NCBI RefSeq assembly: GCF_016903815.1
Contig: NZ_CP069973.1
Length of the DNA: 64,000 nt
Strand: one strand, 5' to 3'
Source: Escherichia coli
Lineage (GTDB): Bacteria > Pseudomonadota > Gammaproteobacteria > Enterobacterales > Enterobacteriaceae
Positions within the stretch are counted from its first letter, which is position 1; every line of letters begins with the position of its first letter. Of the stretch, positions 1 to 64,000 are shown one piece after another. The position numbers and the translations under genes were made by a program. The notes beneath the pieces were generated by a model, which was not told where the DNA came from, ran no database searches, and saw nothing but the letters and a program-made list of their open reading frames with translations.

Positions 1-10484: not shown

Positions 10485-10920
10485 GTGACAGCCGTATTGT
10501 GGCCCTCATCGGGCCACTTTTCGCCATCAGCCTTTTCTTTAAAGACATATTATCTTTGTATCATTTCTGATAGTTAACATTACAAGATATAAGTAATGGA
10601 CGCACTCCCAATTAGTCTATTTAAATCGCCACGAGTTTAACTGACAACCCATGATCAATTATGAATTGCAACTATTTCTGTAGTCACTTTTGTGGGGACA
10701 GTCCACAAAACTGCCAACTTCCGCTTCTTGCTCTTAGCGGACATTAGCATAGGCTATTTACCATAACGCCTCATTACGCGCACCGCCCAGACTGACTCAG
10801 CGCGTTTCTGGCATATCCCCGGTAAAACAAGTAACAAACCACCCGAAAATGAACACCAGAAACGCGACTTAAGAATCTACCCTATGAATGGATATGCACT
10901 CAACCGAATCGATCTTGGTT

Positions 10921-12234
10921 TCAATCTTTTTTATCGGGATCAGGCTTCTTTTTAGGTAACTTCGGGGGCTTAACTTGCTGATGACTTTGCGTTCGGCGCG
11001 TAAGCCAGGGATGGTCAGCTTTAGGTTTAACATAGTATTTTGAGCGTAAATCAATACGGGCATTATCCACTCGTTCATGGACACTCTTTTCATCATCCAG
11101 TGGTATAGGCTCCGGGCCATCAACATACTTTTCCCAGCCCAGCGCTTTCCCGTCATACAGAACGTTAATTTCACCGTCAAAGTTCTCGCATACAGTAACA
11201 ACCGAATGCCTAAGTCGATATCCCCGGCCCTCACTGCGTACCTGAAACGCACTGCTTTTGTACTGGAAAGTGAGATTTTTAGACAGAACGCGCTTCGCCT
11301 GTAGGCTGAAGATATAACCCAGTTCCTCTTCAGAATGGTGCACATCAAGATGAGCATTATCAGTAGTACGAGGCGACGTAGCGAACCGGTTGTTATAGGC
11401 TTCAATAAAGGTCGGCAACCATGCATTTGCTGTTTCAATATCACTGATATTCTGAAGCCGCATTTCTTTGACCAGCCTGTCCTGTAGTGTCTGATTGGCG
11501 CGCTCTACCCGCCCTTTTGCCTGCGGGCTGTTGGCATGGATTGGCTCGATGCCCAGTGTCTTTATCGCACGAGTGAACTGGGTCAGCTCACCTTCCCGCT
11601 CTGGGTTATTTACCCTGAATATACTGTGTCTATCAGAGTAGAGAGCGAGCGGTACGCCATGATCATTAAGGTAACCCCGGAGGGTTTCCATGTAAGCCCG
11701 GGTTGTTTCAGCAGGCACAAAACGCAACGCCATCAACGCACTGGTGGCATCATCAATGAAAACGATCAGTGTACATCTGGGGCCTCGATTTTCAAACCAG
11801 TCATGAGGTGAGCCATCAATCTGGATCAGTTCACCGTAAGATGGTCGTCGCATGCGGCGTTGATATATACGGGCAATTTTACGACGGCGTTCACGCCATA
11901 ACCCCTCTTCTATCATCCACTTTCTGAGAGTTTCAACGGATAAAGATAAACCGTGTATCTCGCGCAATTTTTCGCACGCAAACGTAGGTCCAAAATCAGC
12001 GTAACGGCCTTTGAGGAGTGAAATTACTGTTGCTCTGAATTCAGTAGAAAAGGAATTATTAGGACGCTTTCCACGTCGGTGGGAAACCAGACCAGAAGGC
12101 CCTTCATTTCTATACCGTTGCACCAGACGTTTAACCTGCCGAATAGAAATGCCAATGCGTGCCGCAGCTTGTTCCTGAATAATCTGAAGTCGGTGGAGTT
12201 CCTTATGACTCATCGTAACAGTCTCTTTGATCAT
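10921..12234 (-). CDS. DDE transposase with N-terminal HTH and rve-type integrase core (IS481/ISNCY-like, family unresolved)
   Basis: 437-aa ORF; the rve/RNase-H-type core is inferred from the overall layout of the protein (segments such as IQIDGSPHDW, LIVFIDDATS, ALYSDRHSIF) and was not verified by a profile search; alternative start at 12213 (MSHKEL). Confidence 0.8.
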   Translation of the reverse strand: MIKETVTMSHKELHRLQIIQEQAAARIGISIRQVKRLVQRYRNEGPSGLVSHRRGKRPNNSFSTEFRATVISLLKGRYADFGPTFACEKLREIHGLSLSVETLRKWMIEEGLWRERRRKIARIYQRRMRRPSYGELIQIDGSPHDWFENRGPRCTLIVFIDDATSALMALRFVPAETTRAYMETLRGYLNDHGVPLALYSDRHSIFRVNNPEREGELTQFTRAIKTLGIEPIHANSPQAKGRVERANQTLQDRLVKEMRLQNISDIETANAWLPTFIEAYNNRFATSPRTTDNAHLDVHHSEEELGYIFSLQAKRVLSKNLTFQYKSSAFQVRSEGRGYRLRHSVVTVCENFDGEINVLYDGKALGWEKYVDGPEPIPLDDEKSVHERVDNARIDLRSKYYVKPKADHPWLTRRTQSHQQVKPPKLPKKKPDPDKKD

Positions 12235-12451
12235 GAAAAATCCCCCAGAGAATTGTCTGGGGACATTTTAGAATGGTTCAAAGGGGACATTACAGCTTGG
12301 TGTTAACAATAGCCTGCTTCTCCGTGCCTTTCGGCACGTAAGAGGCTAACCTACATGTGTCTAGCATGAAATTGGCCTCAGATTAATGTTAAGCGTCTTG
12401 CAGGACGCGTAATGTTAACTGGGGCTTTTCTCTATCTGCCTTTGGTGTTCG

Positions 12452-12481
12452 TGCCCGAGGCAGATAGCCTCAAGCACCCGC
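12452..12481 (+). repeat. Direct repeat copy A flanking the kwaAB-like cassette
   Basis: TGCCCGAGGCAGATAGCCTCAAGCACCCGC; 14-nt core CCTCAAGCACCCGC identical to copy B at 14487-14500; preceded by inverted repeat CTATCTGCC/GGCAGATAG. Confidence 0.6.
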
Positions 12482-12717
12482 CGTGATTCTACAAAAACAT
12501 TACCCACCTTTCCAGCAATTCACAACAACTCCATGCAAATAGTAAGTAGAATAATAAGTTATTAGTATTAGCAATTTACTTAGTTTCTAATTTGTGCCAA
12601 TGATTTTCATTTTTGCATGAAAAATACCTTAACATTTTATATTTACTTACTATTTGTAAGCCCCATCAGTTCTTTCTGATGGCGGCTGGTATTTCAGTTC
12701 CAGATATAGTATATGCT

Positions 12718-13746
12718 TTACGCCTTAATAGGGTTAATCACATTTCCGCTATCCGTACCATAGTATTTTTTTGTAGTCATGCCTTGTTTATAATAATCAT
12801 TTAACAGTTTGAGAAAGTTTCTTCCTTGCCTCTCATCTTCTATGACTAATTTACCATGCTCATTGGTCTTAAACTCTTCGTTCTGAAACATTTTTAGCAC
12901 ATCATTCATAGCTTGAACATCATTCTTTTCCAGAACCGTATGGTTACCTTTCTCAGCGATATGAGTGAGAATTTTTCTCAGTGATGGCTTATGAAGAATA
13001 GCTTGTTCAATAACATCTAAACCTTCAATAAGATCAAGTTCTTTAATTGTATTTAATGTTTTTTGTGCAGCTTCTGTAAACTCAACCTCCAAGCCTACAA
13101 TAGCCTCAAAACTTTTCTTATGAAATACATAAAATTGATCTTTTATATAAATACAATCGATTTTGTCATCAAAATTGACTGCGCTGCCATCAAATGATCT
13201 TAACTCTTTATCTGTTTTATCAAACAAAGCGAATACGCGCTGAGTCATATTTTGTGGTTCATTTGTTGTGACTTTCCCCCTGCTGATTTTTCGGAAAGAA
13301 TAAGTGACGTCAGCCCCCTTTTGGACTTTAATACAATAGGCCCACAAATCATTCTGAACCTCAGCAAGAGAGGTAAGTACAACTGGTTTATCATTCTTTA
13401 TATCGTTATTAATAACTTTTGAAAACGATATCGCGTTATTCATAGCATAGGCATAAATTTTATTATCAATATCATCATCAATAACAGTATGCTTTTTCAT
13501 CACAATATCATCTTTCGAAGCATGAGAAATAATCTGGTTTGATAAAGTATACTTAAAAAATTTAGCAATATCTGGAGCGATTGGAGCTTTAATGATTTTA
13601 AAATCGAATTTATCAACAACTCTTGCGGTTCTACTCATACCCGCTTTAAGATGTCTAGTAATGAAATACAACGATATTTTCGCCGCATCATCATCCTTAA
13701 GTTGCTCAGCATACTCTAATAATTCTTCAAGCTTTAACATTTTCAT
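12718..13746 (-). CDS. Soluble 342-aa protein, candidate Kiwa KwaB-like (DUF4868-like) defense component
   Basis: Second gene of an AT-rich two-gene operon, 4-nt overlap with the upstream membrane-protein gene; family assignment by architecture only. Confidence 0.55.
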   Translation of the reverse strand: MKMLKLEELLEYAEQLKDDDAAKISLYFITRHLKAGMSRTARVVDKFDFKIIKAPIAPDIAKFFKYTLSNQIISHASKDDIVMKKHTVIDDDIDNKIYAYAMNNAISFSKVINNDIKNDKPVVLTSLAEVQNDLWAYCIKVQKGADVTYSFRKISRGKVTTNEPQNMTQRVFALFDKTDKELRSFDGSAVNFDDKIDCIYIKDQFYVFHKKSFEAIVGLEVEFTEAAQKTLNTIKELDLIEGLDVIEQAILHKPSLRKILTHIAEKGNHTVLEKNDVQAMNDVLKMFQNEEFKTNEHGKLVIEDERQGRNFLKLLNDYYKQGMTTKKYYGTDSGNVINPIKA

Positions 13747-14357
13747 TCCTTATGGGATTCAGCATAAAAAAGTTTTGGGCCCACGTCCTCAACATCAAGA
13801 AGATCATCTTCCTCCAAATACTTTGATTTAGTCAAAACCATACCAGTGCGTTTTTTGTCGCTTTCTAAATCCAAATATGTAACTTGATATAAAGTATAAT
13901 TAATACTTATTGTAGGATTTATAAGTATCATGCTTGAATTAATATATATTAAAGCCGTTACCGTTAACAATATTGCTATAGGTATAACATTAGTTAAAGT
14001 GGATAGATCCTGAAATACAAACGGAATTATATATGTAAAAAGATAGCTTATTGATTCATTGTTTTTATTTTCAATATCTATAACTCTTACAGTTCTACCA
14101 CTAGTGGCGCATCGACGTTTTATATTTTTTAAAAAAATTGTTAATCCTACAATACCAAATAATGATAATACACCAATGACACTGACCGCGCCAAAGTATT
14201 TAAAGAAAATAGTTAATGATTCAACACTTATACCTTTCCAATTTAAATAGCTTCTATAAGTATACAATTGCACAAAACACATGATAAAGAATAGGGGAAG
14301 GTATGACACTATAAATAGCGAAACTCTAGCACCTAAATGTAGTTTATTTACTCTCAT
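13743..14357 (-). CDS. Four-helix integral membrane protein, candidate Kiwa KwaA-like
   Basis: 204 aa with four hydrophobic segments (about residues 12-32, 55-76, 103-115, 125-140) and an acidic C-terminal tail; -10-like TAAAAT about 30 nt upstream. Confidence 0.55.
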   Translation of the reverse strand: MRVNKLHLGARVSLFIVSYLPLFFIMCFVQLYTYRSYLNWKGISVESLTIFFKYFGAVSVIGVLSLFGIVGLTIFLKNIKRRCATSGRTVRVIDIENKNNESISYLFTYIIPFVFQDLSTLTNVIPIAILLTVTALIYINSSMILINPTISINYTLYQVTYLDLESDKKRTGMVLTKSKYLEEDDLLDVEDVGPKLFYAESHKE

Positions 14358-14470
14358 AACTACCCCACAGCCTACACGTCTAGTATTTTATGTTATTTCG
14401 AATAATTATGCATCAGATTACCATCCTACAATTGTGCATAAAACGAGCATTTTGCTGATTTTTCTGCGGA

Positions 14471-14500
14471 TGCCTGAGACAGACAACCTCAAGCACCCGC
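14471..14500 (+). repeat. Direct repeat copy B flanking the kwaAB-like cassette
   Basis: TGCCTGAGACAGACAACCTCAAGCACCCGC, about 80 percent identical to copy A over 30 bp, same orientation. Confidence 0.6.
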
Positions 14501-14565
14501 AGCAATTTTACTTAACTCCCGCTACCTCGCCAATATGAAATCAATAAGAAAGGTGCTCCATAAAA

Positions 14566-15252
14566 TCACTCCTTCTCTTCTTTATCGTAGTGGAGTTGAC
14601 CAATTTTGATAAGAGGGCGTCCCTGAGATTTGCGGTGTAGATTGGTATCGCGCAGAGAATACACACAGCCACAATATTCCTGCTGATAGAATTTTTCGCG
14701 CTTGCTGATTTCAATCATGCGGGACGAGCCGCCCTGCTTGCGCCAGTTATAATCCCAGTACACCATGCCCGGATAATGCGCGACGGCTCGCCGCCCACAG
14801 TCGTTAACCTGCTGCATATTTTTCCAGCGTGAAATGCCCAGTGAACTGCTGATCACACTGAAACCATTTTCAGCAGCGTACAGCGCTGTCCGCTCAAAAC
14901 GCATGTCAAAACACATGGTACAACGGATCCCCCTCTCGGGCTCCCATTCCATTCCTTTGGCACGTTCAAACCAGTTGTCTGTGTCGTAATCAGCATCAAT
15001 AAATGGCACGCCGTGTTGTTCAGCAAAGCGAATATTCTCATCCTTACGAATTAAATACTCTTTCTGAGGATGAATGTTCGGGTTGTAGAAAAAGATGGTA
15101 TAGTCGATTCTCGAGGCCTGAAGTGCCTCCATCACTTCACCGGAACATGGAGCACAGCAAGAGTGCAGTAGTAGTTTGTTTGCCCCGTTTGGGAGCTCCA
15201 ATTTAGGCCGTTTGAAATCAGCAATAGTCATAAATATTTTTATTGGGGTCAT
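14566..15252 (-). CDS. QueH-like (DUF208) epoxyqueuosine-reductase homolog
   Basis: N-terminal [11 protein letters not shown] motif plus further conserved Cys (CTMC, CGC); alternative start at 15231. Confidence 0.65.
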
Positions 15253-15433
15253 AAAAATAGCACAGAGTGTGGCATCAGAGCAGGGCTATCGGGAATAGAT
15301 GTCTAAATCTGGTAATATCTGCTTTTGACGCATAGCAGACAACCACGCTAGCTCAATCCTGTGCCGTGAAAATGTCAATTCACATCTGAACTAATGCTCT
15401 TTAATCTAGTTACGTCTATAAATAACGAAAATT

Positions 15434-15832
15434 TCACTGATAAAATGCCAGTATGCGCTGCATAACTTCGCTCTTCCGGCACTCACAGCAAATTATGTTT
15501 TGGTGCCTGTCATAACGACGTATTTCTCCGTCAGGTAATGACCAGATAAGGTCCGGATCAACCACAGATGTTTTCTTCACCTTTGCCCTCGAGAGTTTTT
15601 TGCGGGCGTTTTGCCAGTCCTTACGAGCCTGTTCAGACGGGAATAACCCGTAGCCAGAGTTATATACATCACCACTGGCAACCAGCTCTCTGGCGAGAAC
15701 GCTCATCAGATATCTTGTCGCACCTGTCTTGGCTTCCAGTTGCCGTAACGTCTCGCGCCCACTCCGGCGTACTAGCTCAACAACCTGCCCCTTGATTTTT
15801 TCCCGCTCTTCTTGTGTAAAAACTTTTGCCAC
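15434..15832 (-). CDS. Hypothetical prophage early protein (132 aa)
   Basis: ORF downstream of the replication gene on the same strand; CCxC motif near the C-terminus. Confidence 0.45.
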   Translation of the reverse strand: MAKVFTQEEREKIKGQVVELVRRSGRETLRQLEAKTGATRYLMSVLARELVASGDVYNSGYGLFPSEQARKDWQNARKKLSRAKVKKTSVVDPDLIWSLPDGEIRRYDRHQNIICCECRKSEVMQRILAFYQ

Positions 15833-15872
15833 AAGTCCCCCTTAAAATTACCTCATGACCTGAAATCAAAAC

Positions 15873-16892
15873 TTATCCTCTGAAACCAGGCGGAATTTCT
15901 GTATCCGGTTCAGAAATATGATTAACACAACGCTGTACAGGTGAACGCCCCAGGCGGATGACCAGTTCGTCCCATTTTTCGCGGAGCTTTGACGGGCTCA
16001 TGATGTTTTTTACCCAGAATGGATCCCGCTGTACCCGACCAAACATTTCACAAATTTGTCTGTGACTTCTGCCATCCAGCATCCGCATTGTGCGCACATC
16101 ATTGGCCCAGACAGTCCAGTTAGGCTCTTTTGGTCGCATGATCTCGCCATCATCACTGGCGGCCTGTTCGTAGAGACCCACGATCCGCCCCCATATCCAC
16201 TGCGCACACGCCAGATCCTCCTGGCTACCCCACTGGCGTTTTTTCGCACTAAACACAACTGCGCCAGGGTGCCGGATTAAAAAATCCTGTTCAGCCGTCT
16301 GCGGGTCCGGTTGCGAAGCTTCCGGACGAAAAGTGTTTTTATTCTCTGTAGTAATCTCTGTTGTATTCTCTGTAGGATCATCGGGCCATTTTGACCCGAT
16401 GACATTGGGTCGTTTTGAACCAATGGAGCGTTTCATTTTGACCTCTTCCATCGTGTCATTTTGACCTGATGGAGCGGCGCATTTTGAACCGATGGATTCG
16501 CTCAATTTGCCATCATCTAAAAGCTCGCTCCCATAGTTAATCGTGTAGAAATTGGTCATATCGCGCTTTGATTTATTGAGCTTTTCACAACGCAAAAGCC
16601 CCAGCGTTTTCAGACTTGCAAACGCGCGCTTTAACGTTGACTCTGACCAGAATGGGAACTGTTCCAGCCATTGTTCCGTTGTGTTGTAAATCCAGCGAAC
16701 ACCATCACATTCCATGCCGGAATTGGTATCTCTCAACCAGTAATGCAACTGCTGCAACACAATGGCTTCATTTAAGCCAATCTTCATCGCAAGCTGTGTG
16801 TTTATAACCAGTGGGCGTTCAGCAAAAAGAAGGCTCATAATTCCATCCAGCTTTTTGTTGGTATTGCTGTCGATACGCAAGCTTGAAAGCAA
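15873..16892 (-). CDS. Phage replication initiator (lambda O-like)
   Basis: 339-aa ORF with HTH-like N-terminal domain; central IGSK repeats encoded by DNA iterons; start codon uncertain. Confidence 0.65.
   Translation of the reverse strand: MLSSLRIDSNTNKKLDGIMSLLFAERPLVINTQLAMKIGLNEAIVLQQLHYWLRDTNSGMECDGVRWIYNTTEQWLEQFPFWSESTLKRAFASLKTLGLLRCEKLNKSKRDMTNFYTINYGSELLDDGKLSESIGSKCAAPSGQNDTMEEVKMKRSIGSKRPNVIGSKWPDDPTENTTEITTENKNTFRPEASQPDPQTAEQDFLIRHPGAVVFSAKKRQWGSQEDLACAQWIWGRIVGLYEQAASDDGEIMRPKEPNWTVWANDVRTMRMLDGRSHRQICEMFGRVQRDPFWVKNIMSPSKLREKWDELVIRLGRSPVQRCVNHISEPDTEIPPGFRG
16330..16520. repeat. Candidate phage origin: five to six iterons (consensus about CATTTTGACCYGATGG) plus adjacent ATTCTCTGTAG repeats, inside the O-like gene
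   Basis: Tandem near-repeats at roughly 20-24-bp spacing between 16385 and 16520, AT-rich repeats at 16340-16378. Confidence 0.6.
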
Positions 16893-17340
16893 TTGCTTTT
16901 TCTATAAGTTCGTCAGTTTCACGATCCACTACGGCAGGATCAGCAAAAAGCAGTCCGGACTCCACCACATCGCCATATTCTTTGTTTAACCCGGCGATCA
17001 TGCACGTGATGCTTTTTCCGTCAGTAATTTCACGATACAACCTGAAATCACTAATCCGGATAGCCTCCATAATCGCAGGCACTAGCGCCGTGAACTTTTC
17101 ACGCTTATCCCTGGTGTCGATAGCCTTCCAGCGTTCGAATATCTTCACTCGATTAACGCCAAGCGCTCGCTGATCAACCGCGCCACCTTCATCTGTGACA
17201 CGCTGAACATCGATGTTCGGGCGCTCTTTCAAAGCCCAGAATGCTTCAGTGATTAATATCGTCGCCTGCTCCTGTGTCATTCCTGGTCGACATATCCAGG
17301 CATCCAGAGCCTCACGAGCCTGTTCAGGAGTGATTTTCAT
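16819..17340 (-). CDS. Hypothetical early protein in the cII position (173 aa)
   Basis: ORF between the cro-like dicC and the O-like gene; function not recognisable. Confidence 0.45.
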   Translation of the reverse strand: MKITPEQAREALDAWICRPGMTQEQATILITEAFWALKERPNIDVQRVTDEGGAVDQRALGVNRVKIFERWKAIDTRDKREKFTALVPAIMEAIRISDFRLYREITDGKSITCMIAGLNKEYGDVVESGLLFADPAVVDRETDELIEKAIAFKLAYRQQYQQKAGWNYEPSFC

Positions 17341-17554
17341 TGTTCAACCGCCCCGCCCGCTTCGTCTTACGATATTCATCATAAACTTTGGGATCATACT
17401 GAAGCTCCCCGCCAGATGCCTCCTGTAGACGCATCGCGCGACCTTCAGGAACCAGTATCCCCCAAGCAGCAACACTTGCCAGCCTCACTCCTGCGGCATT
17501 GGCAAGCTTTGTTTTGCTGCCAAAAAAAGTAATTGCGTCAACTTTAAGCATCAA
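17324..17554 (-). CDS. dicC: Cro-like repressor DicC
   Basis: 76-aa ORF divergent from dicA; sequence recalled as DicC. Confidence 0.75.
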   Translation of the reverse strand: MMLKVDAITFFGSKTKLANAAGVRLASVAAWGILVPEGRAMRLQEASGGELQYDPKVYDEYRKTKRAGRLNNENHS

Positions 17555-17631
17555 AGCCCCCTCTTGTTAGACTTTTCTAACATTATTGTGCGCGGGATAC
17601 CTAAGTCAAGAAAAATTAGAATTACCTAACT

Positions 17632-18039
17632 ATGGATACAAGAACCCTGGGCCAGCGAGTTCTGGCGCGACGAAAAGAATTACGCTTAACACAACGAGAA
17701 GCCGCGCGCCTCGCTGGAGTTGCTCACGTCACAATTTCACAATGGGAAAGAGACGAAACCCAGCCAGTCGGAAAACGATTGTTTGCTTTAGCGGATGCTC
17801 TGAAGTGCTCACCTACATGGCTAATGTTTGGTGACGAAGACAAGGCACCAGTGCCTGCACAAGAACTTCATGTGGAAACAGAGCTAACTCCCAACCACAA
17901 AGAATTGATCGAATTATTCGATGCTCTTCCATCTTCCGAGCAGGAAGCCTTGCTGTCTGAAATGCGCGCAAGAGTAGAAAACTTCAACAAACTCTTCGAA
18001 GAAATGCTTAAAGCGCGTAAAAATAAATCAATAAAATAA
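17632..18039 (+). CDS. dicA: HTH-XRE repressor DicA
   Basis: 135 aa MDTRTLGQRVLARRKELRLTQREAARLAGVAHVTISQWERDETQP…. Confidence 0.9.
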   Translation: MDTRTLGQRVLARRKELRLTQREAARLAGVAHVTISQWERDETQPVGKRLFALADALKCSPTWLMFGDEDKAPVPAQELHVETELTPNHKELIELFDALPSSEQEALLSEMRARVENFNKLFEEMLKARKNKSIK

Positions 18040-18207
18040 CATTCTTTTCAAGTGATTAGTTGCGTCCACCCTTTTTGTTAGATCAATCTAACAAAAAACA
18101 CTTGCCTCTCATGTTAGGTTATTCTAAATTATTTTCCATCAAGACACCGCACGGTGTTCTCAGCAAACAGTTCCGCTACCCCGGCGTTAAGGGGAAATGA
18201 GGTCAGC

Positions 18208-18363
18208 ATGGATACTATCGATCTTGGCAACAACGAATCTCTGGTGTACGGCGTGTTTCCAAACCAGGACGGCACGTTCACCGCAATGACGTATACCAAA
18301 AGCAAAACGTTTAAAACCGAAAATGGTGCCCGTCGCTGGCTGGAAAGAAACTCAGGTGAGTGA
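18208..18363 (+). CDS. ydfA: YdfA-like small protein (51 aa)
   Basis: MDTIDLGNNESLVYGVFPNQDGTFTAMTYTKSKTFKTENGARRWLERNSGE within ORF 18154..18363. Confidence 0.75.
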   Translation: MDTIDLGNNESLVYGVFPNQDGTFTAMTYTKSKTFKTENGARRWLERNSGE

Positions 18364-18364
18364 T

Positions 18365-18940
18365 ATGGATTTCGACACAATCATGGAAAAGGCTTACGAA
18401 GAATACTTCGAAGGCCTTGCCGAAGGCGAAGAAGCTCTCAGCTTCAGTGAGTTTAAACAGGCACTCAGAATAAGAATGTGCTCTCACAATGACGCGGAGC
18501 ACAAATATGAGAAGCAAAATCAGACCGCAGAAAATTTTGTTCTGGAACCCGGAGAAACGCTTTTCAAAATTCCCGTTACGTGCCCCATTTGCGGTTTTAC
18601 ATCAGAAGAACTTGACGACTCCTGTAACAATCAGGAAACAACCAAGTATGTCGAAGATGATACCGAGTGCGCACGAAGAACGATTATATCCACGAGTCCA
18701 AACTCCAGGACCAATAAATCTCACTTTGAGAGGGTGATTAATCCACTCCCCCAAACCAATAAAAAAGATGCCGGAGGACAAAAAACCCAATGGAACAACG
18801 GGATATCTGTCAAAAAAAGACGTTCCATTAAAGACAAACAACGCAGCGCCAACAACTGTAAGCGCTTTATACCAGTAATCAATTTTCATGTTCTTAAGCG
18901 GATTTATTGGTGGTTGCGACATTGCTTAATGAATCCTTAA
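18365..18940 (+). CDS. YdfB/YdfC-region protein, continuous 191-aa ORF with CPICG motif
   Basis: ATG 2 nt after the ydfA stop; start of ORF 18323..18940 trimmed to MDFDTIMEKAYEEYFEG…. Confidence 0.45.
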   Translation: MDFDTIMEKAYEEYFEGLAEGEEALSFSEFKQALRIRMCSHNDAEHKYEKQNQTAENFVLEPGETLFKIPVTCPICGFTSEELDDSCNNQETTKYVEDDTECARRTIISTSPNSRTNKSHFERVINPLPQTNKKDAGGQKTQWNNGISVKKRRSIKDKQRSANNCKRFIPVINFHVLKRIYWWLRHCLMNP

Positions 18941-19199
18941 AACTGTGGTGATTTTAAGGATACCACCTCGCCTGACGTGGTTAAAAGCAGGCACACAACA
19001 CGAAAGCGCACGGCGAAGTTCGTCTCACTGTACGGTGTCGTTAAATTTAATTCGACCGTGCGCTTCCGGTTGTGGCAACCCGCGAAATGGCGCGGCGGTA
19101 AGTATGGCGGGGTTATTCCTTCCCCGTTGAGGACACCGAGTTGTCAGGTTGACCATACGCTTAAGTGACAACCCCGCTGCAACGCCCTCTGTTATCAAT

Positions 19200-19257
19200 T
19201 TTCTGGTGACGTTTGGCGGTATCAGTTTTACTCCGTGACTGCTCTGCCGCCGTTTTT
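19200..19257 (+). ncRNA. dicF: DicF small regulatory RNA
   Basis: TTTCTGGTGACGTTTGGCGGTATCAGTTTTACTCCGTGACTGCTCTGCCGCC followed by a T-tract, matching recalled DicF. Confidence 0.85.
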
Positions 19258-19426
19258 AAAGTGAATTTTGTGATGCGGTGAATGCGGCTAAGCGCACGCG
19301 GAACAGTTAAAACCAAAAACAGTGTTATGGGTGGATTCTCTGTATCCGGCGTTAATTGTTAACTGGTTAACGTCACCTGGAGGCACCAGGCACTGCATCA
19401 CAAAATTCATTGTTGAGGACGCGATA

Positions 19427-19615
19427 ATGAAAACGTTATTACCAAACGTTAATACGTCTGAAGGTTGTTTTGAAATTGGTGTCACTATCAGTAACCCTGT
19501 ATTTACTGAAGATGCCATTAACAAGAGAAAACAAGAACGGGAGCTATTAAATAAAATATGCATTGTTTCAATGCTGGCTCGTTTACGTCTGATGCCAAAA
19601 GGATGTGCACAATGA
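19427..19615 (+). CDS. dicB: Cell-division inhibitor DicB
   Basis: 62 aa MKTLLPNVNTSEGCFEIGVTISNPVFTEDAINKRKQERELLNKICIVSMLARLRLMPKGCAQ. Confidence 0.9.
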   Translation: MKTLLPNVNTSEGCFEIGVTISNPVFTEDAINKRKQERELLNKICIVSMLARLRLMPKGCAQ

Positions 19616-19803
19616 ATTCAGCATTTGCGCTTGTTCTGACAGTTTTTCTTGTTTCCGGAGAGCCAGTTGATATTGCAGTCAGTGTTCACAGGACAATGCA
19701 GGAGTGTATGACTGCAGCAACCGAACAGAAAATTCCCGGTAACTGTTACCCGGTCGATAAAGTTATTCACCAGTATAATATCGAAATCCCGGCAGGTCTT
19801 TAA
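19612..19803 (+). CDS. ydfD: YdfD small lysis-associated protein
   Basis: 63 aa MNSAFALVLTVFLVSGEPVDIAVSVHRTMQECM…; ATGA overlap with dicB. Confidence 0.8.
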   Translation: MNSAFALVLTVFLVSGEPVDIAVSVHRTMQECMTAATEQKIPGNCYPVDKVIHQYNIEIPAGL

Positions 19804-19896
19804 AACAGTTCCGTAATAAATATCCGGTTTCATTCTTATATGCCAGCAATGGCAGGGATTTGTTCATCCTTAAATCTGTCATGAGGTTAAAACAAA

Positions 19897-22368
19897 ATGA
19901 GTAAAGTCTTTATTTGCGCCGCTATTCCTGACGAACTGGCAACAAGGGAAGAAGGCGCTGTGGCTGTAGCCACAGCCATTGAAGCTGGCGACGAACGCCG
20001 TGCTCGAGCAAAATTTCACTGGCAATTCCTGGAACATTATCCGGCTGCTCAGGACTGCGTTTATAAATTTATTGTCTGCGAGGATAAACCTGGCATACCC
20101 CGCCCTGCCCTCGATTCATGGGATGCTGAATATATGCAGGAAAACCGCTGGGATGAGGAGTCTGCTTCTTTTGTCCCGGTTGAGACTGAATCCGATCCGA
20201 TGAACGTCACTTTTGACAAGCTGGCCCCTGAAGTACAGAACGCTGTCATGGTTAAGTTCGACACATGTGAAAACATCACCGTTGATATGGTTATTAGCGC
20301 ACAGGAATTGTTGCAGGAAGACATGGCAACATTCGACGGACATATCGTTGAAGCGTTGATGAAAATGCCAGAAGTTAACGCCATGTATCCGGAGCTTAAG
20401 TTGCACGCCATTGGGTGGGTTAAGCATAAATGTATTCCTGGTGCTAAATGGCCCGAAATTCAGGCAGAGATGCGCATCTGGAAAAAACGTCGCGAAGGTG
20501 AACGCAAGGAAACCGGAAAATACACGTCTGTTGTTGATCTCGCCCGCGCCAGAGCCAATCAACAGTACACTGAAAATTCAACAGGAAAAATCAGCCCGGT
20601 CATTGCTGCCATTCATCGCGAATACAAGCAGACATGGAAAACACTGGATGACGAACTGGCCTACGCTCTCTGGCCTGGTGATGTGGATGCCGGAAACATT
20701 GACGGCAGCATCCATCGCTGGGCAAAAAATGAAGTTATCGATAACGACCGCGAAGACTGGAAGCGTATCTCGGCATCAATGCGCAAACAGCCTGATGCCC
20801 TTCGCTACGACCGCCAAACTATTTTTGGCCTTGTCCGTGAACGTCCGATCGACATTCACAAAGATCCCGTAGCACTGAACAAATATATCTGCGAATACCT
20901 GACGACAAAGGGCGTGTTTGAGAATGAAGAAACAGACCTGGGCACTGTTGATGTTCTCCAGTCATCAGAAACACAAACTGATGCAGTGGAAACTGAGGTA
21001 TCTGATATCCCAAAAAATGAAACCGCGCCGGAAGCTGAACCATCTGTAGAGCGTGAGGGGCCGTTCTATTTCCTCTTCGCAGATAAGGACGGAGAAAAAT
21101 ACGGTCGCGCAAACAAACTTTCTGGTCTGGATAAGGCACTGGCTGCTGGCGCCACTGAAATCACAAAAGAAGAATATTTTGCCCGAAAAAATGGCACATA
21201 CACGGGCTTACCGCAAAATGTAGATACCGCTGAAGATTCAGAACAACCAGAGCCGATGAAAGTTACCGCTGACGAAGTAAACAACATTATGCAGGCAGCC
21301 AATATCATCCAGCCTGACGCCGATAAGTTGCTTGCTGCATCACGTGGTGAATTTGTTGAAGGGATTAGTGACCCGAATGATCCGAAATGGGTTAAGGGGA
21401 TCCAGACCCGCGATTCTGTGAACCAGAACCAGCATGAATCGGAACGGAACTACCAAAAAGCGGAACAAAACAGCCCAAATGCGTTACAAAACGAGCCAGA
21501 AACGAAACAGCCTGAATCAGTGGCGCAACAGGAAGTGGAAAAAGTCTGCACCGCCTGCGGTCAGACCGGCGGCGGCAACTGCCCTGATTGTGGCGCGGTA
21601 ATGGGCGACGCAACATACCAGGAAACATTCGATGAAGAGTATCAGGTTGAAGTTCAGGAAGATGATCCGGAGAAAATGGAAGGCGCTGAACATCCACACA
21701 AGGAGAACACTGGCGGCAATCAGCATCACGATAGCGATAATGAAACTGGCGAGACGGCAGATCACTCAATTAAGGTGAACGGTCATCACGAAATCACATC
21801 CACCAGCAGGACGTGTGACCATCTAATGATCGACCTTGAAACCATGGGAAAAAATCCTGATGCCCCGATCATCTCAATAGGTGCAATATTTTTCGATCCG
21901 CAAACCGGAGATATGGGACCGGAATTTAGTAAGACTATCGATCTGGAAACTGCTGGCGGAGTCATTGATCGGGACACCATTAAATGGTGGCTTAAGCAAT
22001 CACGCGAAGCGCAATCTGCCATTATGACCGATGAAATCCCGTTAGATGATGCACTGTTACAATTGCGGGAATTTATCGACGAAAACTCCGGTGAATTTTT
22101 TGTTCAGGTCTGGGGAAATGGAGCCAACTTCGACAACACGATTTTGCGCCGTTCATACGAACGGCAGGGGATCCCCTGCCCGTGGCGTTACTACAACGAT
22201 CGCGATGTACGCACAATCGTTGAGCTGGGGAAAGCCATAGACTTCGATGCCAGAACGGCTATTCAATTCGAAGGTGAGCGCCATAATGCACTTGATGACG
22301 CCCGTTACCAGGCAAAATACGTTTCAGTTATCTGGCAAAAACTGATCCCGAGTCAGGCTGATTCTTAA
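19897..22368 (+). CDS. ydfE: Large prophage protein (YdfE-like), 823 aa, with C-terminal DnaQ-like DEDDh 3'-5' exonuclease domain
   Basis: Exo motifs I (MIDLETMG), II ([12 protein letters not shown]) and III ([13 protein letters not shown]) in the last about 180 aa; acidic low-complexity linker; CxxC…CxxC around residues 550-560. Confidence 0.7.
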
Positions 22369-22440
22369 TGTTCAACTGTCGCCGGTTGTGACTGGTATTC
22401 TGCAACCGGCGCTCGTCTAATGTAAGAGATAAAGAAATCG

Positions 22441-22692
22441 ATGAGCGAAGTAATCATGATTGTCTCTCCCGGCAAATGGGTATCCGAAGAGCAGTTAATT
22501 GCGCTGAAAGGAATAAAAAAAGGTACGTTAAAAAAGGCCCGGGAAAAATCGTTTATGGAAGGAAGGGAATATAAGCATGTCGCTCATGACGGTATGCCAT
22601 GGGATAACAGTCCATGCTTTTACAACCTGGAAGAAATTGATCGCTGGATTGAGCGCCAGGCATCAGCAAGACCAAGACGTCATCTTACTTGA
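22441..22692 (+). CDS. Excisionase-like small DNA-binding protein
   Basis: 83-aa basic ORF directly upstream of the integrase region; family unverified. Confidence 0.45.
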   Translation: MSEVIMIVSPGKWVSEEQLIALKGIKKGTLKKAREKSFMEGREYKHVAHDGMPWDNSPCFYNLEEIDRWIERQASARPRRHLT

Positions 22693-22762
22693 CTAAAAGC
22701 CACACTAACGTAACCGGCTCATTTAAACCGTCTGGTCTGTTTCCTCCGGCTCTACAAAAATA

Positions 22763-23440
22763 ATGTCCATCATTTTTAATGGACACTATCGTATGAAACA
22801 CCGGACCTGGATCACTGAAGCTTTACGTCTTCACTTTGAAGAACATTTACCCCGGGTTGTGGCCGGGCGTCGCCTGGGTGTACCAAAATCAACAGTTTGT
22901 AGTATGTTCGTGCGCTTTCGGAGAGCTGGCCTTTCGTGGCCTTTGCCCGCAGGCATGTCGGAGCAGGAACTTGATGCCTGCCTTTACGGACAATTTTCCA
23001 CGGTACCAGTCGTACGTCCTGAAAGCACCGTTATATCCGAAGCCCCCGTGGTAAAAAAACGTCCCCGGCGGCCCAACTTCCCTTATGAGTTTAAAATCGC
23101 CTTAGTGGAGCAGTCACTGCAGCCCGGAGCCTGTGTGGCGCAGATCGCCCGGGAAAACGGAATCAACGATAACCTGCTCTTCAACTGGCGCCATCAATAC
23201 CGGAAAGGTGGCCTGCTGCCTTCCGGAAAAAATATGCCGGCACTGCTTCCCGTGACGTTAACGCCGGAGCCGGATAATAAAATCCCGGCCCCCGCACAGG
23301 AACCAGAGCAGATAAATACACCGTCCGACAGTCTGTGTTGTGAGCTGGTTCTGCCGGCCGGAACTCTCAGGCTTAAAGGTAAACTGACGCCGGCGTTATT
23401 ACAGACACTTATCCGCGAAATAAAAGGGAGCAGCCACTGA
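22763..23440 (+). CDS. tnpA: IS66-family accessory protein (orf1/TnpA, HTH)
   Basis: ORF with IS66 orf1-like segment (…FKIALVEQSLQPGACVAQIARENGINDNLLFNWRHQYRKG…); start uncertain (22763 or 22793). Confidence 0.65.
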   Translation: MSIIFNGHYRMKHRTWITEALRLHFEEHLPRVVAGRRLGVPKSTVCSMFVRFRRAGLSWPLPAGMSEQELDACLYGQFSTVPVVRPESTVISEAPVVKKRPRRPNFPYEFKIALVEQSLQPGACVAQIARENGINDNLLFNWRHQYRKGGLLPSGKNMPALLPVTLTPEPDNKIPAPAQEPEQINTPSDSLCCELVLPAGTLRLKGKLTPALLQTLIREIKGSSH

Positions 23441-23787
23441 TGATATCTCTCCCTGCAGGTTCGCGTATCTGGCTGGTTGCAGGTATCACCGATATGCGAA
23501 ATGGCTTTAACGGCCTGGCATCAAAAGTTCAGAACGTCCTGAAGGATGACCCGTTCTCCGGACACCTGTTCATCTTCCGCGGACGCCGGGGTGACCAGAT
23601 AAAAGTGTTGTGGGCTGACAGTGACGGACTGTGCCTCTTCACCAAACGCCTGGAGCGGGGCCGCTTCGTCTGGCCAGTCACCCGTGACGGCAAGGTGCAC
23701 CTTACTCCGGCTCAGTTATCCATGCTTCTTGAAGGTATCAACTGGAAGCACCCGAAACGAACGGAACGCGCTGGAATCCGCATATAA
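23440..23787 (+). CDS. tnpB: IS66-family TnpB (orf2)
   Basis: 115 aa MISLPAGSRIWLVAGITDMRNGFNGLA…; ATGA overlap with orf1. Confidence 0.85.
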   Translation: MISLPAGSRIWLVAGITDMRNGFNGLASKVQNVLKDDPFSGHLFIFRGRRGDQIKVLWADSDGLCLFTKRLERGRFVWPVTRDGKVHLTPAQLSMLLEGINWKHPKRTERAGIRI

Positions 23788-23806
23788 CCCGTTGTAAAGT
23801 GAGGAT

Positions 23807-25378
23807 ATGGACACCTCACTTGCTCATGAGAACGCCCGCCTGCGGGCACTGTTGCAGACGCAACAGGACACCATCCGCCAGATGGCTGAATACAACCGCC
23901 TGCTCTCACAGCGGGTGGCGGCTTATGCTTCCGAAATCAACCGGCTGAAGGCGCTGGTTGCGAAACTGCAACGTATGCAGTTCGGTAAAAGCTCAGAAAA
24001 ACTTCGTGCAAAAACCGAACGGCAGATACAGGAAGCACAGGAGCGAATCAGCGCACTTCAGGAAGAAATGGCGGAAACGCTGGGTGAGCAATATGACCCG
24101 GTACTGCCATCCGCCCTGCGCCAGTCTTCAGCCCGTAAACCGTTACCGGCCTCACTTCCCCGTGAAACCCGGGTTATCCGGCCGGAAGAGGAATGCTGTC
24201 CTGCCTGTGGTGGTGAACTCAGTTCTCTGGGATGTGATGTGTCAGAGCAACTGGAGCTTATCAGCAGCGCCTTTAAGGTTATCGAAACACAACGTCCGAA
24301 ACAGGCCTGTTGCCGGTGCGACCATATCGTGCAGGCACCAGTACCTTCAAAACCCATTGCACGCAGTTATGCCGGAGCGGGGCTTCTGGCCCATGTTGTC
24401 ACCGGGAAATATGCAGACCATCTGCCGTTATACCGCCAGTCAGAAATATACCGTCGTCAGGGAGTGGAGCTGAGCCGTGCCACACTGGGGCGCTGGACAG
24501 GTGCTGTTGCTGAACTGCTGGAGCCGCTGTATGACGTCCTGCGCCAGTATGTGCTGATGCCCGGTAAAGTCCATGCTGATGATATCCCCGTCCCGGTCCA
24601 GGAGCCGGGCAGCGGTAAAACCCGGACAGCCCGGCTGTGGGTCTACGTCCGTGATGACCGTAACGCCGGTTCACAGATGCCCCCGGCGGTCTGGTTCGCG
24701 TACAGTCCGGACCGGAAAGGTATCCATCCACAAAATCACCTGGCCGGTTACAGCGGTGTGCTTCAGGCCGATGCTTACGGTGGTTACCGGGCGTTATACG
24801 AATCCGGCAGAATAACGGAAGCCGCGTGTATGGCTCATGCCCGGAGAAAAATCCACGATGTGCATGCAAGAGCGCCCACCTACATCACCACGGAAGCCCT
24901 GCAGCGTATCGGTGAACTGTATGCCATCGAGGCAGAGGTCCGGGGCTGTTCAGCAGAACAGCGTCTGGCGGCAAGAAAAGCCAGAGCCGCGCCACTGATG
25001 CAGTCACTGTATGACTGGATACAGCAACAGATGAAAACACTGTCGCGTCACTCAGATACGGCAAAAGCGTTCGCATACCTGCTGAAACAGTGGGATGCAC
25101 TGAACGTGTACTGCAGTAATGGCTGGGTGGAAATCGACAACAACATCGCAGAGAACGCCTTACGGGGAGTGGCCGTAGGCCGGAAAAACTGGATGTTCGC
25201 GGGTTCCAACAGCGGTGGTGAACATGCGGCGGTGTTGTACTCGCTGATCGGCACATGCCGTCTGAACAATGTGGAGCCAGAAAAGTGGCTGCGTTACGTC
25301 ATTGAACATATCCAGGACTGGCCGGCAAACCGGGTACGCGATCTGTTGCCCTGGAAAGTTGATCTGAGCTCTCAGTAA
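23807..25378 (+). CDS. tnpC: IS66-family transposase TnpC (DDE)
   Basis: 523 aa with coiled-coil N-terminus, CxxC zinc motifs (CPACGG…CCRCDH) and DDE core. Confidence 0.9.
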
Positions 25379-25433
25379 ATATCAATACGGTTCTGACGAG
25401 TCGCTTACACACTAACTAATGAGAGAAGTTGAA

Positions 25434-26714
25434 ATGAAATATCCGACAGGCGTGGAAAACCATGGAGGGAAATTACGTATCTGGTTTGTTTATAAAGGCG
25501 TAAGAGTCAGGGAAAACCTGGGGGTTCCTGACACAGCAAAAAACAGGCGCGTTGCAGGTGAGCTACGCGCCTCTGTTTGTTACGCAATAAAAACTGGTGT
25601 TTTCGACTATGCAAAACAGTTTCCCTCCTCACGCAATCTGGAAAAATTTGGTGAGACCCGACAAGATTTAACCATAAAAGAACTGGCTGAAAAATTTCTG
25701 GCACTGAAAGAAACTGAAGTCGCAAAAACATCACTCAACACATACCGTGCCGTCATCAAAAATATCCTGAGCATAATCGGTGAAAAAAATCTTGCCTCAT
25801 CGATTAATAAAGAAAAATTACTGGAGGTTCGTAAAGAGCTACTGACTGGATACCAGATCCCCAAAAGTAACTATATTGTTACACAACCAGGGAGATCGGC
25901 TGTAACTGTAAATAATTACATGACAAATCTTAACGCCGTGTTCCAGTTTGGTGTTGATAACGGTTACCTGGTAGATAACCCGTTTAAGGGGATCTCGCCA
26001 TTAAAGGAATCAAGAACCATTCCGGATCCTCTTTCGCGGGAGGAATTCATCCGTCTTATCGATGCGTGCAGAAATCAGCAAGCCAAAAATTTATGGTGTG
26101 TTTCTGTTTATACTGGCGTTCGCCCTGGTGAGCTGTGTGCACTTGGATGGGAGGACATAGATCTGAAAAATGGAACAATGATGATCAGGAGAAATTTAGC
26201 AAAAGACCGTTTCACGGTACCAAAAACACAGGCGGGAACCAATCGGGTCATTCATCTTATTAAGCCAGCAATCGACGCTCTCCGGAGTCAGATGACATTA
26301 ACGAGACTGAGCAAAGAGCATATCATTGATGTTCACCTCAGAGAGTATGGCAGAACAGAAAAACATAAATGCACCTTTGTTTTTCAACCTGAAGTGTCAG
26401 CGAGAGTAAAAAATTATGGTGACCATTTTACCGTTGACTCAATAAGGCAGATGTGGGACGCAGCGATAAAACGTGCCGGACTCCGCCATCGAAAATCATA
26501 TCAGTCGAGACATACTTATGCCTGCTGGTCGCTGACAGCTGGTGCTAACCCGGCATTTATAGCAAACCAGATGGGCCATGCAGATGCGCAAATGGTATTT
26601 CAGGTATACGGAAAATGGATGTCTGAAAACAATAATGCACAGGTAGCTTTGTTAAATACACAGTTAAGCGAGTTTGCCCCAACCATGCCCCATAACGAAG
26701 CAATGAAAAATTAA
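25434..26714 (+). CDS. intQ: Phage tyrosine integrase
   Basis: Start taken at MKYPTGVENHGGKLRIWF… (ORF 25419..26714); C-terminal catalytic region with R…HxxR…Y (HTYACW…VYGKW). Confidence 0.85.
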   Translation: MKYPTGVENHGGKLRIWFVYKGVRVRENLGVPDTAKNRRVAGELRASVCYAIKTGVFDYAKQFPSSRNLEKFGETRQDLTIKELAEKFLALKETEVAKTSLNTYRAVIKNILSIIGEKNLASSINKEKLLEVRKELLTGYQIPKSNYIVTQPGRSAVTVNNYMTNLNAVFQFGVDNGYLVDNPFKGISPLKESRTIPDPLSREEFIRLIDACRNQQAKNLWCVSVYTGVRPGELCALGWEDIDLKNGTMMIRRNLAKDRFTVPKTQAGTNRVIHLIKPAIDALRSQMTLTRLSKEHIIDVHLREYGRTEKHKCTFVFQPEVSARVKNYGDHFTVDSIRQMWDAAIKRAGLRHRKSYQSRHTYACWSLTAGANPAFIANQMGHADAQMVFQVYGKWMSENNNAQVALLNTQLSEFAPTMPHNEAMKN

Positions 26715-26901
26715 TTTAATATTTATCAAATAGTTGACACGTATGACTCTTGAAATCCATAAATTCAAGCGCAGTGCCCAGCCATCCCGATACTGCTGCT
26801 TTCACCAAATCCTTAGTGCTTCTTTCGTGTTTTTCTATTGTCATAATGGTTATCTCTAAAAAAGAGGTAAGATGCGTACTACTTACTCGCCGTTATTGGT
26901 A

Positions 26902-27921
26902 TTATTCAGAAAAAGTGAGTAAGACTTTGCAGCAATGTTTTTGATCCTGTTCAAATAAACTAATGGCATCAGCAACATGCTGGAAATCAAACGTATGGGT
27001 AATTAATTTTTCTGGTTTAATTAACCCTTTACTTAACCAGTCGATAACGACCGGGAATTTATTTGCATTTAAGCGTGAAGAGAAAATAGAGAGTTCTTTT
27101 CCGGTAATTCCTTGCTGAATCACTTCAGACGGTTCACTGGAGAAGCCCATCAATACAATACGTGCCGCTGGAGAAGCCAGAGTTACGGCCTCTTTCAGGA
27201 TAGAAGGATGACAAGCCGCATCGATAATTAATGTCGGCTTTATGCCTTTTTCAGCGAAAATCTCGCCAAGCGGTGTCTGGCTGTTATTAATCGCCCAGTC
27301 AGCCCCGCTCTCTTTCGCTTTTTCCAGTCGTTCATCAATGCGATCGGCAACAATCACATTTTTAACGTTATAGACGCCTTTTAATACCTGAACGATCGTC
27401 AGGCCGATTGGACCGGCACCGTAAACCAGAACGGTATCATTTTCAGTCGGTTGACCATGACCGGTTACGTTCGCCGCAATGGTAAAAGGTTCGATCATCA
27501 CCGCATATTGATCGGCCACTGCTTCAGGAATTTTCCACGCATTTTTTGCCGGAACCACGGCATATTCACTGAAACCACCGTCAGCGTGCACACCTAATAC
27601 AGCCAGTGTTGTACAAACGTTCGGCTTACCTATAGAGCACGGATAGCAATGCCCACAGCTGACCACCGGATCGACAGCAACGCGTTCACCGACTCTGGCG
27701 CTTTCCACGCCTTCACCCACTGCATCAATGACGCCAAAAAATTCATGTCCAATGACGCGCGGATATTTCGCAAAAGGATTATGCCCACGATAAATATGGC
27801 TATCTGAACCACAAATTCCGGCAAGTTTCACTTTTACTCGTACTTCACCCGCTGACGGGGTAGGTATTTCGCGTTCGATAATTGCCAGTTGATTCGGTTT
27901 TTCAATTAAAATGCTTTTCAT
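26902..27921 (-). CDS. rspB: Zn-dependent alcohol dehydrogenase family protein RspB
   Basis: 339 aa from MKSILIEKPNQ…; GHE and Cys-rich structural-Zn motifs. Confidence 0.9.
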   Translation of the reverse strand: MKSILIEKPNQLAIIEREIPTPSAGEVRVKVKLAGICGSDSHIYRGHNPFAKYPRVIGHEFFGVIDAVGEGVESARVGERVAVDPVVSCGHCYPCSIGKPNVCTTLAVLGVHADGGFSEYAVVPAKNAWKIPEAVADQYAVMIEPFTIAANVTGHGQPTENDTVLVYGAGPIGLTIVQVLKGVYNVKNVIVADRIDERLEKAKESGADWAINNSQTPLGEIFAEKGIKPTLIIDAACHPSILKEAVTLASPAARIVLMGFSSEPSEVIQQGITGKELSIFSSRLNANKFPVVIDWLSKGLIKPEKLITHTFDFQHVADAISLFEQDQKHCCKVLLTFSE

Positions 27922-27932
27922 TATCTTACTCC

Positions 27933-29147
27933 TTACCAGTTCCACAGCGTGCCATCTTCCAGACGTGCGACTGGCAGATAAGCAGGTTCATAGGGATATT
28001 TCGCCGCCAGCTTTTCATCGAATTCGATGCCAAGACCCGGTTTGTCTCCCGGATGCATATAGCCGTTATCGAAAGTCCAGTTGTGCGGGAAGACTTCGAG
28101 CATTTGTTCGGAATAACCCATGTATTCCTGGACACCGAAATTGGGGACCCACAGATCAAAGTGCAGCGCCGCAGCCATGCAGACTGGTGACAAATCGGAA
28201 GGACCGTGTGAGCCAGTACGTACCTGATACAGCGAAGCAAAATCGGCAATCCGGCGCATACCGGTAATGCCACCCGCGTGGGTCAGCGTAGTGCGGATAT
28301 AATCGATAAGTTGCTCTTCAATCAGTTGCTTGCAGTCCCAGATGCTGTTGAAGACTTCACCCACCGCGATGGGTGTGACGGTATGTTGGCGAATGAGACG
28401 GAAGCATTCCTGGTTTTCCGCAGGCGTCGGGTCTTCCATCCAGAACATGCGATAATCTTCAATGCTTTTACCAAAGCGCGCCGCTTCAATAGGCGTTAAG
28501 CGATGGTGCATGTCATGCAGCAAATGTTCATTAAAACCAAACTTGTTACGTACCGCGTCAAACAATTTCGGCATGAAATCGAGGTATTTCTCCGTCGACC
28601 ACAGCTGCTCTTCCGGCCACTGTCCTTTGGTTGCGGGTTCATAAGCCAGACCTTTGCCTTTCGACATGCCGTAGGTGGTTTTCATACCAGGGATTCCGCA
28701 CTGCACGCGGATGGCTTTGAATCCCAGCTCCTGATGACGGGCATAATCATCCAGAGCTTCATCAATACTGTGACCGGTGGTATGGCAATAAACCATCACC
28801 CCTTCACGAGACGCGCCGCCGAGTAACTGGTAAAGCGGCATGTTGGCAGCTTTGGCTTTAATATCCCACAGCGCCATATCAACCGCTGAAATGGCCGACA
28901 TCGTAACCGGACCGCGACGCCAGTAAGCACCTTTATAGAAAAACTGCCAGATATCTTCGATACGGTGCGCATCGCGACCAATAAGCTGCGGACAAAGGTG
29001 ATCCTGCAAATAAGAGGCCACGGAAAGCTCACGTCCATTGAGGGTGGCATCCCCAAGGCCCGTAATACCGTCCTCAGTGGTGATTTTTAATGTGACGAAA
29101 TTACGCCCCGGACAGGTAACAAAAACTTCAGCCTTTACGATCTTCAT
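27933..29147 (-). CDS. rspA: Enolase-superfamily dehydratase RspA
   Basis: 404 aa from [17 protein letters not shown]…. Confidence 0.9.
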
Positions 29148-29352
29148 GTTCGATTCCTTGCATCGCTTGTCGTGATGCATGAAATCTACGCAACTGAGCT
29201 ACTACCATACAAGTATAAAGATCAAAAAAAGCCGGAGTGATCACAAAAAAAGGCGTATATTTGCGCCGTGAATGGTTGACAAAAGATGAAATAGAATATC
29301 TTTTGTCAGCTGACACTTACTTGTATCTTATTGATAAAATGGATTTATGTCC

Positions 29353-29679
29353 TTACGCGCGCCCCCAGCCCGCAACAATGATCAACATGCCGCAAAGCGC
29401 AATCAACGCCCCCGTCCAGTCATAAAGACTCAGTTTCACGCCATCCACAACACGCAGCCAAATCAACGCCGTGCAGACATAAACGCCACCATAAGCCGCG
29501 TAAACACGCCCACTCGCCGCAGGATGCAACGTTAACAACCAGACAAACAGTGCCAGAGAAATCCCCGCCGGAAGCAACAGCCAGATACTGGCGTTTCGTT
29601 TTAACCACAACCAGGGCAGAAAGCATCCAATAATTTCACACAGCGCAGTAGCAAAAAATAGTAACGTTGTTTTAATCAT
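29353..29679 (-). CDS. ynfA: UPF0060 membrane protein YnfA
   Basis: 108 aa from [23 protein letters not shown]…. Confidence 0.85.
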
Positions 29680-29813
29680 CTTTGTCACTTATTGACATCA
29701 TGTATAGTTATAGGACGACATAATATCATCAATATAAACATCCTCCTGGTACGTTTTGCGTTCGCAGTGGATGGTGTAGAATCACCTTTAATCATTCATA
29801 CAGGGAATGAGTT

Positions 29814-30155
29814 ATGAAAATTACTCTCAGCAAACGAATTGGCCTGCTCGCTTTTCTGCTGCCTTGCGCAATGGCATTGAGCACAACTGTTCATGCCGAA
29901 ACTAACAAACTGGTGATTGAGTCTGGCGACAGTGCACAAAGCCGCCAGCACGCCGCTATGGAAAAAGAGCAATGGAATGACACGCGCAATCTGCGTCAGA
30001 AAGTGAATAAACGCACTGAAAAAGAGTGGGATAAAGCCGACGCCGCTTTTGATAACCGCGATAAATGTGAGCAAAGCGCCAACATCAATGCCTACTGGGA
30101 GCCAAATACTTTGCGCTGCCTGGACCGTCGAACTGGCCGCGTTATTACCCCCTAA
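29814..30155 (+). CDS. ynfB: Secreted protein YnfB
   Basis: 113 aa with signal peptide [28 protein letters not shown]. Confidence 0.85.
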
Positions 30156-30189
30156 CCTGTTATTGATTTAAGGAATGTAAGGACACGTT

Positions 30190-30750
30190 ATGCCAAGCGC
30201 CCACAGTGTTAAGCTACGCCCGCTGGAGCGTGAAGATTTACGCTATGTACATCAACTCGACAATAACGCCAGTGTGATGCGTTACTGGTTTGAGGAACCC
30301 TACGAAGCCTTTGTTGAACTCTCTGATCTGTACGATAAGCATATTCACGATCAGAGCGAACGGCGCTTTGTGGTGGAATGTGACGGCGAAAAAGCCGGTC
30401 TGGTGGAGCTGGTGGAAATTAACCATGTTCATCGCCGCGCAGAATTTCAGATAATTATCTCCCCGGAATATCAGGGGAAAGGTCTGGCAACGCGTGCCGC
30501 AAAATTAGCAATGGACTATGGCTTCACCGTTCTTAATCTCTATAAGCTGTATCTGATCGTCGATAAAGAGAATGAAAAAGCGATTCACATTTACCGCAAG
30601 CTTGGCTTTACGGTTGAAGGTGAATTGATGCATGAGTTCTTTATTAATGGTCAATATCGGAATGCCATTCGCATGTGCATATTCCAGCATCAGTATCTGG
30701 CAGAGCACAAAACACCGGGTCAGACTCTCCTGAAGCCGACCGCACAATAG
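30190..30750 (+). CDS. speG: Spermidine N1-acetyltransferase SpeG
   Basis: 186 aa GNAT-family sequence recalled as SpeG. Confidence 0.9.
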
Positions 30751-30752
30751 CA

Positions 30753-31463
30753 TTAATAATAATCGATAGTATTTTTGATGGTGTAAACCCGTTCGACGGC
30801 GGGTTTTACTCCTTCATCAACAATGATTAGCTGACAGTCCACCGGATTGGCGTGACTGTCATATTCACAGCTCTGTTTTACATTACCAACTCGTTGATTA
30901 TTCAGTAAAGTAACCGCTGTGTAATCTAATTTTTTGATCGGATCCGTTGATGGCGTAGCGCTAACAGATAATGTTTTGTCGTTACTTTTCGTGGTTTTAC
31001 CCAGCGGATAACCCTGATCATCATAGCGATATTCCATCTGCATCTGTTTGCTGCTGGCTTTAATCACAAAGCCATTATCATCGGTTTCCCAACTCACCCC
31101 TGCAGAAGGTAATTCTGCTAGCTGGCATTTTCCCTGCAAACGAACTCTTTTCTCCAGTGTCTGGGCATCACGGTAATAATTGGCGTCCAGTACCAGGGCA
31201 ACCACGGTATTATTTTCCAGATCCAGTAATTCGAGTGAATCAAAACAGCCTTCTTCCGACAAAGTCCCCGAAACACGTTTCGTCACTTCACCTTGCTCAT
31301 CCATTAATGTCTGAGTGAAATCTTTTACCGGACCACGCAGCGGATCAAAATCGAATTCATTAGAGAAACTGGCCATCTCAGGGGTAAATGAAAGTGTTAC
31401 CTCTGTGCGGTCACATCCTGTGAGGAATATCGCGAGTAAGCATGGCAGTAATTTGTATTTCAC
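30753..31463 (-). CDS. ynfC: Lipoprotein YnfC (GTG start)
   Basis: 236 aa from VKYKLLPCLLAIFLTGC (lipobox LTGC) within ORF 30753..31499. Confidence 0.8.
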   Translation of the reverse strand: MKYKLLPCLLAIFLTGCDRTEVTLSFTPEMASFSNEFDFDPLRGPVKDFTQTLMDEQGEVTKRVSGTLSEEGCFDSLELLDLENNTVVALVLDANYYRDAQTLEKRVRLQGKCQLAELPSAGVSWETDDNGFVIKASSKQMQMEYRYDDQGYPLGKTTKSNDKTLSVSATPSTDPIKKLDYTAVTLLNNQRVGNVKQSCEYDSHANPVDCQLIIVDEGVKPAVERVYTIKNTIDYY

Positions 31464-31567
31464 AACAGTCACCAGAGAGTAGAGATGATTCTCAATCATA
31501 GTAGCAAATACAGTACTTTACACGTTAAATGCTATGCTTAAAGAAGTTATCTTCGCGTAAGGAGCTT

Positions 31568-31876
31568 ATGATGAAACTCTCAACCTGCTGTGCCGCGCTT
31601 CTGCTCGCCCTCGCCTCACCCGCGGTACTCGCCGCGCCGGGATCCTGTGAGCGCATACAGAGCGATATATCACAGCGCATTATCAATAATGGCGTACCCG
31701 AAAGCAGCTTCACGTTAAGTATTGTACCCAATGACCAGGTTGATCAGCCTGATTCCCAGGTCGTCGGGCATTGCGCTAATGATACGCATAAAATTCTCTA
31801 CACCCGCACCACCAGCGGTAACGTCTCTGCTCCCGCGCAGTCTACCCAGGATGGCGCGCCTGCCGAACCGCAGTAA
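31568..31876 (+). CDS. ynfD: Secreted protein YnfD (DUF1161)
   Basis: 101 aa from MKLSTCCAALLLALASPAVLA…. Confidence 0.85.
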   Translation: MMKLSTCCAALLLALASPAVLAAPGSCERIQSDISQRIINNGVPESSFTLSIVPNDQVDQPDSQVVGHCANDTHKILYTRTTSGNVSAPAQSTQDGAPAEPQ

Positions 31877-32074
31877 TACATTATCGACTGCACGCCGGAT
31901 ACGACACATCCGGCGATTTGAACATACAACATAATCCCACCTTATTACTCATACCCTTCTATTGATATGGATTAATAATTCTTAACCCAAAATAGGTAGA
32001 CTCCCTCTATTGTTAGCGCGCTAAATATTCAATATATAAACTTTTATATAACGATAAAGAACAGGGAGTGAGTT

Positions 32075-34501
32075 ATGTCCAAAAATGAACAAATGGTGGG
32101 CATCAGCCGCAGAACACTCGTTAAATCTACCGCGATAGGTTCTCTGGCGCTGGCTGCAGGCGGTTTTTCTTTACCGTTCACCCTGCGCAGTGCAGCGGCA
32201 GCGGTACAACAGGCCAGCGAGAAAGTGGTCTGGGGTGCCTGTTCCGTCAACTGTGGTAGCCGCTGTGCACTTCGTCTGCATGTTAAAGATAATGAAGTGA
32301 CCTGGGTGGAAACTGACAACACCGGCAACGACGAGTATGGCAATCATCAAGTACGTGCCTGTTTGCGCGGTCGCTCCATCCGTCGGCGTATTAATCATCC
32401 CGATCGCTTGAATTACCCAATGAAACGCGTGGGCAAACGCGGCGAAGGCAAATTCGAACGGATTAGCTGGGATGAAGCCCTGGATACTATCGCCAGTAGC
32501 CTGAAAAAAACCGTCGAACAATATGGCAATGAGGCTGTATATATTCAGTACTCTTCGGGGATTGTTGGCGGCAATATGACCCGCTCTTCACCATCAGCCT
32601 CGGCGGTCAAACGCCTGATGAACTGCTACGGCGGTTCACTCAACCAGTATGGCTCCTACAGCACCGCGCAAATTTCCTGTGCCATGCCCTACACCTACGG
32701 CAGTAATGATGGCAACAGCACCACGGATATTGAAAACAGCAAGCTGGTCGTGATGTTTGGTAACAACCCGGCAGAAACCCGCATGAGCGGCGGTGGCATC
32801 ACTTATCTTCTTGAAAAAGCGCGCGAGAAATCGAACGCAAAAATGATTGTTATCGATCCGCGATATACCGATACGGCTGCTGGTCGTGAAGACGAATGGC
32901 TACCTATTCGCCCGGGCACCGATGCCGCGCTGGTTGCGGGTATTGCCTGGGTATTGATTAACGAAAATCTCGTTGATCAACCTTTTCTCGATAAATACTG
33001 CGTCGGCTATGACGAAAAAACCTTACCCGCAGATGCACCAAAAAATGGTCACTATAAAGCCTATATTCTTGGTGAAGGAGACGACAAAACAGCGAAAACG
33101 CCGCAGTGGGCTTCGCAAATTACCGGTATCCCGGTGGACCGTATCATCAAACTGGCGCGTGAAATTGGCACAGCAAAACCCGCTTATATCTGCCAGGGCT
33201 GGGGACCGCAACGCCAGGCAAACGGCGAGCTGACTGCACGCGCTATTGCGATGTTGCCTATTCTGACGGGCAATGTCGGCATCAGCGGCGGAAATAGTGG
33301 CGCGCGTGAATCGACCTATACCATTACCATAGAACGCCTGCCGGTGCTTGATAATCCGGTCAAAACGTCAATCTCCTGCTTCAGCTGGACAGATGCTATC
33401 GATCATGGCCCGCAAATGACGGCAATCCGCGACGGCGTCCGCGGCAAAGATAAACTGGATGTGCCCATTAAGTTCATCTGGAACTACGCGGGAAATACCC
33501 TCGTTAATCAGCATTCTGACATCAACAAAACGCATGAAATTCTGCAGGACGAATCGAAATGCGAAATGATTGTGGTCATCGAAAACTTTATGACCTCATC
33601 GGCAAAATATGCCGACATTCTGCTGCCAGACCTGATGACCGTTGAGCAGGAAGATATTATTCCTAACGACTACGCCGGTAACATGGGATATCTCATTTTC
33701 CTCCAGCCAGTCACCAGCGAAAAATTCGAACGCAAACCGATTTACTGGATCCTGAGTGAGGTCGCGAAACGTCTTGGACCTGACGTCTATCAAAAGTTCA
33801 CAGAAGGTCGCACGCAGGAACAATGGTTACAACATCTGTACGCCAAAATGCTTGCCAAAGATCCGGCGTTACCGTCTTACGACGAACTGAAAAAAATGGG
33901 TATCTATAAGCGTAAAGATCCCAATGGTCATTTTGTCGCCTACAAAGCATTTCGTGACGACCCCGAGGCAAATCCACTTAAAACGCCTTCCGGTAAGATT
34001 GAAATTTATTCCAGCAAGCTGGCGGAAATTGCCCGTACCTGGGAACTGGAAAAAGATGAAGTGATAAGCCCACTGCCAGTTTATGCCTCAACCTTTGAAG
34101 GCTGGGACTCCCCTGAACGTAGAACCTTCCCACTGCAACTGTTTGGTTTCCATTACAAATCCCGTACCCACTCGACCTACGGCAATATTGATGTCCTGAA
34201 GGCAGCCTGCCGTCAGGAGGTGTGGATCAACCCTATAGATGCACAGAAACGTGGGATTGCCAACGGCGATATGGTGCGGGTGTTTAACCATCGTGGCGAA
34301 GTTCGGCTACCAGCCAAAGTGACACCACGCATTCTCCCTGGGGTTAGCGCTATGGGCCAGGGAGCCTGGCACGAGGCCAATATGTCTGGCGATAAAATCG
34401 ACCATGGCGGCTGTGTGAATACGCTAACCACTCTGCGCCCTTCACCACTGGCGAAGGGAAACCCGCAGCACACTAATCTGGTCGAGATCGAAAAAATATA
34501 A
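32075..34501 (+). CDS. ynfE: Molybdopterin oxidoreductase catalytic subunit YnfE (DmsA paralog, Tat signal)
   Basis: 808 aa; twin-arginine motif SRRTLVK; Cys cluster CSVNCGSRC. Confidence 0.9.
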   Translation: MSKNEQMVGISRRTLVKSTAIGSLALAAGGFSLPFTLRSAAAAVQQASEKVVWGACSVNCGSRCALRLHVKDNEVTWVETDNTGNDEYGNHQVRACLRGRSIRRRINHPDRLNYPMKRVGKRGEGKFERISWDEALDTIASSLKKTVEQYGNEAVYIQYSSGIVGGNMTRSSPSASAVKRLMNCYGGSLNQYGSYSTAQISCAMPYTYGSNDGNSTTDIENSKLVVMFGNNPAETRMSGGGITYLLEKAREKSNAKMIVIDPRYTDTAAGREDEWLPIRPGTDAALVAGIAWVLINENLVDQPFLDKYCVGYDEKTLPADAPKNGHYKAYILGEGDDKTAKTPQWASQITGIPVDRIIKLAREIGTAKPAYICQGWGPQRQANGELTARAIAMLPILTGNVGISGGNSGARESTYTITIERLPVLDNPVKTSISCFSWTDAIDHGPQMTAIRDGVRGKDKLDVPIKFIWNYAGNTLVNQHSDINKTHEILQDESKCEMIVVIENFMTSSAKYADILLPDLMTVEQEDIIPNDYAGNMGYLIFLQPVTSEKFERKPIYWILSEVAKRLGPDVYQKFTEGRTQEQWLQHLYAKMLAKDPALPSYDELKKMGIYKRKDPNGHFVAYKAFRDDPEANPLKTPSGKIEIYSSKLAEIARTWELEKDEVISPLPVYASTFEGWDSPERRTFPLQLFGFHYKSRTHSTYGNIDVLKAACRQEVWINPIDAQKRGIANGDMVRVFNHRGEVRLPAKVTPRILPGVSAMGQGAWHEANMSGDKIDHGGCVNTLTTLRPSPLAKGNPQHTNLVEIEKI

Positions 34502-34561
34502 CCCACTACAACCATAAATTCTGGCATGACATTTTGTTTGAAAAGCAATAAGTGAGTAATG

Positions 34562-36985
34562 ATGAAAATCCATACCACAGAGGCGCTCATGAAGGCTGAA
34601 ATCAGCCGTAGAAGTCTGATGAAAACCTCCGCACTTGGCAGTCTTGCGCTGGCAAGCAGTGCTTTCACTCTGCCATTTTCCCAAATGGTCCGAGCGGCAG
34701 AGGCACCGGTAGAAGAGAAAGCGGTCTGGAGTTCCTGCACCGTTAACTGCGGGAGCCGCTGTCTGTTACGTTTGCATGTGAAAGATGACACCGTGTACTG
34801 GGTGGAGTCTGATACGACAGGTGACGACGTCTACGGTAATCATCAGGTTCGGGCATGTTTACGCGGGCGCTCTATCCGCCGACGGATGAATCATCCTGAC
34901 AGGTTGAAATATCCCATGAAGCGCGTCGGCAAGCGCGGTGAAGGTAAATTTGAACGGATAAGTTGGGATGAAGCCCTGGATACCATCAGTGATAATCTTC
35001 GGCGGATCCTTAAAGATTACGGCAATGAGGCTGTACATGTCCTGTACGGAACAGGCGTAGATGGCGGAAACATCACCAACTCAAACGTCCCGTACCGTCT
35101 GATGAACTCTTGCGGTGGTTTTCTCAGTCGCTATGGTAGCTACAGTACCGCACAGATCAGTGCCGCGATGAATTATATGTTCGGTGCCAATGATGGCAAC
35201 AGCCCGGATGATATCGCCAATACGAAACTGGTCGTTATGTTCGGAAATAACCCGGCAGAAACGCGGATGAGCGGCGGTGGTGTCACTTACTACGTCGAGC
35301 AAGCCCGCGAACGTTCAAACGCACGCATGATCGTCATCGATCCACGTTATAACGACACTGCTGCCGGGCGTGAAGATGAATGGCTGCCCATTCGCCCTGG
35401 CACCGATGGCGCACTGGCCTGTGCGATTGCCTGGGTACTGATTACTGAAAACATGGTCGATCAGCCATTTCTCGACAAATATTGTGTTGGTTACGATGAA
35501 AAAACGCTGCCCGCCAACGCACCACGTAACGCGCATTATAAAGCCTATATTCTGGGCGAAGGGCCTGACGGCATAGCTAAAACGCCGGAATGGGCAGCAA
35601 AAATCACCAGCATACCGGCAGAAAAAATTATCCAGTTGGCACGAGAGATCGGTTCAGCAAAACCTGCTTATATTTGTCAGGGTTGGGGGCCACAACGACA
35701 CTCCAACGGCGAACAAACGTCCCGCGCTATTGCCATGCTTTCCGTTCTCACCGGTAACGTCGGCATAAACGGCGGCAACTCAGGTGTACGCGAAGGTAGC
35801 TGGGATCTGGGGGTAGAATGGTTCCCGATGCTTGAGAATCCTGTTAAAACGCAGATTTCCGTCTTTACATGGACAGATGCCATCGACCACGGTACGGAAA
35901 TGACCGCGACCCGTGATGGTGTTCGTGGAAAAGAAAAACTGGATGTCCCCATCAAGTTTTTATGGTGCTACGCCAGTAACACATTGATCAATCAACATGG
36001 CGACATCAATCACACCCATGAGGTGCTTCAGGATGACAGCAAGTGCGAGATGATTGTTGGCATTGACCACTTCATGACTGCCTCGGCTAAGTATTGCGAT
36101 ATCCTGTTGCCCGACCTGATGCCAACAGAGCAAGAAGACCTTATCTCTCACGAATCTGCCGGGAATATGGGCTATGTGATCCTCGCCCAACCCGCAACCT
36201 CAGCAAAATTTGAACGCAAACCCATCTACTGGATGCTGAGCGAAGTCGCCAAACGCTTAGGACCAGACGTTTATCAAACCTTTACTGAAGGCCGCAGTCA
36301 GCACGAATGGATCAAATATCTCCATGCGAAAACGAAGGAACGTAACCCTGAGATGCCCGACTACGAGGAGATGAAAACGACCGGGATCTTTAAGAAAAAA
36401 TGCCCGGAAGAACACTACGTCGCTTTCCGCGCATTCCGTGAAGATCCACAGGCAAACCCGTTGAAAACACCTTCGGGGAAAATCGAAATTTATTCTGAAC
36501 GACTGGCGAAGATTGCAGATACCTGGGAATTGAAAAAAGATGAAATTATTCATCCCCTTCCTGCGTATACCCCAGGTTTTGATGGCTGGGACGATCCCCT
36601 GCGGAAAACCTATCCACTGCAGCTAACGGGCTTCCACTACAAAGCGCGTACCCACTCCAGCTACGGCAATATTGATGTGTTACAGCAGGCCTGCCCACAA
36701 GAGGTGTGGATCAACCCCATTGATGCTCAGGCACGCGGTATCCGTCATGGCGATACCGTGCGGGTATTTAACAATAATGGAGAAATGCTGATTGCCGCAA
36801 AAGTGACTCCGCGTATTCTGCCTGGCGTTACCGCCATCGGGCAAGGTGCGTGGCTTAAAGCGGATATGTTTGGTGACCGGGTCGATCACGGCGGCAGTAT
36901 CAATATTCTGACCTCTCACCGCCCTTCACCGCTGGCAAAGGGAAACCCGTCGCACAGCAATCTTGTCCAGATCGAAAAGGTTTAA
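34562..36985 (+). CDS. ynfF: Molybdopterin oxidoreductase catalytic subunit YnfF (DmsA paralog, Tat signal)
   Basis: 807 aa, tandem paralog of ynfE; Tat motif SRRSLMK. Confidence 0.9.
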   Translation: MKIHTTEALMKAEISRRSLMKTSALGSLALASSAFTLPFSQMVRAAEAPVEEKAVWSSCTVNCGSRCLLRLHVKDDTVYWVESDTTGDDVYGNHQVRACLRGRSIRRRMNHPDRLKYPMKRVGKRGEGKFERISWDEALDTISDNLRRILKDYGNEAVHVLYGTGVDGGNITNSNVPYRLMNSCGGFLSRYGSYSTAQISAAMNYMFGANDGNSPDDIANTKLVVMFGNNPAETRMSGGGVTYYVEQARERSNARMIVIDPRYNDTAAGREDEWLPIRPGTDGALACAIAWVLITENMVDQPFLDKYCVGYDEKTLPANAPRNAHYKAYILGEGPDGIAKTPEWAAKITSIPAEKIIQLAREIGSAKPAYICQGWGPQRHSNGEQTSRAIAMLSVLTGNVGINGGNSGVREGSWDLGVEWFPMLENPVKTQISVFTWTDAIDHGTEMTATRDGVRGKEKLDVPIKFLWCYASNTLINQHGDINHTHEVLQDDSKCEMIVGIDHFMTASAKYCDILLPDLMPTEQEDLISHESAGNMGYVILAQPATSAKFERKPIYWMLSEVAKRLGPDVYQTFTEGRSQHEWIKYLHAKTKERNPEMPDYEEMKTTGIFKKKCPEEHYVAFRAFREDPQANPLKTPSGKIEIYSERLAKIADTWELKKDEIIHPLPAYTPGFDGWDDPLRKTYPLQLTGFHYKARTHSSYGNIDVLQQACPQEVWINPIDAQARGIRHGDTVRVFNNNGEMLIAAKVTPRILPGVTAIGQGAWLKADMFGDRVDHGGSINILTSHRPSPLAKGNPSHSNLVQIEKV

Positions 36986-36995
36986 GGAGTAGCCC

Positions 36996-37613
36996 ATGAC
37001 CACACAATATGGATTTTTTATCGATTCCAGCCGCTGTACTGGCTGTAAAACCTGCGAACTGGCGTGCAAAGATTTTAAAGATCTTGGCCCGGAAGTCAGT
37101 TTCCGCCGTATTTATGAATATGCTGGCGGCGACTGGCAGGAAGATAATGGCGTCTGGCACCAGAACGTGTTCGCTTATTATCTCTCCATCTCCTGTAACC
37201 ATTGCGATGACCCCGCATGTACAAAAGTCTGCCCCAGCGGCGCAATGCATAAGCGTGAAGATGGCTTTGTGGTGGTTGATGAAGATGTTTGTATCGGCTG
37301 CCGCTACTGCCACATGGCTTGTCCGTACGGCGCGCCACAGTACAATGCTGAAAAAGGGCACATGACGAAGTGCGATGGTTGTTATTCGCGCGTCGCCGAG
37401 GGGAAACAACCCATATGTGTCGAATCCTGCCCGCTGCGTGCACTTGAGTTCGGTCCAATTGATGAGCTGCGCCAGAAGCACGGCACTCTGGCTGCCGTCG
37501 CGCCACTGCCGCGCGCGCATTTCACAAAACCCAATATCGTTATCAAACCTAACGCCAACAGCCGCCCGACCGGCGATACCACTGGTTATCTGGCTAATCC
37601 GGAGGAAGTGTAA
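36996..37613 (+). CDS. ynfG: 4Fe-4S ferredoxin subunit YnfG (DmsB paralog)
   Basis: 205 aa with four Cys clusters. Confidence 0.9.
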   Translation: MTTQYGFFIDSSRCTGCKTCELACKDFKDLGPEVSFRRIYEYAGGDWQEDNGVWHQNVFAYYLSISCNHCDDPACTKVCPSGAMHKREDGFVVVDEDVCIGCRYCHMACPYGAPQYNAEKGHMTKCDGCYSRVAEGKQPICVESCPLRALEFGPIDELRQKHGTLAAVAPLPRAHFTKPNIVIKPNANSRPTGDTTGYLANPEEV

Positions 37614-37614
37614 A

Positions 37615-38469
37615 ATGGGAAATGGATGGCATGAATGGCCACTGGTTATCTTTACCGTATTGGGTCAATGCGTAGTAGGCGCGCTGATTGTTAGCGGAAT
37701 TGGCTGGTTCGCCGCCAATAATGACGCAGACCGTCAGCGTATTGTCCGTGGCATGTTTTTCCTCTGGCTGTTGATGGGCATCGGGTTTATTGCCTCTGTC
37801 ATGCACCTGGGATCGCCACTGCGAGCGTTTAACTCGCTGAATCGAATCGGTGCTTCTGGTCTGAGTAACGAAATTGCTGCCGGTTCAATATTTTTTGCCG
37901 TTGGCGGATTATGGTGGCTGGTGGCAGTCATCGGTAAAATGCCGCAAGCGTTGGGGAAACTCTGGTTACTTGTCAGCATGGCGCTCGGCGTCATTTTCGT
38001 CTGGATGATGACCTGCGTGTATCAAATCGACACAGTGCCAACCTGGCATAACGGTTACACTACGCTGGCTTTCTTCCTGACAGTATTATTGAGCGGTCCA
38101 ATACTTGCTGCTGCAATTCTGCGGGCAGCCCGCGTTACATTTAATACCACACCATTTGCCATCATTAGCGTTCTGGCGCTGATCGCTTGTGCCGGGGTGA
38201 TTGTGCTGCAAGGTTTGTCTCTGGCGTCTATTCACTCATCCGTACAACAAGCCAGCGCACTGGTACCAGATTACGCCTCCTTACAGGTCTGGCGTGTGGT
38301 ATTGTTATGCACAGGTCTAGGATGCTGGCTTTGTCCGCTCATTCGTCGCCGTGAACCTCACGTTGCCGGACTTGTTCTGGGGCTAATCCTCATACTTGAC
38401 GGTGAGATGATCGGGCGTGTGCTCTTTTATGGCCTGCACATGACGGTAGGAATGGCTATTGCAGGTTAA
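37615..38469 (+). CDS. ynfH: Membrane anchor subunit YnfH (DmsC paralog)
   Basis: 284 aa from MGNGWHEWPLVIFTVLGQ…; ATG 1 nt after the ynfG stop; the longer ORF 37375.. is an out-of-frame extension. Confidence 0.9.
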   Translation: MGNGWHEWPLVIFTVLGQCVVGALIVSGIGWFAANNDADRQRIVRGMFFLWLLMGIGFIASVMHLGSPLRAFNSLNRIGASGLSNEIAAGSIFFAVGGLWWLVAVIGKMPQALGKLWLLVSMALGVIFVWMMTCVYQIDTVPTWHNGYTTLAFFLTVLLSGPILAAAILRAARVTFNTTPFAIISVLALIACAGVIVLQGLSLASIHSSVQQASALVPDYASLQVWRVVLLCTGLGCWLCPLIRRREPHVAGLVLGLILILDGEMIGRVLFYGLHMTVGMAIAG

Positions 38470-38511
38470 CAAATTGGTGCGGGGCAACCCGCACATTTCA
38501 GGATGTTAGGA

Positions 38512-39126
38512 ATGACCCATTTTTCACAGCAAGATAATTTTTCTGTCACGGCGCGCGTGTTGGGCGCGCTGTTTTATTACGCTCCAGAGAGTGCGGAAGC
38601 CGCACCTCTGGTTGCGGTACTCACCCGTGACGGCTGGGAAACTCAGTGGCCTCTACCAGAAGCGTCATTAGCGCCGCTGGTGACGGCTTTTCAGGCACAG
38701 AGTGAAGAGACTCGCGCCCAGGCCTGGCAGCGTTTGTTTGTCGGCCCGTGGGCACTGCCGTCTCCGCCGTGGGGATCGGTCTGGCTGGATCGCGAATCTG
38801 TGCTGTTTGGCGATTCAACATTGGCACTTCGTCAGTGGATGCGCGAGAAAGGCATTCAGTTTGAAATGAAGCAAAACGAACCGGAAGATCATTTTGGTTC
38901 ACTGCTCTTGATGGCTGCGTGGTTGGCGGAGAATGGTCGCCAGACAGAATGCGAAGAATTGCTGGCATGGCACCTTTTTCCGTGGTCAACACGTTTTCTT
39001 GACGTTTTTATCGAAAAAGCAGAACACCCTTTCTACCGTGCACTGGGTGAACTGGCTCGCTTAACGCTGGCGCAATGGCAATCACAACTGTTAATTCCTG
39101 TCGCGGTTAAACCACTCTTTCGATAG
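38512..39126 (+). CDS. dmsD: Tat proofreading chaperone DmsD
   Basis: 204 aa from MTHFSQQDNFSVTARVLGALFYY…. Confidence 0.9.
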   Translation: MTHFSQQDNFSVTARVLGALFYYAPESAEAAPLVAVLTRDGWETQWPLPEASLAPLVTAFQAQSEETRAQAWQRLFVGPWALPSPPWGSVWLDRESVLFGDSTLALRQWMREKGIQFEMKQNEPEDHFGSLLLMAAWLAENGRQTECEELLAWHLFPWSTRFLDVFIEKAEHPFYRALGELARLTLAQWQSQLLIPVAVKPLFR

Positions 39127-39320
39127 GATCACCTTATTATTGCCGGATGGTGACGATTACGCGCAATTCGGCAATAATAGGTTACAGTGTCACGTTTTTT
39201 TATCTCTTAAAGCACGCACTGCTTTTGCGGCTGGCCTCTTTTGCCGCAAAATAGTCGCCCGTGTTTCATTGCCCATTTCTGCTCATGCATCATCTACACA
39301 TCTATCCGGATCTGCGCACT

Positions 39321-40577
39321 ATGTTCCGCCGTCTGCTTATCGCAACAGTCGTCGGTATTCTCGCGGCCTTTGCCGTTGCCGGGTTTCGTCATACGATGCT
39401 GCTACTGGAGTGGTTGTTCCTCAATAATGACTCGGGCAGTCTGGTCAATGCAGCGACAAATCTTTCCCCGTGGCGACGGCTGCTAACTCCGGCGCTCGGC
39501 GGACTGGCGGCGGGTTTGTTGCTGATGGGCTGGCAGAAATTTACCCAGCAACGCCCTCATGCGCCGACCGATTACATGGAAGCGTTGCAAACCGATGGGC
39601 AGTTTGATTACGCAGCAAGCCTGGTTAAATCGCTTGCCTCTCTGCTGGTAGTAACCAGCGGCAGTGCAATTGGTCGCGAAGGTGCGATGATTCTTTTAGC
39701 TGCCCTTGCCGCCTCCTGTTTTGCCCAACGTTTTACGCCACGCCAGGAGTGGAAATTATGGATCGCCTGTGGAGCTGCGGCGGGAATGGCTGCGGCCTAT
39801 CGCGCCCCGCTTGCTGGCAGTTTATTTATAGCCGAAGTGCTGTTTGGCACTATGATGTTGGCCTCTCTCGGCCCGGTGATTATTTCCGCCGTCGTGGCGT
39901 TGCTGGTTAGCAATCTGATTAATCATAGCGACGCGTTACTCTACAGCGTACAACTCTCAGTGACGATTCAGGCTCGTGACTATGCGCTGATTATCAGTAC
40001 AGGTGTGCTGGCAGGTCTGTGCGGACCACTGTTGTTAACGTTAATGAACGCCTGTCATCGTGGATTTGTAAGTCTCAAACTTGCGCCGCCCTGGCAACTG
40101 GCACTGGGCGGGTTGATCGTGGGTCTGCTTTCCCTGTTCACACCTGCAGTGTGGGGCAACGGCTATAGCACCGTACAATCCTTTTTAACCGCCCCGCCAC
40201 TGTTAATGATCATTGCCGGGATCTTCCTCTGTAAACTGTTTGCCGTGCTGGCGAGTAGTGGTTCTGGCGCGCCCGGTGGTGTCTTTACACCGACGCTATT
40301 TATCGGTCTTGCCATTGGCATGTTGTATGGTCGTAGCCTGGGATTATGGTTCCCTGATGGCGAAGAAATTACGCTTTTACTCGGATTGACCGGGATGGCG
40401 ACACTGTTGGCGGCAACCACGCACGCGCCGATTATGTCGACGTTGATGATATGTGAAATGACCGGGGAGTATCAGCTACTCCCCGGTTTATTGATTGCCT
40501 GCGTAATTGCGTCGGTAATTTCGCGGACGTTACACCGTGACTCTATCTACCGCCAGCACACTGCGAAGCATAGCTAA
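39321..40577 (+). CDS. clcB: Voltage-gated ClC-type chloride channel ClcB
   Basis: 418 aa from [17 protein letters not shown]…. Confidence 0.85.
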
Positions 40578-41225
40578 GCGGATGTATTGCCCCAGTTCAC
40601 GCTGTTCGGCGCGCGGCAGATAAGGCAGTTCACCAATGAGCGGTGCCGGAAGTTTTTTACCGAGCACATCAATGATTTCCGCATAATGCGCCAGTCCTGG
40701 ATTGATTCGGTTAGCCACCCAGCCAATGAGCGGTAGCCCGTCGTTGGCGATCGCCTGAGCTGTTAGCAGTGCATGGTTAATGCAACCTTCCTGAATACCG
40801 ACAACCATCAACACCGGCAGTTGTTCCTGCACCACCCATTCAGAGAGCGGACGCAAATCATTCATCAGACTGCGCCAGCCGCCAGTCCCTTCTACCACCA
40901 CATGATCGACTTTATCGGTCAGGTTTGCCAGGCCGTTTGAAATGAGGGTGTAATTGATTGGGCAACTGTGCGCCACGCTACTTTCTTCTTCGCTTAACGC
41001 GATAGGATTAACTGCTTCATAAGGCAGTTCGATGGTTGAAACACTCTGCAACACCAGGGCATCTTTATTACGCAGCCCTTCGGGTGTCTCTTTGCTCCCC
41101 TTCGCTACGGGTTTATATCCCGCAACCGTTTTTCCCTGGGAGGCTAACGCTTGTAGCAATGCGCGGGAAACCACCGTTTTCCCTACAGAAGTGTCTGTAC
41201 CGGTAATAAAGAAACGCTTCAGCAT
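40530..41225 (-). CDS. ynfK: Dethiobiotin synthetase paralog YnfK (BioD2)
   Basis: 231 aa from [28 protein letters not shown]… (P-loop). Confidence 0.85.
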
Positions 41226-41349
41226 CACTAACTCCACCGTTATGCTTCACAAATATAAACCAGGAAAATAATTAACCTTGAAAGTCTAAGTTATGCTTTC
41301 CTGGCCCAAATTGAGATAGCGCAAATTTTGGTAGAACAGTTAAAAAATG

Positions 41350-42570
41350 TTAACCCTGCAACAGACGAATCAACAAAGAACCGTTATACATCGCGTCTTT
41401 TACCAGCGCAGCGCCTGCCATCGTGCCCTGGTTAGAAAACTGAGTACTCTCAACGCTAATGTGGTGACTATACGCAGGAAGGGCCTGCTGACGGATGCTA
41501 TCTGAGATGACTGGGAAGAGGATATCTGCCGCTTTACTTAACGGTGAGCCAATCAGTATTTTTTGCGGGTTAAATAAATTCACCATGATGGCAAGAATGC
41601 GACCGACATGCGCGCCTACCCCGGTAATGATGTCTTTTGCCAGTAGATCGCCGCGCAATGCCGCCTGACACAATGAGTCCACGGTTAACGGTTGTCCATG
41701 TAACATCGAGCTCATGGATTGATTGAGACGCAGCTGTGCCAGCTCAAGAATACTGTCCACACTGGCGATAGTTTCGAGGCAACCGTGATTCCCGCAATAA
41801 CAGCGTTTCCCATACGGGTCGACCTGTGTGTGGCCTATTTCCACGAGGCTACTGCTGCCTGCGTGTAGCAGATGACCATCGGTAATGACGCCCGCCCCCA
41901 CGTTGTGATCGATAACCACCTGAATCACATCGCGCGCCCCGCGTGAGGCACCAAACAAGGCCTCTGCCATCGTCCATGCGCTGATATCATGCTGGATATA
42001 AACCGGTACGCCGGTATGCTGCTCCAGCGCCTCGCCGAGCGGCATTTCTTTTACATCCTCGTAGAACGGCATGCGATGTACAATGCCATTTTCCGTATCA
42101 ATAATTCCCGGCAAGGTTATGGCAATCGAAGTTAGACGCTCAAGTTTTTTCTGGTGGCGGATAAAAAACTGATCGATATGGGAAATGATACGATCCAGCA
42201 ATGGTGAGTCATCTTTTAACGCCAGTTCCTGCGCCTCCTCCACCACCAGTTTGCTGCTCAGATCGCGCAGAGCAAGGAAAATCTCCCCGCGACTAATGCG
42301 CAGAGAAAGATAGTGCCAGGCTTCAGTTTCAACCACCAGCCCCACCGCCGGACGGCCACGGTTCCCCGCTTCTTTGATTTCCAGCTCTTGTACCAGGTGT
42401 GCTTCGAGCATCTCACGGACAATTTTGGTGATACTGGCAGGAGCCAGTTGCGCCAGACGGGAAAGATCGATACGCGAGACTGGACCAAGCTGATCAATCA
42501 GGCGATAAACCGCGCCCGCGTTGGTCTGCTTTATTTGATCAATGTGCCCAGGCTGGTTTTCAGCAACCAC
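41350..42570 (-). CDS. mlc: ROK-family transcriptional regulator Mlc (DgsA)
   Basis: 406 aa with N-terminal HTH and ROK sugar-kinase-like domain. Confidence 0.9.
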   Translation of the reverse strand: MVAENQPGHIDQIKQTNAGAVYRLIDQLGPVSRIDLSRLAQLAPASITKIVREMLEAHLVQELEIKEAGNRGRPAVGLVVETEAWHYLSLRISRGEIFLALRDLSSKLVVEEAQELALKDDSPLLDRIISHIDQFFIRHQKKLERLTSIAITLPGIIDTENGIVHRMPFYEDVKEMPLGEALEQHTGVPVYIQHDISAWTMAEALFGASRGARDVIQVVIDHNVGAGVITDGHLLHAGSSSLVEIGHTQVDPYGKRCYCGNHGCLETIASVDSILELAQLRLNQSMSSMLHGQPLTVDSLCQAALRGDLLAKDIITGVGAHVGRILAIMVNLFNPQKILIGSPLSKAADILFPVISDSIRQQALPAYSHHISVESTQFSNQGTMAGAALVKDAMYNGSLLIRLLQG

Positions 42571-42704
42571 CGCATACTCCCTATATTTTCGCGCTCCGAA
42601 ATAATCTGTAGGCTATGGTGAAGCACTTCAATACGTGTCGTCAAATTTTTACTTAGGCATGTGATTAACAGCACATTTTTCGGGCTTTTTCGCTGAAATT
42701 TCCC

Positions 42705-43598
42705 TCACCTGAGAGCATTCAGCAGATGAATACGAAAGTTACGCGCAGCCGGACTTTGTTCATGATGTTTCGGCCAGACCAACCACATTTCAGAAACCGC
42801 ATCCTCTTCAGCAATCGGCACCCAGCGCATTTCGTTGAGCTGAACACGTTTAAATGACGCAGGCAAAATTGAAACACCCAGACCGGCGGAAACCAGACCG
42901 ATGATGGTCATTGCCTCACCCACCTCCTGAGTGATGACGGGCGTCAAATGGTAACGTCGCATCAGCCCGAGAATATCGTCATACAGCCCTGTCCCGACGT
43001 GCGGATCAAAAAAGACAAAGGGTTCTTTCGCCAGTTCAGCCAGCGTTACACTCGGGTTATTTGCCAGGGGATGATCGTGCGGGATCATCGCCATAAGCGG
43101 TTCATGGACGATGACTGCGTGTTCAAGCGTCTCCGGTAACGCTGTGTTACGCAGCAATCCCATATCCAGCGTTCCTTCAATGAGCGGAGCGATTTGCTCG
43201 CGAGTGTTCATTTCGCGGGTTTGTAAATGGACATCGGGATAATCACGGCGAAACAGCGATAACGTATCGGACACCGCCCGAATAAAAGGAGCGGACGAAG
43301 TAAAACCAATGCGCAACTCCCCCGCTTCACCCTGATGCAGTCTTTCAGCGCGAGCGGCAGCGTCATCCACCATAGACAGGATTTGCCGACTATCTGCAAG
43401 AAACTGTTTTCCTGCTGCCGTCAGCAATACACTGCGATTAGTTCGTGCCAGCAGTCGGGCACCGATTTGTTGCTCCAGCGCCTGAATCTGCTGACTTAGC
43501 GGCGGTTGCGAAATATTCAGGCGGGCAGCGGCGCGCCCGAAATGCAGCTCTTCAGCAACAGCAACAAAGTAACGCAGATGACGAAGTTCAATATTCAT
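42705..43598 (-). CDS. ynfL: LysR-type transcriptional regulator YnfL
   Basis: 297 aa MNIELRHLRYFVAVAEELHFGRAAARLNISQPPLSQQIQ… (LysR HTH). Confidence 0.9.
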   Translation of the reverse strand: MNIELRHLRYFVAVAEELHFGRAAARLNISQPPLSQQIQALEQQIGARLLARTNRSVLLTAAGKQFLADSRQILSMVDDAAARAERLHQGEAGELRIGFTSSAPFIRAVSDTLSLFRRDYPDVHLQTREMNTREQIAPLIEGTLDMGLLRNTALPETLEHAVIVHEPLMAMIPHDHPLANNPSVTLAELAKEPFVFFDPHVGTGLYDDILGLMRRYHLTPVITQEVGEAMTIIGLVSAGLGVSILPASFKRVQLNEMRWVPIAEEDAVSEMWLVWPKHHEQSPAARNFRIHLLNALR

Positions 43599-43704
43599 AT
43601 TTAAAACATCTTATTTGAGATTATTAATATATTAGACAGAACAATTCGATTTTCCTACCCTATGTATAAGCCTGATCCACAGGCATATTTAGCAAGGATT
43701 TCAA

Positions 43705-44958
43705 GTGAGCCGTACTACAACTGTTGATGGCGCTCCGGCAAGCGACACTGACAAGCAAAGCATTTCTCAGCCAAATCAATTTATTAAACGCGGTACGCCG
43801 CAATTTATGCGCGTCACCCTGGCGCTGTTCTCTGCCGGACTGGCAACCTTCGCACTTCTCTATTGTGTGCAACCTATCCTTCCGGTGCTTTCGCAGGAGT
43901 TTGGCTTAACGCCCGCGAACAGTAGTATTTCACTGTCCATTTCTACGGCGATGTTGGCTATCGGTTTGCTGTTTACTGGCCCGTTATCTGATGCCATTGG
44001 TCGCAAACCAGTGATGGTAACGGCGCTACTGTTGGCCTCCATTTGCACATTACTTTCAACAATGATGACCAGCTGGCACGGCATTTTGATTATGCGCGCC
44101 TTGATTGGGCTTTCGTTAAGTGGCGTGGCAGCTGTTGGCATGACTTATCTTAGCGAGGAAATCCACCCCAGTTTCGTGGCCTTTTCGATGGGGTTGTATA
44201 TCAGCGGCAACTCAATTGGCGGCATGAGCGGACGCTTAATTAGTGGTGTCTTCACGGACTTTTTCAACTGGCGAATTGCTCTGGCGGCAATCGGTTGTTT
44301 CGCGCTGGCCTCGGCGTTGATGTTCTGGAAAATCCTCCCGGAATCACGCCATTTTCGCCCAACTTCCCTGCGACCAAAGACGTTATTTATCAACTTTCGT
44401 CTGCACTGGCGTGACCGGGGATTACCGTTATTGTTCGCAGAAGGCTTTTTGCTGATGGGGTCGTTCGTCACGCTGTTTAATTACATCGGCTATCGGTTGA
44501 TGCTCTCCCCCTGGCATGTCAGTCAGGCCGTGGTTGGCTTATTATCGCTGGCTTATTTGACCGGTACATGGAGCTCACCCAAAGCCGGAACCATGACCAC
44601 CCGCTATGGGCGCGGTCCGGTGATGTTGTTTTCGACGGGGGTTATGCTGTTTGGTTTATTGATGACCTTATTCAGCTCGCTGTGGCTGATCTTTGCCGGA
44701 ATGTTACTCTTCTCAGCCGGATTCTTCGCAGCCCACTCAGTAGCCAGCAGCTGGATCGGCCCCCGCGCAAAACGCGCTAAAGGCCAGGCCTCCTCGCTGT
44801 ATCTGTTCAGTTACTATCTGGGGTCGAGTATTGCCGGGACGCTGGGTGGTGTTTTCTGGCATAACTATGGCTGGAACGGCGTCGGCGCATTTATTGCTCT
44901 GATGCTGGTCATTGCTCTGCTGGTCGGGACGCGTTTGCATCGTCGTCTGCACGCCTGA
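43705..44958 (+). CDS. ynfM: MFS transporter YnfM
   Basis: 417 aa, about 12 predicted TM helices; divergent from ynfL. Confidence 0.85.
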   Translation: MSRTTTVDGAPASDTDKQSISQPNQFIKRGTPQFMRVTLALFSAGLATFALLYCVQPILPVLSQEFGLTPANSSISLSISTAMLAIGLLFTGPLSDAIGRKPVMVTALLLASICTLLSTMMTSWHGILIMRALIGLSLSGVAAVGMTYLSEEIHPSFVAFSMGLYISGNSIGGMSGRLISGVFTDFFNWRIALAAIGCFALASALMFWKILPESRHFRPTSLRPKTLFINFRLHWRDRGLPLLFAEGFLLMGSFVTLFNYIGYRLMLSPWHVSQAVVGLLSLAYLTGTWSSPKAGTMTTRYGRGPVMLFSTGVMLFGLLMTLFSSLWLIFAGMLLFSAGFFAAHSVASSWIGPRAKRAKGQASSLYLFSYYLGSSIAGTLGGVFWHNYGWNGVGAFIALMLVIALLVGTRLHRRLHA

Positions 44959-45381
44959 AAAATAAGTCCGGACTGCGGTAAATACCCATCCGGACTTATT
45001 GCCTGCTCAAACCAACGTTAATAGCCATCCTAAAATAGACGAAGCGCCAGCCAATTCCCGCAGCGCATCTAGTGTCATCAGGATTATAAGTACCCAAATA
45101 AACGGATTCATTTTGCTGTGTGTCATTTATTACTGATGCGCAGTTATTCTACCGCTTTGTAAGTAGTAAAATAGTTAACCCGATCAAGACTACTATTATT
45201 GGTAGCTAAATTTCCCTTAAGTCACAATACGTTATTATCAACGCTGTAATTTATTCAGCGTTTGTACATATCGTTACACGCTGAAACCAACCACTCACGG
45301 AAGTCTGCCATTCCCAGGGATATAGTTATTTCAACGGCCCCGCAGTGGGGTTAAATGAAAAAACAAATTGAGGGTATGACA

Positions 45382-45690
45382 ATGAAAAAAGTATTAGCTC
45401 TGGTTGTTGCCGCTGCTATGGGTCTGTCTTCTGCCGCCTTTGCTGCAGAGACTGCGACCACACCTGCTCCGACTGCGACGACCACCAAAGCAGCGCCTGC
45501 GAAAACCACACATCATAAAAAACAGCATAAAGCAGCACCTGCCCAGAAAGCGCAGGCGGCTAAAAAGCATCATAAAAATGCCAAAGCTGAACAGAAAGCT
45601 CCTGAACAAAAAGCGCAGGCAGCGAAGAAACACGCCAAGAAACACAGCCATCAGCAACCGGCAAAACCTGCTGCACAACCCGCAGCGTAA
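45382..45690 (+). CDS. asr: Acid shock protein Asr
   Basis: 102 aa from [21 protein letters not shown], then Ala/Lys/His-rich repeats. Confidence 0.85.
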
Positions 45691-45782
45691 GTTATCAATA
45701 GTAATGCTGGCGCGCCCCCTCGCGCCTGAAAATTACGGTGCTAAGCGGATAACGTTTAGCACCGCCTTTAGCGGAGGGTAGT

Positions 45783-45866
45783 ATGGTGGGCCGTTATCGC
45801 TTTGAGTTCATTCTTATCATCCTTATTTTATGCGCACTGATTGCCGCCCGTTTTTATCTTTCCTGA
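45783..45866 (+). CDS. ydgU: Small membrane protein YdgU (27 aa)
   Basis: Hand translation MVGRYRFEFILIILILCALIAARFYLS; below the ORF-track cutoff. Confidence 0.55.
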   Translation: MVGRYRFEFILIILILCALIAARFYLS

Positions 45867-45965
45867 TCGTAGTTATCTGATTTTACTCCCACTTTCATCC
45901 CGTCCCGTCTATAGTATTTATGAGGGTTTGCTTTTAATAATCATAATTACCCACCAGAGTGTGAT

Positions 45966-46787
45966 ATGCGTACAACCATTGCTGTAGTGTTGGGTGCAAT
46001 TAGTTTGACGTCTGCTTTTGTGTTTGCAGATAAACCAGACGTTGCCAAATCGGCAAACGATGAGGTCAGCACCCTGTTTTTTGGTCATGATGATCGTGTG
46101 CCAGTGAATGACACGACCCAATCACCGTGGGATGCGGTTGGCCAACTGGAAACGGCCAGCGGCAATTTATGTACGGCGACGCTGATTGCACCCAATCTGG
46201 CATTAACGGCAGGACACTGTTTATTGACGCCGCCAAAGGGTAAAGCCGATAAAGCGGTAGCGCTGCGTTTCGTGTCAAATAAAGGTCTTTGGCGCTATGA
46301 GATCCACGACATAGAAGGCCGCGTTGATCCGACACTGGGAAAGCGGTTAAAAGCAGATGGGGATGGTTGGATTGTTCCTCCCGCAGCTGCGCCGTGGGAC
46401 TTCGGTTTGATTGTGCTACGTAATCCGCCTTCTGGCATTACACCATTGCCGTTATTTGAGGGAGATAAAGCCGCGCTTACCGCCGCATTAAAAGCGGCAG
46501 GTCGTAAAGTGACTCAGGCGGGATACCCTGAAGATCATCTCGATACGTTGTACAGTCATCAAAACTGTGAAGTGACTGGCTGGGCGCAAACGTCGGTGAT
46601 GTCGCATCAGTGCGATACCTTGCCGGGTGACAGCGGTTCGCCTCTGATGTTGCATACCGATGACGGCTGGCAATTAATTGGGGTGCAAAGTTCGGCTCCT
46701 GCCGCGAAAGATCGCTGGCGCGCCGATAACCGGGCCATTTCTGTTACCGGTTTTCGCGACAGGCTGGATCAACTGTCGCAAAAATAA
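45966..46787 (+). CDS. ydgD: Trypsin-like serine protease YdgD
   Basis: 273 aa with signal peptide and His/Ser motifs (TAGHC, GDSGSP). Confidence 0.9.
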
Positions 46788-46825
46788 TGTTCAAACGCTG
46801 CCCGACAGCGCGGGCAGCGTGTTCA

Positions 46826-47155
46826 TCAGGCAAGTTTCACCATGATCATTCCAGCCAACAGCAAGACCAGGCCAATCCAGCCTTTACGATTTAACCGTTG
46901 ACCAAACAAGATCCAACCTGCGGCTAACGTGGCGGCAATACCAAACCCGCCCCACAATGCATAAGCGACAGACAAGTCGATCCCTTTAACGGCCTGAGAA
47001 AGCGCACTAAAGGCAGCCAGCACCGCCGCCAGGGAGAGCAAGCCAAATATTTTGCGACGAAAGCCGTCAGAAAATTTCAAAAAGACGTTAGCAACGATTT
47101 CCAGCACGATTGCCAATGCCAGCCAAGCGGCGTGAACCCATTCAAACTGCGCCAT
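46826..47155 (-). CDS. mdtI: SMR-family spermidine exporter subunit MdtI
   Basis: 109 aa, four TM helices. Confidence 0.9.
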
Positions 47156-47507
47156 GGTTCACCTCCAGTTCAGGTTTACGCGCTTTACGGGTACCTGATT
47201 TGATCAATACAATCCCGGCCACCAGGGTGGTTAACCCGGCAATTTTCATCAGCGATAAACTTTCGTCGAATAACAAAACACTAAACAAGGTAATAAATAA
47301 AATACCGATACCTTCCCACAGCGCATAAGCCACGCCTAAGGCGATCTTTTTAACGGCGAAAGAGAGAAATATATACGACAGAGAAATCATCACCAGCATT
47401 AAAATAAAGCCGCCATTTCCCTCACTGACGCTCGCCCATTTCATAGACAGCGTACCGGTAATTTCTGTAGCAATAGCCAGACCTAATAAAATCCAATAAA
47501 TATACAT
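47142..47507 (-). CDS. mdtJ: SMR-family spermidine exporter subunit MdtJ
   Basis: 121 aa; overlaps mdtI by 14 nt. Confidence 0.9.
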
Positions 47508-47918
47508 TGTCCTTCTCCTGCAAGAGAATTATTTTAATTTTCGCTTAATTCAGCGAAACCAAAGTAAAGTGGTCAAGCCCCGCGCATAGCGTAAGCTTAA
47601 GCAGAAGAAAGGACTAAAGCGCGTTGCGCCAGTGCTGCTCACCTACGAGCAAGATAGTGGATGAGGTACGAAGATGGGTAAATGTAGAAAATAACGTCCT
47701 GAACAAATTGTCCATAATATTACAATTATCCGCAGTGTTGCTTCTCGTCATCGCGGATGATAATTGTCCTCGGTAGTTGAACACGCCTGATTTGTATCAT
47801 AGCTTAAGAATTAACTCAAAATATTTTCACTTCTTTACCTGAGCGGTTTGATTTTCGTTATGATGACGGAGCGAAAAAGACATTATTATTAGCAAAGGAA
47901 GAAAAAACGGGGACAAGC

Positions 47919-48953
47919 ATGGCAAAGCCGATCATCACGCTCAATGGCCTAAAAATCGTCATTATGTTGGGAATGCTGGTCATTATTCTCTGCGGTATCC
48001 GTTTTGCCGCCGAGATCATCGTGCCGTTTATTCTCGCATTATTTATTGCTGTTATTCTTAACCCGCTGGTGCAACACATGGTCCGCTGGCGAGTGCCGCG
48101 TGTACTGGCGGTGTCGATTTTGATGACCATCATCGTGATGGCGATGGTGTTGCTGTTAGCTTATCTGGGTTCCGCGCTCAACGAGTTGACGCGGACGTTA
48201 CCGCAATATCGCAACTCTATTATGACGCCGCTGCAAGCGATTGAACCGTTGTTGCAACGCGTAGGGATTGATGTCTCAGTTGACCAACTGGCGCATTACA
48301 TTGATCCGAACGCGGCGATGACGTTGCTCACCAACTTATTGACGCAGTTATCTAATGCCATGTCATCAATATTTTTATTGCTGCTGACGGTGCTGTTTAT
48401 GCTGCTCGAAGTGCCACAATTGCCCGGAAAATTTCAGCAAATGATGGCGCGTCCGGTTGAAGGGATGGCGGCGATTCAGCGTGCGATTGACAGTGTGTCT
48501 CATTATCTGGTGCTGAAAACAGCCATCAGCATCATCACCGGCCTGGTCGCCTGGGCGATGCTCGCCGCACTCGATGTTCGCTTCGCTTTTGTCTGGGGAT
48601 TGCTGGCCTTTGCGCTTAATTACATCCCTAATATTGGTTCAGTTCTCGCGGCAATTCCCCCTATCGCTCAGGTACTGGTATTTAATGGCTTCTACGACGC
48701 GTTGCTGGTGCTGGCGGGATATCTGCTGATTAATCTGGTCTTCGGCAATATTCTGGAGCCGCGCATCATGGGGCGTGGGCTGGGGCTTTCCACATTGGTG
48801 GTATTTCTGTCGTTGATTTTTTGGGGATGGTTGTTAGGACCGGTGGGTATGCTGCTTTCCGTGCCGTTGACAATTATTGTCAAAATTGCGCTTGAACAAA
48901 CAGCGGGAGGTCAAAGCATCGCCGTTCTGTTAAGCGATCTCAATAAAGAGTGA
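47919..48953 (+). CDS. tqsA: AI-2 transport protein TqsA (YdgG)
   Basis: 344 aa polytopic membrane protein. Confidence 0.9.
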
Positions 48954-48974
48954 CGGCCTCCGCAGAGGCCGTCA
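48951..48974. terminator. Bidirectional hairpin terminator between tqsA and pntB
   Basis: Palindrome TGACGGCCTC-CGCA-GAGGCCGTCA spanning the convergent gene ends. Confidence 0.5.
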
Positions 48975-48977
48975 GGG

Positions 48978-50369
<1,392 letters not shown>

Positions 50370-50376
50370 TTACCCC

Positions 50377-51972
<1,596 letters not shown>

Positions 51973-52432
51973 TCATGTACGAGCTAAATGTTACTCCGTT
52001 AAAATAAATTAGTAACAAACGCCCTATAACGTACTGAAAATTATGCCTGTGATCTAGCGCCAAAAATCAGTATTTCGGCGTGAACTCGCAAAATATTAAC
52101 GATTCAGCCGTGATAGTGGGATAAACACCTTAGAACGCCGGATAAAGACTGATAATTGTCTTCGACGGTCAGGTAAAACGAGACATCGCCCCGGTACGAA
52201 TCACTACTTAACATTAAATTAACTTATACAATTCAGTTGCTTCAGTAGTATTGATGCTGATACGGCTGTTTTTTAAGCATAGACGGTCATTTGAGCAGGA
52301 TTAAAATTGGCTTAAGGAATGTGATATGAAAAATGACGCAGACAGTTACACCGTTTAAATGCAATAATCAGCCACGTTTCTCGTTAATAACAATACCAGT
52401 ACCTGGTTTGCGCAAGGCGAAGGATTATTTTT

Positions 52433-53377
52433 ATGAAGCTTAAGAACACCCTCCTGGCGTCGGCACTGCTTTCTGCTACGGCATTCTCCGTTAACGCAGC
52501 AACAGAACTGACACCGGAGCAAGCGGCAGCGGTTAAACCTTTTGACCGTGTAGTGGTTACCGGTCGTTTTAATGCTATTGGCGAAGCGGTGAAAGCCGTT
52601 TCTCGTCGCGCAGATAAAGAAGGTGCCGCCTCTTTTTATGTTGTCGACACTTCTGATTTTGGTAACAGCGGTAACTGGCGTGTGGTCGCTGACCTCTATA
52701 AAGCCGATGCTGAAAAAGCAGAAGAAACAAGTAATCGCGTAATTAACGGTGTTGTCGAACTGCCGAAAGATCAGGCTGTTCTGATTGAACCGTTTGACAC
52801 GGTCACCGTCCAGGGCTTTTATCGTAGCCAGCCAGAAGTCAATGATGCCATCACCAAAGCAGCAAAAGCGAAAGGTGCCTACTCTTTCTACATTGTTCGT
52901 CAAATCGATGCCAACCAGGGCGGCAACCAGCGTATTACTGCATTCATCTATAAAAAAGATGCTAAGAAACGTATCGTCCAGAGCCCGGATGTGATCCCGG
53001 CAGATTCCGAAGCAGGACGTGCAGCTCTGGCTGCCGGTGGCGAAGCTGCGAAGAAAGTTGAGATCCCGGGTGTTGCGACTACCGCATCACCAAGTTCTGA
53101 AGTCGGTCGCTTCTTTGAAACCCAGTCATCAAAAGGCGGGCGTTACACCGTCACGCTCCCGGATGGCACTAAAGTCGAAGAACTGAACAAAGCGACCGCA
53201 GCGATGATGGTCCCGTTCGACAGCATCAAATTCTCTGGCAACTACGGCAACATGACCGAAGTCTCCTATCAGGTTGCGAAACGTGCCGCGAAGAAAGGTG
53301 CTAAGTATTACCACATCACCCGCCAGTGGCAGGAACGTGGTAATAACCTGACCGTCAGCGCAGATCTGTATAAATAA
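52433..53377 (+). CDS. ydgH: DUF1471 periplasmic protein YdgH
   Basis: 314 aa with signal peptide and three internal repeats; hairpin plus T-tract terminator about 20 nt downstream. Confidence 0.9.
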   Translation: MKLKNTLLASALLSATAFSVNAATELTPEQAAAVKPFDRVVVTGRFNAIGEAVKAVSRRADKEGAASFYVVDTSDFGNSGNWRVVADLYKADAEKAEETSNRVINGVVELPKDQAVLIEPFDTVTVQGFYRSQPEVNDAITKAAKAKGAYSFYIVRQIDANQGGNQRITAFIYKKDAKKRIVQSPDVIPADSEAGRAALAAGGEAAKKVEIPGVATTASPSSEVGRFFETQSSKGGRYTVTLPDGTKVEELNKATAAMMVPFDSIKFSGNYGNMTEVSYQVAKRAAKKGAKYYHITRQWQERGNNLTVSADLYK

Positions 53378-53562
53378 CTATTCAGTTACTCCTATAAGGC
53401 GGCTTGATGCCGCCTTTCGCATTTTTAGTCACAAGTTTCCCCGCGACCATTGCATGCAGACACATCTCTTCGTAAAATCCGGCGCTTCAGTGGCAAACTC
53501 CATTTTTATGCGTTTTGCCCTAATATTTATTCTTCTTATCACGTTTTAATCACTGGATATCG

Positions 53563-54945
53563 ATGGAAAAGAAACTGGGACTGAGCGCACTCACCGCGCT
53601 GGTATTAAGCTCAATGCTGGGCGCGGGTGTTTTCAGTCTGCCGCAAAATATGGCGGCAGTTGCCAGCCCGGCAGCACTGCTCATCGGCTGGGGTATTACT
53701 GGTGCTGGTATTTTATTACTGGCCTTTGCCATGCTGATCCTCACGCGCATTCGTCCCGAACTTGACGGCGGTATCTTTACCTATGCCCGCGAAGGGTTTG
53801 GCGAGCTAATCGGCTTTTGTTCCGCATGGGGATACTGGCTGTGCGCGGTCATCGCCAACGTCTCCTATCTGGTGATCGTTTTTTCCGCGTTAAGCTTTTT
53901 TACGGACACGCCGGAATTGCGCCTGTTTGGCGATGGTAATACCTGGCAATCGATAGTCGGTGCATCGGCTTTATTGTGGATTGTTCACTTTTTGATCCTG
54001 CGCGGGGTGCAAACCGCTGCCAGCATTAACCTGGTGGCGACACTGGCAAAATTGTTGCCGCTGGGTCTGTTTGTTGTGCTGGCGATGATGATGTTCAAAC
54101 TGGATACCTTCAAGCTCGACTTCACCGGACTTGCACTTGGCGTACCCGTTTGGGAACAGGTGAAAAACACCATGCTGATCACCCTGTGGGTTTTCATTGG
54201 TGTGGAAGGTGCCGTGGTTGTTTCTGCGCGTGCGCGTAATAAACGTGATGTTGGCAAAGCGACACTGCTGGCGGTTCTCTCCGCTCTGGGCGTTTACTTG
54301 CTGGTAACGCTGCTTTCGCTGGGTGTGGTGGCACGTCCTGAACTGGCTGAAATTCGTAACCCGTCAATGGCCGGTCTGATGGTGGAAATGATGGGACCAT
54401 GGGGCGAAATCATCATCGCAGCCGGTTTGATCGTTTCCGTTTGCGGCGCGTACTTAAGCTGGACCATCATGGCAGCAGAAGTTCCGTTCCTTGCAGCCAC
54501 CCATAAAGCATTCCCGCGCATTTTTGCGCGCCAGAACGCACAAGCTGCGCCATCCGCCTCACTGTGGTTGACCAACATCTGCGTGCAAATTTGTCTGGTA
54601 CTCATCTGGCTGACCGGTTCCGATTACAACACGTTGCTGACCATCGCCTCAGAAATGATTCTGGTGCCCTATTTCCTGGTCGGCGCGTTCTTGCTGAAAA
54701 TCGCAACCCGTCCACTGCATAAGGCGGTAGGTGTCGGTGCCTGCATTTATGGCTTATGGTTACTGTACGCCTCTGGTCCAATGCACTTGCTGTTATCCGT
54801 TGTTCTGTATGCGCCGGGGCTGCTGGTTTTCCTGTACGCGCGTAAAACGCATACCCATGATAATGTACTGAATCGTCAGGAAATGGTGCTGATTGGCATG
54901 CTGTTAATTGCCTCAGTTCCGGCGACCTGGATGCTGGTGGGATAA
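53563..54945 (+). CDS. ydgI: Arginine:ornithine antiporter-like APC transporter YdgI
   Basis: 460 aa polytopic membrane protein. Confidence 0.9.
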   Translation: MEKKLGLSALTALVLSSMLGAGVFSLPQNMAAVASPAALLIGWGITGAGILLLAFAMLILTRIRPELDGGIFTYAREGFGELIGFCSAWGYWLCAVIANVSYLVIVFSALSFFTDTPELRLFGDGNTWQSIVGASALLWIVHFLILRGVQTAASINLVATLAKLLPLGLFVVLAMMMFKLDTFKLDFTGLALGVPVWEQVKNTMLITLWVFIGVEGAVVVSARARNKRDVGKATLLAVLSALGVYLLVTLLSLGVVARPELAEIRNPSMAGLMVEMMGPWGEIIIAAGLIVSVCGAYLSWTIMAAEVPFLAATHKAFPRIFARQNAQAAPSASLWLTNICVQICLVLIWLTGSDYNTLLTIASEMILVPYFLVGAFLLKIATRPLHKAVGVGACIYGLWLLYASGPMHLLLSVVLYAPGLLVFLYARKTHTHDNVLNRQEMVLIGMLLIASVPATWMLVG

Positions 54946-54981
54946 CGTTCATCCCATCGTTGGATAGCAAAGGAGATCACG

Positions 54982-55704
54982 ATGGGTAAAACCCAGCCCT
55001 TGCCAATATTAATTACTGGCGGAGGTCGCCGCATCGGCCTCGCCCTCGCATGGCATTTCATTAATCAAAAGCAACCGGTGATTGTCAGCTATCGGACGCA
55101 CTATCCCGCCATTGATGGACTGATTAAAGCAGGTGCGCAGTGTATTCAGGCTGATTTTTCGACCAACGACGGTGTGATGGCGTTTGCCGATGAAGTACTA
55201 AAAAGCACCCATGGTCTGCGTGCTATTTTGCATAACGCCAGCGCGTGGATGGCGGAAAAACCGGGAGCGCCACTGACCGACGTACTGGCTTGCATGATGC
55301 AGATCCACGTTAATACCCCATACCTGCTCAACCATGCACTGGAAAGATTACTGCGTGGGCACGGACACGCCGCCAGCGATATCATTCACTTTACCGATTA
55401 TGTGGTGGAGCGCGGTAGCGACAAACATATTGCCTATGCTGCAAGCAAAGCGGCACTGGATAATATGACTCGCTCGTTTGCCCGCAAGCTGGCACCGGAA
55501 GTGAAAGTGAATTCTATTGCGCCATCGCTGATCCTGTTTAATGAACATGATGATGCCGAATATCGACAACAGGCGCTGAATAAATCACTGATGAAAACCG
55601 CGCCTGGCGAGAAAGAAGTGATCGACCTGGTCGATTACTTACTTACCAGCTGCTTTGTCACCGGACGCAGTTTCCCTCTTGATGGCGGTCGTCATCTGCG
55701 TTAA
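54982..55704 (+). CDS. folM: Dihydromonapterin reductase FolM (SDR family)
   Basis: 240 aa with Rossmann motif ITGGGRRIG. Confidence 0.9.
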   Translation: MGKTQPLPILITGGGRRIGLALAWHFINQKQPVIVSYRTHYPAIDGLIKAGAQCIQADFSTNDGVMAFADEVLKSTHGLRAILHNASAWMAEKPGAPLTDVLACMMQIHVNTPYLLNHALERLLRGHGHAASDIIHFTDYVVERGSDKHIAYAASKAALDNMTRSFARKLAPEVKVNSIAPSLILFNEHDDAEYRQQALNKSLMKTAPGEKEVIDLVDYLLTSCFVTGRSFPLDGGRHLR

Positions 55705-56036
55705 TGCAGCTTTATCCAGCATATAATCAACACCCATGCGCTTATCCCCCAACACGCAACAGAACCAACAAAAGCGGCGGGCAAGCGCATCATTCCGGTG
55801 AAATACCACAGCGACGCCAGGTAAACAAAATAGGGAATAATCGACCACATACTAAAAATGATGGTTGCGCGTAAGGCTTCAATGCCGCGTTCGCTGGCAA
55901 CAATATAATGCGCGATAAGCGCAAAGGTCGGGAAAAGTGGTATCAGCCCGGCGATATAATAATTTTTCGTTTTTGCTAAAACACCAATCAACAGCACTAC
56001 CAGCGCACCGAGCGCGGCTTTGATTACCAGCCCCAT
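55701..56036 (-). CDS. ydgC: GlpM-family membrane protein YdgC
   Basis: 111 aa; convergent 4-nt overlap with folM. Confidence 0.85.
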   Translation of the reverse strand: MGLVIKAALGALVVLLIGVLAKTKNYYIAGLIPLFPTFALIAHYIVASERGIEALRATIIFSMWSIIPYFVYLASLWYFTGMMRLPAAFVGSVACWGISAWVLIICWIKLH

Positions 56037-56164
56037 CTTTTTACCTTAACACTTCCATAACAAGTCATCAGTAGAATACCTGATGAAACCTTGTTTAGAA
56101 ACGATTGATAGTAAGTAAAAACAGTGCGGTGTATTGTGACGTTTTTATATCTACCGTGAATGTT

Positions 56165-64000: not shown

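Follow-up and report, generated by a model that had tools for sequence, protein, structure and literature searches.

Intact dicF-dicB-ydfD genes and a conserved folded RNA upstream of DicF in a Qin-type prophage of Escherichia coli

In prophage Qin of E. coli K-12, the small RNA DicF is encoded in the dicBF operon (ydfABC-dicF-dicB-ydfDE), which is controlled by DicA and DicC. DicF comes from the transcript of the operon promoter dicBp; a 190-nt species owes its 5' end to RNase III and the 53-nt form to RNase E, and no internal dicF promoter was found (PMC10448788). The RNA represses ftsZ, xylR, pykA and manX, and DicB acts on FtsZ through MinC (PMC5069750; PMC9438474); YdfD is a lysis protein according to Masuda et al. 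2016, as cited in PMC10448788. Repressors of the DicA/Gifsy type are short, lack the S24 peptidase and are controlled by an antirepressor, which in K-12 is Rem; the activity of dicBp rises 22-fold upon dicA deletion and 165-fold upon Rem expression (PMC10448788). The region upstream of DicF has been termed 'a long untranslated region' or the ydfC 3' UTR (PMC9438474; PMC5069750).

We analyzed a 64,000-nt stretch of an E. coli contig (NZ_CP069973.1), hereafter the window, in which a sequence-only reading had placed dicF, dicB and ydfD side by side. We consider 19200-19803 to be the stretch with dicF, dicB and ydfD in the early-left (PL-equivalent) operon of a lambdoid prophage of the Qin type, carried as silent host-toxic cargo, with a probability of roughly 0.93. 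Judged by their sequences, all three genes are intact and essentially the same as the K-12 copies studied by experiment. DicF, DicB and YdfD are textbook prophage cargo, so this finding is correct and already known, and nothing new is added by it. The ~120 nt preceding DicF, on the other hand, form a conserved folded RNA that does not seem to have been described, earlier literature on 'dicF-like' homology aside.

The dicF, dicB and ydfD genes and their prophage

In the Rfam scan, which had been set beforehand as the decisive test, DicF was detected once within the whole 64 kb (RF00039, 19201-19252 on the plus strand, full model 1-52), with a score of 72.5 bits (E 4.8e-14) against a gathering score of 48 bits. 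The experimentally studied 53-nt K-12 RNA, both target-pairing ends included, aligns to 19200-19252 with 52 of 53 nt identical, and the sole difference (C53G) is the final base of dicF, which lies outside the Rfam stem and adjoins the U-run. Rfam, the K-12 alignment and folding agree on dicF at 19200-19252 followed by the U5 run of an intrinsic terminator at 19253-19257. The terminator hairpin (19215-19251, -16.6 kcal/mol) is only modestly better than shuffled sequences (z -1.96). By its identity with K-12, this allele would be expected, once expressed, to repress ftsZ translation and to block division (PMC5069750).

Downstream of dicF, a spacer that is also the dicB 5' UTR (19258-19426, plus strand) is ~99% identical to K-12; a weak Rfam match to STnc100 (19250-19459) stays below threshold with 34.5 bits against 47. 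The dicB gene (19427-19615, plus strand) is an intact ORF of 62 aa, all 62 identical to K-12 DicB, with one synonymous base change in the gene and a Pfam DicB score (PF05358) of 136.8 bits against a cut-off of 27. The intact ydfD gene (19612-19803, plus strand) encodes 63 aa, of which 61 are identical to K-12, with the substitutions V6A and D55Y and a Pfam DUF1482 score (PF07358) of 90 bits against a cut-off of 25. As in K-12, the two genes overlap in the sequence ATGA, which holds the ydfD start and the dicB stop. Identity to K-12 is about 99% throughout 19035-19810, which excludes chance resemblance for the three genes. The sequence-only reading was therefore right in calling them intact and adjacent, and its limits are exact: 19200 is the first base of dicF and 19803 the last base of the ydfD stop codon. 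It had also regarded them as known biology, and a dicF-dicB-ydfD group in a Qin-type E. coli prophage is indeed ordinary.

Of 5426 complete E. coli genomes, 3972 have the locus according to a 96-nt probe around dicF, and 843 records contain the exact 96-nt allele of the window. No annotated feature stands at dicF among the 30 RefSeq genome matches listed, and the annotation of K-12 MG1655 does include it. The value of the dicF finding lies mainly in annotation.

The prophage that carries the module is of the Qin type and sits at the rspB locus, where it ends like K-12 Qin. At least 25 complete E. coli genomes contain a 2.6-kb query (17300-19900) with 100% identity, and at least 80% of it is covered in 362 records. 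Strain 7/2 (NZ_CP023820.1) matches the window over 39 kb, save for one IS1 absent from the window, and the isolated Escherichia phage HannyBb (PP925841.1) contains the block 18124-22713 at 99.1% identity. Compared with K-12 the region is a mosaic, in which the 3' half of dicC is identical, the immunity region (~17450-18140) is diverged, ydfA and the first 34 codons of ydfB are again identical, ~18467-18955 (~490 bp) is unrelated to the K-12 ydfB 3' end and ydfC, and ~99% identity resumes at ~19035-19810. The next gene in the same operon direction (19897-22368, plus strand) encodes an intact 823-aa exonuclease (Pfam Rv2179c-like, 226 bits; PHROG 2082 exonuclease). It is the full-length form of K-12 ydfE, which is a truncated pseudogene beside IS2. 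Both xis and int are present in the window, with IS66 between them, and IS200, ISNCY and IS66 elements occur within the prophage. The same prophage also carries a complete Kiwa pair, a defence system.

Proposed control of the operon and route of transcription into dicF

The immunity region contains a dicC-like gene for a Cro-type regulator (17324-17551, minus strand; Pfam P22_Cro, 45.8 bits), annotated as Cro/CI family in strain 7/2. Its product shares 65 of 76 aa with K-12 DicC, with an identical C-terminal half and a diverged N-terminus. The DicA-like repressor gene (17632-18039, plus strand) encodes 135 aa and is an allele different from that of K-12, with 75 of 135 residues (56%) identical to K-12 DicA. 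An HTH_3 domain covers residues 12-64 (54.2 bits), and no Peptidase_S24 domain was found by Pfam in the 135-aa protein. This fits the DicA/Gifsy type, that is, ~135 aa with an N-terminal HTH and without S24 peptidase, and hence without RecA-mediated cleavage.

Between these two genes, a perfect palindrome (TGTTAGACTTTTCTAACA) forms an operator at 17565-17582; the K-12 operator at the homologous place is TGTTAGTCATAACTAACA. Two further operators, one perfect (18076-18093) and one with 2 mismatches (18112-18129), lie over the inferred dicB-operon promoter. Within the 64 kb, TGTTAG-N6-CTAACA occurs without mismatch at 17565 and 18076 alone. Three operators stand at the homologous places in K-12, and all three of the window share their half-sites with K-12 despite the diverged repressor. 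The promoter, recognized by alignment to K-12, would consist of TTGCCT (18102-18107) and TAAATT (18125-18130) separated by 17 nt, and it is overlapped by the third operator (18112). A consensus scan did not report this TTGCCT-17-TAAATT promoter at 18102-18130. The antirepressor gene rem is found at 8398-8649 on the minus strand, with 83 of 83 aa identical to K-12 Rem.

Rem was tested on K-12 DicA, and for the 56%-identical homologue of the window, repression and its relief by Rem are proposed by homology. The sequence-only reading had placed the module under DicA repression, which holds in kind, given the TGTTAG/CTAACA operators flanking the repressor gene, but not to the letter, since the repressor is a DicA homologue (75/135 identical) and not DicA itself. 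Following K-12 work, a DicA-type repressor on TGTTAG-N6-CTAACA operators would hold the operon promoter (~18102-18130) off, until repression lapses through the Rem antirepressor or spontaneously. The transcript would then pass ydfA, the ydfB remnant and a gene on the opposite strand before it reaches dicF.

The first of these, ydfA (18208-18363, plus strand), is identical to K-12 in 51/51 aa and 156/156 nt (Pfam DUF1391, 98.5 bits). Only the 5' part of ydfB follows (18365-18466, plus strand), in which the first 34 codons are as in K-12 before homology stops; the annotation of strain 7/2 treats it as an incomplete pseudogene. In place of ydfC stands a segment with two overlapping ORFs, a plus-strand read-through of ydfB (191 aa) and a minus-strand ORF of 106 aa (18602-18922), which is antisense to the operon and encodes a small membrane protein inside ~18467-18955. 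For the latter, 60 homologues were found with identities as low as 34%, and among them those of Yersinia, Herminiimonas and Reinekea are full-length (34-58% identity). Since three hydrophobic stretches and the motifs DYWYKA and G.GEW.NHP, which are invariant, are common to these homologues, it is a real gene. It is without annotation in strain 7/2, HannyBb annotates the overlapping plus-strand ORF instead, and its product has no match in Pfam, PHROG or PADLOC. In enterobacterial prophages the homologues always adjoin a CI-type repressor gene and point against the early-left genes, a position that appears typical of exclusion genes expressed in lysogens. As the gene at 18602-18922 is convergent to the operon, the operon transcript must cross it before dicF, and transcription into dicF could be reduced by it.

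Past this gene, a long hairpin (18991-19076, plus strand; -38.3 kcal/mol, z -4.7) surrounds the inferred RNase III site. The 5' end of the 190-nt species, placed 137 nt upstream of dicF, falls at ~19063, in the 3' arm of the hairpin. An equivalent fold is predicted for K-12 (z -3.3), although the 5' arm there belongs to the diverged block, with G-U wobbles preserving the pairing; the recombination junction with K-12 sits in the hairpin loop. Both the hairpin and the whole 190-nt precursor region are conserved with K-12, and as K-12 forms the same predicted hairpin, the signals for DicF processing appear intact. A cut by RNase III in this hairpin (~19063) would give an RNA of ~190 nt made of a folded 5' domain and DicF, which RNase E would trim to the 53-nt DicF, with the 3' end provided by its own terminator. 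DicF would then pair with the ftsZ, manX, xylR and pykA mRNAs, and polymerases that pass its terminator would express DicB, acting with MinC against FtsZ rings, and the lysis protein YdfD.

The folded RNA element upstream of DicF

A sensitive search against phage genomes revealed that the untranslated stretch around dicF is modular, since 19069-19191 recurs without DicF in phage cdtI, Stx2c phages and phage P1, where part of it bears the annotation 'dicF-like region'. When the window, K-12, P1 and cdtI were aligned, the stretch proved strongly conserved, and some changes looked compensatory. The conserved structured element comprises ~115-120 nt (19067-19186, plus strand; 146.2 bits with our covariance model R1). 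The structure that we propose for it has the helices P1 (19069-19076 with 19176-19183), P2 (19080-19084 with 19091-19095), P3 (19108-19112 with 19122-19126) and P4 (19140-19146 with 19166-19172), plus a linker-loop helix (19102-19107 with 19153-19158). The R1 model finds one copy in the window and a single copy in strain 7/2. The 190-nt RNase III product corresponds to six nt and the element, joined to DicF by a linker of 16 nt. In the RNase III hairpin, the base of the 3' arm is at the same time the 5' strand of helix P1, and we infer that cleavage would free this strand to close the element.

From viral contigs we collected 107 true copies, 61 of them unique, by a 16-nt anchor. All copies were gathered via an exact 16-25-nt anchor in the P4 loop, so that diversity is limited and close relatives dominate. 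In the MAFFT alignment, pairing holds in 96.4% of the cells, compared with 30-62% for slid partners, and two-sided changes affect 7 pairs against 2.3 in shuffles (0/500). The covariance-model alignment, which leans towards the model's own structure, gives 96.6% of cells paired and two-sided changes in 9 of 31 pairs against 2.7 in shuffles (0/500). The linker-loop helix has just one two-sided change, in phage P1. RNAalifold, which does not consider pseudoknots, independently picked this helix with 3 additional pairs (GGU:GCY) and recovered P2 and P3 as well. It did not give P1 and P4 as drawn: part of the P1 5' strand was paired with the P4 3' strand, and alignment columns 80-82 were joined to 92-94 in a 3-bp hairpin incompatible with P4. 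An extension of the linker-loop helix by UAAG:CUUA is not supported by the cdtI-type copies. Covariation supports 19067-19186 as a conserved RNA of several helices, and as a structure it is well supported.

No Rfam family was found for the element, the scan of 17300-20000 at E<=1 returning only DicF and the sub-threshold STnc100 match. The same holds for the corresponding loci of P1, cdtI and P7, where no family covered the element and DicF itself gave no match at E<=1. When one genome per species was scanned, the genera with the element were Escherichia, Citrobacter and Trabulsiella alone. Further matches fell on five contigs from metagenome-assembled genomes labelled as unrelated taxa (four of 3-7 kb and one of 92 kb), which we take to be contamination.

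What follows the element varies. A terminator-like hairpin with a U-run lies 37-124 nt after it (median 69) in 118 of 121 copies. The DicF seed is present in 63 of the 121 and absent in 58, and the element occurs with four 3' units other than DicF. Considering only copies with enough downstream sequence, dicB follows in 54 of 58 seeded copies and in 9 of 53 unseeded ones. Its distance from the promoter differs as well: in P1 its start is ~30 nt past the -10 of Pban, a promoter controlled by C1, in cdtI it lies ~280 nt after a strong PL-like promoter with an operator palindrome, and in Qin-type prophages it is ~930 nt from the promoter.

Several known RNA classes were considered for this fold. 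A likeness of the four-helix element to tRNA or tmRNA was discarded, as ARAGORN found nothing. Helix P2 and the P4 loop were compared by eye with the nut sites (boxA/boxB) of lambda and P22, and this likeness was rejected because the positions that boxA would occupy are variable (CTTAAG versus CCTGAG) and because, to our knowledge, phage P1 has no N protein. A riboswitch-like alternative pairing between element and terminator was also dropped, as inspection by eye revealed no complementarity conserved across the different terminators. Membership in the put class of HK022 was rejected too: blastn-short and nhmmer returned only chance words of 11-12 nt, R1 has no match in HK022, and the element is single-copy.

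Alternative readings and comparison with known systems

The sequence-only reading had spoken of a full division-inhibition module. This applies to dicF, dicB and ydfD, with the intact exonuclease in addition, but not to the upstream operon, where ydfB is truncated or fused and ydfC replaced. In one alternative reading the module is a decaying, non-functional remnant, its genes still looking intact and its expression lost through upstream rearrangement and insertion sequences. In favor of this, besides the truncated ydfB, the replaced ydfC and the inserted opposing gene, the prophage contains IS200, ISNCY and IS66, with one additional IS1 in strain 7/2, and the consensus scan gave no promoter on the plus strand at 18140-19200. 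We nevertheless regard decay as very improbable, since the promoter region and operators are intact, dicF, dicB, ydfA and the processing hairpin are strongly conserved with K-12, and the exact 96-nt dicF allele is found in the 843 records mentioned above. The same arrangement is present at 99.1-99.7% identity in HannyBb, and because an isolated phage carries 18124-22713, it is better seen as a normal mobile phage module. That the module is instead kept as defence cargo, with protection from other phages and not division control as its main benefit for the host, seems unlikely to us, although it is compatible with the reading of a silent, host-toxic operon part, since it concerns selective value and not identity, and the sequence does not discriminate between the two. 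According to PMC6832061 (bioRxiv 10.1101/708461) and PMC10448788, DicB inhibits the ManYZ inner-membrane proteins, used by some phages for DNA entry, and DicF represses manX. The complete Kiwa pair and the repressor-adjacent membrane protein of this prophage point in the same direction. Against it, PADLOC has no model matching DicB or YdfD.

For the ~120 nt upstream of DicF (19067-19186), we tentatively propose, at somewhat less than even odds, an undescribed class of folded phage RNA, built of a closing stem, three hairpins and a linker-loop pairing, and not a mere precursor spacer. It would belong to lambdoid and P1-like phages of Enterobacteriaceae and sit in the leaders of repressor-controlled early operons, nearly always followed by an intrinsic terminator that is swapped between lineages; DicF would be one such 3' unit, and the 190-nt 'long DicF' the complete unit. 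The element may control terminator readthrough or the processing or stability of the sRNA. The roles we considered, partly by analogy, are a scaffold for sRNA processing or stability, a cis effect on terminator readthrough as suggested by put, and a protein-binding site. A narrower form, in which a larger conserved leader RNA (19067-19257) can bear various interchangeable 3' ends, DicF among them, and in which its folded 5' domain acts in cis on transcription, for example on terminator readthrough like HK022 put, is in our opinion rather improbable. It would agree with the four other 3' units and the 58 of 121 copies lacking the DicF seed, with the terminator-like hairpin and U-run within 37-124 nt in 118 of 121 copies, with the location of the element ~30 nt after the Pban -10 in P1 and ~280 nt after the PL-like promoter in cdtI, with the covariation for a defined fold, and with the 190-nt RNase III species being the element plus DicF. 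It is harder to reconcile with the ~930 nt that separate element and promoter in Qin-type prophages, with one copy per prophage where HK022 has one after each early promoter, with the lack of sequence similarity to put and of an R1 match in HK022, and with the failure to see an alternative element-terminator pairing by eye; a stabilizing or processing scaffold fits the data equally well. If the element is a functional RNA by itself, DicF would be one interchangeable 3' module of a wider family of phage leader RNAs, and the element would be a concrete candidate, open to testing, for the means by which lambdoid phages without N, and likewise the ban operon of P1, get past the terminator that heads their early operons.

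The likeness to putL and putR of HK022 is one of analogy only: in both cases a folded RNA comes after a repressor-controlled early promoter and before terminators, in phages without an obvious N (PMC9378689). The put RNAs, a class that promotes terminator readthrough in cis and needs no protein factor for it, have ~70 nt and two stems, with two copies per genome that each follow an early promoter, whereas the element has ~115 nt, four helices and a linker-loop pairing, and occurs once per prophage. Closer relatives are the leader of the P1 ban operon, with its 'dicF-like region' (AF234172, 68791-68892), and the PL leaders of cdtI and Stx2c phages. They have the structured element in common with the window (R1 87-141 bits), with compensatory changes in the helices and an intrinsic terminator right after it. 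They differ in lacking the DicF seed and in having another terminator hairpin, with no dicB and ydfD following, and their element is near the promoter, without preceding ORFs or an RNase III hairpin.

At the level of the operon, HannyBb corresponds from ydfA to xis (18124-22713, 99.1%), a block that takes in the replaced segment and the RNA element together with dicF, dicB, ydfD and the exonuclease gene. It has another repressor and immunity region, and its annotation lacks dicF and places hypothetical CDSs over the RNA element. The dicBF operon of K-12 Qin corresponds to the window in locus, gene order, operator half-sites and RNase III hairpin, but it has another immunity allele, complete ydfB and ydfC, and a ydfE truncated at IS2, where the window has IS66 between xis and int. 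The Qin-type prophage studied here keeps a more complete early-left arm than that of K-12.

Noncoding elements upstream and downstream of dicF

Directly upstream of DicF, a multi-helix conserved RNA element was found on the + strand (19067-19186), with covariation supporting its fold. It is common to the Pban leader of phage P1 and to the cdtI and Stx2c phage leaders, and an intrinsic terminator lies 3' of it in 118 of 121 copies. No Rfam family matched the element. Its 5' edge overlaps a long hairpin (18991-19076, +) containing the inferred RNase III site. The loop of this hairpin is where K-12-like DNA gives way to non-K-12 DNA, yet G-U wobbles keep the stem paired. In two viral-contig variants (L022 and L030) the hairpin was deleted via a repeated CGCGAAA, and the closing helix of the RNA element (helix P1) was lost with it. 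Between the hairpin and the start of an antisense gene we also observed a short noncoding module, GGTGATTTTAAGGATACCACC... (18957-19010, +), which is found alone in mEp460, in Cronobacter phiES15, and in Klebsiella and Salmonella phages.

The dicF-dicB spacer (19250-19459, +) matches Rfam STnc100 below threshold (34.5 bits vs 47). The same module is directly followed by terB in P7 (43 bits) and by tciA in phage P1 (L017, 2501-2616, and L015, 3842-3961), and may thus represent a conserved 5' UTR for genes of the division-inhibition or tellurite-resistance type.

Insertion elements and other cargo of the prophage

An IS66-family element with tnpA, tnpB and a transposase gene (22441-26714, +) separates the excisionase gene from an intact integrase gene. 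IS200 and ISNCY occur elsewhere in the prophage, and with these insertions its excision may still be blocked even though int and xis are intact. The same prophage carries a complete Kiwa anti-phage pair (12718-14357, -), composed of KwaB (12718-13740; 523.6 bits) and KwaA (13743-14357; 336.6 bits), where RefSeq names only a KwaB-like domain. A strong, unannotated Rfam sok match (12308-12479, -; 105.6 bits) has no intact ORF of hok size adjoining it, and is probably a truncated hok/sok locus; an ISNCY transposase remnant adjoins this match. Among the early-right genes, one annotated as epoxyqueuosine reductase QueH (14566-15231, -) is an unusual cargo for a lambdoid prophage.

Annotation gaps and comparison with K-12

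An unannotated gene for a small membrane protein of 106 aa lies antisense within the dicB operon (18602-18922, -). The protein has no match in Pfam, PHROG or PADLOC; with homologues extending to 34% identity in distant Proteobacteria, it belongs to a real family. In enterobacterial prophages, the homologous genes always adjoin a CI-type repressor. K-12 has ydfC at the corresponding position.

In the annotation of the isolated phage HannyBb (L003, 4506-4799), two hypothetical CDSs cover the RNA element and DicF, with dicB called as an extended 97-aa form. None of the 30 RefSeq E. coli genomes among the matches listed has dicF annotated under the match, unlike K-12 MG1655, where it is annotated.

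Follow-up and report, generated by a model that had tools for sequence, protein, structure and literature searches.

The ydfE gene and its prophage locus

Within the window, that is, the whole stretch of 64,000 nucleotides that was analysed, positions 19897..22368 of the + strand form an intact open reading frame of 823 amino acids with an ATG start, as given by the ORF list, and a Shine-Dalgarno-like GAGG, read from the sequence, lies 9 nt 5' of the ATG (19884..19887, +). We identified this coding sequence as the full-length form of K-12 ydfE. PHROG 2082 matches residues 1-822 of the 823, in agreement with the preliminary description of an intact 823-aa YdfE-like protein. The full-length family match and the orthologous locus described below show that the protein belongs to YdfE. 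The identical protein is RefSeq WP_000048363.1 ("exonuclease"), and 100% identical DNA occurs in many E. coli genomes, where it is annotated 'exonuclease'. Two existing Pfam families, YdfE_N and YdfE_C, cover YdfE, and precomputed Pfam matches to PF27430 and PF27432 are found on proteins 88-94% identical to the one in the window. The gene is thus already known: it is an annotated, very common and ordinary prophage gene. Our literature search on ydfE returned twenty papers that mention the gene, none of them in its title or abstract, and no experimental study of its role; a search on Rv2179c, PF16473 and DnaQ-like exonucleases together with anti-defence likewise returned no functional study of the window YdfE.

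The early operon reads dicA, ydfA, DicF, dicB, ydfD, ydfE, which makes ydfE the last early gene before xis-int. The DicF small RNA (19201..19252, +; Rfam RF00039, 72.5 bits, E 1.1e-14) sits 650 nt 5' of ydfE in the same operon. It is followed by dicB (19427-19615, +), the second gene 5' of ydfE, and by ydfD (19612-19803, +), which lies directly 5', both taken from the PGAP annotation of the identical locus. Directly 3' of ydfE is an excisionase gene (22441..22692, +; PHROG 539 excisionase, E 1.4e-35; PGAP 'excisionase family protein'). The dicB-ydfD order upstream is the same in K-12, EDL933 and phages, and the stereotyped order dicB-ydfD-exonuclease-xis-int is also found in EDL933 and phages. 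The prophage is of the Qin/dicB lambdoid type, with ydfE as the final pL-type early gene of the dicB operon. A simple scan of the + strand, which is weak evidence, gave no sigma-70-like promoter directly 5' of ydfE. A Kiwa defence system is also encoded in this prophage. An IS66-family element now separates xis from int, and ISNCY fragments lie upstream; the prophage looks defective.

In K-12, ydfE (b1577) is an annotated pseudogene that corresponds to residues 1-256 of the window YdfE, with 255/256 residues identical, and is interrupted by IS2E at codon 256. The alignment bears out the IS-disrupted K-12 counterpart named in the preliminary description. The two genes share their chromosomal site (dicB-ydfD-ydfE-…-int, adjoining rspB; between ydfD and intQ). 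The K-12 version has neither the middle region nor the linker or exonuclease domain, whereas the window copy is complete. K-12 ydfE is, in other words, the stump of a widespread and selected prophage exonuclease.

Domain architecture and selection

YdfE is a mosaic, in which a YdfE_N head (aa 1-205), a middle shared with RecE (aa 240-500) and an acidic linker with four cysteines precede a C-terminal DEDDh domain. The N-terminal folded domain (aa 1-205; 19897..20511, +) corresponds to the newer Pfam family YdfE_N and is the portion that survives in K-12 ydfE. It is followed by a helical middle domain (aa 240-345; 20614..20931, +), recognised from the AF2 model and the RecE alignment and common to RecE and the other family members, for which AF2 pLDDT is 94-98 and dN/dS is 0.11. 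Linker 1 (aa 346-384; 20932..21048, +), predicted to be disordered (AF2 pLDDT below 50), leads to a small alpha/beta domain (aa 385-435; 21049..21201, +; AF2 pLDDT 84-96) modelled with strands at 390-394, 401-405 and 419-422 and helices at 408-416 and 424-431. Further on, BLASTP against RecE and column conservation delimit a conserved helix with an ISDPNDPKW motif (aa 475-500; 21319..21396, +), which is about 90% identical to RecE 455-480 and has an AF2 pLDDT of about 78-81; of 64 sequences, 48 keep D495 and 49 keep P496.

The four cysteines C551, C554, C562 and C565 form a CxxC-x7-CxxC element (21547..21591, +) that was read as a motif in a region of low AF2 confidence. The element recurs almost identically in RecE, and among the 17-21 family representatives possessing the segment, 15-20 retain the four residues; we regard it as a putative zinc knuckle. 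The acidic linker behind it (aa 576-640; 21622..21816, +) is about 28% D+E with a net charge of -14 and is predicted to be disordered (AF2 pLDDT 29-40). Composition, modelled disorder and cysteine positions thus agree with the preliminary description, which had placed a long acidic linker and a CxxC…CxxC element ahead of the exonuclease. No fold relative of known function was found for the front module, so that the scaffold role discussed below is one that we infer.

The C-terminal domain (aa 642-813; 21820..22335, +) belongs to the T4 DexA family of DEDDh 3'-5' exonucleases. PF16473 (Rv2179c-like 3'-5' exonuclease) matches it with an E-value of 6.6e-67 over model positions 2-177 of 177, which confirms the DnaQ-like assignment. 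All three Exo motifs are found within the last ~180 residues, as had been claimed, from D646 to D801: Exo I is MIDLETMG, with D646 and E648; Exo II is GANFDN, with D746; and Exo III is HNALDD, with H796 and D801 in the H-x4-D spacing of the 'h' subtype. The catalytic residues of DexA are D7, E9, D119, H186 and D191 (PMC12153337). Far from falling outside the DEDDh families, all five YdfE residues align with them: D646/E648 with D7/E9, D746 with D119, and H796/D801 with H186/D191. All 10 homologues compared, with identities as low as 26%, keep the pentad unchanged. The T4 DexA structure 8KEL is matched with an E-value of 2e-6 by the single sequence and of 1.5e-36 by the profile, and DexA is the only solved homologue of the domain that is detectable by sequence. 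The AF2 secondary structure fits an RNase H-like alpha/beta fold with pLDDT below 50, a low confidence that comes from the shallow alignment. The best Foldseek matches of the domain are Orn, ERI1 and 3'hExo (E ~2e-3, weak and with high rmsd); support for the fold therefore comes only from sequence and from these weak matches. Taken together, it is highly probable that the gene in the window is intact, encodes a DEDDh exonuclease and represents ydfE in full.

Of the 5426 complete E. coli genomes, 4222 carry the YdfE exonuclease domain, at 9027 places (median copy number per genome, 2). The full gene is present at a coverage of 80% or more in 3536 genomes. The RecE nuclease domain is found in 1742 of the same 5426 genomes, at 1834 places. 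On these numbers a DEDDh enzyme is not unusual in E. coli, and the earlier view that a 3'-5' enzyme here stands out was overstated. Additionally, the complete phage genome HannyBb has a 98.8% identical copy of ydfE at the same position. Purifying selection acts on the folded domains, with dN/dS of 0.09-0.15 (0.15 for the exonuclease domain against a divergent copy), while linker 1 is close to neutral at 0.68-1.15. These values bear on the possibility that ydfE is a functionless gene of a decaying prophage whose reading frame stays open by chance. Such a fate would suit a prophage with insertion sequences between xis and int and upstream, and a gene whose K-12 allele is a pseudogene. Nonetheless, the dN/dS values of the folded domains, the invariant pentad, the number of genomes with a largely complete gene, the median of two domain copies per genome and the presence of ydfE in complete phage genomes all speak against it. 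We consider this explanation very improbable, and rejected a remnant or chance reading frame on the dN/dS values and the conservation.

Candidate substrates of the exonuclease

The most likely explanation is that YdfE acts as an exonuclease on the 3' ends of DNA and is produced when the prophage is induced. The activity would be a Mg2+-dependent 3'-to-5' exonuclease, and the protein would be produced only upon derepression of the prophage. Its substrate would probably be DNA 3' ends, as with DexA, and the reaction might serve phage DNA replication and recombination or the breakdown of host DNA. Weighing the intact gene and the proposed role together, we think this explanation probably holds as a whole; taken by itself, the DNA-end-processing role is a tentative proposal. 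T4 DexA (exonuclease A; PDB 8KEL/8KEN) belongs to the same DEDDh family, with the five catalytic residues aligned. It is a stand-alone protein of 227 aa with extra loops, whereas the YdfE domain is fused behind a module of 640 residues, and identity between the two is ~26-30%.

Alternatively, the enzyme could be a 3'-5' exoribonuclease that trims RNA 3' ends, for instance in the processing or turnover of early-operon transcripts including DicF, or in the degradation of host RNAs after induction. The namesake of PF16473, Rv2179c of M. tuberculosis, is a stand-alone bacterial exoribonuclease and shares its Pfam family with the YdfE domain. Database names of YdfE-type genes include 'exonuclease' and "3'-5' exonuclease", and many read "3'-5' exoribonuclease", but such labels have been carried over from the Pfam entry. 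Orn, ERI1 and 3'hExo, which the domain weakly resembles in structure, are RNA exonucleases, and the operon also encodes a small RNA, DicF, 650 nt upstream of ydfE. On the other hand, DexA, the one solved homologue that sequence detects, is a DNA exonuclease, and no Rv2179c-labelled chain was found among the solved structures at E <= 0.01, family profile included. Moreover, the front module is common to RecE, RecT-type and possibly Rad52-like fusions, all of them DNA-recombination proteins. An RNA substrate therefore seems unlikely to us, and DNA 3' ends remain the preferred substrate.

A second alternative concerns defence. EcD (GenBank HAK9828821.1), or 'HREX', is an E. coli-encoded exonuclease from the DexA family that was reported in 2025 to digest T4 DNA and to protect E. 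coli from T4 (PMC12153337). By analogy, YdfE would be a prophage defence nuclease that digests the 5hmC DNA of superinfecting T-even phages and spares the DNA of the host. The domain belongs to the DexA family and keeps its catalytic residues, the same prophage carries the Kiwa system, and stand-alone forms of the exonuclease (~190 aa) occur in prophages at the same position, just 5' of an excisionase-like gene. Several observations argue against this analogy. The gene lies in a repressed early operon and has no promoter-like site of its own, so YdfE is probably not made in the lysogen. W152 of DexA, reported as necessary for 5hmC recognition (PMC12153337), has Tyr766 in its column in YdfE; W763 lies three residues upstream, and several relatives have Trp at the column itself. 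EcD lacks the equivalent of DexA D90 and has A78 there (PMC12153337), whereas YdfE retains the residue as D718, so that the loss seen in EcD (the dimer-only form) is absent here. Additionally, the cloning primer places the EcD start at motif I (PMC12153337), which makes EcD a stand-alone enzyme, in contrast to the 823-aa fusion, and the anti-T4 activity is reported for EcD only (PMC12153337). The EcD forward primer was absent from the loci examined, and a 20-mer of the reverse primer matched one unrelated IMG/VR contig that does not have the forward primer. Finally, the PADLOC defence-system libraries gave no match for the window YdfE. Defence by YdfE against 5hmC phages is in our opinion rather improbable, but the report of a stand-alone EcD-type defence of this kind gives interest to the fused version.

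Kinship with RecE and exchange of catalytic domains

In the Rac prophage, RecE (exodeoxyribonuclease VIII) occupies the same early-operon slot, before xis-int, as YdfE does in the window. The preliminary description had assigned ydfE to the recombination/exonuclease position next to xis-int, and this placement holds: xis adjoins the gene, recE lies in the same slot in Rac, and the two proteins have a common region. YdfE aa 262-625 and RecE 278-591 are homologous, with 39% identity overall and ~80% over aa 475-625 (BLASTP). The helical middle domain aligns to RecE from residue 278, and the ISDPNDPKW motif falls within the shared region, as does the CxxC…CxxC element. The NCBIfam RecE model NF007259 matches YdfE in part, at positions 271-602, with 277 bits, below its cut-off of 1269. 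In RecE, too, no function is known for the N-terminal ~560-600 residues (PMC11611040).

The two proteins differ at both ends. The head is YdfE_N in YdfE and Exonuc_VIII in RecE, and the catalytic C-terminus is a DEDDh 3'-5' exonuclease in the former and a PD-(D/E)XK 5'-3' nuclease in the latter. Indeed, the BLASTP alignment ends at RecE residue 591, and a query with RecE 595-866 picked up further relatives of the front module, though the representative that is 94% identical to the window YdfE was not among them. The gene neighbourhood differs as well: recT adjoins the RecE type, whereas ydfE in the window has no recT and is followed by xis. With RecT as query, tblastn gave no match in either the window or HannyBb, and no annealase partner was found in them, which weakens the case for a classical two-component recombinase. 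Unlike RecE, YdfE would then work without an adjacent annealase.

In a set of 48 long proteins related to the front module, the tail is the DEDDh domain in 8, the RecE nuclease domain in 13 and a third common tail in 21. PHROGs call the third tail 'exonuclease', while Pfam gives weak Rad52_Rad22 matches (best E 1e-2) in 6/9 members and there is no PDB sequence match; on this basis it is possibly Rad52-like. One relative joins the RecE N-terminal domain with YdfE_C and the DEDDh domain.

Food for a broader interpretation is what the front module is for. The RecE-like front part could be a targeting or assembly scaffold able to bear different end-processing enzymes. More specifically, aa ~1-500 and the Cys knuckle of YdfE and RecE might be a portable scaffold, confined to prophages of Enterobacterales, with swappable DNA-end enzymes: the 5'-3' PD-(D/E)XK nuclease of RecE, the 3'-5' DEDDh domain of YdfE and possibly a Rad52-like tail. 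The DEDDh form, the most frequent in E. coli by a wide margin and without an annealase, would then do something other than classical single-strand-annealing recombination; it might destroy phage DNA that is modified or comes from a competitor, or steer host repair pathways by trimming 3' ends. We put this forward as a somewhat doubtful possibility. RecE is used daily in recombineering and yet has a long N-terminal region with no known function. The same module with a nuclease of opposite polarity, present in ~78% of E. coli genomes, amounts to a natural domain-swap series, and comparing the versions of the module could reveal the purpose of the 'dispensable' 600-residue N-terminus of RecE. As to nomenclature, some records call such genes 'exodeoxyribonuclease VIII'; for the catalytic domain, which is of the DEDDh and not of the RecE type, this name is incorrect.

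The complete ydfE gene and its prevalence

The gene at 19897..22368 (+) consists of one open reading frame of 823 codons that begins with ATG, 9 nt downstream of a GAGG ribosome-binding site on the same strand. Judged by alignment, it is the complete form of K-12 ydfE. The MG1655 annotation lists ydfE (b1577) as a pseudogene that overlaps IS2E, lies between ydfD and intQ and adjoins rspB; its translation is identical to ours at 255/256 positions (residues 1-256) and diverges thereafter. The preliminary description, which had proposed this alignment, had thus rightly described the K-12 counterpart as an IS-disrupted pseudogene. Chromosomal site and gene order are the same in both genomes, the order here being dicC/dicA, ydfA, a ydfB fragment, the DicF RNA, dicB, ydfD, the gene itself, xis, int and rspB. 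The DicF small RNA (19201..19252, +; Rfam RF00039, 72.5 bits) is 5' of dicB and belongs to the operon that contains the exonuclease gene. The RefSeq annotation of the identical locus, with ydfB truncated and ydfC missing, places no gene on either strand of 18467..19200. A 205-aa ORF (18323-18940, +) matches PHROG 35040, a label without function, at E 7e-150, and a 106-aa ORF predicted to encode a membrane protein (18602-18922, -) matches no PHROG.

Many complete E. coli genomes contain identical DNA, and in them PGAP names the product 'exonuclease' (WP_000048363.1). PHROG 2082, also labelled 'exonuclease', matches the protein over its full length, and recent Pfam releases assign YdfE_N (PF27430) and YdfE_C (PF27432) to such proteins. 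Some portion of the gene is present in 4799/5426 complete genomes. DNA of the exonuclease domain is found in 4222 of them (at 9027 places and with a median of two copies per genome), versus 1742 (1834 places) for the nuclease domain of RecE, the Rac prophage exodeoxyribonuclease VIII of K-12. The order dicB-ydfD-exonuclease-xis-int recurs in O157:H7 EDL933, in phage vB_EcoS-813R8 and in HannyBb, a complete lambdoid phage with a 98.8% identical copy. The gene is therefore not new, since its annotation already exists, and as a very common prophage gene it is not unusual in E. coli either; the earlier remark that a 3'-5' exonuclease is unusual here does not hold. We found no test of the biochemical activity or biological role of the protein in the literature searched.

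The exonuclease domain and its possible roles

The observation and main interpretation of the preliminary description, a YdfE-like protein with a C-terminal DEDDh 3'-5' exonuclease domain, were correct, and each feature it listed is found: Exo I (MIDLETMG; D646, E648), Exo II (NFDN; D746), Exo III (HNALDD; H796, D801), a Cys knuckle of two CxxC motifs (551-554 and 562-565) and an acidic linker (576-640; Asp+Glu ~28%, net charge -14), disordered by AlphaFold2 prediction. In Pfam, residues 642-813 match PF16473, the Rv2179c-like 3'-5' exoribonuclease domain, end to end (E 6.6e-67), and the generic RNase_T family matches weakly. Such database names suggest an exoribonuclease, a role that we consider unlikely; the sole match in a sequence search of solved structures was an 'Exodeoxyribonuclease' of 227 aa (PDB 8KEL/8KEN), which is DexA of phage T4 (PMC12153337).

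D646, E648, D746, H796 and D801 are unchanged in an alignment of ten family members with identities as low as 26%, including stand-alone Vibrio, Bacillus, Pseudanabaena and Lactococcus phage proteins and the DexA of a T4-like Acinetobacter phage. A profile from this alignment matches T4 DexA at E 1.5e-36, with the H-x4-D motif also aligned. The catalytic residues of DexA are given as D7, E12, D119, H186 and D191 (PMC12153337), whereas the second is E9 by our alignment. Catalytic residues out of register with DEDDh families had been named as grounds for rejecting the assignment; all align, including with DexA, and it therefore stands. On these alignments the active site is intact, and the domain is homologous to a DNA 3'-5' exonuclease. 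The AlphaFold2 model of the domain is poor because few sequences cover it, so that the fold assignment depends on sequence together with weak Foldseek matches to oligoribonuclease, ERI1 and 3'hExo.

The gene sits in the early operon, and a promoter scan detected no site resembling a promoter for the gene itself. Derepression of the dicB operon would lead to synthesis of the protein, which would remove nucleotides at DNA 3' ends, and its RecE-like module might localise or assemble it. A prophage-encoded defence role likewise seems unlikely. EcD, a stand-alone E. coli DexA homologue, was reported in 2025 to digest T4 DNA and to protect against T4 (PMC12153337); however, our protein is a fusion, aligns Tyr766 to DexA W152 and keeps an Asp missing from EcD, and the operon position speaks against expression in lysogens.

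Architecture, selection and module exchange

AlphaFold2 predicts confident folded units at residues 1-205, 240-345 and 385-435, a helix with a conserved motif at 475-500, and disordered linkers at 346-383 and about 503-640. Comparison with the EDL933 copy gave a dN/dS of 0.09 for residues 1-205, 0.11 for 240-345 and 0.68 for the first linker; comparison with a divergent copy gave 0.15 for the exonuclease domain and 1.15 for the linker. The folded parts, including the front part without assigned function, are kept by selection, and these values disfavour a functionless remnant.

Residues 262-625 align with 278-591 of K-12 RecE (BLASTP, 39% identity overall). Identity is close to 80% from residue 475 on, Cys knuckle and conserved motif included, and the alignment ends where the RecE nuclease domain starts. 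The NCBIfam RecE model is matched at positions 271-602 only, far under its cut-off. Residues 1-640 gave only 247 matches among 1.84 billion cluster representatives. The DEDDh domain forms the C-terminal end of 8 of the 48 long relatives, and a RecE-type nuclease domain that of 13; one has a RecT-family segment. A third tail (about 250-390 residues), which PHROGs label 'exonuclease' and for which Pfam gives just a weak Rad52_Rad22 signal, is common to 21. In ~20 cluster representatives (P0126-P0269, e.g. L013:4001-6226), YdfE_N and YdfE_C are fused to a conserved ~260-residue tail (PHROG 7838, labelled 'exonuclease'; Rad52_Rad22, weakly, is the one Pfam signal). No nuclease motifs were recognised in this tail, and the 'exonuclease' label of these proteins may be wrong. 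At locus L013, a Sipho_Gp157-family gene follows the fusion gene.

RecT, the RecE nuclease domain and the third tail, used as tblastn queries, had no match in the window or in HannyBb. Since the next gene is xis, with no accompanying annealase, the gene is not part of a classical exonuclease-annealase pair. One relative combines a RecE-type head (Exonuc_VIII), YdfE_C and the DEDDh domain, in a gene between kilR and an integrase gene. The 813R8 copy is nearly identical to the present gene at residues 501-823 but extremely divergent in its N-terminal head; thus recombination exchanges modules inside the gene. As a stand-alone protein of ~180-190 aa, the exonuclease domain occurs in >700 phage records; one such protein is also encoded in an E. 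coli P22-like prophage, again just 5' of an excisionase-like gene. The modest interest of the gene is that it forms, together with RecE, a natural domain-swap series.

Other elements of the prophage

The same prophage holds a complete Kiwa anti-phage system (12718..14357, -) in a block of low GC (0.32), with KwaB at about 12718-13746 (-; PADLOC E 5e-158) and KwaA at 13743-14357 (-; E 2.5e-101). A sok antitoxin RNA of a hok/sok-type module (12308..12479, -; Rfam RF01794, 105.6 bits) adjoins the Kiwa genes, and a queH-like gene (14566..15252, -; epoxyqueuosine reductase QueH in PGAP) lies between Kiwa and the replication genes. An ISCro1-like element of the IS66 family (tnpA, tnpB, transposase; 22710..25407, +), bordered by a CACACTAAC duplication, sits exactly within the 19 bp that separate xis from int; this spacer is uninterrupted in HannyBb. 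The insertion probably uncouples int from transcription of the early operon.

Follow-up and report, generated by a model that had tools for sequence, protein, structure and literature searches.

An ISCro1 copy between the excisionase and integrase genes of a Qin-locus lambdoid prophage in Escherichia coli

An insertion sequence lying between the excisionase and integrase genes of a prophage raises a simple question: does the insertion hold the phage in the chromosome, or did it arrive in a prophage whose fate was settled by other events? Such an insertion is present in the 64,000-nucleotide stretch of Escherichia coli DNA analysed here (GCF_016903815.1, NZ_CP069973.1), hereafter the window, and the initial annotation regarded it as recent and as a possible cause of a locked prophage. 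We therefore consider in turn the element and its identity, the age of the insertion, the attachment sites of the prophage and the consequences for integrase expression. Genome comparisons covered 5,426 complete E. coli genomes.

Structure and identity of the inserted element

The element is a complete insertion sequence of 2,699 bp (22710-25408, plus strand). Its ends are directly abutted by the octamer ACACTAAC, at 22702-22709 on the left and at 25409-25416 on the right, both read from the sequence, and the octamer is present in a single copy where the site is empty. No other copy of ACACTAAC exists in the window. This count is per se unremarkable, since two or more copies occurred in 39 of 100 shuffled controls, but with the element ends fixed, two octamers flanking them would agree by chance with a probability of 4^-8, about 1.5e-5 by arithmetic. 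The significance of the octamer is thus its position at the element ends and not its copy number. Imperfect terminal inverted repeats of 22 nt are found at the exact ends of the element: the left one (IRL, 22710-22731) reads GTAACCGGCTCATTTAAACCGT and the right one (IRR, 25387-25408) reads GTAAGCGACTCGTCAGAACCGT as its reverse complement. They match at 16 of 22 positions, and both start with GTAA.

Three ORFs are present on the plus strand. The first, tnpA (22763-23440), encodes an accessory protein of 225 aa as annotated, which reaches 295.8 bits with the NCBIfam profile NF038385 (IS66_access_TnpA; curated cut-off 150) and contains Pfam HTH_Tnp_1 at residues 102-159. Because the family profile begins at residue 13, the true start of tnpA may be the ATG at 22793. 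The second, tnpB (23440-23787), encodes an IS66-type accessory protein of 115 aa (NF033819 IS66_TnpB, 128.9 bits, curated cut-off 50), and its ATG has one base in common with the tnpA stop (TGATG at 23438-23442). The third, tnpC (23807-25378), begins 19 nt past the tnpB stop and encodes a DDE transposase of 523 aa (NF033517 transpos_IS66, 476.6 bits, curated cut-off 180), with the Pfam domains LZ_Tnp_IS66, zf-IS66, DDE_Tnp_IS66 (E=7.8e-103) and DDE_Tnp_IS66_C.

The hallmarks of the IS66 family are the gene order tnpA-tnpB-tnpC, imperfect terminal repeats of about 20-30 bp beginning with 5'-GTAA and an 8-bp target duplication. Every defining feature that was tried was found here, namely a TnpC-type DDE transposase, overlapping tnpA and tnpB genes upstream of it, GTAA repeats and the 8-bp duplication, and all three proteins score above their NCBIfam cut-offs. 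The element is an intact member of the family. The initial annotation had likewise described an IS66-family element of 2.7 kb with three ORFs, imperfect GTAA-initiated inverted repeats and identical flanking octamers, and on re-reading this description was correct in each part. The prototypes of the family are IS679 and IS66, reportedly described by Han et al. in 2001 (J Bacteriol 183:4296) and by Machida et al. in 1984; references to this work appear in PMC6778807. The present element resembles them in the order of tnpA, tnpB and tnpC, the tnpA/tnpB overlap, the GTAA repeat starts and the 8-bp duplication, but is a distinct element by sequence. Its TnpA differs from theirs in being of the longer NF038385 subtype, with an extra N-terminal region (approximately residues 13-100) and a weak match to HTH_23.

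Complete E. coli genomes contain many copies, both on chromosomes and on plasmids, that match the element with 100% identity over 2,699 bp, and in these identical copies RefSeq names the transposase "IS66-like element ISCro1 family". The published ISCro1 is an IS66-family element, 2,699 bp long, that duplicates 8 bp of its target (PMC12115866); it was first named in Citrobacter rodentium ICC168, where it has expanded to 24 copies (PMC3072379). Length, the three genes, the duplication and the nucleotide identity to RefSeq-labelled copies all agree, no difference was detectable, and the insertion site alone is particular to the clone. By sequence, then, the element is indistinguishable from ISCro1, a name that rests on the product names given by RefSeq/PGAP and on the length in the literature. 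The window contains one copy, complete and presumably active.

Near-full-length copies of ISCro1 were found in 1,492 of the 5,426 genomes. Six other copies that we examined represent four distinct insertion sites. Three of these sites have 8-bp duplications (ACATAATT, GGACATCC and GTTTTGCT), and the fourth, seen in three records, has a 9-bp duplication (ATGAAAATC). Identical copies at other sites include one in the plasmid gene traD of a strain that bears the chromosomal xis-int insertion as well. By this comparative evidence of identical copies, varied sites and differing duplications, ISCro1 has evidently been mobile in E. coli. ISCro1 is catalogued and widespread, the insertion is an ordinary one, and 76 complete RefSeq genomes already have it, with annotation, at precisely this site.

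The xis-int module and the age of the insertion

The genes on both sides of the element are intact. The upstream gene, xis (22441-22692, plus strand), encodes a protein of 83 aa that matches Pfam DUF1233, putative excisionase (E=1.9e-31); a search of the same protein against NCBIfam gave no match. Its PGAP name in identical genomes is "excisionase family protein". In phages mEp460, Tritos, HannyBb and PhiR42_1, the corresponding region is annotated as excisionase and shows 99-99.7% identity. The downstream gene, int (25434-26714, plus strand), encodes a tyrosine integrase of 426 aa with the Pfam domains Arm-DNA-bind_2 (E=1.3e-23) and Phage_integrase (E=7.8e-18), and its product, WP_021523105.1, is common to genomes with and without the IS. 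An arm-binding tyrosine recombinase next to an excisionase gene is the gene pair of a lambdoid integration module, and the location between an excisionase-like gene and an integrase gene given in the initial annotation is supported by the domains of both proteins.

DicF RNA, dicB, ydfD and the gene for an 823-aa exonuclease are found upstream of xis on the same strand, while rspB and rspA are located downstream of int. The module forms the right-hand end of a lambdoid prophage at the Qin locus. The order dicB-ydfD-exonuclease-xis-int-attP is that of mEp460 and its relatives Tritos, HannyBb and PhiR42_1 and of the cryptic prophage Qin of K-12. The integration site is inside ydfJ and beside rspB, as is that of Qin on the K-12 map. 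A tRNA search of the window gave no tRNA, and an att site of the tRNA type is thus excluded.

From the xis stop codon (22690-22692) there are 9 nt to the duplication and 17 nt to the IS proper, and 25 nt separate the right end of the IS at 25408 from the int ATG annotated by PGAP at 25434. The distances given initially (10 bp past the xis stop and about 25 bp before the int ATG) were essentially right. The uninterrupted spacer between xis and int is 34 nt, and the two genes are now 2.7 kb apart. ISCro1 has the same orientation as both (plus strand), and the ribosome-binding region of int (25417-25433) is untouched by the insertion.

The empty site was sought with a query of 620 bp composed of the left flank, a single octamer and the right flank. 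This query was recovered uninterrupted and with 100% identity over its 620 bp in many E. coli genomes, and 2,531 genomes have a match that covers at least 80% of it. The four phages mEp460, Tritos, HannyBb and PhiR42_1 also have the uninterrupted empty site, with 99-99.7% identity, and the xis-int spacer of mEp460 is identical letter by letter to the reconstructed spacer. The occupied site with its flanks is 100% identical in 76 of the 5,426 genomes; the carriers come from several continents, and one of them, KY1497, has been published as ST405 (PMC7035895).

The comparison with insertion-free strains proposed in the initial annotation included two near-identical sister genomes, in which the site is empty and has a single octamer. 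Left of the insertion, AR_0067 and the window are 3 SNPs apart in 20,319 bp; on the right there are none in 20,314 bp. For 98205, the corresponding counts are 1 SNP in 17,935 bp and 1 in 16,730 bp. Since the site is uninterrupted in these sisters and in mEp460, the element got here by genuine transposition and duplicated 8 bp of its target. Because such close relatives keep the empty site, it arose inside the clone and is still polymorphic there, among genomes that are 0-3 SNPs per 20 kb apart, so the proposal of a recent insertion holds. In mechanistic terms, ISCro1 transposed into the 34-nt spacer of an mEp460/Qin-type integration module at the ydfJ/rspB locus, in an E. coli clone to which published isolates of ST405 belong. 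The perfect duplication would result from cuts staggered by 8 bp at ACACTAAC and from subsequent gap repair. The presence or absence of ISCro1 at this site offers a clone-internal marker among ST405-type genomes.

A second element close by, IS200C, was considered as a nested marker for the order of events. It is present in 58 genomes, against 76 with ISCro1, and all four combinations of presence and absence occur, so there is no simple nesting. The four combinations imply at least one loss or recombination event in this prophage, and such an event would also be compatible with the opposite polarity of change, in which the ISCro1-bearing state is ancestral and the empty sites arose when the IS and one octamer were precisely excised. 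This is extremely unlikely. Empty-site matches covering at least 80% of the 620-bp query were found in 2,531 genomes, against only 76 with ISCro1, and four free-living phages have the uninterrupted spacer. DDE elements of the IS66 family are not known to excise precisely as a rule. Elements of the IS200/IS605 family, on the other hand, do excise precisely, and this property explains the four combinations more simply.

Attachment sites and probable chimeric organization of the prophage

If the insertion were responsible for locking the prophage, the attachment sites should be those of an otherwise excisable element. The attR site of the window is the junction between the int-side phage arm and an N-terminal fragment of ydfJ. 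Its core, GAAATCCATAA, has 11 bp (26752-26762) and was delimited by a three-way comparison of the window, mEp460 attP and the attL of strain 7/2. Integration has severed ydfJ after its first 31 codons (MTIEKHERST...LEFMDF; 26752-26844, minus strand) from the remainder of the gene. In mEp460, attP consists of an int-side arm that matches the window up to the core, the core itself and a second arm, so that arms and core agree with the attR seen here.

The closest complete genome is that of strain 7/2, with 2 SNPs in 44.4 kb relative to the window. In this strain the equivalent attR is at 1,849,063, and a site at 1,591,575 joins the second arm and the core to what is left of ydfJ, annotated there as "missing N-terminus" (at 1,591,577). 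The cognate attL is therefore about 257 kb away and in the opposite orientation. We found no direct-repeat pair of attL and attR flanking one prophage in strain 7/2, the inverted site 257 kb off being the sole partner of the core GAAATCCATAA. The left end of the phage-like unit in this strain has no copy of the 11-bp core, and a comparison of window positions 26601-27000 with the left 6.5 kb of the 7/2 prophage gave no repeat of 14 nt or more and a single unrelated 12-mer.

This lack of an att repeat at the left end of the prophage led us to the hypothesis of an inversion, with which the gene content of both ends is consistent. At its left end, the unit of about 53 kb that terminates in int starts from uspF-sitABCD, followed by tail-fibre, tail, head and terminase genes. 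The genes uspF-ompN-ydbK-ldhA flank the Rac locus on the K-12 map. A reciprocal hybrid is found at 1.56-1.59 Mb in strain 7/2, where a Rac-type part with trkG and ydaY leads into J-lom-tail fibres-pinQ-ydfK-ydfJ'. The two hybrids share an inverted block of 7.6 kb that is 98.6% identical and extends from minor tail L to J, lom and the N-terminus of the tail fibre. We suggest that recombination across this tail-gene repeat, between a Qin-locus and a Rac-locus prophage, inverted about 220 kb, and that the inversion separated the attR of int from its cognate attL before ISCro1 came. The repeat is the obvious substrate for such an event.

In E. coli O157:H7, large inversions have reportedly been described that arise by recombination of homologous lambdoid prophages flanking the terminus. 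The present case resembles them in its inverted prophage pair, its 7.6-kb block of 98.6% identity and its exchanged host flanks; it differs in its endpoints, here a Rac-locus and a Qin-locus prophage in an ST405-type genome. With respect to mEp460 and Qin, the differences are that the spacer of the window is split by ISCro1 and that the prophage is chimeric, with its other end at the Rac locus.

All four IS-bearing genomes that were checked (7/2, KY1497, AR_0015 and PEC1013) have the uspF-sit left flank, and so does AR_0067, the only IS-free sister whose left flank was checked. The left prophage end of the window's own genome lies outside the window, and we infer its chimeric state from these five near-identical complete genomes. 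Since IS-free AR_0067 has an equal chimeric left flank, the chimeric structure would predate the ISCro1 insertion. Likewise, because attL and attR are inverted and 257 kb apart, the unit should be unable to excise as a prophage, and recombination between the two sites would invert the intervening segment instead.

Prophage mobility and expression of int

These observations bear directly on the proposal that the insertion locks the prophage. In such a model, the prophage would otherwise be excisable, an early leftward-type transcript and any int promoter inside xis would express Xis and Int together, and the IS would block this co-expression. The position of ISCro1 fits, exactly between the two genes, at distances of 17 nt from the xis stop and 25 nt from the int ATG, and the active phages mEp460, Tritos, HannyBb and PhiR42_1 use an uninterrupted module. 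A negative effect of the same element on a neighbouring gene is also on record, transcription of afaA being reduced by 2.5 log2 in ST131 when ISCro1 lies upstream (PMC8764528). However, the cognate attL is inverted and far away and the left end of the unit lacks the core. IS-free AR_0067 is likewise chimeric, which places immobilisation first, and ISCro1 points in the direction of xis and int, no terminator being predicted ahead of int. We consider a lock imposed by the insertion improbable. ISCro1 has very probably entered the xis-int spacer of a prophage that was already immobilised, with little or no effect on mobility, and the insertion would be expected to have no phenotype in this respect. 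An IS between xis and int therefore calls for an examination of the att sites before a prophage is described as locked, since the att sites at this locus point to an earlier immobilisation by inversion between prophages.

That the insertion uncouples xis from int, as the initial annotation held probable, does not follow from the sequence. In a crude consensus scan, no plus-strand terminator was predicted within the IS or between tnpC and int, and RNA folds at the IS ends are unremarkable (z = -1.36 at the left end and +1.42 at the right end). Because the IS is co-oriented, has no predicted plus-strand terminator and is not unusually structured at its right end, read-through from the IS into int is plausible. 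Some polarity is also possible, given the reduced transcription of afaA in ST131. The untranslated gaps are short, with 70-100 nt ahead of tnpA and 55 nt behind tnpC, but Rho-dependent polarity within them could still silence int. If int is affected at all, an altered level through polarity or read-through seems more likely than a complete block. A hybrid or outward promoter at an IS end was also considered and had no support in a sigma-70 scan, a crude consensus search that detected none within xis, at either end of the IS or ahead of int.

Finally, the inverted attachment sites allow a different role to be envisaged for the insertion, an adaptive one. Changed levels of Int and Xis might dampen or enable an attL-attR flip of the 257-kb terminus-proximal segment, or tnp transcripts might drive int. 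Several features are compatible with this idea: int and xis are undamaged, as are the inverted attL and attR, no terminator is predicted on the way from tnpC to int, and the 76 complete genomes with the insertion come from several continents. Nevertheless, we regard it as very unlikely, as the consensus scan gave no outward sigma-70-like promoter at the IS end, and we give as little credence to its strongest form, in which the Int/Xis module would be a site-specific switch that inverts the terminus segment and ISCro1 would have been kept for retuning or silencing it. There is no sign of orientation switching, the arrangement being equal in 5 of 5 genomes inspected, and clonal hitch-hiking explains the spread of the insertion equally well.

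Inversion between the Rac- and Qin-locus prophages

In strain 7/2, the closest complete genome, about 220 kb is inverted across the terminus region outside the window, and the partners are the Rac-locus prophage and the Qin-locus prophage. The two share a 7.6-kb tail-gene block, 98.6% identical and inverted, at NZ_CP023820.1 1,579,448-1,587,016 (19448-27016 in comparison sequence L006) and 1,800,151-1,807,720 (5152-12721 in L002). This block probably mediated the inversion. Its outcome is two chimeric prophages, with attL inverted relative to attR (core at window 26752-26762) and 257 kb away from it. The Rac/Qin inversion was seen in all five ST405-type genomes inspected (7/2, AR_0067, KY1497, AR_0015 and PEC1013).

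Insertion sequences among members of the clone

An IS200C element lies in the ynfU/cspB interval (window about 4074-4778), and a match to the sRNA STnc490 in Rfam (4645-4768) falls within it. AR_0067 has this copy and 98205 does not, both being near-identical genomes free of ISCro1. The IS200C junction was counted in 58 genomes, versus 76 for the ISCro1 junction, and all four combinations of presence and absence occur, which points to loss or recombination inside the clone. One may ask whether precise excision of the IS200 type is a route of such loss.

Strain 7/2 carries an extra IS1 in the ydfO/gnsB interval (NZ_CP023820.1 1,822,243-1,822,940) that is lacking at the corresponding position of the window (about 644-653). 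From one member of the clone to another, this prophage is thus collecting different IS elements: IS1, IS200C, ISCro1 and an ISNCY remnant. In strain M21170 (NZ_CP133919.1 2,546,327-2,551,799), the ISCro1 insertion is accompanied in the same stretch by an additional ISApl1 of the IS30 family, and the integrase is annotated as two parts; ISApl1 here is a second IS strike on the integration module. In 98205, an ISEcp1-blaCTX-M-15 unit splits chromosomal mlc (36249-40445 in comparison sequence L003), a gene uninterrupted in the window (about 41.3-42.6 kb).

The ISNCY-family transposase ORF occupies window 10921-12234 on the minus strand. Immediately upstream of it is a full-length Rfam match to the sok antitoxin RNA (12308-12479, minus strand, 105.6 bits). 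With no recognisable hok ORF near the sok match, the arrangement resembles a hok/sok locus cut down by the ISNCY-family element.

ISCro1 in other sequence contexts

One insertion context of ISCro1 is common to plasmids pCTXM14_005215 and pE94-4 and to the chromosome of XJW9B263 (L009, L012 and L013), the element being flanked there by a 9-bp duplication, ATGAAAATC, where 8 bp is typical of the family. An identical ISCro1 interrupts traD of the F-type plasmid p1_040047 of strain WCHEC040047 (L010), with the duplication GGACATCC. WCHEC040047 also has the chromosomal xis-int insertion, and the presence of copies on both replicons is plausibly a sign of plasmid-chromosome traffic.

Other genes of the prophage

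The sRNA DicF was matched in Rfam (window 19201-19252, plus strand, 72.5 bits), and dicB, ydfD, the exonuclease gene, xis and int follow downstream on the same strand, which places xis and int at the distal end of a dicB-type operon. The prophage also carries the anti-phage system Kiwa, complete with its two genes, both on the minus strand: KwaB (12718-13740) matches PDLC00223 (E=5e-158), and KwaA (13743-14357), named merely 'hypothetical' by PGAP, matches PDLC00212 (E=1e-101). A gene annotated as a QueH-type epoxyqueuosine reductase (14566-15231, minus strand), for which the PADLOC search gave no match, adjoins the Kiwa genes in the early region of the prophage.

Follow-up and report, generated by a model that had tools for sequence, protein, structure and literature searches.

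REP elements, the malE-malF REP among them, are 3'-terminal stabilising stem-loops of operons. [quoted passage not shown] 2008, as cited in PMC6907758 and PMC3330122). The consensus of the MatP site is GTGACRNYGTCAC, 13 bp in length (PMC6907758, Table 2), and matS has a published density of about 3 sites per 100 kb of the terminus domain (PMC10945525). Published matS lists comprise 23 or 28 sites; no list of coordinates was found in PMC3330122, PMC10945525, PMC4738335 or PMC8934667, and an exact-sequence text search likewise returned none.

The gap between dmsD and clcB of E. coli is compared here with these systems. It is fairly probable that the gap consists of three separate and ordinary elements, namely a hairpin at the 3' end of an mRNA, a matS site bound by MatP, and a clcB core promoter that underlies a second palindrome. 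All three belong to well-known kinds.

Locus and gene annotation

The window, that is, the whole stretch of E. coli DNA that was analysed, is 64 kb long. It is 100% identical to E. coli strain 7/2, and the dmsD-clcB region was found in 5,420 of 5,426 complete E. coli genomes. The RefSeq annotation of this identical strain agrees with the gene labels dmsD and clcB used in the original prediction, which was made from the sequence of the window. The two genes that border the gap are:

38512-39126, + strand: dmsD coding sequence, annotated by RefSeq in K-12 and in the identical strain 7/2 and present in the list of open reading frames
39285-40577, + strand: clcB coding sequence (430 aa), from the automated RefSeq annotation, beginning at a conserved upstream ATG

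The final gene of the ynfEFGH-dmsD operon (named in PMC5203670) is dmsD, with its stop codon TAG at 39124-39126; clcB follows downstream on the same strand. Window positions equal K-12 (NC_000913.3) positions minus 1,625,994. The K-12 annotation shows no feature and no REP in the gap, and an Rfam scan of 39127-39284 gave no match, even at E up to 10.

In K-12 the clcB start is annotated 12 codons later (window 39321). The 12-codon extension, M(H/Q)(H/R)LHxYPD(L/I)R(T/A), is conserved from Escherichia to Kluyvera, Salmonella and Enterobacter, with synonymous third-position changes; the K-12-type ATG is CTG in two Citrobacter, and the clcB homologues are mostly of the long form (429-436 aa). The K-12 start is probably 12 codons too short. 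Since the upstream ATG at 39285 is conserved and the long form is usual, the real gap is 39127-39284. At 158 nt it is shorter than under the K-12 annotation. A 35-aa open reading frame (MVTITRNSAIIGYSVTFFYLLKHALLLRLASFAAK) at 39147-39254 was considered as a gene and rejected: its start codon lies inside the stem of the hairpin described below and indels disrupt its frame in close relatives. It is probably spurious.

The four-gene operon of the osmU osmoprotectant transporter lies between dmsD and clcB in Salmonella and Citrobacter sedlakii (L024, 2115-6000; L026). In Enterobacter, dmsD is missing and the upstream neighbour of clcB is the osmU operon. Escherichia, the C. braakii group and Kluyvera have no osmU between dmsD and clcB. 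The dmsD stop of Kluyvera is separated from the long-form ATG of clcB by 5-14 nt (L016, 3613-3625; L017; L019); this junction has no hairpin, no matS and no promoter block, and clcB is probably co-transcribed there with the ynf operon.

The hairpin downstream of dmsD

The first of the two palindromes is the following:

39133-39182, + strand: palindrome 1, a hairpin in the 3' untranslated region of dmsD (from folding, the Escherichia alignment and its single copy)

The original prediction had described it as a 9-bp stem with a loop of about 26 nt. The 9-bp core, ATTATTGCC/GGCAATAAT, is present with a gap of 25 nt and extends to arms of 14 pairs, one of them G.U on the + strand (TATTATTGCCGGAT, 39135-39148, with ATTCGGCAATAATA, 39166-39179). 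The 17-nt loop holds an inner helix of 5 bp, and up to 4 weak pairs lie outside the arms. The stem is only partly G+C-rich, its outer part being A/U-rich. The palindrome is extragenic, at the 3' end of the gene, and begins 8 nt past the dmsD stop. Folding gives -25.6 kcal/mol on the + strand, which is the dmsD strand, and -18.5 kcal/mol on the - strand (z-scores -5.8 and -4.0), the + strand structure being stronger by 7 kcal/mol. Inverted repeats of 14 bp with at most one mismatch and a loop of 3-30 nt average 0.4 per shuffled window, against two distinct repeats in the real window; palindrome 1 is therefore far beyond chance. The sole other inverted repeat of matching strength in the window lies at 4914-4969 (ACAATGGTTAGCATA...TATGCTAGCCATTGT, loop of about 26 nt).

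The window carries a minority allele of palindrome 1, found at 99% identity or more in 113 genomes, while 5,227 genomes have a K-12-like form that shows 3 differences; both alleles retain a strong stem. The best consensus promoter match of the gap, GTGACG-17-AATAAT (9/12, at 39150-39178), falls in the loop and 3' arm of palindrome 1 and occurs only in E. coli proper.

Pairing was analysed in 11 aligned Escherichia sequences. The eight core pairs of palindrome 1 are paired in all but five cells, all at one pair, which is G.A in E. coli proper, where this inner mismatch is offset by a longer outer stem. Pair types vary between GC, GU and AU (one pair is GC in 5, GU in 5 and AU in 1 of the 11 sequences, another UG in 6 and CG in 5), and four pairs vary on both sides. 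All wobbles are G.U on the + strand, so that the opposite strand, or a DNA dyad, would have A.C mismatches in their place. The E. coli E69 lineage has a wholly different stem, CCGAAGGGCGT with ACGCCTTTCGG. A transcription factor binding to palindrome 1 as DNA is extremely improbable on these data. The dyad symmetry is long and intergenic, as such a site might be; however, the arms differ completely within Escherichia (ATTGCCGGAT, CCGGATGGCG, CCGAAGGGCGT) and read GGCAGG in Citrobacter and Salmonella with pairing retained, the wobbles break the symmetry of the DNA, and the element follows a stop codon instead of preceding a promoter.

At most loci outside Escherichia, a strong hairpin of unrelated sequence starts 10-25 nt past the dmsD stop (z about -3 to -5); such hairpins were seen in Citrobacter, Pseudocitrobacter and Salmonella. 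The stem is GGCAGG...CCTGCC in Citrobacter and Salmonella, and TTTTCT follows directly 3' of it in Salmonella and in one Citrobacter genome. In Pseudocitrobacter the position is filled by a typical REP. The latter finding, a stem base (CCGGAT...ATCCGG) like that of REP stems, and a likeness of 39142-39176 to the hairpin after osmU in Salmonella (GCCGGATGG...ATCCGGCAATA; L024, 5873-5902), which 1 of 300 shuffles equals in score, would all be in keeping with a decaying REP-like remnant that has no function of its own. Such a remnant is nevertheless unlikely. Palindrome 1 is present in one copy per genome in all 5,419 E. coli genomes that carry it, K-12 has no annotated REP there, and the 13-nt REP head GCCKGATGCGRCG has no match at 2 or fewer mismatches (4 mismatches by eye). 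Throughout Escherichia the pairing has been actively kept, an argument for selection. Since REPs are themselves 3' stabilisers, this alternative concerns the origin of the hairpin more than its function. Membership of palindrome 1 in a REP family was ruled out by consensus and copy number.

Two further observations were made in this comparison. The Salmonella hairpin that resembles palindrome 1 sits on the opposite side of the matS site, and a REP-like dyad (GCCGGATACGACACATCCGGC) was met at 31894-31914 of the window in the REP consensus test.

A terminator or attenuator of the ynfEFGH-dmsD operon had been proposed for the palindromes. For palindrome 1 a terminator-like or 3'-end RNA hairpin is supported by the kept pairing, by wobbles that suit only the dmsD strand, and by the presence of a hairpin at this place in each genus that has a gap after dmsD, but not the canonical form. 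No T-run follows the stem directly, GGTTACAG being the next sequence, and palindrome 1 is thus not a canonical intrinsic terminator. The nearest run of T is:

39195-39201, + strand: T7 run, 15 nt past the hairpin arms, varying among relatives

This run is too distant for a canonical terminator tail, and no hairpin lies immediately 5' of it. A consensus terminator scan of the gap found 0 terminators. The same scan also misses the hairpins with a GC stem and a T-run that are seen by eye in Salmonella and Enterobacter, apparently through stem extension that consumes the T-run, and its negative result therefore counts only when combined with inspection of the sequence itself. In PMC7815308 the tables of 3' ends and start sites, from conditions that allow hardly any expression of the anaerobic ynf operon and of clcB, have no dmsD entry.

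Palindrome 1 shares with intrinsic terminators the position of a stem-loop at an operon end. Its equivalents in Salmonella and one Citrobacter are GC-rich and have TTTTCT directly after the stem, whereas in E. coli the outer stem is rich in A/U and a U-tract is missing. With 3'-stabilising stem-loops it shares stability, a place after the last stop codon of an operon, formation on the transcribed strand and the lack of a U-tract, as well as a lineage-specific sequence at a conserved position, the same slot being taken by a REP in Pseudocitrobacter. From REP families it differs in being a single-copy element outside their consensus. Palindrome 1 may accordingly be classed as a putative 3'-end RNA hairpin, terminator-like or stabilising, of the ynfEFGH-dmsD mRNA. 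Transcribed at the end of this mRNA, it would form a long, stable hairpin a few nucleotides past the stop codon. As there is no U-tract, it would most likely act as a 3'-end barrier against 3'-to-5' exonucleases after termination further downstream; it may also pause RNA polymerase or terminate weakly.

The matS-type site

Next to the hairpin lies an element that the original prediction had overlooked:

39181-39193, no strand assigned: GTTACAGTGTCAC, a matS-like candidate MatP site, matching the consensus at 12 of 13 positions

The deviation from the consensus is at position 3 (T for G). Within Escherichia, 10 of the 13 columns are invariant while the flanks diverge; the variable positions are position 3 (T/G) and the N and Y of the centre, and the central triplet is always R-N-Y, in the five variants AGT, ATT, AAC, AGC and GGT. 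The homologous position carries a full 13/13 match to the consensus in E. coli E69, Salmonella, C. sedlakii, Pseudocitrobacter and Enterobacter. No other element of the gap is as well conserved, and the site has been kept in five further genera irrespective of the flanking genes. It is kept both in Enterobacter, without dmsD, and in E. coli, without osmU, and is hence independent of either neighbour.

In K-12 the site occupies 1,665,175-1,665,187, which we take to be within the terminus region around dif (about 1.59 Mb). Exact matches to GTTACRNYGTCAC number 2 in the 64-kb window against 0.01 expected, a 200-fold enrichment; the second (GTTACACCGTCAC, 53142-53154) has the same orientation and lies within the ydgH coding sequence. 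The frequency of matS-type sites in the window fits the published density. As RNA, the matS-like site has a structure of 0 kcal/mol. The palindrome together with the T7 run was also considered as a mini-terminator, and was rejected on the same folding energy of 0 kcal/mol.

A distinctly improbable reading is that GTTACAGTGTCAC, rather than being matS, was left over from the osmU promoter region or serves another regulator. It would draw on the motif GTCACA, which would be a -35 element in Salmonella, on a scan of the Salmonella sequence that gives GTCACA-18-GATAAT and GTGACA-17-TATTTT overlapping the site, and on a location about 240 nt upstream of osmU wherever osmU occurs. Yet the site appears to be under purifying selection across Escherichia, where there is neither osmU nor a matching -10. 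The fit extends beyond a hexamer to the full 13-bp palindrome with its R-N-Y centre, and a second site of the same type is present in ydgH, the pattern being enriched in the window as given above.

GTTACAGTGTCAC is thus regarded, from its sequence, as a candidate MatP-binding site. It would be bound by MatP as part of the terminus-organising system and would act as DNA, independently of the flanking genes. It is like matS in being a 13-bp palindrome with an R-N-Y centre, in its location in the terminus region, and in an Enterobacteriaceae-wide occurrence that does not depend on context. It differs in the T at position 3, which leaves it at 12/13 in E. coli.

A hairpin directly upstream of matS recurs in Escherichia, Salmonella, C. 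sedlakii and Pseudocitrobacter, with a different sequence in each. It is conceivable, though very doubtful, that this layout is a functional unit in which a strong hairpin shields matS and a weak clcB promoter from incoming RNA polymerase; MatP occupancy would then stay independent of the anaerobic induction of ynfEFGH-dmsD. In Enterobacter (L025, 2210-2262), matS is at the apex of a larger palindrome, AAGCGCCTTTTAAA-[matS]-TTTTAAAAAAGCGCTT.

Palindrome 2 and the putative clcB promoter

The part of the gap next to clcB contains three overlapping or adjacent features:

39212-39215, + strand: GCAC block, invariant in 10 sequences of 4 genera, just upstream of the putative -35
39223-39251, no strand assigned: palindrome 2, a perfect 9-bp stem formed by TTTTGCGGC (39223-39231) and GCCGCAAAA (39243-39251) with an 11-nt loop
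39225-39252, + strand: putative sigma-70 promoter of clcB, with -35 TTGCGG (39225-39230), a 16-nt spacer and -10 CAAAAT (39247-39252)

Palindrome 2 had been claimed with a loop of about 10 nt, and its 9-bp stem is indeed perfect. Perfect 9-bp repeats number about 8 per shuffled window against 37 overlapping matches observed, and palindrome 2 alone is mildly unusual, with about 0.02 expected in the 158-nt gap. It folds at -15.3 kcal/mol on the + strand and -13.8 kcal/mol on the - strand (z-scores -3.1 and -2.8), with no strand asymmetry. RNA folding and comparative alignment had been suggested as checks on the two palindromes: both fold, at the z-scores given for each, and both are conserved, in different ways.

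Among the 11 Escherichia sequences no covariation was found in palindrome 2; five pairs are invariant and four deviate only through unpaired cells. Its two inner pairs exist in E. coli proper only, an A.C mismatch interrupts the stem of E. albertii, and E. coli 2017-02-2CC has a shorter stem. There is no T-run on either strand, the sequence that follows being TAGTCGCC on the + strand and GCAGTGCG on the - strand. Palindrome 2 is terminator-like on neither strand. The alternative of an RNA hairpin, acting as attenuator or terminator of read-through from dmsD or lying in a clcB 5' leader that begins at an upstream start, is quite unlikely. The folding energy and its z-score on the + strand are in its favour, two substitutions of the E. 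coli lineage each add one pair and lengthen the stem from 7 to 9 bp, and the promoter-like site within palindrome 1 would place palindrome 2 in a leader. Against it, besides the missing T-run, covariation and strand asymmetry and the broken or shortened stems, is the finding that in Enterobacter the palindrome decays while the -10-like hexamer persists.

The sequence of this region is conserved as a block. CTTTTGC and CAnAATA are invariant in 10 sequences of 4 genera (Escherichia, Citrobacter, Salmonella and Enterobacter). Between TTGCnn and CAnAAT lies a spacer of 16-17 nt whose sequence varies, and 29-32 nt separate the end of the -10-like hexamer from the conserved ATG. In 6 of 8 sequences from outside E. 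coli proper, TTGCnn/16-17/CAnAAT is the top candidate of an approximate promoter matrix. In E. coli it ranks third or fourth; TTGCGG-16-CAAAAT is a weak match of 7/12 (3/6 and 4/6), below the threshold of the consensus scan. Where clcB has the osmU operon upstream, the block is retained beside clcB; a GC hairpin with a T-run precedes it in Enterobacter and C. sedlakii. The start-site tables of PMC7815308 contain no sense start of clcB, under conditions where clcB is barely expressed. MazF cleaves 24 nt upstream of the K-12 clcB start, from which it follows only that the mRNA reaches upstream of 39297.

In the arms of palindrome 2 it is the DNA sequence that is conserved, within a block that accompanies clcB, and the pattern fits a promoter, probably a weak sigma-70 promoter of clcB, possibly with an operator. 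The left arm would overlap the -35 and the right arm the -10; with this overlap, clcB transcripts would begin some 25 nt ahead of the ATG at 39285, the predicted start being near 39259-39261 (K-12 about 1,665,253-1,665,255). The palindromy of palindrome 2 would be largely incidental, a by-product of the putative core promoter. The candidate is like weak sigma-70 promoters in the conserved TTG of the -35, the conserved A2, A4, A5 and T6 of the -10, the spacer of 16-17 nt and the fixed distance to the start codon; it differs in its match of only 7/12 and in extra invariant bases. The latter, namely the invariant TT before TTG and the invariant GCAC block, are beyond what a bare promoter explains, and the extra bases (CTT before TTG, and GCAC) hint at an additional factor or regulator.

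The original prediction had offered a regulator-binding palindrome as one of its readings. This may hold for palindrome 2, a conserved DNA block that accompanies clcB, but not for palindrome 1, where the RNA pairing is what is conserved. The roles are the reverse of those probably intended there, palindrome 1 being the terminator-like RNA element and palindrome 2 the element at the level of DNA. An operator in the strict sense, at which a dimeric regulator on TTTTGC/GCAAAA half-sites controls clcB and overlaps or replaces the promoter, is possible but not likely. Both arms are conserved in sequence with no compensatory change, conservation beyond the needs of a bare promoter includes the TT that precedes TTG and the TCTTTT portion of the loop, CTTTTGC occurs twice as a direct repeat 16 nt apart and once inverted, and an alternative tight palindrome, TTTTGC-C-GCAAAA, lies at 39239-39251. 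However, half-sites 15-21 nt apart are an unusual geometry, and the tight palindrome is perfect in E. coli proper only. The right half decays to CAGAAT or CACAAT in Salmonella and Enterobacter, where exactly the positions critical for a -10 are kept. No known regulator motif was recognised, and the literature searched names no regulator of clcB. The weak sigma-70 promoter is the preferred reading of palindrome 2.

Other candidates for this region were dismissed. A sigma-54 promoter over palindrome 2 (TGGCC...TTGC) has a GG-GC spacing of 10, not 12, and by eye the GG is missing in sister species. A YnfL/HusR SELEX site near clcB is located in ynfK, outside the gap. Compared informally with the sites of CRP, FNR, NarL, PurR, NagC/Mlc and the marbox, the palindromes are to our knowledge no match in spacing or sequence.

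Origin of the gap

The E. coli gap looks like a left part derived from the dmsD-osmU spacer, with matS, a T-rich stretch and CTTAAAG, joined near 39205-39212 to a right part derived from the osmU-clcB spacer. The junction differs in the C. braakii group, where the matS site is missing.

Implications

The map of the gap matters little beyond annotation and leaves current understanding unchanged. It provides a testable map of an unannotated intergenic region of E. coli, with a proposed 3' boundary of the ynfEFGH-dmsD transcript and a candidate promoter of clcB, a poorly studied acid-resistance antiporter gene. For K-12, it would move the clcB start codon 12 codons upstream. A conserved matS-type site with a GTTAC half-site bears on the degeneracy that is tolerated in functional MatP sites.
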